The notes below the pieces were generated by a model. The model made no database searches. It was not told the origin of the DNA and saw only the letters and a program-made list of their open reading frames with translations. Positions 1-64,000 of a stretch of DNA of 64,000 nt are shown here, piece after piece. The position numbers and the translations under genes are program-made. The number at the start of each line of letters is the position of its first letter. Positions within the stretch are counted from its first letter, which is position 1. The stretch spans positions 33,542,001-33,606,000 of the forward strand of contig OX597842.1 in assembly GCA_951406725.2 (NCBI GenBank). Reading direction: 5' to 3'. This DNA comes from Octopus vulgaris. Its lineage: Eukaryota.

Positions 1-198
1 TAGGACAAGATGTCTTGCAGTGTTTGTACTGAAGCTCTGCCATCGATGTTCAAATCTAAGGTCAACAGGCAGTCTATCACTTTCTCTGTTTGTCCATCTC
101 CTTAACATGGCTATCAAAATCAAATATTTGCTTTGGTATTTACATTATGTCTGCATTGCAGCTGTTGTTCTTCGTCTCTAGGATCAACCATAGAAAGT

Positions 199-583
199 GG
201 AAGCACTCCGTCGGTTACGACGATGAGGGTTCCGGTTGATCCGAATCAACCGAACAGCCTGCTCGTGAAATTAATGTGTAAGTGGCTGAGCACTCCACAG
301 ACACGTGTACCCTTAACGTAGTTCTCGGGGATATTCAGCGTGACACAGAGAGTGACAAGGCCGGCCCTTTGAAATACAGGTACAACAGAAACAGGAAGTA
401 AGAATGAGAGAAAGTTGTGGTGAAAGAGTACAGCAGGGATCACCACCATCCCCTGCCGGAGCCTCGTGGAGCTTTTAGGTGTTTTCGCTCAATAAACACT
501 CACAACGCCCGGTCTGGGAATCGAAACCGCGATCCTATGACCGCGAGTCCGCTGCCCTAACCACTGGGCCATTGCGCCTCCAC
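199..583 (-). mobile_element. tRNA-derived SINE family B (tail type 1), full length with TSD
   Basis: Minus strand starts GTGGAGGCGCAATGGCCCAGTGG (A box) and has GGTTTCGATTCC (B box). Perfect 12-bp TSD ACCATAGAAAGT at 187-198 and 584-595. Confidence 0.9.
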
Positions 584-739
584 ACCATAGAAAGTATAAG
601 AGGGTCAAACCAGTTGCTTTCAAGTTTTTGTTTCAAATCTTCATTCTTCGGGTTCAATTCTCGCAAAGGCCCACTTTCTTTCATTTTTTTTTATGTGTCA
701 ATAAGAAAGGACCAACGAAGCGCAAACGACCGAAGTGGA

Positions 740-1096
740 TGGTGCACTGTTGGTTAACTAGTGTGACCAACTGTCTTGCAGTACCTACGGGTTCAAATTA
801 CATTGAGATTCAATATATTTTCCATCTTTTCAGGGCCGATAACAAACTACCAATCAATCCTGAGCAGTGAATTGGTAGAACTGTAAGATGCCTTGTGGAA
901 TCTGCTCGGGTTCTTAACATTGTGAGTTCAAATCCCATCGAGATAGGCTCTACTTTTTATCATTTCGGAATCGGTAACAAAATGCCAGTGCAAGATAGTC
1001 GACAGGTGGAGCTGTAAGAAGGTCGAGGGAAAGTGCTTCGTGGAGTTCAAATGTTGCCAATGTCAAATGTGCCTTTCATATTTTCGGAGTCGATAA
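740..1096 (+). mobile_element. Degenerate tandem pieces of SINE family C
   Basis: Three decayed copies of GAGTTCAAAT...TTTCATCnTTTCGGGGTCGATAA. Confidence 0.6.
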
Positions 1097-1118
1097 AAAA
1101 AAAATTATAGCCCTTGTC

Positions 1119-1199
1119 TATAAGTAGAAGACACTTTCCCAAGGTGCCACGCAGTGGGACTGAACCCAAAACCACGTACTTGGGAAGCAAGCTACTTAC

Positions 1200-1204
<5 letters not shown>
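1119..1204 (-). mobile_element. SINE family A, head only
   Basis: Matches the GGTTCAGTCCCACTGCGTGGCACCTTGGG head of full family A copies. Confidence 0.8.
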
Positions 1205-1240
<36 letters not shown>

Positions 1241-1260
1241 ACACATATATACACTGATTT

Positions 1261-1576
1261 GTAGAGGCGCAATAGCCCAGTGGTTAGGGCAGCGGACTCG
1301 TGGTCGTAGGATCGCGGTTTCGATTCCCAGACAGGGCGTTGTGAGTGTTTATTGAGCGAAAACTCCTAAAGTTCCACGAGGCTCCGGCAGGGGATGGTGG
1401 TGATCCCCGCTGTACTCTTTCACCACAACTTTCTCTCACTCTTTCTTCTGTTGGCCTGCTCGCTTAGCCAGCGGGGTGGCGTCATTCGAAGGCTAAAATA
1501 ATGCGAATCGCATTGTGACCAGCGATGTGTAACAAACAACATCTGATGGCCTGGTCGGTCACGGTGATCACGGTGA
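1261..1576 (+). mobile_element. SINE family B (tail type 2)
   Basis: Same head as 199-583 but a different 3' half ending GGTCGGTCACGGTGATCACGGTGA. Near-perfect TSD ATATACACT(G/A)ATTT at 1247-1260 and 1576-1589. Confidence 0.88.
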
Positions 1577-1617
1577 TATACACTAATTTATTTATGAACA
1601 CATGAATCTCTATTTTG

Positions 1618-1658
<41 letters not shown>

Positions 1659-1673
1659 GTGTGGAGAGAGGTT

Positions 1674-1719
<46 letters not shown>

Positions 1720-1936
1720 CAAACACATGTGGAGCGTGTTATTTATACGATTCAGTGTCACGCATGCGCATTGACTACGGGTGTTTTCATCACGCCTCTG
1801 ACTCGTAACACTCTAAGACATATATATACAGACAATGAAACAGCATTCACACATCAATCTATCTGTCTGTCTGTATGTATGTATGTATGTCTATCTATCT
1901 ATCTTTATATATATAGATATATTATATATACATATA

Positions 1937-2096
1937 GGGGGTGGTATATGGGGTGTGTGGTACAGCTTGCAACCAACCACATGGTTCTTCAGTCCCACTG
2001 CGTGGCATCTTGGGCAAGTGTCTTCTGCTATACCCCGGGCCGACCAATGCCTTGTGAGTGGATTTCGTAGACGGAAACTGAAAGAAGCCTGTCGTA

Positions 2097-2169
<73 letters not shown>

Positions 2170-2388
2170 ATATATGTTTGTGTGTCTGTGTTTGTCCCCC
2201 CACCATTGCTTGACAACCGATGCTGGTGTGTTTATGTCCCCGTCACTTAGCGGTTCGGCAAAGAGACCGATAGAATAAGTACTGGGCTTACAAAGAATAA
2301 GTCCGGGGTCGATTTGCTCGACTAAAGGCGGTGCTCCACATGGCCACAGTCAAATGACTGAAACAAGTAAAAGAGTAAAAGAGAGAGT
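1937..2388 (+). mobile_element. SINE family A (tRNA head, CORE-like box, internal (TA)n, tail)
   Basis: TTGGGCAAGTGTCTT box, internal (TA)n(TG)n, tail ending GACTGAAACAAGTAAAAGAG. Family repeated more than 10 times in the window. Confidence 0.9.
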
Positions 2389-2698
2389 ATATATATATAT
2401 ATCTACACAGAAATCCATATGAACAAAATGCATACGTATATACGCCGATACATGCATATATATATATAAACACACATACACATATACACACATACGTGCA
2501 TACTTTTGTGTATACAAATACAGACAGATATGTGTGAGCGCGTGTGAGTGCGTGTACAGGAATGTGTGTGTATATATATTTATATGCGAGTGGTCGGAGA
2601 AAAGAGGCGGGCAGCGCTAGATGCGTTTTACGAACACACGAAGCTGTAAGCTGCTTGGAGCCAAAACAAACCGTTATTAAATACTAGTCTATATATAT

Positions 2699-3101
2699 AC
2701 TCTTTTTACTCTTTACTCTTTTACTTGTTTCAGTCATTTAACTGCGGCCATGCTGGAGCACCGCCTTTAGTCGAGCAAATCGACCCAGGGACTTATTCTT
2801 TGTAAGCCCAGTACTTATTCTATCGGTCGCTTTTGCCGAACCGCTAAGTGACGGGGACGTAAACACACCAGCATCGGGGACATACACAGACACACAAACA
2901 TATACACACACACACTTATATATATACATACATATATACGACAGGCTTCTTTCAGTTTCCGTCCACCAAATCCACTCACAAGGCATTGGTCGGCCCGGGG
3001 CTATAGCAGAAGACACTTGCCCAAGATGCCACGCAGTGGGACTGAACCCGGAACCATGTGGCTGGTTAGCAAGCTACTTACCACACAGCCACTCCTGCGC
3101 C
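2699..3101 (-). mobile_element. SINE family A
   Basis: Reverse complement begins GGCGCAGGAGTGGCTGTGTGGTAAG; standard tail. Confidence 0.9.
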
Positions 3102-3553
3102 TAAATACCTCTCCAGCGATATATATATATATATATATATATATGCGAGTGGGTATGACCAGATGGATAAATAAATAAGTAAGTGTATATATAAGTGTAT
3201 ATAATAAGAGTATATATATTTTTAACAAACGTTAAGCGCGTTTATATATATACAAAGAGAGAGAGAGAGATTGCTAGATAGATAGAAAGACAGACAGATA
3301 TATGGATGGATGGATGGATGGATGGATCGATGGATGGATGACTACATATATAGACACTCGAATAAATATATTGTGAGAGAGAATAGGGAGAAATACATCA
3401 CTAAATACACACACATGTATGTATGTATGTATATAACAGAAAATGAAGAGGCTCCGTGTGTATGTGTGTACGTGTGAGCATTTCTCTATATGTGCGAGCA
3501 TGCATGTTTGTTTCTGAATGTAGCATCTGTTTGTGTGTGTATCCATGTATATA

Positions 3554-3585
<32 letters not shown>

Positions 3586-3770
3586 CAGTGAGAGAGAGAG
3601 AGAGCGTATGTGTTTTAAAAAACAAGTATATGACAAAGACGAAGTGTATACAACGATAGAAATTTTGCATCTGTACATCTCTACACATTCACAGATGTGT
3701 ATTGTTACGTACGTGTATATTTTTGTACACGAGCGAGAACACACACACAAACACACACACAAACATATAT

Positions 3771-3818
<48 letters not shown>

Positions 3819-3918
3819 CTGTTTACATGTAAATATTTATGTCTTACCCAGCGTATACAATTCCGTTGCTCTACGTAGATCCATATATACATATAATAGA
3901 AAACACAAACACACACAC

Positions 3919-4303
3919 GTATGTATGTATGTATGTATATTATGTATGTATGTATGTATGTATGTATGTATGTATGTGTGTACGTATGTATGTGTGTGTA
4001 TGTATGTATGTATGTATGTATGTATGTACGTATGTATGCGTGTATGTATGTATGTATGTATGTATGTATGTATGTGTGTATGTATGTATGTACGTACGTA
4101 TGTATGTATACATGTATGTATGTATACATGTATGTATGTATGTATGTATGTATGTATGTATGTATGTATGTATGTATGTATGTATGTATGTATGTATGTA
4201 TGTATGTATGTATGTATGTATGTATGTATGTATGTATGTGTGTATGTGTGTATGTGTGTATGTGTGTATGTATGTATGTATGTATGTATGTGTGTATGTA
4301 TGT
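3919..4303. repeat. (TATG)n microsatellite
   Basis: Direct reading. Confidence 0.95.
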
Positions 4304-4456
4304 AGGTAGGTACGGGTATGTGTATGTATTACTAGAAAGAGAGATAAAATCCTATATACAAACATATATAGAGAGAGAGAAAGGGAGAGAGCGGGAGGAG
4401 GCGAGAGAGAGAGACAGACAGACAGAGAGAATATACATACATACATATATATACAT

Positions 4457-4487
<31 letters not shown>

Positions 4488-5062
4488 CTGGCGCTTGTGT
4501 ATACATATATTCGGGTATATATACTTACATACAGACTCGCGTGTGTGCTTGTGCGTGCAACCATGCGTGTACATCGCTGGAGAGGTATATATACGTATAT
4601 ACATACATACATACATACATATATATATACATACATCTGTGTGTGAGTGTATGTATATATATACATATATATATATATATAAATATACACACACACAGAC
4701 ATGCTAGTAATCTTATAGTCGAGTGTATATGTACAGCTATGCACATGCGATCGTACATGTATACATCAATATATATATATACATAAATATATATATATAT
4801 ATATATATCCGTACATGTATGTGTGTACATACCTTATATGGCGGAGGTGCAAGCTAGCACCAGCGTGTATAAGAACTCGGAAAGCCTACCAGTGGTAAAG
4901 CGGTCGCAGTCTCTCGTGTAACGCTCAACGCGGCCAGGAGGATGGATGAGGAGTAGCGGTGAGAGGAGATGCTGTAGAGAAGTGTACGGAGTGCGTTTAA
5001 GCTATGCATGGATGTATGTTTGCCTGTCGCTGTGTAGGTGCTCGCATGCGCGGGTCTGTGTG

Positions 5063-5094
<32 letters not shown>

Positions 5095-5207
5095 TGTATG
5101 TATGTATGTATGTATGTATATATATATGTATATATATATGTATGTATATATATATGTATATATATATGTATGTATATATATATATGTATGTATATATATA
5201 TATATGT

Positions 5208-5285
<78 letters not shown>

Positions 5286-5286
5286 A

Positions 5287-5326
<40 letters not shown>

Positions 5327-5353
5327 GTATGTATATATATGTATGTATATATA

Positions 5354-5386
<33 letters not shown>

Positions 5387-5405
5387 GTATGTATATATAT
5401 ACATG

Positions 5406-5438
<33 letters not shown>

Positions 5439-5453
5439 GTATGCATGTATATA

Positions 5454-5897
5454 GGCGCAGGAGTGGCTGTGTGGTAAGTGCCTTGTTTACGAACCACATG
5501 GTTCCGGGTTCAGTCCCACTGCGTGGCATCTTGGGCAAGTGTCTACTTTAGCCTCGGGTCGACCAGAGCCTTGTGAGTGGATTTGGTAGACGGAAACAGA
5601 AAGAAGCCTGTCGTATATATGTATATATATATATGTGTGTGTGTCTGTGTGTATATGTTTGTGTGTCTGTGTTTGTGCGTCTGTGTTTGTGTGTCTGTGT
5701 TTGTCCCCACCAACATCGCTTGACAACCGATGCTGGTGTGTTTACGCCACTGTAACTTAGCGGTTCGGCATAAGGGACCGATACAATAAGTACTAGGCTT
5801 ACAAAGAATAAGTCCTGGGGTCGATTTGCTCGACTAAAGGCGGTGCTCCAGCGTGGTCGCAGTCAAATGACTGAAACAAGTAAAATAGTAAAATAGT
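5454..5897 (+). mobile_element. SINE family A
   Basis: Full head-to-tail copy flanked by (TA)n. Confidence 0.9.
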
Positions 5898-6139
5898 ATA
5901 TATATATATATATATTATATATATATGGATAGATGGATGTATACGTGGATGAGTTTGCGATTTGTTTGTTTAATGTATTCCATGGTGATAAAAAAGATGT
6001 TTTCTATGTATGTTTGTGTGTGTACAACATGTGTACACATGTATATATATGTGTGTGTGTATGTGCATATACATGTGTACTTTGAGAGAGATGTGGTTGC
6101 TATTTCTACCATATATATATATATATATTTAACATGTAC

Positions 6140-7083
6140 AGATCTCCCTCATTGGCTTATACATACATATATACATAGATAAGAGAGTAGGGTGTGATTT
6201 GAGGGAGATTTGGCTGTTATTTCTACCAGGTCTAACTACCATGTAGAGGTCTCCCTTATTGGCTCATACATACATATATACATAGATAAGAGAGTAGGGT
6301 GTGATTTGAGGGAGATTTGGCTGCTATTTCTATCAGGTCTAGCTACCATGTAGAGGTCTCCCCCATTGGCTCATACATACATATATACATAGATAAGAGA
6401 GTAGGGTGTGATTTGAGGGAGATTTGGCTGCTATTTCTACCAGGTCTAGCTACCATGTAGAGGTCTCCCTCATTGGCTCATACATACATATATATATACA
6501 TAGATAAGAGAGTAGGGTGTGATTTGAGGGAGATTTGGCTGTTATTTCTACCAGGTCTAACTACCATGTAGAGGTCTCCCTCATTGGCTCATACATACAT
6601 ATATACATAGATAAGAGAGTGGGGTGTGATTTAGGGAGATTTGGCTGCTATTTCTACCAGGTCTAGCTACCATGTAGATGTCTCCCTCATTGGCTCATAC
6701 ATACATATATACATAGATAAAAGAGTGGGGTGTGATTTGAGGGAGATTTGGCTGCTATTTCTATCAGGTCTAGCTACCATGTAGAGTTCTCCCTCATTGG
6801 CTCATACATACATATATACATAGATAAGAGAGTGGGGTGTGATTTGAGGGAGATTTGGCTGCTATTTCTACCAGGTCTAGCTACCATGTAGAGGTCTCCC
6901 TCATTGGCTCATACATACATATATACATAGATAAGAGAGTGGGGTGTGATTTGAGGGAGATTTGGCTGCTATTTCTACCAGGTCTAGCTACCATGTAGAG
7001 GTCTCCCTCATTGGCTCATACATACATATATACATAGATAAGAGAGTGGGGTGTGATTTAGGGAGATTTGGCTGCTATCTCTA
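6140..7083. repeat. ~107-bp tandem repeat, about 8-9 copies
   Basis: ATACATAGAT recurs at 6171, 6278, 6385 and onward; near-identical units. Confidence 0.95.
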
Positions 7084-7090
7084 TCCTTCA

Positions 7091-7291
7091 AAATGTGACC
7101 GAGTGTGTACCGTTGGCGATTTTCTTTTCCTCCATCTTCCCTTCTTTGGATCTTCCCTTTTCCTATGTTTCTGACGAAGAGCTCCCCTCGAAACGTTAAA
7201 TCCTCCTTTCCTGAGCGTCCAATAATACTATACTTGTACCACGTCCTCGCGTTGTTGTGTTTTCTCTTTGTGTTTTCATGTTTGGATTAAC
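7091..7291 (+). mobile_element. ~200-bp hammerhead-bearing element (Penelope pLTR-like)
   Basis: Homologous to 10768-10974(-); ends at (TA)n; contains a hammerhead motif. Confidence 0.7.
7167..7201 (+). ncRNA. Minimal type I hammerhead ribozyme motif
   Basis: guuu-CUGACGA-a-gag(cuccc)cuc-GAAAC-GUU-aaa: intact core, short stem II, palindromic stem III. Confidence 0.65.
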
Positions 7292-7318
7292 TATATATAT
7301 ATATGTATATATACATAT

Positions 7319-7520
7319 TAGTTGAAATTTACAAAAAGCAAAACAAAAAACAATAGACGAAGACTGGTGTATAATCAACAAGCACGTCTATTATTTTTAC
7401 GCTCGGGAAAGCTGAAAACGTCTTTTACGTTTCGAGCCTACGCTCTTCAACAGAAAGGGATAAGAGGAAAAAACCCCAGAAAGAATGAAAAGCACGCGTG
7501 GAATTCTGTGGTTCAACACA
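7319..7520 (-). mobile_element. Hammerhead-bearing element, related subfamily, tail-to-tail with 7091-7291
   Basis: Minus 7422-7457: cuuu-CUGUUGA-a-gagc(guag)gcuc-GAAAC-GUA-aaag. Shares downstream TTTCCyGAGCGT..AATAATA with the 7091 copy. Confidence 0.65.
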
Positions 7521-7564
7521 TATATATACGTATATATATATACATATATATATACAAGCACACA

Positions 7565-8560
7565 CTAGACTGTTACCCTTCGTATGACGCTAAACGTTGT
7601 CAGTGTTCTTTTGCTACCATGGGGCATAATCAGAAAATGCAGCATCTGATAATAATTCTGCTTGTTCCTCCGTTACCTAGCCCGTCCGTAACACTTCCAC
7701 GTGATAAGTTGAACGGTGGAAGGAGAGAGAAGGAGTGGATGGAAAGGATGGGGGAGAGATGGGGTTGGGTGCTGAGGGGATAAGAGAGATATGGAGGGGA
7801 AGGGTGAAGGGGAGGGGAGTAGCAGGGAGAGGGGTAGTGAGTGAAATGTGTAAATTGTTTTCTGAGCTAATATTTTTTTCCTCCGCTACTTAGCCCGTCT
7901 GTAACGCTTTCCTTTGATTAGATGAGGGGAAATTCGAAAGCGAACGAAAAATGAGAGAGAAAAAGAGGGAGAATGCAGTCTATTAAGTCTATAAAAATTG
8001 TGTATGAAGTATATAAAGTGTATATATAAAGCGTATATATATATGCATATATAAAGTGCATTAATTAATCATCGTTTTCCAATTTCTTTCACTTTTCAAT
8101 GATTAGCAGATGAGAGACTATCTTTTGATACAAACAACATAGGTTACGTTTTCAGGTTTTTTGGAGAAAATGTTCAGAAATAACCCAATAAATTTACCAT
8201 TAATTCTGTGAAATATTCACGGGTGCTGCTATAAATCAGACATTCCTTCGCTTTTCACTGATTAGCAGACGACCAACTATCTTTTGATACAGACACAACA
8301 CAGGTTACGTTTTCGGGTTTTTTGGAGAAAGTCTTCAGGAATAACTCAATAAATTTACTATTAATTCTGTGAAATATTCACGGGTCCTGCTTTAAATCAG
8401 ACAAACCTTCGCTTTTCACTGAATAGCAGACGACCGACTATCTTTTGATACAGACACAACACAGGTTACATTTTCGGGGGTTTTTTTGATAAAGATTTCA
8501 GAAATGACCCTATAAACTTACCATTAATTCTGTGAAATATTCACGAGTCTCGCAAGTAGA
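7565..8560 (-). mobile_element. Possible non-autonomous Helitron with internal minisatellite
   Basis: Minus strand A|TC start at 8560 and CTAG|T end at 7565 with a decayed subterminal hairpin. Boundaries inferred. Confidence 0.4.
8090..8548. repeat. ~160-bp tandem repeat, ~3 copies
   Basis: CTTTTCAnTGAnTAGCAGA at 8092, 8251, 8412. Confidence 0.9.
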
Positions 8561-8897
8561 TATATTATTTATAATTTAGTTTTTATGAAATTTTCTTGTT
8601 TCTTTCGCAAAATGATGAAGCCAATTATGATAATATTCGAAAGAAAAATATTTATTACCTTAAAAGTAAATATAAGAAAGTTCACAATGAAAATGTCTTG
8701 TCCGCGTTGACTAAATATCATAGAAGAAGCGATCTCCGTCTAGGTTTTTCTATCTGTCGGTCGTTGCGCGCGCGCGTGTGTTTGTGTGTGTGTGTTCATT
8801 GAAAACGTAGGTACCTACATAGAGACAGAAAGGCTAATCCAAGGGTCATGCATGAAGGAAGGTGATGAGGACTGACCAGAAGTGAGGGGTGGGTTAG

Positions 8898-8940
<43 letters not shown>

Positions 8941-9108
8941 CATACATACATATATATATATATATAAGGAGGTAGACAGATAGATAGATAAATAGAGAGA
9001 GAGGGGAGAAAGAGATAAACAGACTGTCAGACAGGTAGATAAATAGACAGACGGATAGACAGGCAGACAGATAGACAGGCAGGCAGACAGACAAACAGAG
9101 ATAGATAG

Positions 9109-9176
<68 letters not shown>

Positions 9177-9513
9177 GGATAGATAGATAGATAGATAGAT
9201 AGAAAGATAGATAGATAGATAGATAAATAGATAGAGAAACAAATCGGCAGATAGACAGAGATGTAGACGGATGTATAGATAGGGGATTATCTACCTGGCT
9301 AGCTTGATATGCAGGTAGGTAGGTAAGAAGGTATGTAGGCATGTTGGTGGGTAGGTAGATAGGTAAGTAGGTAGGTAAGTAAGTAGATATATGGATAGAT
9401 AAATCTAATAGATAGATATATAGGTAGGTAGGTAGATAGATAGATGGTTAGATGAAGTAGATAAATAGATCAATAGATGGATGGTAGATAGATAAGTAGG
9501 GACTAGATCGATC

Positions 9514-9567
<54 letters not shown>

Positions 9568-9598
9568 GATAAATAGAGATAGATAGATAGATAGACAG

Positions 9599-9663
<65 letters not shown>

Positions 9664-10354
9664 CTCTCCTCCGGTTAGGTTACAATCCAGATATGCATCT
9701 TTTATATCTTCCAGCAATTCTTATAATCGCATTCATCGATCAAACTTTGAGGCGTTTCTTCCGAGAAAGATACCTAAAATTGTCAAACCTATCAAACCCG
9801 CATGTCATGGAATATATGATGTGACTTCCGGTGATAATGGCTTTTCGCTGTCTTTCAGTTTCTGAGTAGAGCGAATTTTGTCTTCGAAAGTGTGTGAAGA
9901 ACAACGGGTATGTTTTGGTATCATTAAGCCTTTTTAGCGAATCAGTCACAAGTGCGTATGTATGTATTGTCGTGTGTGTGTTGGCACTGGAGAGTGAGAT
10001 TGAGAGCACAATGCCCAAAGTATTCGGTCGTTCAATAACATTTCAAACAATGTGTGTATATATATATATATGAAACTAAGGTTACAGAACAAACAAATGC
10101 AAGGTCATCCACATAACATTTCATATCTCGAACATTTAATCATAGAATATACATTTATAACATCACGGAAGATGAAACATAACTCATCTGTACAAGCATA
10201 TAAGAAAGTGCGAGAAAAATGCGTGAATACAGTTCAACACGGTTAAAAGTTAATACTTTAGCGATTAAGAAATATATATTTAAAAAAAAAACATTACAAC
10301 ACCTAGAAAATAAATACATAAAAATATAGTATAAAGTAATATATAAATATATTG

Positions 10355-10407
<53 letters not shown>

Positions 10408-10410
<3 letters not shown>

Positions 10411-10768
10411 TGGCTGTGTGATAAGTAGCTTGCTAACCAACCACACGGTTGCGGGTTCAGTCCCACTGCGTGGCATCTTGGGCAAGTGTCTTCTGCTATA
10501 GCCCCGGGCCGACCAATGCCTTGTGAGTGGATTTAGTAGACGGAAACTGAAAGAAGCCTGTCGTATATATGTATATATGTATGCGTGTGTTTGTGTGGCT
10601 GTGTTTGTCCCCCTAGCATTGCTTGACAACCGATGCTGGTGTGTTTAGGTCCCCGTCACTTAGCGGTTCGGCAAAAAGAGACCGATAGAATAAGTACTAA
10701 AAGGTGGTGCTCCAGCATGGCCGCAGTCAAATGACTGAAACAAGTAAAAGAGTAAAAGAGAAAAGAGT
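10408..10768 (+). mobile_element. SINE family A
   Basis: Head through tail, with an internal deletion in the tail. Confidence 0.88.
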
Positions 10769-10970
10769 AATCCAAACATGAAAAGCACAGAAAAAACACA
10801 ACAACGCGAGGACGTGGAACAAATATAGTATTATTGGACGCTCAGGAAAGAAGGAAAGAAGGAGGGTTCAACGTTTCGAGCGGAGCTCTTCGCTGGAAAC
10901 ATAGGAAAACGAAAGATCCAGAGAAGGGAAGACGGAGGAAACAAATCGCCAACGGTACACACGCGTTCAC

Positions 10971-10974
<4 letters not shown>
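10768..10974 (-). mobile_element. Hammerhead-bearing element (decayed core)
   Basis: Reverse complement closely matches 7091-7291; motif CCAGCGA-a-gagc(ucc)gcuc-GAAACGUU at 10866-10900. Confidence 0.7.
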
Positions 10975-11020
<46 letters not shown>

Positions 11021-11028
11021 GTGTGTGT

Positions 11029-11543
11029 GTGGAGGTGCAATGACCTAGTGGTTCGCGCAGCGGACTCGCGGTCATAGGTTCGCGATTTCGATTTCCAGAC
11101 CGGGCATTGTGAGTGTTTATTGAGCGAAAACACCCAAAAACCTCCACGAAGCTCCCGCAGTGGATGGCGATGAACCCTGCTGTACTCTTTCACCACAACT
11201 TTCTCTCACTCTTTTTTCCCATTTCTGTTGTTCCAGTAATTCAAAGGAGCCAGCCTTGTCACACTCTGTGTCACGCTGAATCTCTCCGAGAACTAAGTTA
11301 AGGGTACATGTGTCTATGGAGTGCTCAGCCACTTCTACGTTAATAAATGAGCTGCGACGTCACTGGTGCCAAGCTGTATCGGCCCCTTTGCCTTTCCCTT
11401 GGATAACATCAGTGGGGTGGAAAGGGGAGGCTGGTATGCCTGGGCAACTGTTGGTCGTCCATAAACAACCTTGCCCAGACTTGTGCCTCGGAAGATAACT
11501 TTCTAGGTGCAATCCCATGGTCATTCATGACCGAAGGGGGGTC
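11029..11543 (+). mobile_element. SINE family B (tail type 3)
   Basis: Family B head and body, then a distinct tail ending CATGACCGAAGGGGGGTC. Confidence 0.85.
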
Positions 11544-11564
11544 ACAACACAACACAATATATAT

Positions 11565-11624
<60 letters not shown>

Positions 11625-11625
11625 A

Positions 11626-12025
11626 GGCGCAGGAGTGGCTGTGTGGTAAGTAGCTTGTTTACCAACCACATGGTTCCGGGTTCAGTCCCACTACGTGGAA
11701 CCTTGGGCAAGTGTCTTCTACTATAGCCACGGTCCGACCAATGCCTTGTGAGTAGATTTGGTAGACGGAAACTGAAAGAAGCCTGTCGTATATATGTATA
11801 TATATATATATATGTTAGTGTGTCTGTGTTTGTCCCCCTAGCATTGCTTGACAACCGATGCTGGTGTGTTTATATCCCCGTTACTTAGCGGTTCGGCAAA
11901 AGAGACCAATAGAATAAGTACTGGCTTACAAAAGAATAAGTCCCGGGGTCGATTTGCTCGATTAAAGGCGGTGCTCCAGCATGGCCACAGTCAAATGACT
12001 GAAACAAGAAAAAGAGTAAAAGAGT
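11626..12025 (+). mobile_element. SINE family A
   Basis: Full copy. Confidence 0.9.
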
Positions 12026-12125
12026 ATACATACATATATACACGAATATATATGCACACACGTATATATACATACATATATACACGAATATATATACACA
12101 CACGTATACGCACATATATACATAC

Positions 12126-12189
<64 letters not shown>

Positions 12190-12474
12190 GTGTGAGTGTG
12201 TAGTGGGAGAGGTGTTGGCGGCGCTGGTGATGACTGTTGAGTGCAGGGAGAGCGGAGTGGAAACCGACTTCCGCCACGATCGGAAAACGATTGGCAGAAA
12301 AAGTCTGACGTTGTCTGGCGATTCATTTTGCTGAGATTGCTGTTGTTTTCGGCAGGATTGATTAATTGTATCAATCAGAATGCACCGAAGCATGCAGCAG
12401 CAACAGCAGCAGCGGCAGCAGCAGTTGAGTGTTCAGTGTTGAGTGTAAGTGAAGTTGAAGCTGTGTTGAGTGAA

Positions 12475-13631
12475 GGCGGCGAGCTGGCAGAAACGTTAGC
12501 ACGCCGGGAGAAATGCTTAGCGGTATTTCGTCTGTCTTTATGTTCTGAGTTCAAATTCCGCCAATGTCGACTTTGCCTTTCATCCTTTCGGGGTCGATAA
12601 ATTAAGTACCAGTTGCGCACAGGGGTCGATGTAATCGACTTAATACCTATGTCTGTCCTTGTTTGTCCCCTCTGTGTTTAGTCCCTTGTGGGTAGTAAAG
12701 AAATAGGTATTTCATCTGCCGCTATGTTCTGAGTTCAAATTCTGCCGAGGTCGACTTTGCCTTTCATCCCCTCGGGGTCGATAAATTAAGTACCAGTTAC
12801 GCACTGGGGTCGATATAATCAACTTAATCCGACTGTCTATCCTTGTTTGTCTTCTCTGTGTTTAGCCCCTTGTGGGTAGTAAAGAAATAGGTATTTTGTC
12901 TGCCGTTACGTTCTCAGTTCAAATTCTGCCGAGGTCGACTTTGCCTTACATGCTTTCGGGGTCGATTAAATAAGTACCACTTACGCACTGGGGTCGATGT
13001 AATTGACTTAATCCCTATGTCTGTCCTTGTTTTTCCCCTCTGTGTTTAGCCCCTTGTGGGTAGTAAAGAAATAGGTATTTTGTCTGCCGTTACGTTCTCA
13101 GTTCAAATTCCGCCGAGGTCGTTTTTGCCTTTCATCCTTTCGGGGTCGATTAAATAAGTACCAGTTACGCACTGGGGTCGATGTAATTGACTTAATCCCT
13201 ATGTCTGTCCTTATTTTTCCCCTCTGTGTTTAGCCCCTTGTGGGTAGTAAAGAAATAGGTATTTTGTCTGCCGTTACGTTCTCAGTTCAAATTCCGCCGA
13301 GGTCGTTTTTGCCTTTCATCCTTTCGGGGTCGATTAAATAAGTACCAGTTACGCACTGGGGTCGATGTAATTGACTTAATCCCTATGTCTGTTCTTGTTT
13401 GTCCCCTCTGTGTTTAGCCCCTTGTGGGTAGTAAAGAAATAGGTATTTTTTCTGCCGTTACGTTCTCAGTTCAAATTCCGCCGAGGTCGACTTTGCCTTT
13501 CATCCCATCGGGGTCGATAAATTAAGTACCAGTTGAGCATTGGGGTCGATATAATCGACTTAATCCGTCTGTTTGTCCTTGCTTGTTCACTCTGTGTTTA
13601 GCCCCTTGTGGGTAGTAAAGAAATAGGTATT
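12475..13631 (+). mobile_element. SINE family C with its 3' 184 bp tandemly repeated 6 times
   Basis: Single head GGCGGCGAGCTGGCAGAAACGTTAG. GGTATT junctions at 12522, 12706, 12890, 13074, 13258, 13442, 13626. TTGAGTGAA on both flanks. Confidence 0.92.
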
Positions 13632-14975
13632 GAGTGAATCGTGGAAGTTTGGAAGGTGAGACGGAAATAATGATTTATGGAGTTGAGTTGAGTGGAGTGG
13701 AGTGGAGTGGAGTGGTGTGGGGAGTTGAGTAGGCGGTAGTGTGAGTTGGAGTGGAAGTATGAACTTGAGTGAGAGTGAATGAGTGATATATGGAACGAAG
13801 AGAGAGAGAGAGAGAGAGAATTTGAAAGTGGGAGAGATTGGGGGAGAGAGTTAGGGAGGAGAGCAAGTATGAGAGAGAAGAGTAATATGAAAGGGAGATA
13901 AGTTATGAGAGTGGTAGACAAGGAAAGACAGTGAGAGATATGAGATGGAAGGGGAGAGGGAGAGTAAGAGGGGATCAGAGAGACAGTGAAAGGGGATGAG
14001 AAAGAAGGAGTATGTGAGAGAAGGAGTATGAGAGAGACAGAGTGTGAGATGTAAGAGAGAGAGAGTGAGAAAGAGAGACTTAAAGTGGGGTTAAGTGAGA
14101 AAGTGAACAAATACGAGAGAGAGAGAGAGAGAGATTATGAGAGAAACAAGGAAGGACAAAAGGAGAAGTATGAGAGACAGAAAGAGAGGATGAAAGAGAG
14201 AGAGAAGTTATCTGAGGAGGGAGAGTAAGAGGGGATAAGAGAGACAGTGAAAGGGGATGAGAAAGAAGGAGTATGTGATAGAGAGAGAGGGAGTGAGAGA
14301 GAGAGAGTTAAAGTGGGGATAAGTGAGAAAATGACCAGATACGAGAGAGGGGGAGAGAGAGAGAGAGATGTTATGAGAGAAAGAAGGAAGGACAAAAGAG
14401 AGACAGAGCGAGGGGATGAAAGAGAGAGAGAGAGAAGTTATGAGAGGAGGGAGAAAAGTCTGAGAGATACGAGAGGGAGAGTAAGAAGGGATTAGGAAGC
14501 GAGAGAGAGAGAGAGAGAGAGTGAGTGAAAGGGTATGAGACAGAAGGCATAGGGGCAAAAGAAAGGATTTGATTGATTGATTCTAGTTTCAGCTTATGAG
14601 CTGTGGCCATGCTGGGGCACCGCCATATAACTTTCGAGAGCGAATTACAAAGAAACTGAGGGAGAGAGATAGAGAGAGACACACATAGATAGACACACAG
14701 ACAGAGTGAGAAAGAGAGACAGAGAGACGCGAGAAAATCGCAGCAGATTTAGAGAAAGTAAGAACGCTTTAGTGTCGTTGATTGCTCGGAATGGGGAGAA
14801 GACAGACAGACGACAACTGATGAAGAGTTATTTGAGTATTAAACTCATTATTATGATTATATTTACATAATTATATATACTTGTGTATATGCATATATAT
14901 CTATATATATATATATGCATATACACACACACACAAATATACATATTCATACATATATACGTACAAACCTATATA

Positions 14976-15355
14976 CACTACCGTCAGAAATTAATTAGCA
15001 CCCTTGATTTGCTCTTCACTCAAGGTATGTGCTGTCACCTAGTGGCCATATCTCGAACTATTGCTTTGTTGCGAGTTCACTGTTGCGCAGAACGATGACG
15101 TAACTTTGTTTGCAGAGCAGTTTGAGAGTCTACAGCCTTATGATGTTGACATAGCAGTGCAACAACAACTTGGAGTGCGGATGCAGACAAATCTTCCTTT
15201 GTTTAATAGATATAGGTAGCGCCTCGCAAGGACCGAAATCACACCATACTAAGTTTTCTCATCGCGTAAGACGTTTTGAACAGCTCATAGGTTAATTGAT
15301 TTAACCTATTTAATGTAGAAATTTGAGAAGTGCTAATTAATTTCTGACGCAAGTG
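14976..15355. mobile_element. Tc1/mariner-type MITE
   Basis: 26-bp TIRs CACTacCGTCAGAAATTAATTAGCAC / GTGCTAATTAATTTCTGACGcaAGTG (24 of 26 match), flanked by TA on both sides. Confidence 0.88.
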
Positions 15356-15496
15356 TATACATATCTCCACATATACAAATATACATGAATATATCTCTAT
15401 ATATACAAACATACATTTATATATACAAACACACACACAAATATTATTATATATATATTTATATATAGATATATATATATCGATGCGCATACACCC

Positions 15497-15528
<32 letters not shown>

Positions 15529-15586
15529 CTACATATACATATGTATGTATACACACAAATATATATACATTTACATACGCATATAC

Positions 15587-15618
<32 letters not shown>

Positions 15619-15677
15619 CTATACTAATACACACTCTCACACACAGACATATGTGTGTATGTATATAATTACCTACG

Positions 15678-15755
<78 letters not shown>

Positions 15756-16044
15756 TGTAAGTGCGCGCACTCACACTGGAAATAGGTAAAGAATTGTACG
15801 CTAAGCATTCACTGAACGTTCAACAATAGGAAGGAAAATGGCGGCGGGGAGCGGGGTAGGTGAGTGAACGGAGAGGAGACAATGAAAGAACGATGCTGTT
15901 CGTGATGATGATGACGATGATGATGATGGTGGTGGTGATCGAGGAAGAGGAGGGGGAGACAAGGGGAAGAGGAAATATCAATCGGAACAGAACAGTAGGA
16001 ACAACTACACATTCTTCCCCACCCGACCCCTAAATGTATACATG

Positions 16045-16099
<55 letters not shown>

Positions 16100-16129
16100 A
16101 TATATATATTGAGATGTATACACCTACAC

Positions 16130-16171
<42 letters not shown>

Positions 16172-16199
16172 ATATATATATTGAGATGTATACACCTAC

Positions 16200-16231
<32 letters not shown>

Positions 16232-16258
16232 ATATATATATATTGAGATGTATACACC

Positions 16259-16301
<43 letters not shown>

Positions 16302-16328
16302 ATATATATATATTGAGATGTATACACC

Positions 16329-16367
<39 letters not shown>

Positions 16368-16378
16368 TGATATATAAA

Positions 16379-16425
<47 letters not shown>

Positions 16426-16436
16426 TGATATATAAA

Positions 16437-16471
<35 letters not shown>

Positions 16472-16482
16472 TGATATATAAA

Positions 16483-16557
<75 letters not shown>

Positions 16558-16822
16558 GTCTATATATATATATATACTGGATTACTTCTGGAAACATTAA
16601 AGGAGGCGGAAAACATAAGGGAGAGGAAGGCAGAGAGATGAAAAGAGACTATCATAAAAGAGAGTGAGACAGAGAGTAAGAAGAGAGAAGGAAAGGAATT
16701 TAAAAAGAGAGGGAGGAAACAGAGAGAATAAGGAGAGTAATTGTGAAAGAACTGAGAGAGGTGTGTGTATATATGTATATATACATATATATATATAATA
16801 TACATATATATGTTTTCTTAAT

Positions 16823-17075
16823 CTTTTCTTTTCTTTTCTTTGTTTCAATCATTTGACTGCGGACATGCTGGAGCACCGCCTTTAGTCGAGCAAATCTACC
16901 CCGGGACTTTTTCCTTGTAAGCCTAGTACTTATTCTATTGGACACTCTTACCGAACCGCTAAGTTACGGGGACGTAAACACACCAGCATCGGTTGTCAAA
17001 CGATGTTGGGCGACAAACAAAGACACACAAACATATCCATACATACATACATACATACATACATACATACATACA

Positions 17076-17143
<68 letters not shown>

Positions 17144-17468
17144 CGAAAGGCTTCTTTCAGATTCCGTCTAATGAATCCACTCACAAGGTTTTGGTTGGCT
17201 CAAGGCTATAGTAGAAGAAACTTACCCAAGGTGCCACGCAGTGGGACTGAACCCAGAACCATGTGGTTGGTAAAGAAGCTACTTACCACACAGCCACTCC
17301 TATGTGTATATACGACGGGCTTCTTTCAGTTTCCGTCTACCAAATCCACTCACAAGGTTTTGGTTGGCCCAAGGCTATAGTAGAAGACACTTACCCAAGG
17401 TGCCACGCAGTGGGACTGAACCCGGAACCATGTGATTGGTAAGCAAGCTACTTACCACACAACAACTC
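16823..17468 (-). mobile_element. SINE family A with duplicated head
   Basis: Full copy at 16823-17301 plus a second head at 17309-17468. Confidence 0.85.
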
Positions 17469-17542
17469 ACATACACAAATAAATAAGATGGTGCTCCAGT
17501 ATGGCTGCAATTCTACGACGGAAGACATTGAAAGAATAAAAG

Positions 17543-17611
<69 letters not shown>

Positions 17612-17909
17612 GTAGGTAGGTAGGTAGGTAGGTAGGTAGGTAGGTAGGTAAGCATGATAATAGAGAGTCAGACAGGTAGATGAAAAGAGAAAGAATGAGA
17701 GAGGCAGCTGAGTGCAAACTGGTCTGGGAGGTGAGGTGAGGTGAAAGGGAGATTATGAGAGTCTGGTGATGAGGGAGAAAGGGAAGGTCTTGGAGAAAGT
17801 TTGTGAGAGAATGGAGGTGAGTGAGATAGACAGATAGAGATAGATAGGTAGAGATAGACAAATAGATAGATAGAGATAGATACAGAGAGAGAGAGAGAGA
17901 AAGACAGAC

Positions 17910-17957
<48 letters not shown>

Positions 17958-18078
17958 CGAGGGAGAGAAAGAGAGAGAAAGAGAGAGAAAATGCAAGATT
18001 TATGGTGATGTGAGAAAGAAGGGATATGAGCAAAAGGGAATGTAAAAAGTATAGCCTGAAGGAGAGAGTAGAGTGTAT

Positions 18079-18131
<53 letters not shown>

Positions 18132-18582
18132 GGGAGTGAGAGAGAGAAGGTGAGAGAGGGAAGGTGAGAGAGAGAAAGTGAGAGAGAGGGTGAGAGAGAG
18201 AGTGAGAGAGAGACTGTATGAACTGAGATGAGAGAAAGCGATAGGAGAAGAGAAAGTGAGAGAGACTGTGAGAGTAAGAGTATAAGGTAGAACGAAAGAA
18301 TTGCTAAAAGAGACGTAAAGGAGTCGGAAATGAGAGCGAAGGAGTAAATACAACGAAGCCACCCAGCCGCACCCTCACCGCCACCACAAACACCCCACCA
18401 TCAGCGTTAAAACAATAAACAACGATAGCTGTGTTTTGTCAACAGCAGAACATGTGCGCGAACGGAAATGGGTGGGGGAGGGAAGCTGATAGTGGAAGCG
18501 AAAGTGAAAGTAAACGAAATTGACAACTGTTAGACACACACATGCGACACGTGGTACTATTGTCAATATCGTTGTCAGTAAG

Positions 18583-18930
18583 AGTGGGTAGAACGTCGGA
18601 CAAAATGCTTCGCGGTAGATCTTTCAATCTCTTTATGTTCGCAGTTCAAATACCGCCTATCTCAACTTTGACTTCCATCCCTCAGGGGTCGATGAAATCC
18701 CAGTCGAATACTTGAATCGATGTAATTGACCAGCCCCAAGCCCTTTAAAATTGCAGGTTTCGTGCCCAAATTGTAATCTAAGGGCGGTGTGCTGGCAGAA
18801 TCGTAGGAGACATTCTTTCCGGTTCTTTAACACTCGAGTTCAAATTCCGCCGAGGTCACCTTTGTGTTTCATCTTTTCGGGGTCGATTAAATAAATATCA
18901 GATGAGCACAAGGGTCGATGTAATCGATTA
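18583..18930 (+). mobile_element. Two degenerate SINE family C copies
   Basis: GTTCAAATwCCGCC...TCGGGGTCGAT motifs occur twice. Confidence 0.7.
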
Positions 18931-19573
18931 GCATCTTCACACCTTATATATATATGTATACACACACATAATATATACACATATCCATTATGACATGTAT
19001 GTATACGTATATATATATATATATATCTATACAAGGATATACATACATATGTATATACACACACATATATGTATACACACACATATATATATGTATACAC
19101 ACACATATATAAATGTATACACACACACATATATATATATATACACACATATATGTATACACACACATATATGTATACACACACATATGAATACACACAC
19201 ATATGTATACACACACATATGTATACACACACATATATGTATACACACACACATATATATATGTATACACACAAATAATATATACACATATGCATTATGA
19301 CATGTATGTATACGTATATATATATATATATCTACACAAGGATATACATACATATATATACACACGCATACATATATATATGTATTTATACACACACATT
19401 ACATATACACCCTCATATATACACACATACAAACATGCAAAACAATATGAAAAATTAAAATGTTTCTATGACTAATTAGAAATACAAAACAAGAAAAAAA
19501 ACGTAAAATTAATTGAGAAAAACAAGACAAACAACAAAACGCAAAGGATAATGAGGAGTAGGGGAGGTGGACG

Positions 19574-19733
19574 ATGGTGGTGGTGGTGGTGGTGGTGGTG
19601 GTGGTGGTTGTGATCATGATGATGACGATGAGGAGGAGGAGGAGGAGGAGAAGAGTAAGTGACAATGATGACGGTAGTGATGAAGGCAACGATGATAAGA
19701 GTGATGATGATGATGATGATGATGGTGATGATA

Positions 19734-19765
<32 letters not shown>

Positions 19766-19832
19766 GGTGGTGGTGATGATTGTGGTGGTGATGATGATGA
19801 TGATGATGATGGTGATGATGGTGGTGGTGATG

Positions 19833-19918
<86 letters not shown>

Positions 19919-19986
19919 GATGATGATGATGGTGATGATGGTGGTGGTGATGATGATGATGATGATGATGGTGATGATGGTGGTGG

Positions 19987-20024
<38 letters not shown>

Positions 20025-20079
20025 GTGATGATGGTGGTGGTGATGATGATGATGATGATGATGGTGATGATGGTGGTGG

Positions 20080-20117
<38 letters not shown>

Positions 20118-20207
20118 GTGATGATGGTGGTGGTGATGATGATGATGATGATGATGGTGGTGGTGATGATGATGATGGTGATGATGGTGATGATGGTGGT
20201 GGTGATG

Positions 20208-20239
<32 letters not shown>

Positions 20240-20384
20240 GGTGATGATGGTGGTGGTGATGATGATGATGATGATGATGGTGGTGGTGATGATGATGATG
20301 ATGATGATGGTGATGATGGTGGTGGTGATGATGGTGGTGGTGATGATGATGATGATGATGATGGTGATGATGGTGGTGGTGATG

Positions 20385-20416
<32 letters not shown>

Positions 20417-20471
20417 GGTGATGATGGTGGTGGTGATGATGATGATGATGATGATTATGGTGATGATGATG

Positions 20472-20503
<32 letters not shown>

Positions 20504-20665
20504 GATGATGATGATAAACATGTGAAAGGAGAAGAAAAAGTTGATAGAAGAGGACGAAGAAAAGACGAACAGAAGAAGAAGAAGAAGAAGAAGAAGAAAA
20601 ATAATAATAAGAAGAAGAGAAAGAAGAAGAAAAAGAAAAAGAAAAAGAAGAAAAATAAAAATAAA

Positions 20666-20697
<32 letters not shown>

Positions 20698-20778
20698 GAA
20701 GAAGAAGAAGAAGAAGAAGAAGAAAAAGAAAAAGAAGAAAAAGAAAAAGTAAAAGAAGAAGAAAAAGAAGACGAAAAA

Positions 20779-20809
<31 letters not shown>

Positions 20810-20845
20810 AAGAAGAAGAAGAAGAAGAAGAAGAAGAAGAAGAAA
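19574..20845. repeat. (GAT/GGT)n then (GAA/AAT)n trinucleotide arrays
   Basis: Direct reading. Confidence 0.95.
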
Positions 20846-21032
20846 ATGCCAAACGTTGGCATTTCGCACGTGACATCCAATGACAAGCAAATCTTGAGAA
20901 TAAGATGGCCGACGTATTTTGTAAGGAGTAATAATAATGAGAACCAGCGCACTCAGAGAGTGCAAACGTCCGTCAAGGCCACACCAAGGTCCTCTCAACG
21001 ATTAGCCAGAGAGGATTTTTAAAATGAGAATA

Positions 21033-21332
21033 TCTTTATATATAAAAGTAAGGTTATGTGCTGTCTGTCTCCTACGATTTAGCTTCCTAACTACTCCGAC
21101 ATTTTGCGGTGCAGTTTAACCAAAACCGGGTATCTTATAGTCGTGATTCATATCGAGCCCTTCTGGGTATTAGCGCGCGTCTACGCTGAGTGTACGATTT
21201 TTAAAAAAAATTACCATCATATTTTTTCCATTTTTAATGCATTTTTTTGCTATTTTTTGGCTATAACTCTCAAAAAATGCTTATATAATTATTTCCCTTA
21301 CAAACCCGAGCAACGCCGGGCGATACTGCTAG
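21033..21332 (+). mobile_element. Non-autonomous Helitron
   Basis: A|TC 5' end, hairpin CCCGAGCAACGCCGGG at 21305-21320, CTAG|T 3' end, no TSD. Confidence 0.85.
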
Positions 21333-21565
21333 TCTGAAATAAAACTAGACTGATCTTACAAATAAGAATACTAAAAATGAACCCGACCGCTCTCAAAAAT
21401 TAAGTAAAAGAGAACAAAAAAAGCAGGAAAAGTAATCCAGAATCCTTGTCCGGTACTCGATTGATCCCAAATCCTTATCAGTTCGTGCCAGTCACGGCAC
21501 CTCACACACTTCTCATGGGGAATTCCGGTAGGAGCATCGTGAGATCACTGCTGAGACTCTCTCTC

Positions 21566-21770
21566 TCTCTTTTACTCTTTCACTTGTTTCAGTCATTTGA
21601 CTGCGGCCATGCTGCAGCACCGCTTTTTAGTCGAGCAACTCGACCCCGGGACTTATTCTTTTTGTAAGCCCAGTACTTATTCTATCGGTCTCTTTTTGCC
21701 GAACCGCTAAGTGACGAGGACGGCTGTCAAGCAATGCTAGGGGAACAGACACAGACACACAAACACACAC

Positions 21771-21811
<41 letters not shown>

Positions 21812-21976
21812 TATATACGACAGGCTTCTTTCAGTTTCCGTCTACCAAATCCACTCACAAGGCATTGGTCGGTCCGGGGCGATAGTAGAAGACACTTGCC
21901 CAAGATGCCACGCAGTGGGACTGAACCGGGAACCATGTGGCTGGTTAGCAAGCTACTTACCACACAGCCACTCCTG
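21566..21976 (-). mobile_element. SINE family A
   Basis: Homologous to the other family A copies. Confidence 0.88.
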
Positions 21977-22461
21977 TGGCTGAAAAAATGAAAAGCCGTT
22001 GGAAAACCGATTATAGCAGCGATTCCATCTAAGATTATCTGAAGAAAGAATTTCATTCCGAAATATTATCAGACTACGGATGACTAAATTACAACAGGTA
22101 TATATCCCATTGTCTGTATTATAGTGCATTGCTATACTATTCAAGACTTTTTATTCTTTATATATATATATCCGAGCAAAACGTCCCCCGTCCAATGGAC
22201 GGTGCTGAGTTGTCAAACAGTTAAACCAAATTTTCTCAAAACAACTCGTCCGACCGTCCCATTTTGTGGCATTATTTCAAGCCAGCCGGCATTTTTTGCA
22301 CAAACTGCACGTACATTTTTCTTGCGTACGCGTAGCATCGATCGAAACACCTGATGTACTTGCGCGTGCAAATGCGCGTTCCCACGACTTTATCGATCGC
22401 ATTCTCACCTGGAATCGATTTTTGTAATTTTTTTAAAGACTTATACACGCCCTGATACCTC

Positions 22462-22688
22462 TTTCTTTACTACCCACAAGGGGTTAAGCACAGAAGAGAC
22501 AAACAGAGACAGACAAACGGATTAAGTCGATTATATCGACCCCAGTGCGTAACTGGTACTTAATTTATCGACCCCGAAAGGATGGATGGCAAAGTCGACC
22601 TCAGCGGAAATTGAATTCAGAACGTAGCGGCAGACGAAGTACTGCTAAGCATTTCGCCCTGTGTGCTAACGTTTCTGCCAGTTCGCCC
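22462..22688 (-). mobile_element. SINE family C, monomeric
   Basis: Single copy of the head plus the 184-bp unit seen at 12475. Confidence 0.85.
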
Positions 22689-22862
22689 TATTTTTATGTT
22701 TAAGAATTGTTGGTGTATATATAACGGCGTGTATATATAATGCAGTAAATGCAATAAAGTATACATCTGCATGTACACATATATAATAAGTGTACGGCTG
22801 CATGAATTCATGTGTCTTAATGTATGTGTGCGTTTAATCAAAAACTAACATTCATATATCAG

Positions 22863-22908
<46 letters not shown>

Positions 22909-22954
22909 GTGTATATATGCATATTCATGAATATATGTACATATATGTATGTAT

Positions 22955-22985
<31 letters not shown>

Positions 22986-24139
22986 CACGCACATATATAT
23001 ATATATATCTTAAATATATATATATATATATATATATGAACCAATTATACACACGTAAAACACAGGCATATATATATATATATATAGGAACCAATTATAC
23101 ACACGTAAAACACTGTAAGATATATATATATATATATATATATCTGAAGACCACCACATCGAAGAAGAGATCACATGAAAAGCTGTCTGTCATACGTGAC
23201 ACATCCAACTGTCACATTGTCACACAATTGTCTTGTGAAATGGTTTGATGCCTTCGTATTTACGTGTGTTTGTGTGTCTGTTTTTCTCGGATGCTATTAT
23301 TGTATTTCACATATTATTATTATTATTATTATTATTATTAGTATTAGTAGTAGTAGTAGCTGTTGTTGTTGTTGTTGGGCCACTGGAGATGGAGTGGACG
23401 GTGGCGATATTACAGGTGGCGGTGGGAATCGCGATGTTGTTTGTGACGGTGGTACGTAAATATGGAGAAGGAAGTTGGGAAAGGTTGGTGGCTGTGATAA
23501 TATTGAGGACGATGGTAGCGGCGGTGGTGTTTGTGGTAACGATGAGGCTGGTGGCGGAGGTAATGGTGAGGATGGTAGTAGCGGTGGCGTCGGCGGGGGG
23601 AGGGGTAAGGATGAGGTTGGCGGCGGTGTTGATGGTGAGGATAGTAGCAGTGGCGTCCGGGGGGGGGGGGTGATGAGGGTGGTGGAAGAGGTAACGGTGG
23701 ACTCTGCGGTCGCATGGCAGCGATGGTGATGACGAAGATGGTAGTGGCGGTGTCGGAGTAATGATGACGGTGGCCGCAGATGTAATTGAGAAGATGGTGG
23801 CGGTTGATAGTGGTGTTGGCTGTGATGGTAGTAGTGGTGGTGGTGCTGATGTTTGTGTTGTTGCTGCTGTTTGAGGTGGTGGTGATGGTGGTGGTGGTGA
23901 TGGTGACTACGCTGGTGGTAGTGCTGGTGGTGGTGACGGTAAGGGTGGCGTTGTTGTTGTTTTGGTGGTGGTGGTGGTGGTGGTGGCAGTAATTTTGGCG
24001 ATATTGCTTATGGTGGTGGTGGTGGTGGTGGTAGTGGTGGTGGTAGCAGTCGATTCCTTCGACTAAAACTTGAAGGCACTGCCCCAGCATGACCGCAGTC
24101 CAATGACTGAAGCAAGTAAACGACACACACACGCACCCC

Positions 24140-24223
<84 letters not shown>

Positions 24224-24716
24224 GAATCGGACAAGTGCGCCTGCGTGTTTCGGCTTCTCAGTTAATCGCAATTTGATCGTCTCTCGTTATTGCCGGTTTA
24301 TCTAATCCTGGATTAACGCAGTTTGAAACTACATGCAACACAGATTAGCTAATCCCTCGTGTTAACTTCTCGGGACACACAATATGTCTGTGTGTCTCCA
24401 GCGCCCTCCCCCACTTCTCCCTCTCCCTCTAACGGTCTCTATCTATCTATATCTCTGTATCTATCTATACAGCTGTGTTTGTCCCTCATAAGTTAGTTGC
24501 TTGTCTGTCTGTCTGTCTGTCTATCTGTGTTTCTATCTCTCTCTCTCTTTGTGTCTGTCCAGCTATCTTTCAATTTAGCCAATTCCATCCATCTAGCTTG
24601 CCCTCTTTCTGACCGATTGGCTATCTGTTCGTCGGTCTGTCTGTCTGTCTGTCTGTTCGTCCCTCTATCTATATATTTATCTACCTGACTGTCTGCCTGC
24701 CTACCTAGATAGATAT

Positions 24717-25042
24717 GTTTCTTTATTAGCCACACAGGGCTGCACACAGACGGGACAGATTACAAAGTTGAGCTTTTCTTTTTAGAGGGAAAAAAAGGTG
24801 GGGTAGGTTTTTCGATCAAAAGGGATCGTAAAAGAGAAAGAAGAAGAAAAAAAGAAAAAGAAAAAGAAAAGAAACAAAAGGAATAAACAAAAGGAAAATA
24901 CGATCAATAGGGATCGTGTATCACAGTGTCATGATGTAAGGTGTAAAGGGGAAAACAGATAAGGTTTATCCGTGGGAAGAAAAGCCTACGGAAAAGACCA
25001 CGGTAACCTCGGTCAATATTGTTATATGTTACCACATTTGCT
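24717..25042 (-). mobile_element. 5'-truncated 3' UTR of the Tx1-like non-LTR element
   Basis: Homologous to 49261-49590. Ends ...GCTAATAAAGAAAC|ATATCTATCT; 5' end abuts (GATA)n at 25043-25280. Confidence 0.85.
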
Positions 25043-25077
<35 letters not shown>

Positions 25078-25094
25078 TTGATAGATAGATAGAC

Positions 25095-25212
<118 letters not shown>

Positions 25213-25214
25213 TT

Positions 25215-25247
<33 letters not shown>

Positions 25248-25249
25248 TT

Positions 25250-25280
<31 letters not shown>

Positions 25281-25282
<2 letters not shown>

Positions 25283-25423
25283 AGGGGAAAAAAGGAAATA
25301 AATGTAAAATTCCGATCAAAAGGGATCGTGTATCACAGAAATAATTTTTTTTTTAAAGTAAGAAACAAGATTACGTTTATCCGTGGAAAGAAAAGCCTAC
25401 AGAAAAGACCACGGTAACCTAGG
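25281..25423 (-). mobile_element. Internal 3' UTR fragment of the Tx1-like element
   Basis: CGATCAAAAGGGATCG and GAAAAGACCACGGTAACC blocks, between GATA arrays. Confidence 0.75.
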
Positions 25424-25539
25424 CAGGGAGGAAAATAAACTCATGAGAGCAAAGTGCTCTCTCTCTCTCTTTTACGATTTACAGGATCGATTGATCGATC
25501 GATAGATAGATAGATGGATGGATTGATAGATAAATGACT

Positions 25540-25764
<225 letters not shown>

Positions 25765-26159
25765 TTTAAAACACACACAACATTGAAAATGAATTAAAAA
25801 AGGACATTAACACACCATCTTGACCCTTAAAACGAGTATTTAAGATGGTGTCTCTATTAAGTTTCTATTTCTTGACGTTTAAGCCATCGTAGGCTGGGCC
25901 ATACTGGAGCACTTTCCCATAATTGTTTTTTTTTTTTTTTCACCGTTGGCACAGTGTGCTGGCATCGTTCGAGAGTCTTATGTGTGGGATTAGAGAAAGG
26001 TGAGGATTAGAGTGGGCGGTAGGGAGAGATAGAGGGAGAGGTGGGAGTGAGGGAGGAAGGGAAGTGAGTGAGGTGGAGAGGGGCAAGGGGATAGAGGGGT
26101 GGGTGGTAATGAAAGAAAGAGTGAAGATATATATATATATATATACACACACGTGTGTT

Positions 26160-26190
<31 letters not shown>

Positions 26191-26555
26191 TCACTCACAC
26201 ACATACGTATGTATATGCAATAAACATACAATCTTCATTTCATATTTATATATATATATACACAGATATATACACACATACACACATACCTACCTACACA
26301 TATTTATATATATAACATATATATATATATACATACACATACATATATAGGTATATATATATATATATATATGAATTTATTTGTGTATATATGTGTGTAT
26401 ATGTGTATATATATAAATGTGTGTGTGTGTGTGTATACATGAGTATATATACATGTATATATGCATATATGTACACATGTATATGTATATACATATCGAT
26501 GCAAGAGAGATAATTTGACAGGCAGAGACAGACAGACAGACAGATAGATAGACAG

Positions 26556-26633
<78 letters not shown>

Positions 26634-27170
26634 GTATGTAGTTAAATAGATGGATGGTATGACAATGATAGTATATTGGCTGGGAAGCAATCTGACATAC
26701 CACTACCACCTCCACCACCACGTACAACACCACCACCACCACTGGCACTAACGCCAGCCACTTCATGGCCACCACCACCGTTAGCCATCCACTAGGTGAG
26801 AGCAAAATCATCTTTAATTATCGAAGGTTACTGTCGAGTAATTAACAAGTAAATCAACTCTGTTAATGATGGACATGACCTGAAGAGGGCGCTGAGATCA
26901 GATTCAATGGGTTTGGAGTTTGTTAGGTCAGGATTGCGGGGTCAAAGGTGAGTGGGGTTCAGGTGTATATAATGAGGAGCCTAGGTGATAAAATAGGGGA
27001 GAGAAAAGGAGGCGGCGTGGATACATAACTCTGTGTGTATATGTGTGTATATAAATGATGTATAATATTTAGTATAATTTTTCGAATTAATATATATGTA
27101 TACGTATGTATGTATATATATGTGTGTGACATATATGTATGTGTGTGTGGTCGTGTGCGCAATTTATACG

Positions 27171-27202
<32 letters not shown>

Positions 27203-27334
27203 CATGTATTGTGCGTATGTGTATATGTATGTCTATATTTATATCTACACATATACACACAGTCACATATAGGTAGACAGATTAATTGATAGATAAATAT
27301 AGGGAGATAAGGACACCCCTTGTGCATATCTTAA

Positions 27335-27365
<31 letters not shown>

Positions 27366-27449
27366 TACATACATAAATACATACAGATAGATAGATAGAT
27401 AGAAAGGTAGATACTTCTGTCTACTTACCTATCTATCTATCTCTCCATA

Positions 27450-27582
<133 letters not shown>

Positions 27583-27663
27583 AATAGGTAGATAGAGAGA
27601 AAGATTAGCAGACAGAAATAGCTATCGATCTCTCTCTCTCTCTCCCTCTCCCTATATATATAT

Positions 27664-27807
27664 GTTTCTTTATTAGCCACACAGGGCTGCACGCAGACGG
27701 GACAAATTACAAGGTAGAGCTTTTCTTTTGGAGGGTAAAAAAAGGGGGGTTGGTTTTCGATCAAAAGGGATCGTAAAAGGAAAGAAAGAGGGAAGCAAAA
27801 AAGGGGG
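27664..27807 (-). mobile_element. Short 3' end of the Tx1-like element
   Basis: GTTTCTTTATTAGCCACACAGGGCTGCAC... same 3' terminus as 24717 and 49261; here flanked by (TA)n. Confidence 0.85.
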
Positions 27808-27963
27808 ATATATATATATATATATATTTTGATAGTTAGATAGATAGATAGATACTACTATCTACTTATCTATCTATCTATATACCTATCTTTCTATCTA
27901 TCTATATGTCAGTCTGTCTGTCTGCCTCCCTCTATTTAAGTACCTATCCCTACCTAAACACAG

Positions 27964-28018
<55 letters not shown>

Positions 28019-28318
28019 CGCTCCCACATTGTCCATTGCAATGAATGACATTAAAATTCGATTATGCTAAATAATAACCGGTTGATTACATCGACAGGTG
28101 GCGCTGGGGTGCAGCTGTAGCGGTGGTGGAGATGCTGGCGACGGCGATGAGCGATGGCAGCGGATAAGCTTATTGGGGATAATGTCATGATGATGATGAT
28201 GATGATAATGATGGTGGTGGTGGTTGTGGTGGTGGTGGTGGCAGGTCTTAACGATTGCCATCCTAGTAGTGGCACAATTTTTAGTCATTCATGACCGAAT
28301 GGAGTTTTTACTCATTAC

Positions 28319-28386
<68 letters not shown>

Positions 28387-28389
<3 letters not shown>

Positions 28390-28809
28390 ATATATAAACG
28401 GCAGTTTGTCTGTGCGTTTTCTGTGTGTCTGTTTTCTCGTACCCTCACTCTGACCACGGCTTTCAACCGATTCTGATGAAACTTGACACACACATAGCCC
28501 AATGTCATAATTCAAAACTAACGCAGCAAAAATTTTGAAAAGTTCCCCCAGTTCTGAAAATAATCGATAAATTCGACATGGGGGGGCGAGAATCTAAGCT
28601 TTTTATATGCGATATATTTTCTGTTGTAGTTTTTGCAACTTGCAATCGGGAGACAGCTAGGAACATCGTATACACAGAAGTATTCGAGTGAAGAGAAGAC
28701 ATTGCAACCTACACATGCGCCTTCGTTCCCTAGAGGGAAAGAAATAGATTGGGATTAGTCGTTGCCTACTAGGGACTCTTACCCGGGCATCGCCGTGCTA
28801 TGCTGCTAG
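28387..28809 (+). mobile_element. Non-autonomous Helitron
   Basis: A|TCTATATATAAA start, subterminal CCCGGGCATCGCCGTG hairpin remnant, CTGCTAG|T end. Confidence 0.78.
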
Positions 28810-28865
<56 letters not shown>

Positions 28866-29074
28866 TGTCTGTCTGTGTGTGTGTGTATATAAGGCAGTGA
28901 GTTTTATTCCTGGACTGGGCTGTGCATTGTGTTTTTGAGCAAGACACTTTACTCCACGTTACTCAAGTTCACTACAGCGTCGGCACTGGTGTGTGCATAT
29001 GAATAATATTGTTTTTGTACGTGCATATATATACACACAAATATACTTATAAATTGTGTGTGTGTATGTATATA

Positions 29075-29250
29075 CAAACGATAATCTAAACAAGTTTTTT
29101 TCTCTCCGTAATTTTTACCTCTCTTCGCAGATTTCCTGAAGAAGAGCTTAGGCTCGAAATCTCAACGACTTCTATTTTTCCTGAGTGTTAAACTAATTCA
29201 CCTATATGGTGTTCCCTCGTCTGTCTGTCTTTTGCTCAATTTTGAACCAT
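29075..29250 (+). mobile_element. Hammerhead-bearing element (GAGC-stem family), decayed
   Basis: CUGAAGA-a-gagc(uuag)gcuc-GAAA at 29136-29159, then TTTCCTGAGTGT as in the other copies. Confidence 0.6.
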
Positions 29251-29277
29251 ACATATATACATAACTACATACATACA

Positions 29278-29327
<50 letters not shown>

Positions 29328-29372
29328 AAATGTTGAAAGAAAGAAAATGGAGAATAATGGATACATACATAC

Positions 29373-29403
<31 letters not shown>

Positions 29404-29454
29404 CGTACACATATATCATGAACTAACTGCTACTTTCTCAGATGCAGCACGAAG

Positions 29455-29507
29455 ATTTGTCAGTGAACAGGTCGCGGTCTCAAAGCGACGAAAATATTTT
29501 GACAAAT
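29455..29507 (+). ncRNA. Hammerhead ribozyme-like fold with G3:C8 swapped core
   Basis: auuuguca-GUGAACA-g-gucgc(9 nt)gcgac-GAAA-aua-UUU-ugacaaau: 8-bp stem I, 5-bp stem II, palindromic AAUAUU stem III. Second copy at 60257. Confidence 0.6.
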
Positions 29508-30794
29508 TAAATTTCTATGTTGAAGTGAATCTAACGGTTTTTGTGAGTTTTTAAATGGCTTATAAACACCTTCCACCCTTCAATTGTTTTCTTTCCAGCA
29601 CACGATCTCAGATCAAGTCACTCGCTATGCAAGTACATCTCCGTAATATATATATATATATATTTATATATATATGCATATATTTACACATAAACGCACA
29701 TATACATTTATAATGCATATATACATATATAAACGTGCATACATATATACACATATGCATATATGCATACAGGCATACATTGAAATACATATACATATAT
29801 ATATACATGGAGGCACATACATACAATTCTTACATACACATATATATATATATATACATGTATACATACAGATATACAATTCTGCATCTACACACATGTG
29901 TATACACATGCGCACGCGCATACGTGCAGGTATACACGCATAATAATATACATAGATGCATACATACACACATATACATGGTTACATGTATACGAGGATG
30001 TACATTCGCACATACATGCATATATACATACATACGAAAATGTATATAGGCACATACATACACGCATACAAATAGATGCATACACACACACATCCATACA
30101 TTAATTTGTACATACATGCGCACATACATGCCTGCATGCATACACACACATACATGCATGTATACACACATACATACATGCATGCATGCATACATACATG
30201 TATGCACACATACATACATACATGTATGCACACATACATACATACATACGGACATACATAAATACACATACATACATTCATACATAAATATACACACATA
30301 CGTACATATATAGGCACATATATGCATACATACATACATTCATACATACACACACATACATTCATACATATATACACAAACATACACAAAGTCATACATA
30401 CACGCATACAACACGATATACATAAACGTTCACGCTTACACACATTCACAGAGACATACACATACATACATGCATACACCCATATACAGCTATACTCACA
30501 AATATACATACATACATACATACATACATACATACACACATACATACACATACATAAGTTTGTTCGCCTCTAACCAATCCTGGTCGTATTTGACCAATCA
30601 ACCAATCAAATTAAAGCTAATGCATCCATCGAGTGAACACTTCCGCCAGAGGTCTCTGTCAGTCGCCGAAAATAAAAGGCCTAACCGGAACAGATGAATC
30701 ACGCGTTAATCACAGCCGAATTAAGGCTGGGAGTCGGTGATAGGAGCGTCCTCGCCTAATAAGGCTGCATACGTCATTGGAAGGGTGGTTGGGT

Positions 30795-31395
30795 TTTGTT
30801 GTTGTTGTTGGTGGTGGTGGTGGTGGTAGTGGTGGTTGTAATGGTGTTGGTGATGTTGAGGATGGTGGTGGTGGTGGTGGTAGTGGTGGTGGTGGTGATA
30901 GTGGTGGTGGTAGTGGTGTTTGTAATGGTGTTGGTGACGTTGAGGATGGTGGCGGTGGTGGTGGTGGTGGTGATGATGGTAGTGGTGGTTGTAATGGTGT
31001 TGGTGACGTTGAGGATGGTGGCGGTGGTGGTGGTAGTGGTGGTGGTGGTGATGATGGTAGTGGTGGTTGTAATGGTGTTGGTGACGTTGAGGATGGTGGT
31101 GGTGGTGATGATGGTAGTGGTGGTTGTAATGGTGTTGGTGTTGTTGATGGTGGTGGTGGTAGTGTTGGTGGTGGTGATGGTGGTGGTGGTAGTAGTGGTT
31201 GTAATGGTGTTCGTATTGTTGAGGATGGCGGTGGTGGTGGTGGTGGTTGTAATGGCTTTCGTGTTGTTGAGGGTGGAGCTGGTGGTTGTATTAGTGGTGG
31301 TTGTATTAGTGGCAGTTGTGGTGTTAGATGTGGCGGTGGTGTTGGTTGTGGTGGTGGTGGTGGTGATTGTGGTGGTGGTGGTCGTCGTCGTGATG
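30795..31395. repeat. (GGT/GTT)n compound repeat with a ~60-bp higher-order unit
   Basis: TGTAATGGTGTTGGTGACGTTGAGGATGG recurs. Confidence 0.9.
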
Positions 31396-31504
31396 GCTGC
31401 ATTGATGGTGACAGTGGTGGTGATAGCAGTGTTGGTAGATGTTGTGGTTGAATTCGTAGTGGTGTTAGTTATTGAGTGACATTGGTGAATTATCTTATAC
31501 AAAA

Positions 31505-31887
31505 CTAGCAGTATCGCCCGGCATTGCTCGGGTTTGTTTCGACCCTTTAGAATTGGAATTTTTGAAAGACAAATCTTTTACATTATGTAGCTTGTTATTC
31601 TCTTTAAGTGAACATTTTTCTGGTTGAAATACACCGAAAAATGGCGACACAGCAGTAAAAAAATCGTAATAAATAGGGATTTTCATAGAAAAAACCCCAC
31701 ATTTTTTATGTAAATAATTTTTGGTCTTTACATGGTCCGATTTGAATATTTTCTCCTAGGGAAGGAAGAACAAGCCTTCTTCTATCATACTCTCAAATTT
31801 GGTCAGAGTCTCGGAGGAGATAGTGTTAGTTGAAGGCTACCAAACCTGCCACACACACGGACAACTTCAGCTTTATATATAGAGAGA
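31505..31887 (-). mobile_element. Non-autonomous Helitron
   Basis: Minus strand A|TCTCTCTATATATAAAG ... ACAAACCCGAGCAATGCCGGGCGATACTGCTAG|T. Confidence 0.87.
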
Positions 31888-32165
31888 TGTTATTTAGATA
31901 TAAACTTGATCGGGGGCGTTACTTACTCTAACATTGCCATAAAGTTTGAGGTAAACTTTTTTCTACTGGACCAAATCTCAATTTTTTTATGCCAAAAGGT
32001 AGTTAGGGACCAGTCCTCTACAAAAATGTTAACTGTTTTCAATTTGGTTAAGAACTGAATTAGCAACAAGCTCTGAGAGATGCTGTGTGCGAATAAATTA
32101 CGGCCTTAATATTATTCAACTACTACCGTAGTTGAATGATACAAAATGTCATAGTTATAAGTCTA

Positions 32166-32761
32166 CTAGCAGTATCGCCCGGCGTTGCTCGGGTTTGTTT
32201 CCACCCTTTAGAATTGGAATTTTTGAAAAGTAAAACATTTTGCATTATGTAGCTTGTTATTCTCTTTAAGTGAACATTTTTCTGGTTGAAATACACCGAA
32301 AAATGGTGATACAGCAGTCAAAAAGTCGTAAAAAAATAGGGATTTTCATAGAAAAAAGCACCCTTTTGATGTAAATAATTTTTGGTGTTAACATGGTCCA
32401 ATTTGAATTTTTTCTTTTACGGAATGAAGAGCAAGCCTTCTTCTATCATACGTTCAAATTTGGTCAACTTGCGCCGCAGGGTCTCGGAGGAAATAGTGTT
32501 AGTTGAAGGCTACCAAACCTGCCATACGTCGTAAAATATAGAGATTTTCATAGAAAAAAAGCACCTTTTTGATGTAAATAATTTTTGGTGTTAACATGAT
32601 CCGATTTGAATTTTATCTTCTACTGAAGGAAGAGCAAGCCTTCTTCTATCATACCCTCAATTTTGGTCAACTTGCGCCTCAGGGTCTCGGAGGAGATAGT
32701 GTTAGTTGAAGGCTACCAAACCTGCCATACACAGACAACTTCAGCTTCATATATAGATAGA
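32166..32761 (-). mobile_element. Non-autonomous Helitron with a ~200-bp internal duplication
   Basis: Same family as 31505; segment ~32325-32527 is repeated at ~32528-32730. Confidence 0.87.
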
Positions 32762-33486
32762 TTTGAGACAGTTTTCCCCTGCATATCCAAAACATTTTTA
32801 CAAATTTGTTTGAAACAACCACCTTCAGTCTTTTAGTTACCCCTGGTTTCTATGTTCTGATTAATATAAAGGTTTCCTTTCATAAGTCCCAAATGATTCT
32901 CTGGTGATTGAAAAAAAAGATTTGGGGATTGTGTATCAAATACGTATGGATGCCAGGGAAATAATTCCAGTGTATTGTGCGACGCACCGGACAGGCAAAG
33001 AGTTAATATAAAACTAAATCGGCCGATTAATTTACGAATCACTTCAGAGGCTGGCAACAAGAGGAGGTGGGTTCAGACAACAACAACAACAGCAACAAAA
33101 ACAACAGCTAAAACAGCAACAAAGACCGCAAGAACAATCACACCCAGTGTGCATCGAGCGTTGCACGATCATCATCATCATCATCAACATCATCATTTTT
33201 TTTCTGTTATTTTTTTTTGCCACAGAAAGACCCTAAACGCCGTCTCTAATTACACATTGAACGGGGTGGAAGGACGGAAGTTGTGTGACACCACGCCCTT
33301 CTGTAACACTGGAAATTCACTCAAAACAAAGAAACGAGAGGAGATGAGAGAATGAGGGGAGAGAGGGAGAGGAAGGTCGGGGGGCAAAATGGCTGCCAAA
33401 ATGAATAAATAAGGAAATGAATAAAGCAAATAAGCTAACAAGAACCACGTTGCCAGAATTTGGTTTTGCAACAAGGACAGACCTTT

Positions 33487-34694
<1,208 letters not shown>

Positions 34695-34899
34695 CCTTTC
34701 TACTAAAGGCACAAGGCCAGCAAGTTTTTGGGGAAAGGGATTAAGTCGATTACATCGACGCAAGAGATAAACTGGTATTTAATTTTATTGACCTCGAAAT
34801 GATGAAAAGGTAAGTCAACCTCAGCGGAATTTGAACACAGAACGTAGCAATGGACGAACTACCGCTAAGCGTTTCGTCCAGCATACCAACGATTCTTCC

Positions 34900-34900
<1 letters not shown>
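34695..34900 (-). mobile_element. SINE family C (alternative tail)
   Basis: Family C body; tail ...GGCCTTGTGCCTTTAGTAGAAAGG followed by (ATT)n. Confidence 0.8.
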
Positions 34901-34972
<72 letters not shown>

Positions 34973-35139
34973 ACAAAGGGTAAAATTAATTAATTAAGAA
35001 GTAATCAATAATTTCACCAAGTAGAATTCGGCACGAAAAAGGACCATTTCATGGTAAGCTTAAGTAATACTTAATAATTAGGGTTCAGCAAAGATTTGGT
35101 ATGTGGTAAAGCAAATCTTTGCTGAACCCTAATTATAAA

Positions 35140-35190
<51 letters not shown>

Positions 35191-35193
<3 letters not shown>

Positions 35194-35573
35194 TTACTTT
35201 TTACTTGTTTCAGTCATTTGACTGCGGCCATGCTGGAGCACCGCCTTTAGTCGAGCAAATCGACCCCGGGACTTATTCTTTGTAAGCCCAGTACTTATTC
35301 TATCGGTTCTCTTTTGCCGAACGCTATGTGACGGGGGACGTAAACACATCAGCATCGGTTGTCAAGCAATGCTAGGGGGACAAACACAGACACACACACA
35401 TACATATATATATACATATATACGACAGGCTTCTTTCAGTTTCCGTCTACCAAATCCACTCACAAGGCTTTGGTCGGCCCGAGGCTATAGTAGAAGACAC
35501 TTGCCCAAGATGCCACGCAGTGGTACTGAACCTGGAACCATGTGGTTGGTTAGCAAGCTACTTAACACACAGC

Positions 35574-35576
<3 letters not shown>
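35191..35576 (-). mobile_element. SINE family A
   Basis: Homologous to the other family A copies. Confidence 0.88.
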
Positions 35577-35607
<31 letters not shown>

Positions 35608-35946
35608 GTTTTCGAGGATATTTATGTAAGTAAAATTACATAATTTATTAACGATGAAACAATTATATGGGGTTAATCTATATTTTCGTTATTTTTCATT
35701 TGTCCTGCTCGCTTACGTTCTTGCTGTGTTGAATTATTTCTTGAGAACAATTCTTAGTGGTGGATTCCCTTTGCGGATATATATCTAGCGTAAGAGCGTC
35801 CACATAGTGGATTCTCTCTTATAGTTGTGTATATATATATATATTGGTAAAACGGTAAGATAACAAAAGAAAGAAAGAGACCTCAATATTATGTAAATAG
35901 ATGAAATTTATCTATAAAATAATATGTTACAATTACTCAATAGTCA

Positions 35947-36007
35947 AGATAAAACTGAGTTTCAGACGCCGAAGTGGAAATCCACAACACCATCTCTTCG
36001 GTTATCT
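35947..36007 (-). ncRNA. Candidate hammerhead fold (CCGAAGA core)
   Basis: agauaa-CCGAAGA-long stem II-u-GAAAC(uca)GUU-uuaucu, inside a short insert between (TA)n and (TG)n. Confidence 0.45.
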
Positions 36008-36012
36008 GGCTA

Positions 36013-36074
<62 letters not shown>

Positions 36075-36443
36075 TATGTGTGTGTTTGTGTTTGTGTGTG
36101 TGTGTATGCTTTTATTCACATGCAATCTCACACATCCAATCTACCTGCCTAAATAGCTTGCTAGCAAGCCAGCTGTCTTGCTAGGTAGCTATCTGTTGTC
36201 TCTCTGGTTGTCAATCTTTATATCTTTAAAATCTAGCTTGTTTAGGTATCAATGTGTCTGCCTGCCAGCCTGTCGGTAGATCTGTCTGTCTGTCTGTCTG
36301 TGTGTCCTCACAACGTGTCTCCATACCTCATTAAAATTTCGCTGCCTTCCAGAAACAAACAATAAGCGCTGTGCCTCCCTTAAAAAGTTTTTTGCAACAC
36401 ACGCACATCAGCTCATAAACTGACACGTATATACACACACATA

Positions 36444-36477
<34 letters not shown>

Positions 36478-36484
36478 CATACAT

Positions 36485-36555
<71 letters not shown>

Positions 36556-36707
36556 CATATATACATATATATATATACATATATATATACACATATATAT
36601 ATACACATACACGCATATATTAGCAGATATCTTCATATATATGTATAAACTTACATATATACACATGCATACATATAAATATATGAAGATATATATATAC
36701 ACACATA

Positions 36708-36764
<57 letters not shown>

Positions 36765-36767
36765 CGA

Positions 36768-36857
<90 letters not shown>

Positions 36858-37747
36858 GCTTATATATAAATATATATACGAATATATATATACACACACA
36901 AATACAGAGACACCACATGCAGTACCACCCAAGGACACCCACACGTCCTTCCTCTTCGTCTCCCTGAATTCTACTCCCACCGTTGTCCCTTAAACCTTCC
37001 TTCATAGCTCTCAGAGGTTTCGCTTGAGAACAGGAACCCTCTGCTGGTGCTGCTGCACTTGACTGAGGTATTCTGATGGTGGCAGCGTGGTGCGTTCTCA
37101 TTTCATTGGTGGCGGTGTAAATCGTGAATGGTTATAGTGGTGGCTTGGTTCGATGGCGTAGTGAAGATGACATCGTGTGCTGGTGAGGTTCTTTTAAGTG
37201 TGTTCGATGTAGTAGCAGTTTTGGCGGCGTGATGTGGTGGTGAATAATTTGATGGTGGTGAATAATTTATTTTATTACTCAAAATGGTTTTGACATTCTT
37301 CTACATTCTCTGGTATTTTTCCTACTGTTTTGAAGTGAGATTATAATCTCACCAGACCAGATGTTTAATGTGTATTTGTTGTTGTGTGAGCATCGTGACA
37401 ACATCTCATGTTTTTTGTTAATAAGGAATATTCGTTCCCTAAATGTATTTGTTTTGTTCCCTAAATGTATTTGTTTATCATTTACTAAAGCAAAAGAACC
37501 AAATTATATTTCCTTTCAATTACACCCACCGTAATGTCTTCAAAGCTTCACACTTGACATGTTATAATTAACAGCCAAATGAGCCTCATATTACAGCATG
37601 CAGTTTCAGAAGAAGGGGGAAAAACGATACATTTGGTAAAGTAAAAGAAATCCCTACAAATCCCTAATTACGGATAGAACTGTTAAGAAATGGAATTCTT
37701 CGTTATTGTGCGGCTCATGGAGATAACTGAAATAGTACTAGAAATAA

Positions 37748-37895
37748 TGGTTTCAAACTTTGATACAACGCCAGCAATATCGGGATTGTGGGTAAGTCGA
37801 TTACACTGACCCGAGTTTGTGACTGGTATTAATTTATCGATACCGAAAAGATGAATGGCAAAATAGACCTCGGCGGAATTTGAACTCAGAACTTA
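37748..37895 (-). mobile_element. Degenerate SINE family C
   Basis: CCTCGGCGGAATTTGAACTCAGAAC on the plus strand. Confidence 0.7.
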
Positions 37896-38769
37896 AAGAT
37901 GGAGTACTCTCTCGCAAAAAGAAGTTGTATGAACGTTCAGGATTTACCAAGTAACCTGCAGAAATGGTTCGTTTATAGTGATCAAATGTTGGCGCCGCAT
38001 TTTGGCTCAAGATGGAGTTGTCCCCATCACACCAAAGGAAAGCCTACCACAAGCACAGACGATGTACACCTGAAGTATGATCCATAATGTTTATATATAT
38101 ATATATGTATATATATATACACACATATATATGTACATATATACACACATATATATATGTACATATATACACACATATATATATGTATATATATATATAC
38201 ACATATATATATATGTATATATGTATATATATATATATGCATATATGTACATATATATATATGCATATGTGTACATATATATATATATATGTATACATGT
38301 ACATATGTATATATGCATATACGTACATATATATATATATATGCATATATGTACATATATATATATATATATGCATATATGTACATATATATATACCCAT
38401 GTACCCTCACATATACATACAGACCCATATAAAAATGTTTTCGTAAATACGCCATATACATGTGTGTGTGTGTGTGTCTGTCTGTCAGTGTGTGTGTACA
38501 CACAGTCTTATATACACACAAGGAATCCAGACGCGAGGACGCACAGCTCCCCATACAGGCAAGCGCGCGCATTACAAAAGGCGGTGACGCACAGACATTA
38601 AAACACATTACGAAACAACATTTCTCCCTGTAACAAACACGACAACAACAACGCCAACAACAACAACAGTACGTAACGGGTATTATCGCGAGATCTAATG
38701 ATAACAACACAATAATAGCGAGAAACACACGAGATGATCTCTTCGTACCACCTCCTTCTCTCACACTGT

Positions 38770-39330
38770 CTCTCTCTCTCTTCTTCTCCCCGTCTCCTTC
38801 TCTCACACTGTCTCTCTCTTCTTCTTTCTTTCTCTCTCTCTTTCTCTCTCTTCTTTCTCTCTCTCTCTCTCTTCTTTCTCTCTATTCTTTCTCTCTTTCT
38901 GTCTTTCTCTTCTTTCTCTCTTTCTCTCCCTTCTTTCTCTCTCTCCTTCTTTCTCTCTTTCTCTCCCTCTCTCTTCTTCTTTCTTTCTCTCTTTCTCTCT
39001 CTCTCTTTCTCTCTTTTTTTCTCTCTCTTCTTTCTCTCTCTTCTTTCTCTCTTTCTTTCTTTCTCTCTTTCTCTCTCTTCTTTCTCTCTCTCTCTCTTCT
39101 TCTTTCTTTCTCTCTTTCTCTCTCTCTCTTTCTCTCTTTTTTCTCTCTTCTTTCTCTCTTTCTCTCTTTCTCTCTCTTCTTTCTCTCTCTCCTTCTTTCT
39201 CTCTCTTCTTTCTCTCTTTTTCTCTCTTCTTTCTCTCTTTCTCTCTCTTCTTCTTTCTCTCTCTCTTCTTCTCTTTCCCCCTCTCTCTCTTCTTCTCTCT
39301 CTTTCTCTCTCTCTCTCTTTCTCTCTCTCT
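38770..39330. repeat. (TC/TTC)n polypyrimidine tract
   Basis: Direct reading. Confidence 0.95.
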
Positions 39331-39569
39331 CTACCTCTGTATGTGTGTCACTGTGACTGTCTATCGTTCTATATATCATGCCCTTTTGTTTCTCTCCTCT
39401 TCGCTCCTTCTTACCGTTTATGTAATAAAAACAACAAAACAATAGCAAGACACACTAGGTGGTCCCCCTAATCTGTGTTTGTATATGTGGATATATACAT
39501 ATACATACATACATATATACATACATACATACATAGATACATACATACATATATATATATACATACATA

Positions 39570-39601
<32 letters not shown>

Positions 39602-40214
39602 CATATATATACATACATACATATATACATAAATGCATACATATATACATAAATGCATACAAATATACATAAATGCATACATATATACATACATATATAC
39701 ATAAATACATACATAAATACATACATATATACATAAATACATACATAAATACATACATATATATATATACATACATATATATACATATATACATACATAC
39801 TTATACATATATACATACTTACACATATATACATACTTACACATATATACATACATATATATATATATATACGTCTGTATCCATCTCTCTCTTTGTCTCT
39901 ATTACACACTCTGCCCTCTGTGTCTCATCTTCGTCGTCTTTCGTTGTCTACCTACTCCTCCACCCTCATCCCGTGCGCAACCTTCTCGCGCGACGGAAGG
40001 TATCAGCCGGAAGTCACTTGACTCAGCGTGCCCCATACTTAGCCTGAGGGGATACCTCCGTTTCGTGGCGTCGAGGCGGAGACTTGGTGAGGATGGAAGT
40101 CGCTGGTGAGGAGGGGCGTTACGTTGGGGACGTATGTTCCTTATCATCATGGGAGTTGTTGTCATGGCGACAGTGGTGCTATCAACTATTCACATACATA
40201 TACATGTTTTTGGG

Positions 40215-40261
<47 letters not shown>

Positions 40262-40262
40262 G

Positions 40263-40327
<65 letters not shown>

Positions 40328-40357
40328 TGTGTATATATATATGTATATATATGTATG

Positions 40358-40465
<108 letters not shown>

Positions 40466-41229
40466 GTGGTTAGCTGCTTGGTGTCACACTGTGTGAAATG
40501 TAATTTAGCGAAAGTAAGTACTCAATACTGGAAGTAAAGTGGAATAATTATTTTAAATCTGTGTCTGCTTGATTCCGCATGTTATATATGGTGACGTTAT
40601 AAAAAAGATGAACGGAGGACATGTTTTGAGATGTAAATACTAATTACAAACACGTGTATACGTACATACATACATACATAAATACACACATACATATACA
40701 CGCTGAAAAGTGAAAATTTGTGCTCAACACCGCATTGGTGGATAAATGTCCTTTATTTGTGGGTTAAAAGAGCTACCAATGGTTTCGCGTAAGAGGACAC
40801 ACTTTACAATTGTCATAGCTGCCACATGGGAACAATGGTCCTCGTCTCATATATATATATATATATATATATATGAGACGAGGACCATTGTTCGGGTGTA
40901 GCATCCACGATTGCAAGATCGTGTGTTCGATTTCCACACCGGGCGTTGTGTTGTGTTCTTGAGCAAAGCACTTCATTTCACATTGCTGTGCGATTGTTTC
41001 GTCGTATGACATGTGGCACATGGTGCACCTGTACAGGTAATGTCGATTTGATGGAAGGAGTGAGCTTATGTCTACACAAAAATTTGATCATTGCTTTTTT
41101 TTACATATATATATATATATATATATTTTTAAACTGTATTAAGTAATTCTCATAGACTTCTTCCCTAAACACTTCTTGGCGCTGACATTTCTTCTCTCTC
41201 TCTCTCTCTCTCTCTCTCGAATGTAAAGA

Positions 41230-41411
41230 CGGGCGAAATGCTTTGCGCATTTCGTCCGTCTTTACATTCTGAGTTCAAATTCCGCCGAGGTCAACTTTGT
41301 CTTTCATCCTTTCGGGGTCGATAAATGAAGTACCAGTTGAGTACTGTGGGTTGATGTTATCGATTAGTCCATTCCCCCCAAATTTCAGGCCTTGTGCCTT
41401 TATTAGAAAGG
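41230..41411 (+). mobile_element. SINE family C (alternative tail)
   Basis: Family C body plus CAGGCCTTGTGCCTT tail. Confidence 0.82.
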
Positions 41412-41437
41412 TTTATTGATACAAGAATAAATAATTA

Positions 41438-41788
41438 GGCTCAGGCGTAGCAGTGTGGTAAAAAGCCTGCTTCCCAACCACACGGTTCCGGGTTCAGTCC
41501 CACTGCGTGGCACCTTAGGTAAGTTGTCTTTTACTATATCCTCAGACCAACCATAGCCTTGTGAGTGGATTTGGTAGACGGAAACTGAAAGAAGCTCATC
41601 GAAATTATGTGCGTGTGTCGCACCACTGTTTGACAACCGGTGTTGGTGTGTGTACGTCCTCTGAGTTATCGCTCCGGGAAAAGTTCGGCTTAAAAATGTA
41701 CTGGGATGGATTCATTCGACTAAAAATTCTACGAGGGGGTGCCCCAGCATGGCCGCAGTCTAATATGACTGAAACAAGTAATAAAAGA
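41438..41788 (+). mobile_element. SINE family A, older diverged copy
   Basis: Head and tail recognisable; no internal (TA)n expansion. Confidence 0.82.
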
Positions 41789-41940
41789 TGAAACACTTTA
41801 CAAATTTCGGGCCTCAAAATCGTAACCAACAAGACACTGAAATAATGGTTCTGAAATTAGTATACAATGCATATGATGTAGTCCTTGATACACTTGGCCA
41901 GATGAAAAATTTATGTGGACACATCCAAACAACGACGACG

Positions 41941-42570
41941 ACAACTATAGCCGTTAATAGTAACTACTATACTATACATTAGATAATCTAGTCCTAGATA
42001 CACTATGCCTGAATAAAAGACAGGATGGTCACATTTGGAATATCTTTGATCATAGGTCTGCCTGGATCAGGACTGACTTGGGGCTAAACAACAAAAAAAA
42101 ACAACTATTGCCACTAATACTAACTCCTATGCTATACATTAGATAACGTATTCCTAGATACACTATGCCTGAATGAAAAATGGGAAGGTCACAGCTGGAA
42201 CGTCTTTGATCATAGGTCTGTCTGGATCAGCACTGACCTGGGGTTAAACAATAACAACTATAACCACTAATACTAATTGCAATACTATACATTAGATACT
42301 GTAGTCCTAGATACACTATACCTGAATAAAAGATGGGATGGTCACAGTTGGAACGTCTTTGATAATAGGTCTGTCTGGATCAGGACTGACATCGGGCTAG
42401 ACAACAACAACTATAGCCACTAATACTTACTACTATACTATACATTAGATAATGTAGTCCTAGATACACTATACCTGAATAAAAGATGGGATGGTCACAG
42501 TTGGAACGTCTTTGATCATAGGTCTGTCTGGATCAGGACTGACCTGGGGCGAAACAACAACAGCAACTAC
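41941..42570 (+). repeat. ~153-bp tandem repeat x4 (retroposon-tail-like unit ending in (AAC)n)
   Basis: CATTAGATA at 41977, 42137, 42290, 42443. Confidence 0.92.
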
Positions 42571-43139
42571 AATACCATGTATTCTGCATAGAATCGTCCA
42601 AGTACACACACACACACATATATATATATATACACACACACAAATACACATACATACATACATACATACATACATACATACATACATACATACATACACA
42701 TTTATATATGCAAGCACATTGGAGACCTTGAACGATATTTCGGCGCATGCGTGTGAACGGCGGAAGTGGAGTGTAGAGGAGAGGAGAGAAGAGGTGACGC
42801 GATGACGAAAGCCGTGCTTAGCTGTGACTCCCCCGTTCCCGGGCCCCTGGGGCGGGGCAGCGAAAACTCCGAAAACTTCCTCGGGGCAAAGATACAGCAA
42901 AGGTGCAGGTCGATATGTCGTCTCATTAAATGATACATAAACGCCAGGGGATAATTTCGGCTGTGGGAGCTCAACAACAACAAGAAGAACAACAAGAAGA
43001 ACAACAACAACTACGCCGACGAAGAAGACGACGGCGGCGCCGCCGGAGAGGGGAACAATTGCAGCGTGTTCAGTTGCAATAACAAAGACACAATTAATGA
43101 GGTGAGTTGATGAGGTTGTGAAGAGGAGGAAAGGATATT

Positions 43140-43211
43140 ATGATGGTGGTGATGGTGGCGGCGGTGGTGGTGGTGGTAGTGCTGATGGTGGTGGTGGTGG
43201 AAGTGTTGGTG

Positions 43212-43243
<32 letters not shown>

Positions 43244-43329
43244 GATGGTGGTGGCGGTATTGCTGGTGTTGTAGTTGGTGTTGTTGGTCGTGGTGGTAGT
43301 GCTGATGGTGGTGGTGGTGGAAGTGTTGG

Positions 43330-43360
<31 letters not shown>

Positions 43361-43500
43361 GATGGTGGTGGCGGTATTGCTGGTGTTGTAGTTGGTGTTG
43401 TTGGTCGTGGTGGTGGTGCTGATGGCGGCGGCGGTGATAGTGTTGGTGTTGTTGGTGGTGGTGGTAATGGTGGTGGTGGCGGTGGTGGTAGTGTTGCTGG

Positions 43501-43534
<34 letters not shown>

Positions 43535-43685
43535 GGCGGTGGTGGTGGTGCTGATGGTGTCGGTGGTGGTGCTGATGGTGGCGGTGGTATTAGTGCTGGT
43601 GTTGTTGTTGTTGGTGGTGGTGGTGGCGGTGATGCTGATGGCGGCGGTGGTAGTAGTGCTGTTGTTGTTGTTGTAGTTGTTGTTG

Positions 43686-43719
<34 letters not shown>

Positions 43720-44221
43720 TGATCTGCAGAGAGATATTGGTGTTCATGACGGCGATGGTTGTAATAACGTTAATGGTTATTGTTATTGATGATGATGATG
43801 ATGATGATGGTGATGGTGGTGGTGGTGGTGGTTAATGGCGGAGGCGCTGGTGGTTGTGATCTGCTGAGAGATATTGATGGTGTTTCATGACGGTGATGCT
43901 GGTGATGACGAAAACAGCGCTGACAGTAACAATAGCGATGACGATGATAATGATGATGATGATGAAGAGAAATTATTGATGGTGGTGGTTGTGATGAGTA
44001 ACGAAGGAATTGATGATGGTGGTGGTGGTGGTGACGACGGCGCTGACAGTAATAATAACGATGATGATGATGATGAAGAGAAATTATGGTGGTGGCGGCG
44101 GACTTGGTGGTAATGCTCGTAATGATGATGATGATGGTGGTGATGGTGGGTCCATTGGTGGTGGTCACGATTACGTTGTCTGAGATAATCTTGGCAGTAG
44201 TATAGTGGTGATGATGATGAG

Positions 44222-44254
<33 letters not shown>

Positions 44255-45460
44255 GATGATTATAATGGTGACGATGACGATGATGAGGAGGAGGAGAAGG
44301 AGGAAGATGAGGAGGAGGAGGAGAAAGAGGAGGAAGAAGATAACGAAGATGATGATGATGAGAAGGAGAAGGGGAGGAAAATGACGATGATGATGATGAT
44401 GAGGAGGAGGAGGAGGTGGGGGTGGAGAAAGATGAAGATGGCGATGATAATAATGAGGAGGAAGATGACGGTGAGGAAGAAGAGGAGGTTGACGATGAGA
44501 AAGAAGAGGAGAAAGAAGAGGAGGAAGTGGAGGATGACGGTGAGAAAGAAGGGGAGGAAGAAGAGCTGGAAGAGGAGGATGACGGGGAAGAGGAGGAAGA
44601 TGGCGATGATTGTGATGATGATGATGATGGTTATGGTGATGTTGCAGTTGCTAATGACGATGATGATGATTATGATGATGATGATAACAATGTTCACAGT
44701 GGTTATGATAGTGACGATGATGACGATGAAGATCGTGTTGTGTTCCCCGGGTACAGGAGGTGGCGGAGCGGGGCAGCGTCGGTGGTGTGACACCATTTCC
44801 GTGTTCTGTCATTAATAGGTTAATGAGTGAAATATAATTAAAAGGCGGCGGCGGCGGCGTAGGGTCTTAGGATGGGTTGTGGGGAGGGGGTGATGGTAGG
44901 TGGTTTGGGACGAAGGACGGAGGTTAGCATCGGCGAAGTTACGGGTGGTATTCGGGGTATTGAGAGTGTGAATTGTGATAGTACCGTCTCCGGGTAGAAG
45001 GGTGAGATGGCGTGGGAGTTTGTGGTTTTGGGGCGATGAAGTTGGTGGTGGAGATTATGTTGGTGATGGTCGTGCTCATGATAGTGGAGATGGTGGTGGT
45101 GGTGGTGGTGGTGGTGGTGGTGACGGTGGTGGTGGTGGTGGTGGTGACGGTGCTCGTGGTGGTGGTGGTAGTAGTAGCAGTGGTGGTGGTATTGACTGTG
45201 GTGGTAGTGGTGGTTGTGGTGGCGGTGCTCGTGGTGGTGGTGCTCGTGGTGGTGGTGGTGGTGGTGGCATTGGTGGTGACGCTCGTGGTGTTGGTGGGTG
45301 GGTGGTGGTGGTGGTGGGAGGAGCTCATGGTGATGATGGCAGTAGCAGTAGTGGTGGTGGTGGTGGTGGTGGTGTTGTTTGTAGAGGAGCAGTGCTCGTG
45401 GTGATGGTGATATTGACGGTGGTGGTAGCGGTGGTTGTGGTGGTGGTGGTGGTGTGGTGG
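43140..45460. repeat. Compound (GGT/GTT/GAT/GAG)n trinucleotide field
   Basis: Direct reading; short unique interruptions. Confidence 0.9.
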
Positions 45461-46093
45461 TGTTGTTAATGGTGGCGGAGCTTATGTTGGTGATTGAGGT
45501 GTTGGTGATGTTTGGGATGATGGTCGTTTATGTAGAGTCGTTGTTGTTGTTGTTGTTGTTGGAGGTGGTGGTGGTGGTGTTGGTGAAAGGGTTTGTGGTG
45601 GCATCAGTGATTAGTACTAATGTCATTGTGACAGCTGTGGTAGTCATGAGGGCGGTGGTGACGGTTGTGTTGCAAGATAGCAGGATGTAATATGAGACAC
45701 ATTTAGGCTCGGAGACAAGGCTCAGAATGCATGCAACATATATGATTCTATGAGATGTCCTCAAAAGGCCTTTCGCGATAGGGGGTCGTTCAAGGAATGT
45801 CGGAGTTAGCTTCCTCTTTTAGTGAACTTCGCTGAACACATCTAAAGGCCAGATGGTGGCCTTAAACGAGACGATGGGCTGTGAACCACGCAAAACGGGA
45901 ATGGTCACCAAGTGCCAGATTCTGTTACTTAATGTGACCAACGATTACATCCACTGTGCTTAAACAGGTGTGGCAACAAGTGACCAGAAAGTGGGATACA
46001 CCGCGATGATGGATTAACAATAACCACTCCAAAACATGAATGGAAACCCAATGGATAGTTGATGGCGTTAACTGTGACGCCAGATTTCTTATA

Positions 46094-46459
46094 AACATTC
46101 CTTTTGTCATCACCCACAACCCAAGAAATCACGACTTCATTAATACTGCAGATGGATACCCCCGCCCCATTAATTTATAGCCAACGTCAAGCACCAAACC
46201 TAAAAGAAGCTTTTAACCCAAGAAAGATTTACAAAAGAAACAACAAAGAACGTCCAAAAATGTGGTAACCCCCGCTGTGGAATGTCTGAGTATACTGAAG
46301 AAGGAGAACAAAGTACTTTCAAGGACAACAACACTTAAAATAAATGCAAATATGAATTGCAAATCTTATCTACTGTGCCACAAGTCCCGGGCATTGGACT
46401 ATATGAGAGAGTAAGGGTACATAAGCAACAAATCCATGACCTCTTCCTTTAGAAACACC
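46094..46459 (+). pseudogene. Decayed Penelope-like element, linker and GIY-YIG endonuclease region
   Basis: Frameshifted peptides NIPFVITHNPRN, LIYSQRQAPNLK, VQKCGNPRCG, NMNCKS, LIYCAT and LYERVRVHKQQI, in the order typical of a Penelope ORF C-terminus. Confidence 0.8.
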
Positions 46460-46465
46460 ATCAAG

Positions 46466-47995
46466 AATGACGATGGGATTGCCCCTAGAATGTTACCCTC
46501 CAAGGCCTAAGTCCGGGCAAGGTTGTTTATGGAAGACCAATCGTCACCCATGAATACCAGCCTCACCTCTCCACGTCATTATATGTACATAGAGTACAGG
46601 GTAAAGACCCCCTTCGGTCATGGATGACGGTGGGATTGCACCTAGAATGTTACCCTCCAAGGCCTAAGTCCGGGCAAGGTTGTTTATGGAAGACCAATCG
46701 TCACCCATGAATACCAGCCTCCCCTCTCCACGTCATTATATGTACATAGAGTACAGGGTAAAGACCCCCTTCGGTCATGGATGACGGTGGGATTGCCCCT
46801 AGAATGTTACCCTCCAAGGCCTAAGTCCGGGCAAGGTTGTTTATGGAAGACCAATCGTCACCCATGAATACCAGCCTCCCATTCTCCACGTCATTATATG
46901 TACATAGAGTACAGGGTAAAGACCCCCTTCGGTCATGGATGACGGTGGGATTGCCCCTAGAATGTTACCTCCAAGGCCTAAGTCCGGGCAAGGTTGTTTA
47001 TGGAAGACCAATCGTCAGCCATGCATACCAGCCTCCCCATTCTCCACGCCATTATATGTACATAGAGTACAGGGTAAAGACCCCCTTCGGTCATGGATGA
47101 CGGTGGGATTGCCCCTAGAATGTTACCCTCCAAGGCCTAAGTCCGGGCAAGGTTGTTTATGGAAGACCAATCGTCACCCATGAATACCAGCCTCCCCTCT
47201 CCACGTCATTATATGTACATAGAGTACAGGGTAAAGACCCCCTTCGGTCATGGATGACGGTGGGATTGCCCCTAGAATGTTACCTCCAAGGCCTAAGTCC
47301 GGGCAAGGTTGTTTATGGAAGACCAATCGTCACCCATGAATACCAGCCTCCCCTCTCCACGTCATTATATGTACATAGAGTACAGGGTAAAGACCCCCTT
47401 CGGTCATGGATGACGGTGGGATTGCCCCTAGAATGTTACCCTCCAAGGCCTAAGTCCGGGCAAGGTTGTTTATGGAAGACCAATCGTCACCCATGAATAC
47501 CAGCCTCCCCTCTCCACGTCATTATATGTACATAGAGTACAGGGTAAAGACCCCCTTCGGTCATGGATGACGGTGGGATTGCCCCTAGAATGTTACCCTC
47601 CAAGGCCTAAGTCCGGGCAAGGTTGTTTATGGAAGACCAATCGTCAACCATGCATACCAGCCTCCCTCTCCACGTCATTATATGTACATAGAGTACAGGG
47701 TAAAGACCCCCTTCGGTCATGGATGACGGTGGGATTGCCCCTAGAATGTTACCCTCCAAGGCCTAAGTCCGGGCAAGGTTGTTTATGGAAGACCAATCGT
47801 CAGCCATGCATACCAGCCTCCCCATTCTCCACGCCATTATATGTACATAGAGTAAAGGGTAAAGAGCCCCATCGGTCATGGATGGTGATGAGATTGCCCC
47901 CTAGAATATTACCCTCCGAGTTCGAAGTTCGGGTAAGGTTGTTTATGGAAGACTGGCGAGTCGCCAATGTATACCGGCTTCTCCTCTCCACGCCA
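46466..47995 (-). repeat. ~157-bp tandem array (~10 units) derived from SINE tail type 3
   Basis: GTAAAGA junctions at 46601, 46758, 46916, 47074, 47231, 47387, 47544, 47700, 47859. Unit is the reverse complement of ~11415-11543 plus flank. Confidence 0.93.
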
Positions 47996-48165
47996 CCGAT
48001 GTTATCCAAGCGTGAGGCAAAGGGGCCGATACGGCTTGACCCCAGTGACTTTGCAGCTCATTTCTACAGCTGCGTGAACTGGAGCAACGTTTAAGGACTT
48101 GGGAATCGAACTCACAAACTTACGATTATAATCCCAACGCTCTAACCACAGTCATATACTTCCAC
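47860..48165 (-). mobile_element. Decayed SINE with tail type 3 (parent of the array)
   Basis: Minus-strand B box GAGTTCGATTCCC at ~48101-48113; tail continuous with the array. Confidence 0.7.
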
Positions 48166-48392
48166 ATGTGCATCACTTCTTTTATTTGTTTAAGTCATTA
48201 AACTGTGGCCATGCTGGGGCACCACCTTTGACAAATTTTAGTTGAACAAACCGACCCGAGGACCTATGTTTGGGAAACCTTATTCTATCGATTTTTTTTG
48301 ACGAAGCGATAGAATTTGGGGAGATAAAGATACAAACACCGGTTGTGGCAGAAGTGGACACACACACACACAAACACACGCGCACTCACACA

Positions 48393-48432
<40 letters not shown>

Positions 48433-48500
48433 CATCTGTTAATCACCTCTCAGTTTTTGTATAGTTATATATTATATACACACAGAAATAATTATATGAG

Positions 48501-48554
<54 letters not shown>

Positions 48555-48580
48555 CATACATGCATACATACATATATATG

Positions 48581-48620
<40 letters not shown>

Positions 48621-48886
48621 CATATATATATATATATACATTCATATATATATACATATATATATAAACATACATATATATATATACATATACACACACA
48701 CACACACATATATATATAACAACAATCATACACACACATACACACACGTATATAGACACACGCACAGACAATCCAAAGTATTTATTTCTATTCACACAAT
48801 CTTCCTATTCATTATTTTATATACATTCCTGTTTGAACACCTATATATTTGTGTGTATATACGTACGTATGTATGTACATTCCTAC

Positions 48887-48919
<33 letters not shown>

Positions 48920-49260
48920 TATATACACGCAGATACAATACATATATTTGTTATCCTGGTTTTTGTTGCTGGCTTGACGCCATTGTGGACTGTCATATCA
49001 TCCTGGAAATTCTTTTGAGTCTCGAAAAGAAATAATAAAAAAATATGAAACGTAAAGAAATAAAGATAGACCGGTGCTTGTGTGTCACTGTTTGTGGGTG
49101 TGCTCTTGTGTGGGTGTGAGAGAGAGACAGATACATGCATGCATGCGTATATGAATACGTATGTAGATACGCACGTAGGTACTTATATAGGGGGGAAAAG
49201 ATTGACGTACGGAGACACAGACAGATAGGTAGATAGACAGACGGACAGATAGATAGATAT

Positions 49261-49441
49261 GTTTCTTTATTAGCCACACAGGGCTGCACACAGATAGAAC
49301 AAATTACAAGGTAGAGCTTTTCTTTTGAATGTTTAAAAAAAAAAAAAAAAAAAAAAAGTAAGGGGGAGTTTCGATCAAAAGGGATCGTAAAAGGAGAGAA
49401 GGAGGACAAAAAAAAGGGGGGTTAAAAAAAAGGGGGAGAGG

Positions 49442-49474
<33 letters not shown>

Positions 49475-50113
49475 CAATAGGGATCGTTATCACAGAAATG
49501 TCAATATGAAGTGTAAAGGGGAGGACAGGTGAGGTTTACCCGTGGAAAGAAAAGCCTACGGAAAAGACCACGGTAACCTCGGTCAATGAGGTCACATTTT
49601 ATATTTCTTTTTTTTTTTTTTTTTTTTTTTTGCAAATAAGCAACTCTCTGTTTTCGATTTCTGGGTTCATAGGACTATGCTCAAGGTGGCTTCGTCATTC
49701 ATACGTGCCATTCTTGCTACATTCACCCATCTTTTTTTAAAACATTCGCTAGACAAAACTTGCCTCTCTACTCTCACTTTCCTTTTCAAGTGGTACTTGA
49801 AGAAGTTGATGAGAGATTGACCAGAGAGGAAAGTGTTTGTCTCCAATCCTTTCAGACGCGTCCACCAGATACATTCTTTCGCCATAGCCACAAGGATGAT
49901 GAAAATAGCTCTTCCTTCCCGTTTGAAGGAAGGAGGCGTGACAATATTGACGATAGACTCAGCTGATAAACCGACTCGTCCCACACGTGACAGCAGTTGT
50001 TCGACATAAGCCCACAGGTCGGAAATTGTTGGACACTGAACGAGTGCGTGCAGAACGGTTTCGTCGCTCTGACCGCATCTCGGGCAGGTCGGCCCCGTGT
50101 TTCTCGAGCCGTG
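49261..50113 (-). mobile_element. 5'-truncated Tx1/L1-type non-LTR retrotransposon inside (GATA)n
   Basis: ORF2 C-terminus, ~400-nt 3' UTR, AATAAA at 49266-49271, GATA repeats on both flanks. Confidence 0.88.
49667..50113 (-). CDS. ORF2 C-terminal fragment (148 aa) with zf-RVT CCHC zinc finger
   Basis: CPRCGQSDETVLHALVQC, AKECIWWTR and FKKRW motifs typical of Tx1/L1 ORF2; no stops or frameshifts. The upstream SIYL part of the listed ORF is (ATCT)n artefact. Confidence 0.85.
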   Translation of the reverse strand, partial: HGSRNTGPTCPRCGQSDETVLHALVQCPTISDLWAYVEQLLSRVGRVGLSAESIVNIVTPPSFKREGRAIFIILVAMAKECIWWTRLKGLETNTFLSGQSLINFFKYHLKRKVRVERQVLSSECFKKRWVNVARMARMNDEATLSIVL

Positions 50114-50546
<433 letters not shown>

Positions 50547-50691
50547 CATACATACATACATGCAAAGAGATAGATGGACCGAGAGATAGACAGATAGACA
50601 CACTGATGGATAGATAGATCGATATATACATAGATTGAGAGATAGATAGATAGATAGATAGATAGAAAGAGTGAGAGAGTAAGAGAGGGAC

Positions 50692-50741
<50 letters not shown>

Positions 50742-50881
50742 AGAGGTAGATAGATAGAGAGAGAGAGGGATAGATAGATACATATATAGACAGAAAGAGA
50801 GATAGTGAGAGAGGAACAGATAGATTGATAGATAGATAAATAGATGGAGAGAGAGAGAGAGAGAGAGAGAGGGATAGATAG

Positions 50882-50949
<68 letters not shown>

Positions 50950-51338
50950 GTAGATAGATAGATATATAGATAAATTGAGGTAATTATGGAACATGGGTCG
51001 AGTTATTACATGATTGTTATGGACCGTTGCACACACATATATACAGTTATAACTCTCACACGCGGATGCACACGCATACACACACACAGACACACATACA
51101 CACACAAACGCAAGGCACCACACACACATACACACACCCAATCATACGCTCCCAGACATGAAAGTTAACTACAAACCACAGAACCGCGACGACGCGGATT
51201 CCTCCTCTTTATGGGAAGGTCATGACAGGTGCGCCGTGTGTGTATGTGTGTGCGTGTGTATGTATGCGTGTATGTGTGTGTGAGTATGAGTGTGTGAGTA
51301 TGTGTGTGTTTATAAAATGATATAGACTGTACGTATAC

Positions 51339-51393
<55 letters not shown>

Positions 51394-51428
51394 GTATATA
51401 TATATGTATATGTGAGCGTATGTATATA

Positions 51429-51492
<64 letters not shown>

Positions 51493-51811
51493 TGTATATA
51501 AAATATTTCCACACACACACATATATATGTATGCGGTATGGCCCAGAAGTAGGTTTACAGTTATTCAACTATCTCTTTAGCATTCATGTATTAACCGTTT
51601 AGATCTTAATTATAAAAAAATATTAAGCCATTACTCTATGCTAATTTAGTTAATTGTAAGATAGAAATTTAAAAGTAATAAATTGTTTTAACGCATATTT
51701 AAAGTGCTCACGTGCCACGTGAAAGCCTTATAACCCTGTATAGAGAGAGAGTTGTATATGTGTATATATATATATATATATAAGTATACATCAGTACATA
51801 TATATATATAT

Positions 51812-52124
51812 ATCACCGTGATCACCGTGACCGCCCAGGCTATCAGATGTTGCTACACAACGCTGGTCACAATGCGCTTCGAATTGTTTTAGCCTTCAAA
51901 TGACGCCACCCCGCTGGCTAAGCGAGCAGGCCAACAGAAGAAAGAGTGAGAGAAAGTTGTGGTGAAAGAGTACAGCAGGGATCACCACCATCCCCTGTCG
52001 GAGCCTCGTGGAGTTCAGAGTGTTTTCGCTCAATAAATACACACAACACCAGGTCTGGGAATCGAAACCGCGATCCACCGACCGCGAATCCGCTGCCCTA
52101 ACCACTGGGCCATTGCGCTTCCAC
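51812..52124 (-). mobile_element. SINE family B (tail type 2)
   Basis: Reverse complement of 1261-1576. Confidence 0.9.
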
Positions 52125-52156
52125 ATACACACACACACACACACAAACTTGTAATA

Positions 52157-52488
52157 CGAAGGTGAGTCAAACAGTAATGCCATTTTGTTTAGGACAGGTA
52201 TAATTACCAGCACAGGAACATGTATCATACATCAAAATGAAGCTGGTCCTCTGTGGATCACATCCCTACTCCTCAACATAGTCACTGTTTCTCTCAATAG
52301 CAATGTTCCACCTTCAAATGAGAGCATGTATCCCTGTCCCATAAAATTCTGTCGACTGTTCTTTGAGCCATTTCTTCAACAGTTTTCACCTCCTTGTCAC
52401 TGAAAGGATGTTTGCCTCTCAAACCCTCTTTCATGGGGCCGAAGAGATGATAGTCTGAAGGCGCTAAATCTGGTGAGTGTGGAGGTAT
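52157..52488 (-). mobile_element. Mariner transposon 3' fragment with TIR
   Basis: Minus strand PPHSPDLAPSDYHLFGPMKEGLRGK, frameshift, KKWLKEQSTEFYGTGIHALI*RWNIAIERNSDYVE. Terminus TA|CGAAGGTGAGTCAAA. Confidence 0.9.
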
Positions 52489-52590
52489 TGAAGAAGTGAC
52501 TCAAAAAAAGTTAGTTACGACGATGTAAACGTACCAGTACCGGTTATCAAGCAGTGTTGGGGGATAAACACAGACACAAAGACACACACA

Positions 52591-52653
<63 letters not shown>

Positions 52654-52655
<2 letters not shown>

Positions 52656-52861
52656 ACTCGTTTCAGCTATTTGACTGCGGCCATGCTGGAGCACCGCCTT
52701 TAATCGAGCAACTCGACCCCGAAACTTATTCTTTTTGTAAGCCCAGTACTTATTCTATCGGTCTCTTTTGCCGAACCGCTAAGTGACGGGGACATAAACA
52801 CACCAGCATCGGTTGTCAAGCAATGCTCGGGGGACAAACACAGACACACAAACACACACAC

Positions 52862-52912
<51 letters not shown>

Positions 52913-53074
52913 TACGACAGGCTTCTTTCAGTTTCCGTCTACCAAATCCACTCACAATGCTTTGGTCGGCCCGAGGCTATAATAGAAGACACTTGTCCAA
53001 GGTGCCACGCAGTGGGAATGAACCCGGAACCATGTGGTTGGTAGACAAGCTACTTACCACACAGCCACTCCTGC
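52654..53074 (-). mobile_element. SINE family A
   Basis: Full copy. Confidence 0.9.
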
Positions 53075-53324
53075 TGTGAAATACGAAATGGGACAAGAAC
53101 ACAAAACATCCGGACAACTAGATGATACAAAAAGGGACGACAAAAATCCAGATAGATGATACAAAAAAACACGGACGGGTCATTCGTAGCCTCTAATCAT
53201 CAGTCAAGTACCAGATCATTCTCGCAATTTCGGCTGATTAATCTTGAGATTGCTCCAATCTGGCCAGCCCCAAGGAAAAACTAAGCTAAGAGCATTAGAT
53301 TTCTTAGAAGAAAGCATCGAATGT

Positions 53325-53800
53325 ATAGTATAGTAGTTAGTATTAGTGGCTACAGTTATTATTGTTGTTGTTAAGCCCTAGGTCAGTCCTGATCCAGACA
53401 GACATATGATCAAAGATGTTCCAGTTGTGACCAGCCCATCTTTTATTCAGGCATAGTGTATCTAGGACTACATTATCTAATGTACAGTATAGTAGTTAGT
53501 ATTAGTGGTGATAGTTGTTGTTGTTGTTTAGCCCAAGGCCAGTCCTGGCCATAACAGACCTATGATCAAAGCCGTTCCAGCTGTGACCATCCCAAATTTT
53601 ATTCAGGCATAGTGTATCTAGGACTACATTGTCTAATATATAGTATAGTAGTTAGTATTAGTGGCTATAGTTATTGCTGTTTAGCCCCAGGTCGGTCCTG
53701 ATCCAGGCAGACCTACGATCAAAAAAAGTTCCAGCTGTGACCATCCCATCTTTTATTCAGGCATAGTGTATCAAGGACTACATTATCTAATGTATAGCTA
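53325..53800 (-). repeat. ~153-bp tandem repeat x3, same unit as 41941-42570, inverted
   Basis: TTTTATTCAGGCATAGTGTATC recurs three times. Confidence 0.9.
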
Positions 53801-53856
53801 TAGTAAATATGAATGACTATCGTTATTGTTCTTGTTACTGTTGTTGTTGTTTCACC

Positions 53857-53899
<43 letters not shown>

Positions 53900-54571
53900 T
53901 TTCTTACAACATATTATAGTGCAGCTACTACTACGACTACTACAATTTATACTACAACTAATAATGCGACTACTACTAATTATACAAGTACTATGACTAC
54001 CACTACAACCACTACTACCACTACTGCAACTACTACACGAACAACTAAGGCAAGCCTTCCCCGCCCCCATCATTTCTCTCCCACGCCTGTATCTTAGTCA
54101 ATTCCAATGTTATGGTATGAATAGCTTCGCCGCATTTTCTCACCTTCATACCGCCATTGCTTCGACGATGGACGCCATTAAAACTAGTAACACAAAACGG
54201 CATTTGGCTAAAGAGACCGCCATATTTCCTCTTGGAACTGTGTGGAATTTCAATGGTTACATTCCTTCCATCCCTGCTCCCTTACTACAGTGTGTGTGTT
54301 TGTGTGTTGCTTACATACACGTATATACAGACTTACTATACACATGCACATACACACACACACACACATAGACACACAGATAAATAGATAGATAGATTTT
54401 GCTAAACACAATTATACACTCGTATATAGAAATATTCATATATGTGTATTTATATACATATGTATATCTATCTACCTATCTATCTATCTATCTATCTATA
54501 TATATCTATCTATCTATCTGTCTATCTATCTATCTATCTATCTCTCTATATATACCTACCTACCTACCTAC

Positions 54572-54621
<50 letters not shown>

Positions 54622-54687
54622 CTCTATATATACCTACCTACCTATCTATCTATCTATCTATCTATCTCTCTATATATACCTACCTAC

Positions 54688-54737
<50 letters not shown>

Positions 54738-54807
54738 CTACCTACCTACCTATCTCTTTATATATACCTACCTACCTATCTATCTATCTATCTCATCTAT
54801 CTATCTA

Positions 54808-54906
<99 letters not shown>

Positions 54907-55012
54907 CCTTCTCTCTATATATGCATACATATCTATATGCATGCACACACATACACACAAACACACACACACACACGCACGCACACACTCACAAACACAC
55001 GCACACACATAT

Positions 55013-55039
55013 ATATGAATATAAACAAGCATGTATATA

Positions 55040-55070
<31 letters not shown>

Positions 55071-55432
55071 GCATGGCTATATACAAAATCACCTTGACAA
55101 CTCAAACCCATACACACACACCTATGCATACATGAGTCTATACATATATGTATATACACACACAAACATACAAACACACTCCCACGCATATACACGTGAA
55201 ATTTATATACATATGTGTGTGTATGTATACATAAGTACCTATATATATATACACATACACTATATCTATATACACACACAAATACACGCACAAACACATA
55301 TATGAATATAAACAAGCATGTATATATATATATATATATATATATACAGGGCTGTATACAAAACCACCTTGACAACTCAAACCCATACATACCTACACAC
55401 CTATGCATACATGAGTCTATATATATACATAC

Positions 55433-55463
<31 letters not shown>

Positions 55464-55590
55464 CAAACATACTCCCACGCATATGCACATGAACTTTATA
55501 TACATAAGTGTGTATGTACACATAAGTACCTATATCTCTCTCTATATATATACATACACTATATCTATATACACACACATACACACACAC
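55013..55590. repeat. ~287-bp tandem duplication
   Basis: TGAATATAAACAAGCATG at 55016 and 55303; CACCTTGACAACTCAAACCCATAC occurs twice. Confidence 0.85.
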
Positions 55591-55939
55591 ACACACCTAT
55601 ATACACCCATGCTCGCTATTCTTGTAATCATTATGAAGACAGACGGATATTCCTGGTGACTAAGAAACAGATTTTCACCTCCCACCCTTCGCTCTTTGTT
55701 CGTTGATTCTCTCATCCTTTCTTCCTATTTCTTTCATTTAAAACTTCCTTCCTTTATTTCATTCATTCTTTCGTTCATTATCTCATTCGTCTTCCTTCGT
55801 TCTGTGTCTCTTTCTTTGGTTTTTCTGTGTGAATTTCGAAGGCCTCGACACAAAAAGTTTCCAAGTTTTTCACCGCGTGTTTAAGAGAGGAAACGGTACG
55901 ATGGGGACTACACCCGGTCCGTGAATGTGTCTATAGCTA

Positions 55940-56390
55940 TGTATGTATGTATGTGTGTATGTTTGTATCTATATATGTATATATGTATGTGTGTAAGTAT
56001 GTATGTATGTATGTATGTATGTATGTATGTATGTATGTATGTATGTGTGTATGTATGTGTGCAGGTATGTATATATGTATGTGTGTATGTATGTATGTAT
56101 GTATGTATGTATGCATGTATGTATGTATGTATGTGTGTATGTATGTATGTGTGTATGTATGTGTGTATGTATGTGTGTGTATGTATGTACGTATGTATGT
56201 ATGTATGTGTGTATGTGTGTATGTATGTATGTATGTATGTATGTATTTATGTATATATGTATGTATGTATGTATGTGTGTATGTATGTATGTGTGTATGT
56301 ATGTATGTATGTATGTGTGTGTATGTATGTATGTATGTGTGTATGTATGTGTGTATGTATGTATGTATTTGTGTGTGTATATGTATTTAT
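55940..56390. repeat. (TATG/TGTG)n microsatellite
   Basis: Direct reading. Confidence 0.95.
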
Positions 56391-56532
56391 TTGTGTGTTT
56401 ATTGCATTCCGAAGCTATATATTTCATAATATATATATATACATATGTATATATGTGTGAGTGAGTTTATGTTTGGACTATTGTAGCCTTGCAACAATGT
56501 GTGTGTGTGTATGTTTGTGCGTGCATGTGCTA

Positions 56533-56573
<41 letters not shown>

Positions 56574-56785
56574 TCTATAATATTTAAGTATATATATACG
56601 GTTAGGGCTTATGTTAGGCTCATAAAGGGATGATGTATTTATATATATATAAATATATAAGTATATATATATATATACATGTGTGTGTATACATATATAT
56701 GTGTACATACATTCATTCCAATAATTTTACACACATAAGGTTATATATACTTTTATATATTTACCTTTATTCGTATATTCTTACT

Positions 56786-56828
<43 letters not shown>

Positions 56829-57354
56829 CACACTTAAGCATTACTATACATGTATATATGAATATATACGCACACATCGCATTCCAAAGTATTAATACAA
56901 ATAATATAACTAAATATGAATATATGTATATTCCTATATACGCATAAATATGTGTGTGTGTATGTGTGTGTATACGGAGAGATAAATATTTTCACACAAA
57001 CATGGGAAAAAGTTAATTTATATACGCATACGGGTGATATTCAACAACTACGACCGGCAATCCACAATAGCCGTGACATTAACAACAGCAATAACGTTAA
57101 TAACAACAACAACTAAAACGATAACAAAATCTCTCACACTATCGACATTAACAACAACAACAACAACAACAGCGATTAGTATAACGAGAACGGGGTTCCA
57201 ACATACACCAACAATCCTCCGTTCGGAGGATATGACTGCGAATGTCTCATAACGCTGTTGAGCATTTTCTGATTTTGCTGTTCGTCCCAGGCACCAAGGA
57301 AATTATATCATGAATAAATAAGTACGAATATTTTAAGACCCGTTTGCTTATAGT

Positions 57355-57525
57355 TGGGTACAGGAGTGGCGTTGCTACGAGGGAAGAAGCTTGCATCACA
57401 ACCACATGGTTCCGACGTCGGTCCCGTTCCGTGGCAACTCCGACGAGTCTTTCTTACCATTGCCTCTCACCAACATCAGCCTTGTAAGCAGATTTAGTAG
57501 ATGGAAACTGAAAGAAGCCTGTCGT
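57355..57525 (+). mobile_element. Degenerate SINE family A head
   Basis: CAGGAGTGGC...AACCACATGGTTCC...GGAAACTGAAAGAAGCCTGTCG. Confidence 0.75.
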
Positions 57526-57827
57526 TGGTTTGCATTTATGTGGGGGTTTAGTTCACAGGTGATCTAAACGATTAGGTACACCAGGTAAGTGCTGTGACGG
57601 ATTACTAGGGTTCCAGGGTTACAGCCGAGAGGGTAGTTATAGAGCAATCGCAGATTTCCGATGCAGCGGATATATAATTGTGAAACAGGACGTCAAACAT
57701 TACGGCAAGGCAAACATCTCCAGTCGTATACATTTCTTCAAATAACAATAATATTGTAAACTACCTGAGATGTTTGCCTTGCCTTAATGTTTATTGCCCT
57801 CTTATTATTATACACACAGACAGACAG

Positions 57828-57865
<38 letters not shown>

Positions 57866-58312
57866 GCATATATATATATGCTTAAATAAAGCTGTAAAGG
57901 CACCACAAAAACTGTTATCCAGAGTTTCACGTTCCCGTTTGTCGGGCAGTTTTGGTCTCCACTAAAACCTCCCAAAGAAAGGGGACATGAAATTCTGAGT
58001 ACATGAAACTCCGAGTATATATAGATAAAACTTACTTGGAAGAGGATGCGTTGCGTTCAATCATATAATAAAATAATAAATAATATGTATATGCATATAT
58101 ACATACGTATATGTACATACGTATATCTATACGTATATATATATTGCAGCTATGAAGCACATTACTCTACCTCCTGTATTCGAGTACTCTTTTGTCCACC
58201 TTTTTTCGCATTTATGTACTAAATCTGGTACACACACACACATATAGATAGATAAATAGATAGGTAGACAGACAGATTGATCTATATACATTTAATCATA
58301 TAAATACACACA

Positions 58313-58365
<53 letters not shown>

Positions 58366-58442
58366 ACATATTATGTATATATATATAAATTTATTCATAT
58401 ACATATACACATATATTTATTCATACATACATAGGTCTATAT

Positions 58443-58488
<46 letters not shown>

Positions 58489-59029
58489 TTATATACACAC
58501 ACACACACTGACATGCACATTCTGTATTTGGTTACTTATATACATTTGCATACATACACTAATACTCTAAACGAAAACAATATTTCATCAGCCTCACCTA
58601 TATACACACACCCTTGACAGATGTTAATGCATCGAAAGCAAAATGCATATATTTAAGTGTACAATGACAGATTTTCACACCTCTACGATGTATATATACA
58701 CAATATATACACATCTACCAAACACCCCGCGCCCCCGCCAAATACATACATACATATATATGGTTGTGATTGAGGCTTGTTAACACAGGAGAAATTCGAG
58801 TATATTTTTCGATTTTGATGGACGTAAACGCCGCCATTTTGCTTTCCTTAATTCTGCAGTGTATCTATGTGTCTACCATCTTACGTTTGCGTAACCAATG
58901 TTTGCGAGGTGTTTATGGGATACCTGCAGAAGATGACAGCTGATGGAAGCTGTATACAAAATCCATTTGCTCCCGTAAATGCGGAAAAATGGCCATGAAC
59001 TCTACATACGGCCATTCATGTATGTATAT

Positions 59030-59133
<104 letters not shown>

Positions 59134-59262
59134 CATATACATACATATATATATATATATACATACATACATACATATATATATATATATAATATATATA
59201 TATACATACATACATATATATATATATACATACATACATATATATATATATATAATATATAC

Positions 59263-59344
<82 letters not shown>

Positions 59345-59403
59345 AAATATATATATATAAATATAATATACATATATATACATATATATATATACATATA
59401 TAT

Positions 59404-59450
<47 letters not shown>

Positions 59451-59462
59451 ATATATATATAC

Positions 59463-59497
<35 letters not shown>

Positions 59498-59520
59498 CAT
59501 ATATATATACATACATACAT

Positions 59521-60025
<505 letters not shown>

Positions 60026-60190
60026 TATAAATAGATAGATAGATAAAACTTACTTGGAAGAGGATGCGTGGCTTTCAATCATATAATAAGAAATATGTAT
60101 ACATATATGCATAAATACATACGTATATGTACGTATTTATAAAAGTCCCAGCATGGCCTCAGCCTCTGGCTGAAATCCATATATGATAAA

Positions 60191-60247
<57 letters not shown>

Positions 60248-60256
60248 GCACGAAGC

Positions 60257-60307
60257 TTTGTCAGTGAACAGGTCACGGTCTTAAAGCGACGAAAATATTT
60301 TGACAAA
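60257..60307 (+). ncRNA. Second G3:C8 hammerhead-like fold
   Basis: uuuguca-GUGAACA-g-gucac..gcgac-GAAAauaUUU-ugacaaa, within 60245-60390, flanked by (TA)n. Confidence 0.55.
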
Positions 60308-60509
60308 TTAAACTTAAATGTTGAAGTGAATCTAACAGTTTTGTGTGATTCTTAAATGGCTTATAAACACCTTCCACGCTGCAATTGTTTATATATATAT
60401 ATATATATACTTATACTTACATATACATATATATATATACACTCATACACACACACATGTATATATAAACATAAACACTACTTGTAGACACGTGTACACA
60501 CGTATTCTT

Positions 60510-60697
60510 TTATTCATTTGTTTGTTTCGGTCACTTGACTACGGCCATGCTGGAGCACCGCTATGATGGATGTTCATCAAACAAATCGACACCCCACCAC
60601 CAGCACTTATGTTTTATTTTTTTAAGTCTCGATAGAATTAACGGTTTGATTTGCCGAGTCGCTAAATTACGGGAACAGAAACACACCAACATCGGTT
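60510..60697 (-). mobile_element. Degenerate SINE family A tail
   Basis: CGGCCATGCTGGAGCACCGC...ACACCAACATCGGTT. Confidence 0.7.
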
Positions 60698-61152
60698 AAA
60701 CAGAGTTATTTAATCGCTCTGCCACTTCGCTGCGGGCGCTATTAGCCATTCATTCTCACCGTGTGTGCACCATTTTCTTACTCGTTGCCTGTCACCAAAC
60801 CTAGCATATGCTCTCTGTATCTCTCTTGCATTTTTTCTACACGATGTAAAGAGTGGCAGGAAGTCTTTACTAACCAACTTTACTATAGCATCTAATAAGA
60901 CAGACAGACAGACAGACAGATAGATAGATAGATAGATAGATATAGATTGCTATATCTATAAGTACGTTGATGTACATCGTACAAGATAGCATTTCTTTGC
61001 TATACACATGTAGGAGTAGAGAGAGAGTAAGAGAGAGACAGACAGATAGAAACACAGAGAAACAAAGAGAGGAAGAGAGAGCGAGAGAGAGAGAGAGAGA
61101 GAGAAGCACATATACACAGTGTGTAGATAGGTATATGTATATATAGATAGAT

Positions 61153-61263
61153 TCCCACTGCGTGGCATCTTGGGCAAGTGTCTTCTGCTATAGCCCCGGG
61201 CCGACCAATGCCTTGTGAGTGGATTTGGTAGACAGAAACTGAAAGAGGCCTGTCGTATATATG

Positions 61264-61296
<33 letters not shown>

Positions 61297-61490
61297 CTGT
61301 GTTTGTTCCCCTAGCATTGCTTGACAACCGAAGCTGGTGTGCTTACGTCCCCGTCACTTATCGGTTCGGCAAAAACAGACCGATAGAATAAGTACTGGGC
61401 TTACAAAGAATAAGTCCCGGGGTCGATTTGCTCGACTAAAGGCGGTGCCCCAGCATGGCCGCAGTCAAATGACTGAAACAAGTAAAAGAG
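61153..61490 (+). mobile_element. SINE family A, 5'-truncated
   Basis: Homologous to the other family A copies. Confidence 0.88.
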
Positions 61491-62393
61491 AGAAAGAGAG
61501 ATAGATAGATAGATAGGCAGATAGATAGATAGACCGACAGATAAATAGATAGGTAAATAGACAGGTAAAAAGATAGATAGACAGCCAGACATATAGAGAG
61601 ATAAATAGACAGGTATATAGACAGAGAGACAGGCAGACAAACAGACAGACTCAACCACACGCTCTTCAGTGTGAAATCTAGTCCAGCAGCTCTCAGCCAA
61701 ACGGAACATAAAACGTTAAACAACTCAAAGACGGAACCCATTTTCATTTGACATAAGATTCTGCGGAATCGCCGAGGTTTTGACGTAGTGTTCATTAGCA
61801 GGTTACAGATATGACAGCTGAGATTCAGCGGTCGAGGGTTCAAGACTTCATTATGTCCATCTTGTACAAGATTTTCAGAATTCTTTTTTTTTCTCCTTTT
61901 TGTACGTGTTTAATATCTTGCAGACAACCATATTTCTTGGTAGAAATATTTTCTTTTTTTTATGTTTTTTCGCTTTCATACTGAAGAGTATTTATTTATT
62001 TATTTTTTTGTGTGTGTTGAAATTTTTTTTTATTTTTTGTTATGTTTTTCTTGTTCGTATTCAGACATCGATGCATATATGAACGATTTATTGTACAGAA
62101 AGAGAGAGAGAGAGAGAGAGAAGCTTGTATATAGCCACATATACCACTACGATATACATACACATATACATATGTGTGTGTATGTATATATTCTTCATAA
62201 AAAAGCAGAAAAAATATCATAAAAAGCAGTTAGTCTGTTTCACGTTACAGTTCTGATACACACACACACACACACACATATATACATACATATTCACATA
62301 CATATATATATACACATACATATACACATACATATATATATACACACACATATATATATATGCACACATACATATATATATACACATACATAT

Positions 62394-62442
<49 letters not shown>

Positions 62443-62647
62443 TATATATGCACACATACATATATATATATAAATATATTCAAGAAGCAATTCGAGGGTT
62501 GTAAACAATATCGAACACACATACACAAAGTATATATTTTGTTAGTTCGTGGGTAGGCTGCGCTTTTAGGCGTAAGAGAATATATTCTCATTGATACCCT
62601 TGGTGTTAAAGATAAGCGAGATAATTCGCATCAGTCCCCGTTCTTCC

Positions 62648-63025
62648 TTTTATTCTTTTATTTGCTTCAGTCATTTGTCTGCGGCCATGCTGGAGCACAG
62701 CCTTTAGTCGAACAATTCGACCCCAGGACTCATTCTTTGTACGCCTGGTACTTATTCTATCGGTCTTGTTTTACCGAATCGCTATGTTATAGGAACATGA
62801 ACACACCAACATCGGTTGTCAAGCGAAGGGGGGGGACAAACACACACACAAATATATATATGCGACGGGCTTCTTTCAGTTTCCATCCACCAAATTCACT
62901 CGCAAGGCTTTGATCGGCCCGAAGCTATAGTAGAAGACACTTGCCCAAGGTGTAAGGCAGTGGGACTGAACCCAGATCCATGTGGTTGGTAAGCAAGCTT
63001 CTTACCACAGAGCCACTCCTGCGCC
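62648..63025 (-). mobile_element. SINE family A
   Basis: Full, moderately diverged copy. Confidence 0.87.
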
Positions 63026-63064
63026 TATATATATATATACACATATATAAACACATATATATAT

Positions 63065-63122
<58 letters not shown>

Positions 63123-63152
63123 CATGCATACACACACACAAAGATATATGAG

Positions 63153-63298
63153 CCTTTCTATTATAGGCACAAGGCCTGAAATCTAGGGGTGGGGCTAATC
63201 GATTACATCGACCCCAGTGTTTTACTGGTACTTAATTTATCGACGCCGAAAGGATGAGAGGCTAAGTCGACCGCAGTGGAATTTGAAATGAGAGCGTA
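63153..63298 (-). mobile_element. SINE family C (alternative tail)
   Basis: Homologous to 41230-41411. Confidence 0.78.
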
Positions 63299-64000
63299 AA
63301 GTATGATATATAATAACAGACATACAAACGCATATATACGCACACCCGCAGAAACATGCACACGCATATATACACATATACCTACACATGTATAAACACA
63401 TTATATACACACACAAACACACACACACACACACACACATGAGTATATACGCGCGCACACATTGTTATTATATTCACATAAGAGCCATCGTTGTCTCCAG
63501 GAACGTCATTGAACATTCAATTTTAACACACATACATACACATCTCCTTTACCCTTACTTACACTCCATTTTCTCAAACATTTTAAGAACCGCTGTCCTT
63601 TTTCCCCCGACGTAATTCCTTCCCTTACGCACCAGCCCCAACCTATTTATTAAACATGCCATATTTTAATCCCCCCCTCAGTCTTCCTGTATATCGAGTG
63701 AGACTTGCTGTATAACAAGTTAATCGTCATCGATTCTGGGGTATTATACAATCAATTATGGTGTATATATTTTCGTTATACATACGTGTGTGTTTGTGTG
63801 CACGTGTATGTTTTCATATGGAAATGTTTCAGAATGTTGAAATCGATTCATATTTTAAAATCGGTTTTGAAAAATTGATTTCCTCTTTACATATATCTAG
63901 CATTGCACTTTTGTGTACATGTGTGTGTGCATACATGTGTGTATGTATATATAAACGAGTATATGTATATATATATATGTGTGTGTGTGTGTGTATATCT

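What the first reader, a model, noticed from the sequence alone, without database searches (positions are those of the whole stretch)
7091..7520. Dispersed ~200-bp elements in (TA)n carrying minimal hammerhead ribozymes
Seen: four related copies (7091+, 7319-, 10768-, 29075+) keep CUGnnGA-A-GAGC-loop-GCUC-GAAAC-GUH. Stem I covaries (guuu/aaa versus cuuu/aaag) while the loops and surroundings diverge. Two copies sit tail-to-tail around a (TA)n. Known: Penelope-like elements carry minimal hammerheads with palindromic stem III that work as dimers. Inference: a non-autonomous, ribozyme-processed retroelement family that prefers (TA)n.
Basis: partly seen in the sequence, partly recalled or inferred. 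Interest (0 to 1): 0.72.

Follow-up and report, generated by a model that had tools for sequence, protein, structure and literature searches.

The report
Penelope-type mini retroelements with hammerhead motif
These are four copies of a very abundant family of about 200-base non-coding jumping elements that end in TA microsatellites and carry the small hammerhead-type RNA motif known from Penelope-like retrotransposons, which likely copy them; the motif probably does not need to cut for them to spread, so this is a new example of a described kind.

Summary
The four copies are real and homologous (2 of family A, 1 of B, 1 C-like); a covariance model finds exactly these four in the window. Each family has thousands of genomic copies; family A probably has about 40,000.

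They are retroposed. The 3' end is fixed and abuts (TA)n, the 5' ends are ragged, and there is no ORF, inverted terminal repeat or Pol III head.

Family A's inherited core matches the published Penelope "min-HHR" point for point. Families B and C carry U instead of the catalytic A6 in 29 of 35 sampled copies and still amplified. None of the four window copies is an intact canonical motif.

Insertions do not start at the predicted cut site (3 of 33 truncated copies, 0.76 expected), so ribozyme processing is not supported.

The same genome holds intact Penelope-like elements (RT plus GIY-YIG) that also end in (TA)n. One carries a min-HHR in its terminal repeat, but none shares sequence with A, B or C. 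The Penelope link is therefore circumstantial and the autonomous partner is unidentified.

Verdict: a new member of a known kind, and earlier notes of this scan already describe these families elsewhere in this genome.

The parts
7086..7292 (+). Copy 1, family A element (near full length). Its 3' end ...GGATTAACT abuts (TA)n.
   Evidence: It is 89-94% identical to 40 scored genomic copies.
7167..7201 (+). Hammerhead-like motif of copy 1. Helix I is 7167-7170 with 7198-7201. CUGACGA is 7171-7177 and the extra A is 7178. Helix II is 7179-7182 with 7186-7189 and has one C-C mismatch. GAAA is 7190-7193 and the ACGU palindrome is 7193-7196. H17 is U at 7197. The predicted cut lies between 7197 and 7198.
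7293..7318 (.). (TA)n tract shared by the 3' ends of copies 1 and 2.
7319..7533 (-). Copy 2, family B element. Its 3' end ...AAATTTCAACT lies at 7319 and its 5' end runs into a second TA tract (about 7521-7555).
7418..7462 (-). Hammerhead-like motif of copy 2: cUUU-CUGUUGA-A-GAGC-GUAG-GCUC-GAAA-CG-U-A|AAAG. Position 6 is U, which is non-canonical.
10768..10982 (-). Copy 3, family A element. Its 5' end abuts (TA)n (about 10975-11019). Its 3' end abuts another repeat.
10862..10905 (-). Decayed motif of copy 3 (CCAGCGA in place of CUGACGA).
29068..29279 (+). Copy 4, an old C-like element (71-82% identical to its relatives). TA-rich repeats follow it.
29127..29171 (+). Motif of copy 4. The CUGAAGA core is kept. 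Positions 15.2/16.2 are lost (GAAAUCUC) and helix I has two mismatches.

Best explanation
These are copies of a superfamily of short (about 200-250 nt) non-coding retroelements that insert by target-primed reverse transcription at (TA)n microsatellites and are likely copied in trans by the reverse transcriptase and GIY-YIG endonuclease of Penelope-like elements (PLEs).

Shown:
- Three homologous families (A, B, C) each have thousands of copies.
- The 3' terminus is fixed and joined to (TA)n, and the 5' ends are ragged.
- The elements have no ORF.
- The segment conserved between families has the layout of the published PLE minimal hammerhead.

Inferred:
- An endonuclease nicks (TA)n, and the 3'-OH primes cDNA synthesis at the element's ...AACU(AU)n end.
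- The hammerhead-like hairpin, together with a second conserved block (UUUCCYGAGYGU), serves mainly as the RNA handle the PLE protein recognises. Self-cleavage would be dispensable.
- Family A could still cleave weakly as a dimer; families B and C probably cannot.
For: Abundance:
- First-look candidates number 2824, 2393 and 1477 for A, B and C.
- Exact family A words occur 2887 times (28-mer) and 4780 times (terminal 23-mer). Reversed controls gave 0.

Retroposition:
- In 91 copies picked only by an internal 28-mer, 58 start at reference position 8-32 and 33 are 5'-truncated at scattered points.
- The 3' flank holds (TA)>=4 in 72 of 91, against 13.9% of 30-nt windows as background.
- In the first sample, 30 of 30 ended ...GGATTAACT followed by a TA tract.
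- 8 of the 12 copies that start at reference position 18 join a (TG)n tract at microhomology.
- One copy shows a target duplication, (TA)nTGGGCCAATAT.

Motif:
- The family A core is gUUU-CUGACGA-A-GAGC-UCC-GCUC-GAAA-CG-U-U|AAAC.
- It has the features listed in PMC4209133: an unpaired nucleotide between 9 and 10.1, a G10.1-C11.1 pair, no loop 3 and a palindromic 15.2/16.2.
- H17 differs by family (U, A, C) and is G in only 2 of 76.
- The distal pair of helix I covaries.
- The motif and one downstream block are the main segments conserved across families.

PLE context:
- There are at least 6136 GIY-YIG candidates, many in 781-aa open frames.
- PLE-1 has RVT_1 plus a C-terminal GIY-YIG domain and 456-bp terminal repeats that are 99.3% identical.
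- All 11 PLE-1 3' units retrieved by their hammerhead motif run into (TA)n, directly or after a tail of about 40 nt.
- 5 PLE-1-family loci passed the descriptor for a min-HHR with the U3-A8 core.
- PLE-2 also ends in (TA)n.

Literature:
- (TA)n is a reported preferred target of Naiad PLEs (PMC8557442, passages).
- Hammerhead catalytic mutants did not affect insertion by a lizard PLE in vitro (PMC11167929, passages).
Against: - No PLE examined shares sequence with A, B or C. The family profiles hit only independent solo copies in 162 kb of PLE-containing loci.
- No PLE protein fragment (E <= 1e-5) was found in 313 kb around 100 copies.
- 0 of 30 loci holding the family A terminal 23-mer had anything other than family A upstream.
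- The elements lack the partial-tandem (pLTR) shape of PLE insertions.
- A microsatellite-specific LINE as the mobiliser was not tested.
- Helix II never varies, so it has no covariation support, and only one helix I pair covaries.
- Part of the core's invariance is built in, because the motifs were picked with the expression GAAGAG...CTC[GA]AA.
- Rfam gives no hammerhead hit.
Confidence: 0.6

Rival explanations
1. A SINE-like element mobilised by a microsatellite-targeting LINE (for example of the R4/Dong type, recalled as targeting simple repeats). The hammerhead-like block would be an inherited relic or an unrelated protein-binding hairpin.
For: - The copies are single dispersed units with a fixed 3' end, 5' truncation and microhomology at the 5' junction, all typical of LINE-type TPRT.
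- No sequence link to any PLE was found.
- A published repeat annotation of an octopus genome lists Dong-R4 LINEs and about 900 unclassified SINE families among recently active elements (PMC13282606, passages). I have not shown that the window comes from that species.
Against: - There is no tRNA, 5S or 7SL head (no Rfam hit).
- The conserved block matches the PLE min-HHR layout in eight separate features.
- Both PLE families examined in this genome end in (TA)n.
- LINE 3' ends were not examined, so this rival stays open.
Confidence: 0.2
2. One reading: an active retrozyme-like element whose transcript is cut by the dimeric hammerhead, possibly circularised, and then reverse-transcribed.
For: - The family A core is fully canonical in 41 of 41 distinct A-type motifs at position 6.
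- The ACGU palindrome allows a dimer (PMC4209133).
- 3 of 33 truncated family A copies start at reference positions 119-121, the predicted cut.
- Two contigs in one run join the element's 3' part back to its 5' part.
Against: - Three starts against 0.76 expected is not compelling. My own Poisson arithmetic gives P about 0.04, or 0.18 if the doubtful one is dropped.
- None of the 9 copies truncated beyond reference position 40 in the second sample (30 copies) starts at the cut.
- 58 of 91 copies run uncut through the site.
- The units are dispersed singles, not tandem arrays.
- B and C amplified with U6 in 29 of 35.
- The published min-HHR cleaved only weakly in vitro (PMC4209133).
Confidence: 0.12
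3. The motif is not hammerhead-derived at all. The conserved GGCUCGAAAC block would then be, for example, a B-box-like internal promoter element, and the resemblance to a hammerhead would be chance.
For: - GGCTCGAAACG loosely resembles the Pol III B box (recalled consensus GGTTCGANNCC).
- The loose CUGANGA...GAAAC pattern is expected 0.44 times per window by chance.
Against: - Eight separate hammerhead features coincide in family A, and H17 avoids G in 74 of 76.
- The strict descriptor gave 0 hits in shuffled sequence.
- No A box and no tRNA-like fold were found.
- Family A reads CGCTCGA, which is further from a B box.
Confidence: 0.05

Closest known systems
Minimal hammerheads (min-HHR) of metazoan Penelope-like elements (Cervera and De la Pena 2014, PMC4209133; parts 1-2 of 4 read)
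   Same: - Type I order of strands with no loop 3 and a palindromic 15.2/16.2, which implies a dimer.
- An extra nucleotide between A9 and G10.1, and a G10.1-C11.1 pair.
- A short helix I of 4 bp.
- Thousands of mostly solitary genomic copies falling into consensus families.
- The U3-A8 core variant reported there recurs here in PLE-1.
   Different: - Helix II is only 4 bp, against 7-8 bp in Schistosoma and 6 bp in D. virilis as reported there.
- The motif sits in the middle of a discrete unit of about 210-250 nt, not in the terminal repeat of an identified PLE.
- Two of the three families carry U at position 6.
Non-LTR retrozymes of animals (Cervera and de la Pena 2020, PMC7229834, passages; Li, Clavereau and Pollet 2026, bioRxiv 10.64898/2026.07.22.740005, abstract and outline only)
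   Same: Short, non-coding, hammerhead-bearing non-autonomous retroelements proposed to depend on PLEs.
   Different: - Retrozymes are tandem arrays of 150-450-bp units with canonical type I hammerheads, expressed as circular RNAs.
- The elements here are dispersed single units with a minimal motif, and no circular RNA evidence was obtained.
Poseidon PLE of Anolis carolinensis studied in vitro (Frangieh et al. 2024, PMC11167929, passages)
   Same: Cleavage of AT-rich DNA followed by reverse transcription. Hammerhead catalysis was not needed for insertion, which fits the spread of the U6 families here.
   Different: That is an autonomous element studied biochemically. Nothing was tested at the bench here, and the partner PLE is unknown.

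Membership tests
PLE-type minimal hammerhead (min-HHR) | Catalytic boxes CUGANGA and GAAA | tested here: inconclusive
   Met in family A: A6 in 41 of 41 distinct A-type motifs. Not met in B/C: A6 in 4 of 35, U6 in 29 of 35 and C6 in 2 of 35. Of the four window copies, only copy 1 has both boxes.
PLE-type minimal hammerhead (min-HHR) | Unpaired nucleotide between 9 and 10.1, and a G10.1-C11.1 pair | tested here: met
   GA-A-GAGC...GCUC is seen in the family alignments that were not selected on the motif. In one search it is fixed by the way the motifs were picked.
PLE-type minimal hammerhead (min-HHR) | No loop 3, palindromic 15.2/16.2, and H17 not G | tested here: met
   ACGU is present with C-G in 51 of 76. 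The remainder are UG or CA, as expected from CpG decay. H17 is G in 2 of 76.
PLE-type minimal hammerhead (min-HHR) | Helices supported by covariation | tested here: inconclusive
   One helix I pair covaries (CG 27, GC 25, GU 11). Helix II never varies.
PLE-type minimal hammerhead (min-HHR) | Location in the terminal repeat (pLTR) of a PLE | tested here: not met
   No PLE ORF fragment in 313 kb around 100 copies. No homology to PLE-1 or PLE-2. 0 of 30 terminal-word loci have a longer parent. Only a small part of the genome's PLE diversity was examined.
PLE-type minimal hammerhead (min-HHR) | Self-cleavage (as a dimer) | not testable with these tools
   Thermodynamic folds of monomers and dimers do not decide it.
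Non-LTR retrozyme | Head-to-tail tandem arrays of the unit | tested here: not met
   The copies are dispersed single units. Only occasional neighbours share a TA tract.
Non-LTR retrozyme | Expressed as circular RNA | tested here: inconclusive
   Only assembled contigs of runs guessed to be RNA were available.
Pol III SINE (tRNA, 5S or 7SL head) | Recognisable small-RNA-derived head | tested here: not met
   No Rfam family at gathering score in the window, and none of these up to E 10 in 7050-7560.
Retroposon inserted by target-primed reverse transcription | Fixed 3' end, variable 5' truncation, no terminal inverted repeats | tested here: met

The most novel reading that the evidence does not exclude
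The hammerhead-shaped RNA is the recognition handle by which tens of thousands of non-coding RNAs hijack Penelope reverse transcriptase, not a working ribozyme. Families with a catalytically crippled U6 core spread as well as the canonical one, which makes this genome a natural mutagenesis experiment on what PLE hammerheads are for.
Probability: 0.4. Interest if true: 0.55.

Novelty: new member of a known kind. Interest (0 to 1): 0.3.

Why it matters
What the minimal hammerheads of Penelope-like elements do is still unsettled in the papers read here. This genome offers closely related high-copy families with a canonical (A6) and a non-canonical (U6) core, both of which succeeded. That comparison can be taken straight to the bench to ask whether cleavage or only the fold matters for mobilisation. 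It also suggests that part of what octopus repeat annotation calls 'unclassified SINEs' may be PLE-dependent elements aimed at TA microsatellites; that is inference. The element kind itself is already described, and earlier notes of this scan describe similar families (about 210 bp with a fixed TA junction; an A6U core) elsewhere in this genome.

Tried and rejected
- Rfam: no hammerhead hit.
- Search for the autonomous partner:
  - I scanned 27 loci around GIY-YIG hits (162 kb) with a min-HHR descriptor. It found only the PLE-1 motif and one solo B-type copy; shuffled controls gave 0.
  - The A, B and C profiles hit only solo copies in those loci.
  - An A-like copy 2.5 kb from a PLE remnant in L096, and B-like copies near endonuclease remnants in L076, L078 and L094, are separate insertions.
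- A DNA search with the 3' half of family A returned nothing, because very common words are skipped. I replaced it with exact-word searches.
- Target duplications could not be read in most copies because the flanks are microsatellite.
- RNA: no RNA holder was listed. The four runs laid are contigs whose RNA label is a guess, so they show neither expression nor ends.
- RNAalifold over the three families prefers a weak long-range pairing of GCUCG with the second conserved block (-3.7 kcal/mol, no informative covariation). I did not adopt it.
- I considered whether that block supplies a re-wired hammerhead strand, a lead from earlier notes. It lacks CUGANGA and is CCGAG in family B, so I rejected this.
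- A MITE reading is rejected: there are no terminal inverted repeats and truncation is 5'-only.

Full report
**What is there**

The window lies in a 2.8-Gb, 227-contig animal genome. Earlier notes of this scan call it octopus-type; I did not try to name it.

The four elements are real. nhmmer with profiles built from genomic relatives finds only these four:
- family A at 7086-7301(+) and 10768-10982(-)
- family B at 7294-7533(-)
- an old C-like copy at 29068-29279(+)

Cross-family hits (E 9e-9 to 6e-34) show that the families are homologous.

A covariance model of the 44-nt motif, run with filters off, gives exactly four matches (E 4e-14 to 8e-8); the next hit has E 0.63. Three of the four were in the training alignment.

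Rfam reports no hammerhead family.

**Abundance and age**

| Family | First-look candidates | Identity of scored copies |
|---|---|---|
| A | 2824 | 89-94% |
| B | 2393 | 80-88% |
| C | 1477 | 71-82% |

A 28-nt internal word of A occurs 2887 times and its terminal 23-mer 4780 times. Reversed controls gave 0. With about 91% identity to a reference copy, both counts extrapolate to roughly 4 x 10^4 family A copies. This is my arithmetic and it is rough.

**Mode of insertion**

All 30 copies from the first search end ...CATGTTTGGATTAACT followed by (TA)n. That sample is biased towards full length, so I drew 91 copies solely by the internal 28-mer, in chromosome order.
- 58 start at reference position 8-32, that is near full length. 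A few extend about 12 nt further, to ...CCTTCCGGTCATTC.
- 33 are 5'-truncated at scattered positions between 40 and 169.
- Some pairs share flanks (L114/L115, L138/L139, L136/L154 and the two copies in L147), so they are not independent.
- 8 of the 12 copies that start at position 18 abut (TG)n, a microhomology junction.
- The 3' flank holds (TA)>=4 within 30 nt in 72 of 91. Most of the other 19 are cases where the alignment had already run into the TA tract, or are (TACA)n or (TG)n. The background is 13.9% of 30-nt windows.
- Family B ends ...AAATTTCAACT and mostly joins (TA)n, occasionally (CA)n, (TG)n or (TC)n.
- One B/C-type copy shows a clear target duplication, (TA)nTGGGCCAATAT. In most copies none can be read.

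There are no terminal inverted repeats and no ORF. Together this shows retroposition primed at a nick in (TA)n.

**The motif**

Family-level sequences:

| Family | Motif |
|---|---|
| A | gUUU-CUGACGA-A-GAGC-UCC-GCUC-GAAA-C-G-U-U\|AAAC |
| B | cUUU-CUGUUGA-A-GAGC-GUAG-GCUC-GAAA-C-G-U-A\|AAAG |
| C | as B, but with UA, UU or AA at positions 6-7 and C at position 17 |

Family A matches the published min-HHR feature by feature (PMC4209133, parts 1-2 read):
- no loop 3
- a palindromic 15.2/16.2
- one unpaired nucleotide between 9 and 10.1
- a G10.1-C11.1 pair
- a 4-bp helix I

Counts over the 76 distinct motifs:
- The distal helix I pair is C-G in 27, G-C in 25 and G-U in 11. This is one compensatory change between families.
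- Helix II never varies.
- H17 is U, A or C according to family, and G in only 2.
- The 15.2/16.2 departures are UG or CA, as expected from CpG decay.
- Position 6 is A in 41 of 41 A-type motifs, but U in 29, C in 2 and A in 4 of 35 B/C-type motifs.

Because independent insertions share U6, it was present in the source copies: B and C amplified with a non-canonical core. The motifs were picked with the expression GAAGAG...CTC[GA]AA, so invariance at those letters is built in. The unselected family alignments show the same letters.

Between families, the motif and one downstream block (UUUCCYGAGYGU) are the main conserved segments.

**Is the RNA cut?**

If cleaved RNA were the usual template, truncated copies should pile up at reference position 120.
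- 3 of 33 start at 119-121, one of them doubtful, against 0.76 expected if starts were uniform.
- In a second sample of 30 drawn by the terminal word, which partly overlaps the first, none of the 9 copies truncated beyond position 40 starts there.
- Most copies run uncut through the site.

I therefore find no clear cleavage footprint. This fits the in vitro result that hammerhead catalytic mutants did not affect insertion by a lizard PLE (PMC11167929, passages).

**Link to Penelope-like elements**

- The genome has at least 6136 GIY-YIG candidates, many in 781-aa open frames.
- PLE-1 (L083) has 456-bp direct terminal repeats that are 99.3% identical, a 359-aa ORF1 and a 781-aa ORF2. ORF2 has RVT_1 plus a C-terminal GIY-YIG domain.
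- All 11 PLE-1 3' units that I retrieved by their hammerhead motif run into (TA)n, directly or after an optional tail of about 40 nt that also starts the element body. This is the described PLE 'tail' signature (PMC8557442, PMC11167929, passages).
- 5 PLE-1-family loci passed the descriptor for a min-HHR with the U3-A8 core variant, UUGAUAA-GGUUC...GAACC-GAAA-CAUG-U-U, about 85-95 nt from the 3' end.
- PLE-2 (L086) also ends in (TA)n and shows the inverted duplication typical of PLEs.

So PLEs here share both the target and the motif class with A, B and C. No PLE examined shares sequence with them, so the mobiliser is inferred, not identified. A microsatellite-specific LINE remains an untested rival.

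**RNA data**

No RNA holder was listed. The four runs I laid are assembled contigs whose RNA label is a guess. They contain the repeat at high summed depth, but show neither transcription nor ends.

**Comparison and verdict**

This is the known class of dispersed PLE-type minimal hammerheads, here packaged in discrete non-autonomous units of about 210-250 nt aimed at TA microsatellites.
- It is not a retrozyme in the published sense: the units are not in tandem arrays and the hammerhead is not canonical (PMC7229834, passages).
- A recent octopus repeat annotation does not mention hammerheads, by my term search of its main text (PMC13282606).
- My two literature searches for hammerheads in cephalopods turned up no paper describing them. 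That is not proof of absence.
- Earlier notes of this scan describe what read like the same families elsewhere in this genome: units of about 210 bp with a fixed TA junction, and an A6U core.

Noticed in passing
L083:1930-7172 (G000:C16), also L084, L077-L082: An apparently intact Penelope-like element. It has 456-bp terminal repeats (99.3% identical), a 359-aa ORF1 without a Pfam match, a 781-aa RT plus GIY-YIG ORF2 and an optional tail of about 40 nt. It is flanked by (TA)n on both sides. In related PLE-1 copies (L078, L079, L081, L082, L084) the terminal unit carries a minimal hammerhead with the U3-A8 core covariation; in L083 itself that motif did not pass the descriptor (short helix I).
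   Followed up: partly
window 7380-7400 and 7204-7224; all three families: A second block, UUUCCYGAGYGU, lies 20-35 nt after the predicted cut and is conserved across families A, B and C. It repeats the GAGCG of the helix II 5' strand and could pair with GCUCG as an alternative to helix II. Its function is unknown.
   Followed up: partly
window 10590-10767: Another abundant repeat (...GGTGCTCCAGCATGGCCGCAGTCAAATGACTGAAACAAGTAAAAGAG...) abuts the 3' end of copy 3 directly instead of (TA)n. The same junction recurs in L133, and the repeat flanks other copies (L016, L043, L094).
   Followed up: no
window 11031-11100: A tRNA-like SINE head (GGTTCGCGATTTCGATTTCC, box-B-like) sits just beyond the TA/TG tract next to copy 3. 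The Rfam gathering search did not report it.
   Followed up: no
window 6900-7085: Two tandem units (about 108 bp, the second partial) of another dispersed repeat lie directly upstream of copy 1. They are present at high summed depth in the laid runs.
   Followed up: no
window 7268/7269 joined to 7103/7104 (table 5c, run X1): Two low-depth contigs join the 3' part of a family A element back to its 5' part without a TA tract (12 or 23 letters in between). This could be a head-to-tail or rearranged variant somewhere in the genome, or an assembly artefact.
   Followed up: no
L061:1700-1760, L182, window 7091-7533: Single TA tracts often hold two or more independent insertions of these families, in tandem or facing each other. 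In the flanks of 100 sampled loci there were 32 extra copies in about 313 kb.
   Followed up: partly

Follow-up and report, generated by a model that had tools for sequence, protein, structure and literature searches.

A probable natural variant of the minimal Penelope hammerhead, with a G3:C8 core pair, in a retroelement of Octopus vulgaris

The closest described relatives of the motif reported here are the minimal type I hammerheads of Penelope-like retroelements (PLEs; Cervera and de la Pena 2014, PMC4209133), and among these the Drosophila virilis type, which has a 2-nt palindromic insert in helix III. As portrayed in that article, the minimal hammerheads of metazoans have no activity on their own and little as dimers, and the entries of its Figure S3 list (56 by the legend) have C3:G8 at the tertiary 3:8 pair, with two cases of U3:A8, one of U3.G8 and none of G3:C8. 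The pairing of C3 with G8 belongs to the active hammerhead fold (PMC3884650). Natural hammerheads with U3:A8 (Perreault 2011, PMC3088659; Schistosoma Cercyon, PMC4209133) exhibit 3:8 covariation as the present family does, and CUGANGA descriptors miss them likewise; U3:A8 can be reached by two transitions by way of a U.G wobble, whereas G3:C8 would take two transversions by way of a mismatch. The swap to G3:C8 is itself familiar from mutagenesis: C3G/G8C partly restores cleavage in the hammerhead of the anole PLE Poseidon, which needs its protein (PMC11167929), and when all double mutants of a type III hammerhead were scanned, no other change rescued the core turn (PMC9901934). G3-C8 did worse with C17 than with G17, according to a remark in PMC3884650 for which data are not shown there. 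The account of the anole element (PMC11167929) also relates that hammerhead mutants had no effect on insertion in vitro, that no RNA-seq ends fell at the cut site, and that uncut RNA was the main substrate. In the literature searched, which did not extend to the largest catalogue (Lunse 2017), G3:C8 was found as an engineered mutant and not as a natural hammerhead, and no hammerhead was found in octopus.

The window analysed here is a 64,000-nt stretch of the Octopus vulgaris genome (contig OX597842.1, positions 33,542,001 to 33,606,000), and all elements of the hammerhead-like layout with a G3:C8 core that a preliminary description had placed at 29417..29645 were found there. On the forward strand, the 5' strand of stem I (29456..29462; 7 bp in the family and 8 bp here, with 29455) is followed by the core strand G3 U4 G5 A6 A7 C8 A9 (GUGAACA, 29463..29469, with G3 at 29463 and C8 at 29468), an extra G between A9 and G10.1 (29470), and the 5 bp of stem II (29471-29475 with 29485-29489), which are closed by G10.1-C11.1 and have a pair probability of 0.99. 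Loop II (29476-29484) differs between the subfamilies described below; stem II does not. Downstream lie GAAA (G12 A13 A14 A15.1, 29490-29493, read from the sequence), the palindromic stem III AAUAUU (29493-29498, with U16.1 at 29498), U17 (29499), and the 3' strand of stem I (29500..29506, recognized by folding and sequence). Hammerhead numbering predicts a cut at 29499/29500, in agreement with the site proposed earlier. The 8-bp stem I of the preliminary description applies to the window copy and not to the family: A29455 is private, T being found in ~93% of the contig depth, which gives a family stem I of 7 bp. Likewise its core GUGAACA is correct as read, but overlooks the extra G after A9, with which the core strand of the window hammerhead has 8 letters. 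A common variant in the 3' strand of stem I, A29502G, creates a U.G wobble and keeps the pairing.

Stems I and II around the core, the G10.1-C11.1 pair, the extra letter after A9, and the letters U4 G5 A6, A9, G12 A13 A14, A15.1-U16.1 and H17 (= U) are all present in the window motif, whereas the PLE-consensus letters C3 and G8 are replaced by G3 and C8, which could form a Watson-Crick 3:8 tertiary pair. A descriptor with the G3:C8 core has 2 matches in the 64-kb window versus 0.02 expected (100 shuffles), and the folding of the 66-nt hammerhead stretch has a z-score of -2.87, with 1 of 200 shuffles as good. The Rfam hammerhead models have no match to 29410-29650 at E up to 10, where there is one chance match, and the best 150 of 501 rows for the whole window are microsatellite-driven microRNA matches only; the expectation that standard searches would miss the family was thus borne out. 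Like the PLE hammerheads of PMC4209133, as characterized there, the motif lies in a pseudo-LTR of an element with dispersed truncated copies, and has an extra letter between positions 9 and 10.1, the G10.1-C11.1 pair, a permitted U17 and a palindromic, rudimentary stem III; unlike them, it has G:C at 3:8 and an extra letter G, where their consensus is A, C or U. In the clade of the window PLE this extra G is the rule, 8 of 9 readable lineages having it. A viroid hammerhead was reportedly impaired when a G was inserted after A9 (De la Pena and Flores 2001).

The 229 bp at 29417..29645 (+) form the 3' end, or pseudo-LTR, of a PLE, with the hammerhead, the 5' UTR, the first 30 codons of an ORF, and a tail. 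This unit is preceded by a (CATA)n/(TA)n tract (29361..29416, +), the end of a microsatellite-rich 3' UTR within which the window copy is 5'-truncated; most of 30 other copies have this tract 5' of the unit, and further upstream it connects with unique blocks of the 3' UTR and with the endonuclease ORF. The 30 codons of the ORF start (29555..29644, +; MAYKHLP...) begin 55 nt after the predicted cut, and the 'tail', a concept of Penelope elements set out in PMC11167929 and PMC8557442, extends between the preferred 3' ends of the family at unit positions ~173 and 229 (29590..29645, +) and is followed by a (TA)n target tract. The best 30 genomic copies, the window copy aside, are 92-95% identical to the 229-bp unit. 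Longer copies have the microsatellite-rich 3' UTR upstream, preceded by a GIY-YIG endonuclease that ends a 1025-codon open frame; this frame contains YVDD and matches the Pfam GIY-YIG family above its cut-off (E 1.8e-5), while Pfam returned no reverse transcriptase (RT) family for it and the RT motifs were read by eye. At one locus (L092), two hammerheads are arranged in direct tandem at a distance of 4,261 bp. The first of them is followed after 55 nt by the AUG, and the 30 codons of the unit continue there into the RT/endonuclease ORF. Copies are 5'-truncated, often have an inverted arm, and are sited in (TA)n. In 174 distinct copies, the 3' end is at unit 163-176 in 64, at 222-229 in 95, at the cut site in one, and elsewhere in 14; 159 of them extend far beyond the cut site.

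The tandem pseudo-LTRs, inverted truncated arms and tail identify the element as a PLE by the signatures given in PMC8557442 and PMC11167929, and its single ORF with RT and C-terminal GIY-YIG places it among PLEs with a C-terminal endonuclease (EN+). With the Nematis/Neptune-group PLEs, as represented in PMC8557442, it shares this ORF structure, the CxxxCxxC linker, pseudo-LTRs, inverted 5' arms, a tail, and microsatellite targets. The linker looks short and Nematis-like by eye against the supplement of PMC8557442, and the tree described below contains no named references; assignment to Neptune was dropped on linker length, the Neptune linker being long. The RT of the element, at L081:2471-5545 (-), has an RT3-RT4 spacer ~50 residues longer than that of canonical C-terminal-endonuclease PLEs (by eye, against Figs S1-S2 of PMC8557442), and the clade may be poorly described. 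The animal non-LTR retrozymes, as presented in bioRxiv 10.64898/2026.07.22.740005, likewise contain type I hammerheads from PLE pseudo-LTRs, but the window-family copies are truncated ends of an autonomous element. A non-LTR retrozyme was rejected as the source: short head-to-tail hammerhead units without an ORF were found neither among the 150 of 243 window rows listed nor in the fetched loci, and the units belong to an ORF-bearing element. Identical inverted unit junctions at several places on C1 (L031, L034, L035, L036, L040) indicate that there the insertion itself was carried inside a larger repeat. Adjoining another family copy, at L033:2171-6996 (-), is a non-LTR retrotransposon whose two ORFs, of 464 and 1149 codons, appear intact, with endonuclease and RT motifs recognized by eye.

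The window contains a second, shorter insertion of the same PLE family (unit 26-173) at 60243..60390 (+), with G3 at 60264. The preliminary description had taken the copy near 60257 to be independent, which it is not: the two are 91.9% identical and share one source. The G3:C8 descriptor matches there too, in keeping with the claim that the core is shared; however, stem II of this copy is broken by one change, giving an A.C mismatch, and the hammerhead is not its minimum-energy structure. Both window copies are truncated, single, and probably inert. Minimal hammerhead motifs with a canonical CUGANGA core occur in a different repeat family at 29136-29163 and 7171-7198 (+) of the window, and motifs related to these are found in L049 and in the insertion within L099. 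The window also has tandem arrays at 6133-7083 (107 bp period), 8084-8549 (161 bp), 12522-13631 (184 bp), 17132-17468 (169 bp) and 32325-32730 (203 bp).

A 16-mer of the G3/C8 core has 8,126 exact matches in the genome, compared with one for the control, and a 35-place pattern that allows any letter at positions 3 and 8 has 1,396, of which the first 100 listed include 95 with G3/C8 and none with C3/G8. Among 127 copies not picked by the core pattern, 103 have G3/C8 and 18 have G3/G8, the latter mostly in a cluster on C16 that the sampling favoured. A canonical CUGANGA core combined with this stem III shows no genomic enrichment (61 matches versus 44 for the control), and in contigs of the runs labelled organisms A to D no variant of position 3 or 8 reaches 3%. 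Contigs presumed to derive from RNA cover the unit, although contigs do not reveal expression or RNA ends. C3/C8 was read in 15 of the first 100 listed of 328 C3 matches. Two family copies have C3/G8 (L289, L290), which is explained by a single change on a G3/G8 background.

G3/G8 has 277 matches in all, and 26 of the 30 fetched belong to the PLE family of the window; at six of these 30 loci the other arm has C8, so that they resemble later single changes. Six pairs with G3/G8 in both arms occur among the first 100 G3/G8 places listed, and a cluster of G3/G8 places is on C16. That chromosome has, at ~2.9-7.4 Mb, a cluster of long subfamily-A copies, many of them G3/G8 and some in both arms (L005, L009, L010, L014, L026, L027, L041-L049, L094 and L298), which is a local amplification on one chromosome. 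The both-arm pairs and this cluster indicate that templates with a broken 3:8 pair did transpose. An old G3/G8 intermediate lineage was not found with a pattern excluding A7 and C8, which gave 41 matches, five with G8, and no subfamily. The decayed G3/G8 copy of L099 was rejected as an intermediate, another insertion separating the copy from the old ORF.

Between subfamilies A (80 copies) and B (47), none of the 42 sites in the core and stems differs, against 8 of 57 sites of loop II and the 5' UTR (p = 0.01 for the contrast). Private changes were counted at 19 of 560 core-strand sites and at 61 of 3065 sites of the 5' UTR; the sample is small and biased. Because inserted copies decay, the comparison across genomic copies that the preliminary description put forward is uninformative.

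The same genome contains a sister lineage, C/D, whose protein is 54% identical across the RT and endonuclease and whose pattern has 4,380 matches; this lineage has the same hammerhead layout with C3:G8. The older family C has CUGAAGA with C17, and the youngest, family D, has CUGAUGC. Pair 4 of stem II is A-U in C/D versus G-C in the window family, and G15.2 in C/D corresponds to A15.2. In the 8-letter core strand, 3 and 8 are the sole constrained letters that differ from family C, and they differ in a way that lets them pair. The family D hammerhead has A9C (older copies have A9), a mismatch in stem I, and a non-palindromic loop III, yet the family is young and has intact tandem ORFs. Its loci L281, L283 and L284 (C19 14.37-14.38 Mb and others) have intact ORFs of 1309 residues in tandem arrays, and C17 is changed to U in the newest copies.

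Compensation cannot be demonstrated from copies of one master, but relatives can show it. A metagenome scan yielded 28 related loci, in 16 of which the region behind the ORF was read and all of which were scanned by descriptor; viral contigs, and a metagenome scan with a single protein, gave no relative. The motif is intact in seven of the 28, with C3:G8 in L361, L364, L365 and L375 and U3:A8 in L366, L373 and L374; the other 21 comprise two that look decayed (L379 and L380) and 19 with none, many of them short contigs. The 3:8 pair is Watson-Crick in 9 of 9 readable lineages, as G3:C8, C3:G8 or U3:A8, which corresponds to 1/504 permutations, or 1/280 with L365 and L375 merged, relatedness being ignored; one descriptor used to pick relatives partly rewarded a paired 3:8, and a further pattern used did not. 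Two of these relatives have motifs of their own kind: L361:4973 (+), at ~50% protein identity, has A15.1-U16.1 swapped to U-A inside a 6-nt palindrome, and L379, ~180-230 bases behind the ORF match, has a stem I of 5 bp without mismatch and, within a palindrome, G15.1-C16.1, but also G5A and almost no stem II, in a single and possibly decayed copy.

A midpoint-rooted tree of 21 protein rows, four of them less than half filled and the L099 row excluded from evidence, joins the window family with C/D as sisters (100/100). Both belong to a group supported at 95/96, the other readable members of which, L361 and L364, have C3:G8. The two nearest metagenome relatives with a readable motif have C3:G8, and three farther ones have U3:A8. 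The C3:G8 of the sister families and nearest relatives makes it likely that C3:G8 is ancestral and that G3:C8 arose once, both letters having changed on the window-family branch. Relative to the sister families, the swap is compensatory, as the preliminary description had proposed, although its own argument was drawn from two copies with a common source. The selection for catalysis that it read from the change probably acts throughout the clade, though not strictly: G3/G8 copies have spread, the youngest sister family has A9C, and 159 of 174 3' ends are far past the cut.

The window hammerhead is likely a natural variant of the known minimal hammerheads of Penelope elements, and likely a slow one that depends on dimers or protein. 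We put at roughly 0.6 the probability that it is a minimal type I hammerhead with G3:C8 that cleaves slowly after U17, and probably does so only as a dimer or aided by a protein; that it has activity at all appears likely. The predicted ground state of the monomer has stem I extended by a G3.U17 wobble (probability 0.67), and only 1-2 bp of stem III are possible in the monomer. The AAUAUU palindrome permits a dimer, the formation of which is predicted only: its 6 bp would pair two copies and complete stem III, and the predicted energy of the double hammerhead is -29.0 kcal/mol, versus 2 x -8.8 for monomers closing A15.1-U16.1, with two ground states (-34.2) predicted to lie ~5 kcal/mol lower. 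U17 would limit the mispair of G3 with N17 to a wobble, whereas C17, as in family C, would fully pair G3 with the cleavage-site letter, mirroring the C3-G17 trap; U17 may have allowed the 3:8 swap for this reason.

Where copies are arrayed in tandem, cleavage within the upstream pseudo-LTR would release the element RNA from a read-through transcript and would leave a 5'-OH end 55 nt before the AUG. A role of cleavage in translation is possible by analogy with viral UTRs, in which self-cleavage can promote cap-independent translation (PMC13725137). The downstream hammerhead must mostly stay uncut, as the insertion ends suggest, reverse transcription starting 80-146 nt beyond it; a weak, conditional ribozyme would suit both upstream cutting and downstream persistence. 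Tentatively, and with more doubt than confidence, this may be extended to the whole PLE clade as a series of deliberately weakened ribozymes (an active G3:C8 with U17, reached by two transversions across an inactive mismatch; A9C; U15.1:A16.1; U3:A8), tuned to let the upstream copy cut and open translation and to spare the downstream one as an intact RT template.

Alternatively, the fold may have been kept for binding of the element protein or for setting up translation at the AUG 55 nt downstream, with negligible cleavage in vivo; this would account for the single copy of 174 that ends at the cut site and for the spread of lineages with damaged cores (G3/G8, and A9C in family D), and would have a parallel in the uncut RNA that PMC11167929 describes as the main substrate of the anole element. 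We consider it unlikely, since the 3:8 pair is part of the catalytic tertiary fold as treated in PMC3884650 and PMC9901934, and a plain two-stem binding site would not need the three-way covariation at 3:8 across the clade. Still less probable is a ribozyme that is dead in the window lineage, the changes at 3 and 8 being coincidental, fixed in a master copy and then amplified. In its favour, all copies come from few masters, so that the 8,126 matches amount to a single event; the core strand is not specially conserved in inserted copies; and the steps cannot be dated from any old G3/G8 or C3/C8 intermediate lineage, none having been found. Coincidence, however, would have had to alter just the two constrained letters that pair, and all 42 core and stem sites are the same in subfamilies A and B.

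At the other extreme, the hammerhead might cut efficiently as a monomer, stabilized by an unrecognized contact of loop II with stem I. This would fit the well-formed stems I (7 bp) and II (5 bp) and a loop II of 8-9 nt, but stem III is limited to 1-2 bp, loop II varies freely between the subfamilies, fast cutting would lose the 3' part that serves as the source for 159 of 174 insertions, and related minimal hammerheads are inactive as monomers in the account of PMC4209133; this is the most improbable reading of all. Slow cleavage after U17, by a dimer or with the help of a protein, remains the reading that we prefer.

Unlike the engineered C3G/G8C, the swap in the window PLE is natural, occurs in >8,000 copies, and is combined with U17 and an extra G. 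If it cleaves, this hammerhead would represent a third natural solution for the tertiary 3:8 pair, one otherwise found only from mutagenesis in the literature searched, and CUGANGA and Rfam searches would be overlooking a family of >8,000 copies in one genome. In the octopus genome, two sister retroelements that were active recently, and whose hammerhead cores are altered in different ways, coexist with an older canonical one. These three form a natural series for the question of what the hammerheads of Penelope elements do, a question that stands because the one element tested in vitro, as reported in PMC11167929, inserted without its ribozyme.
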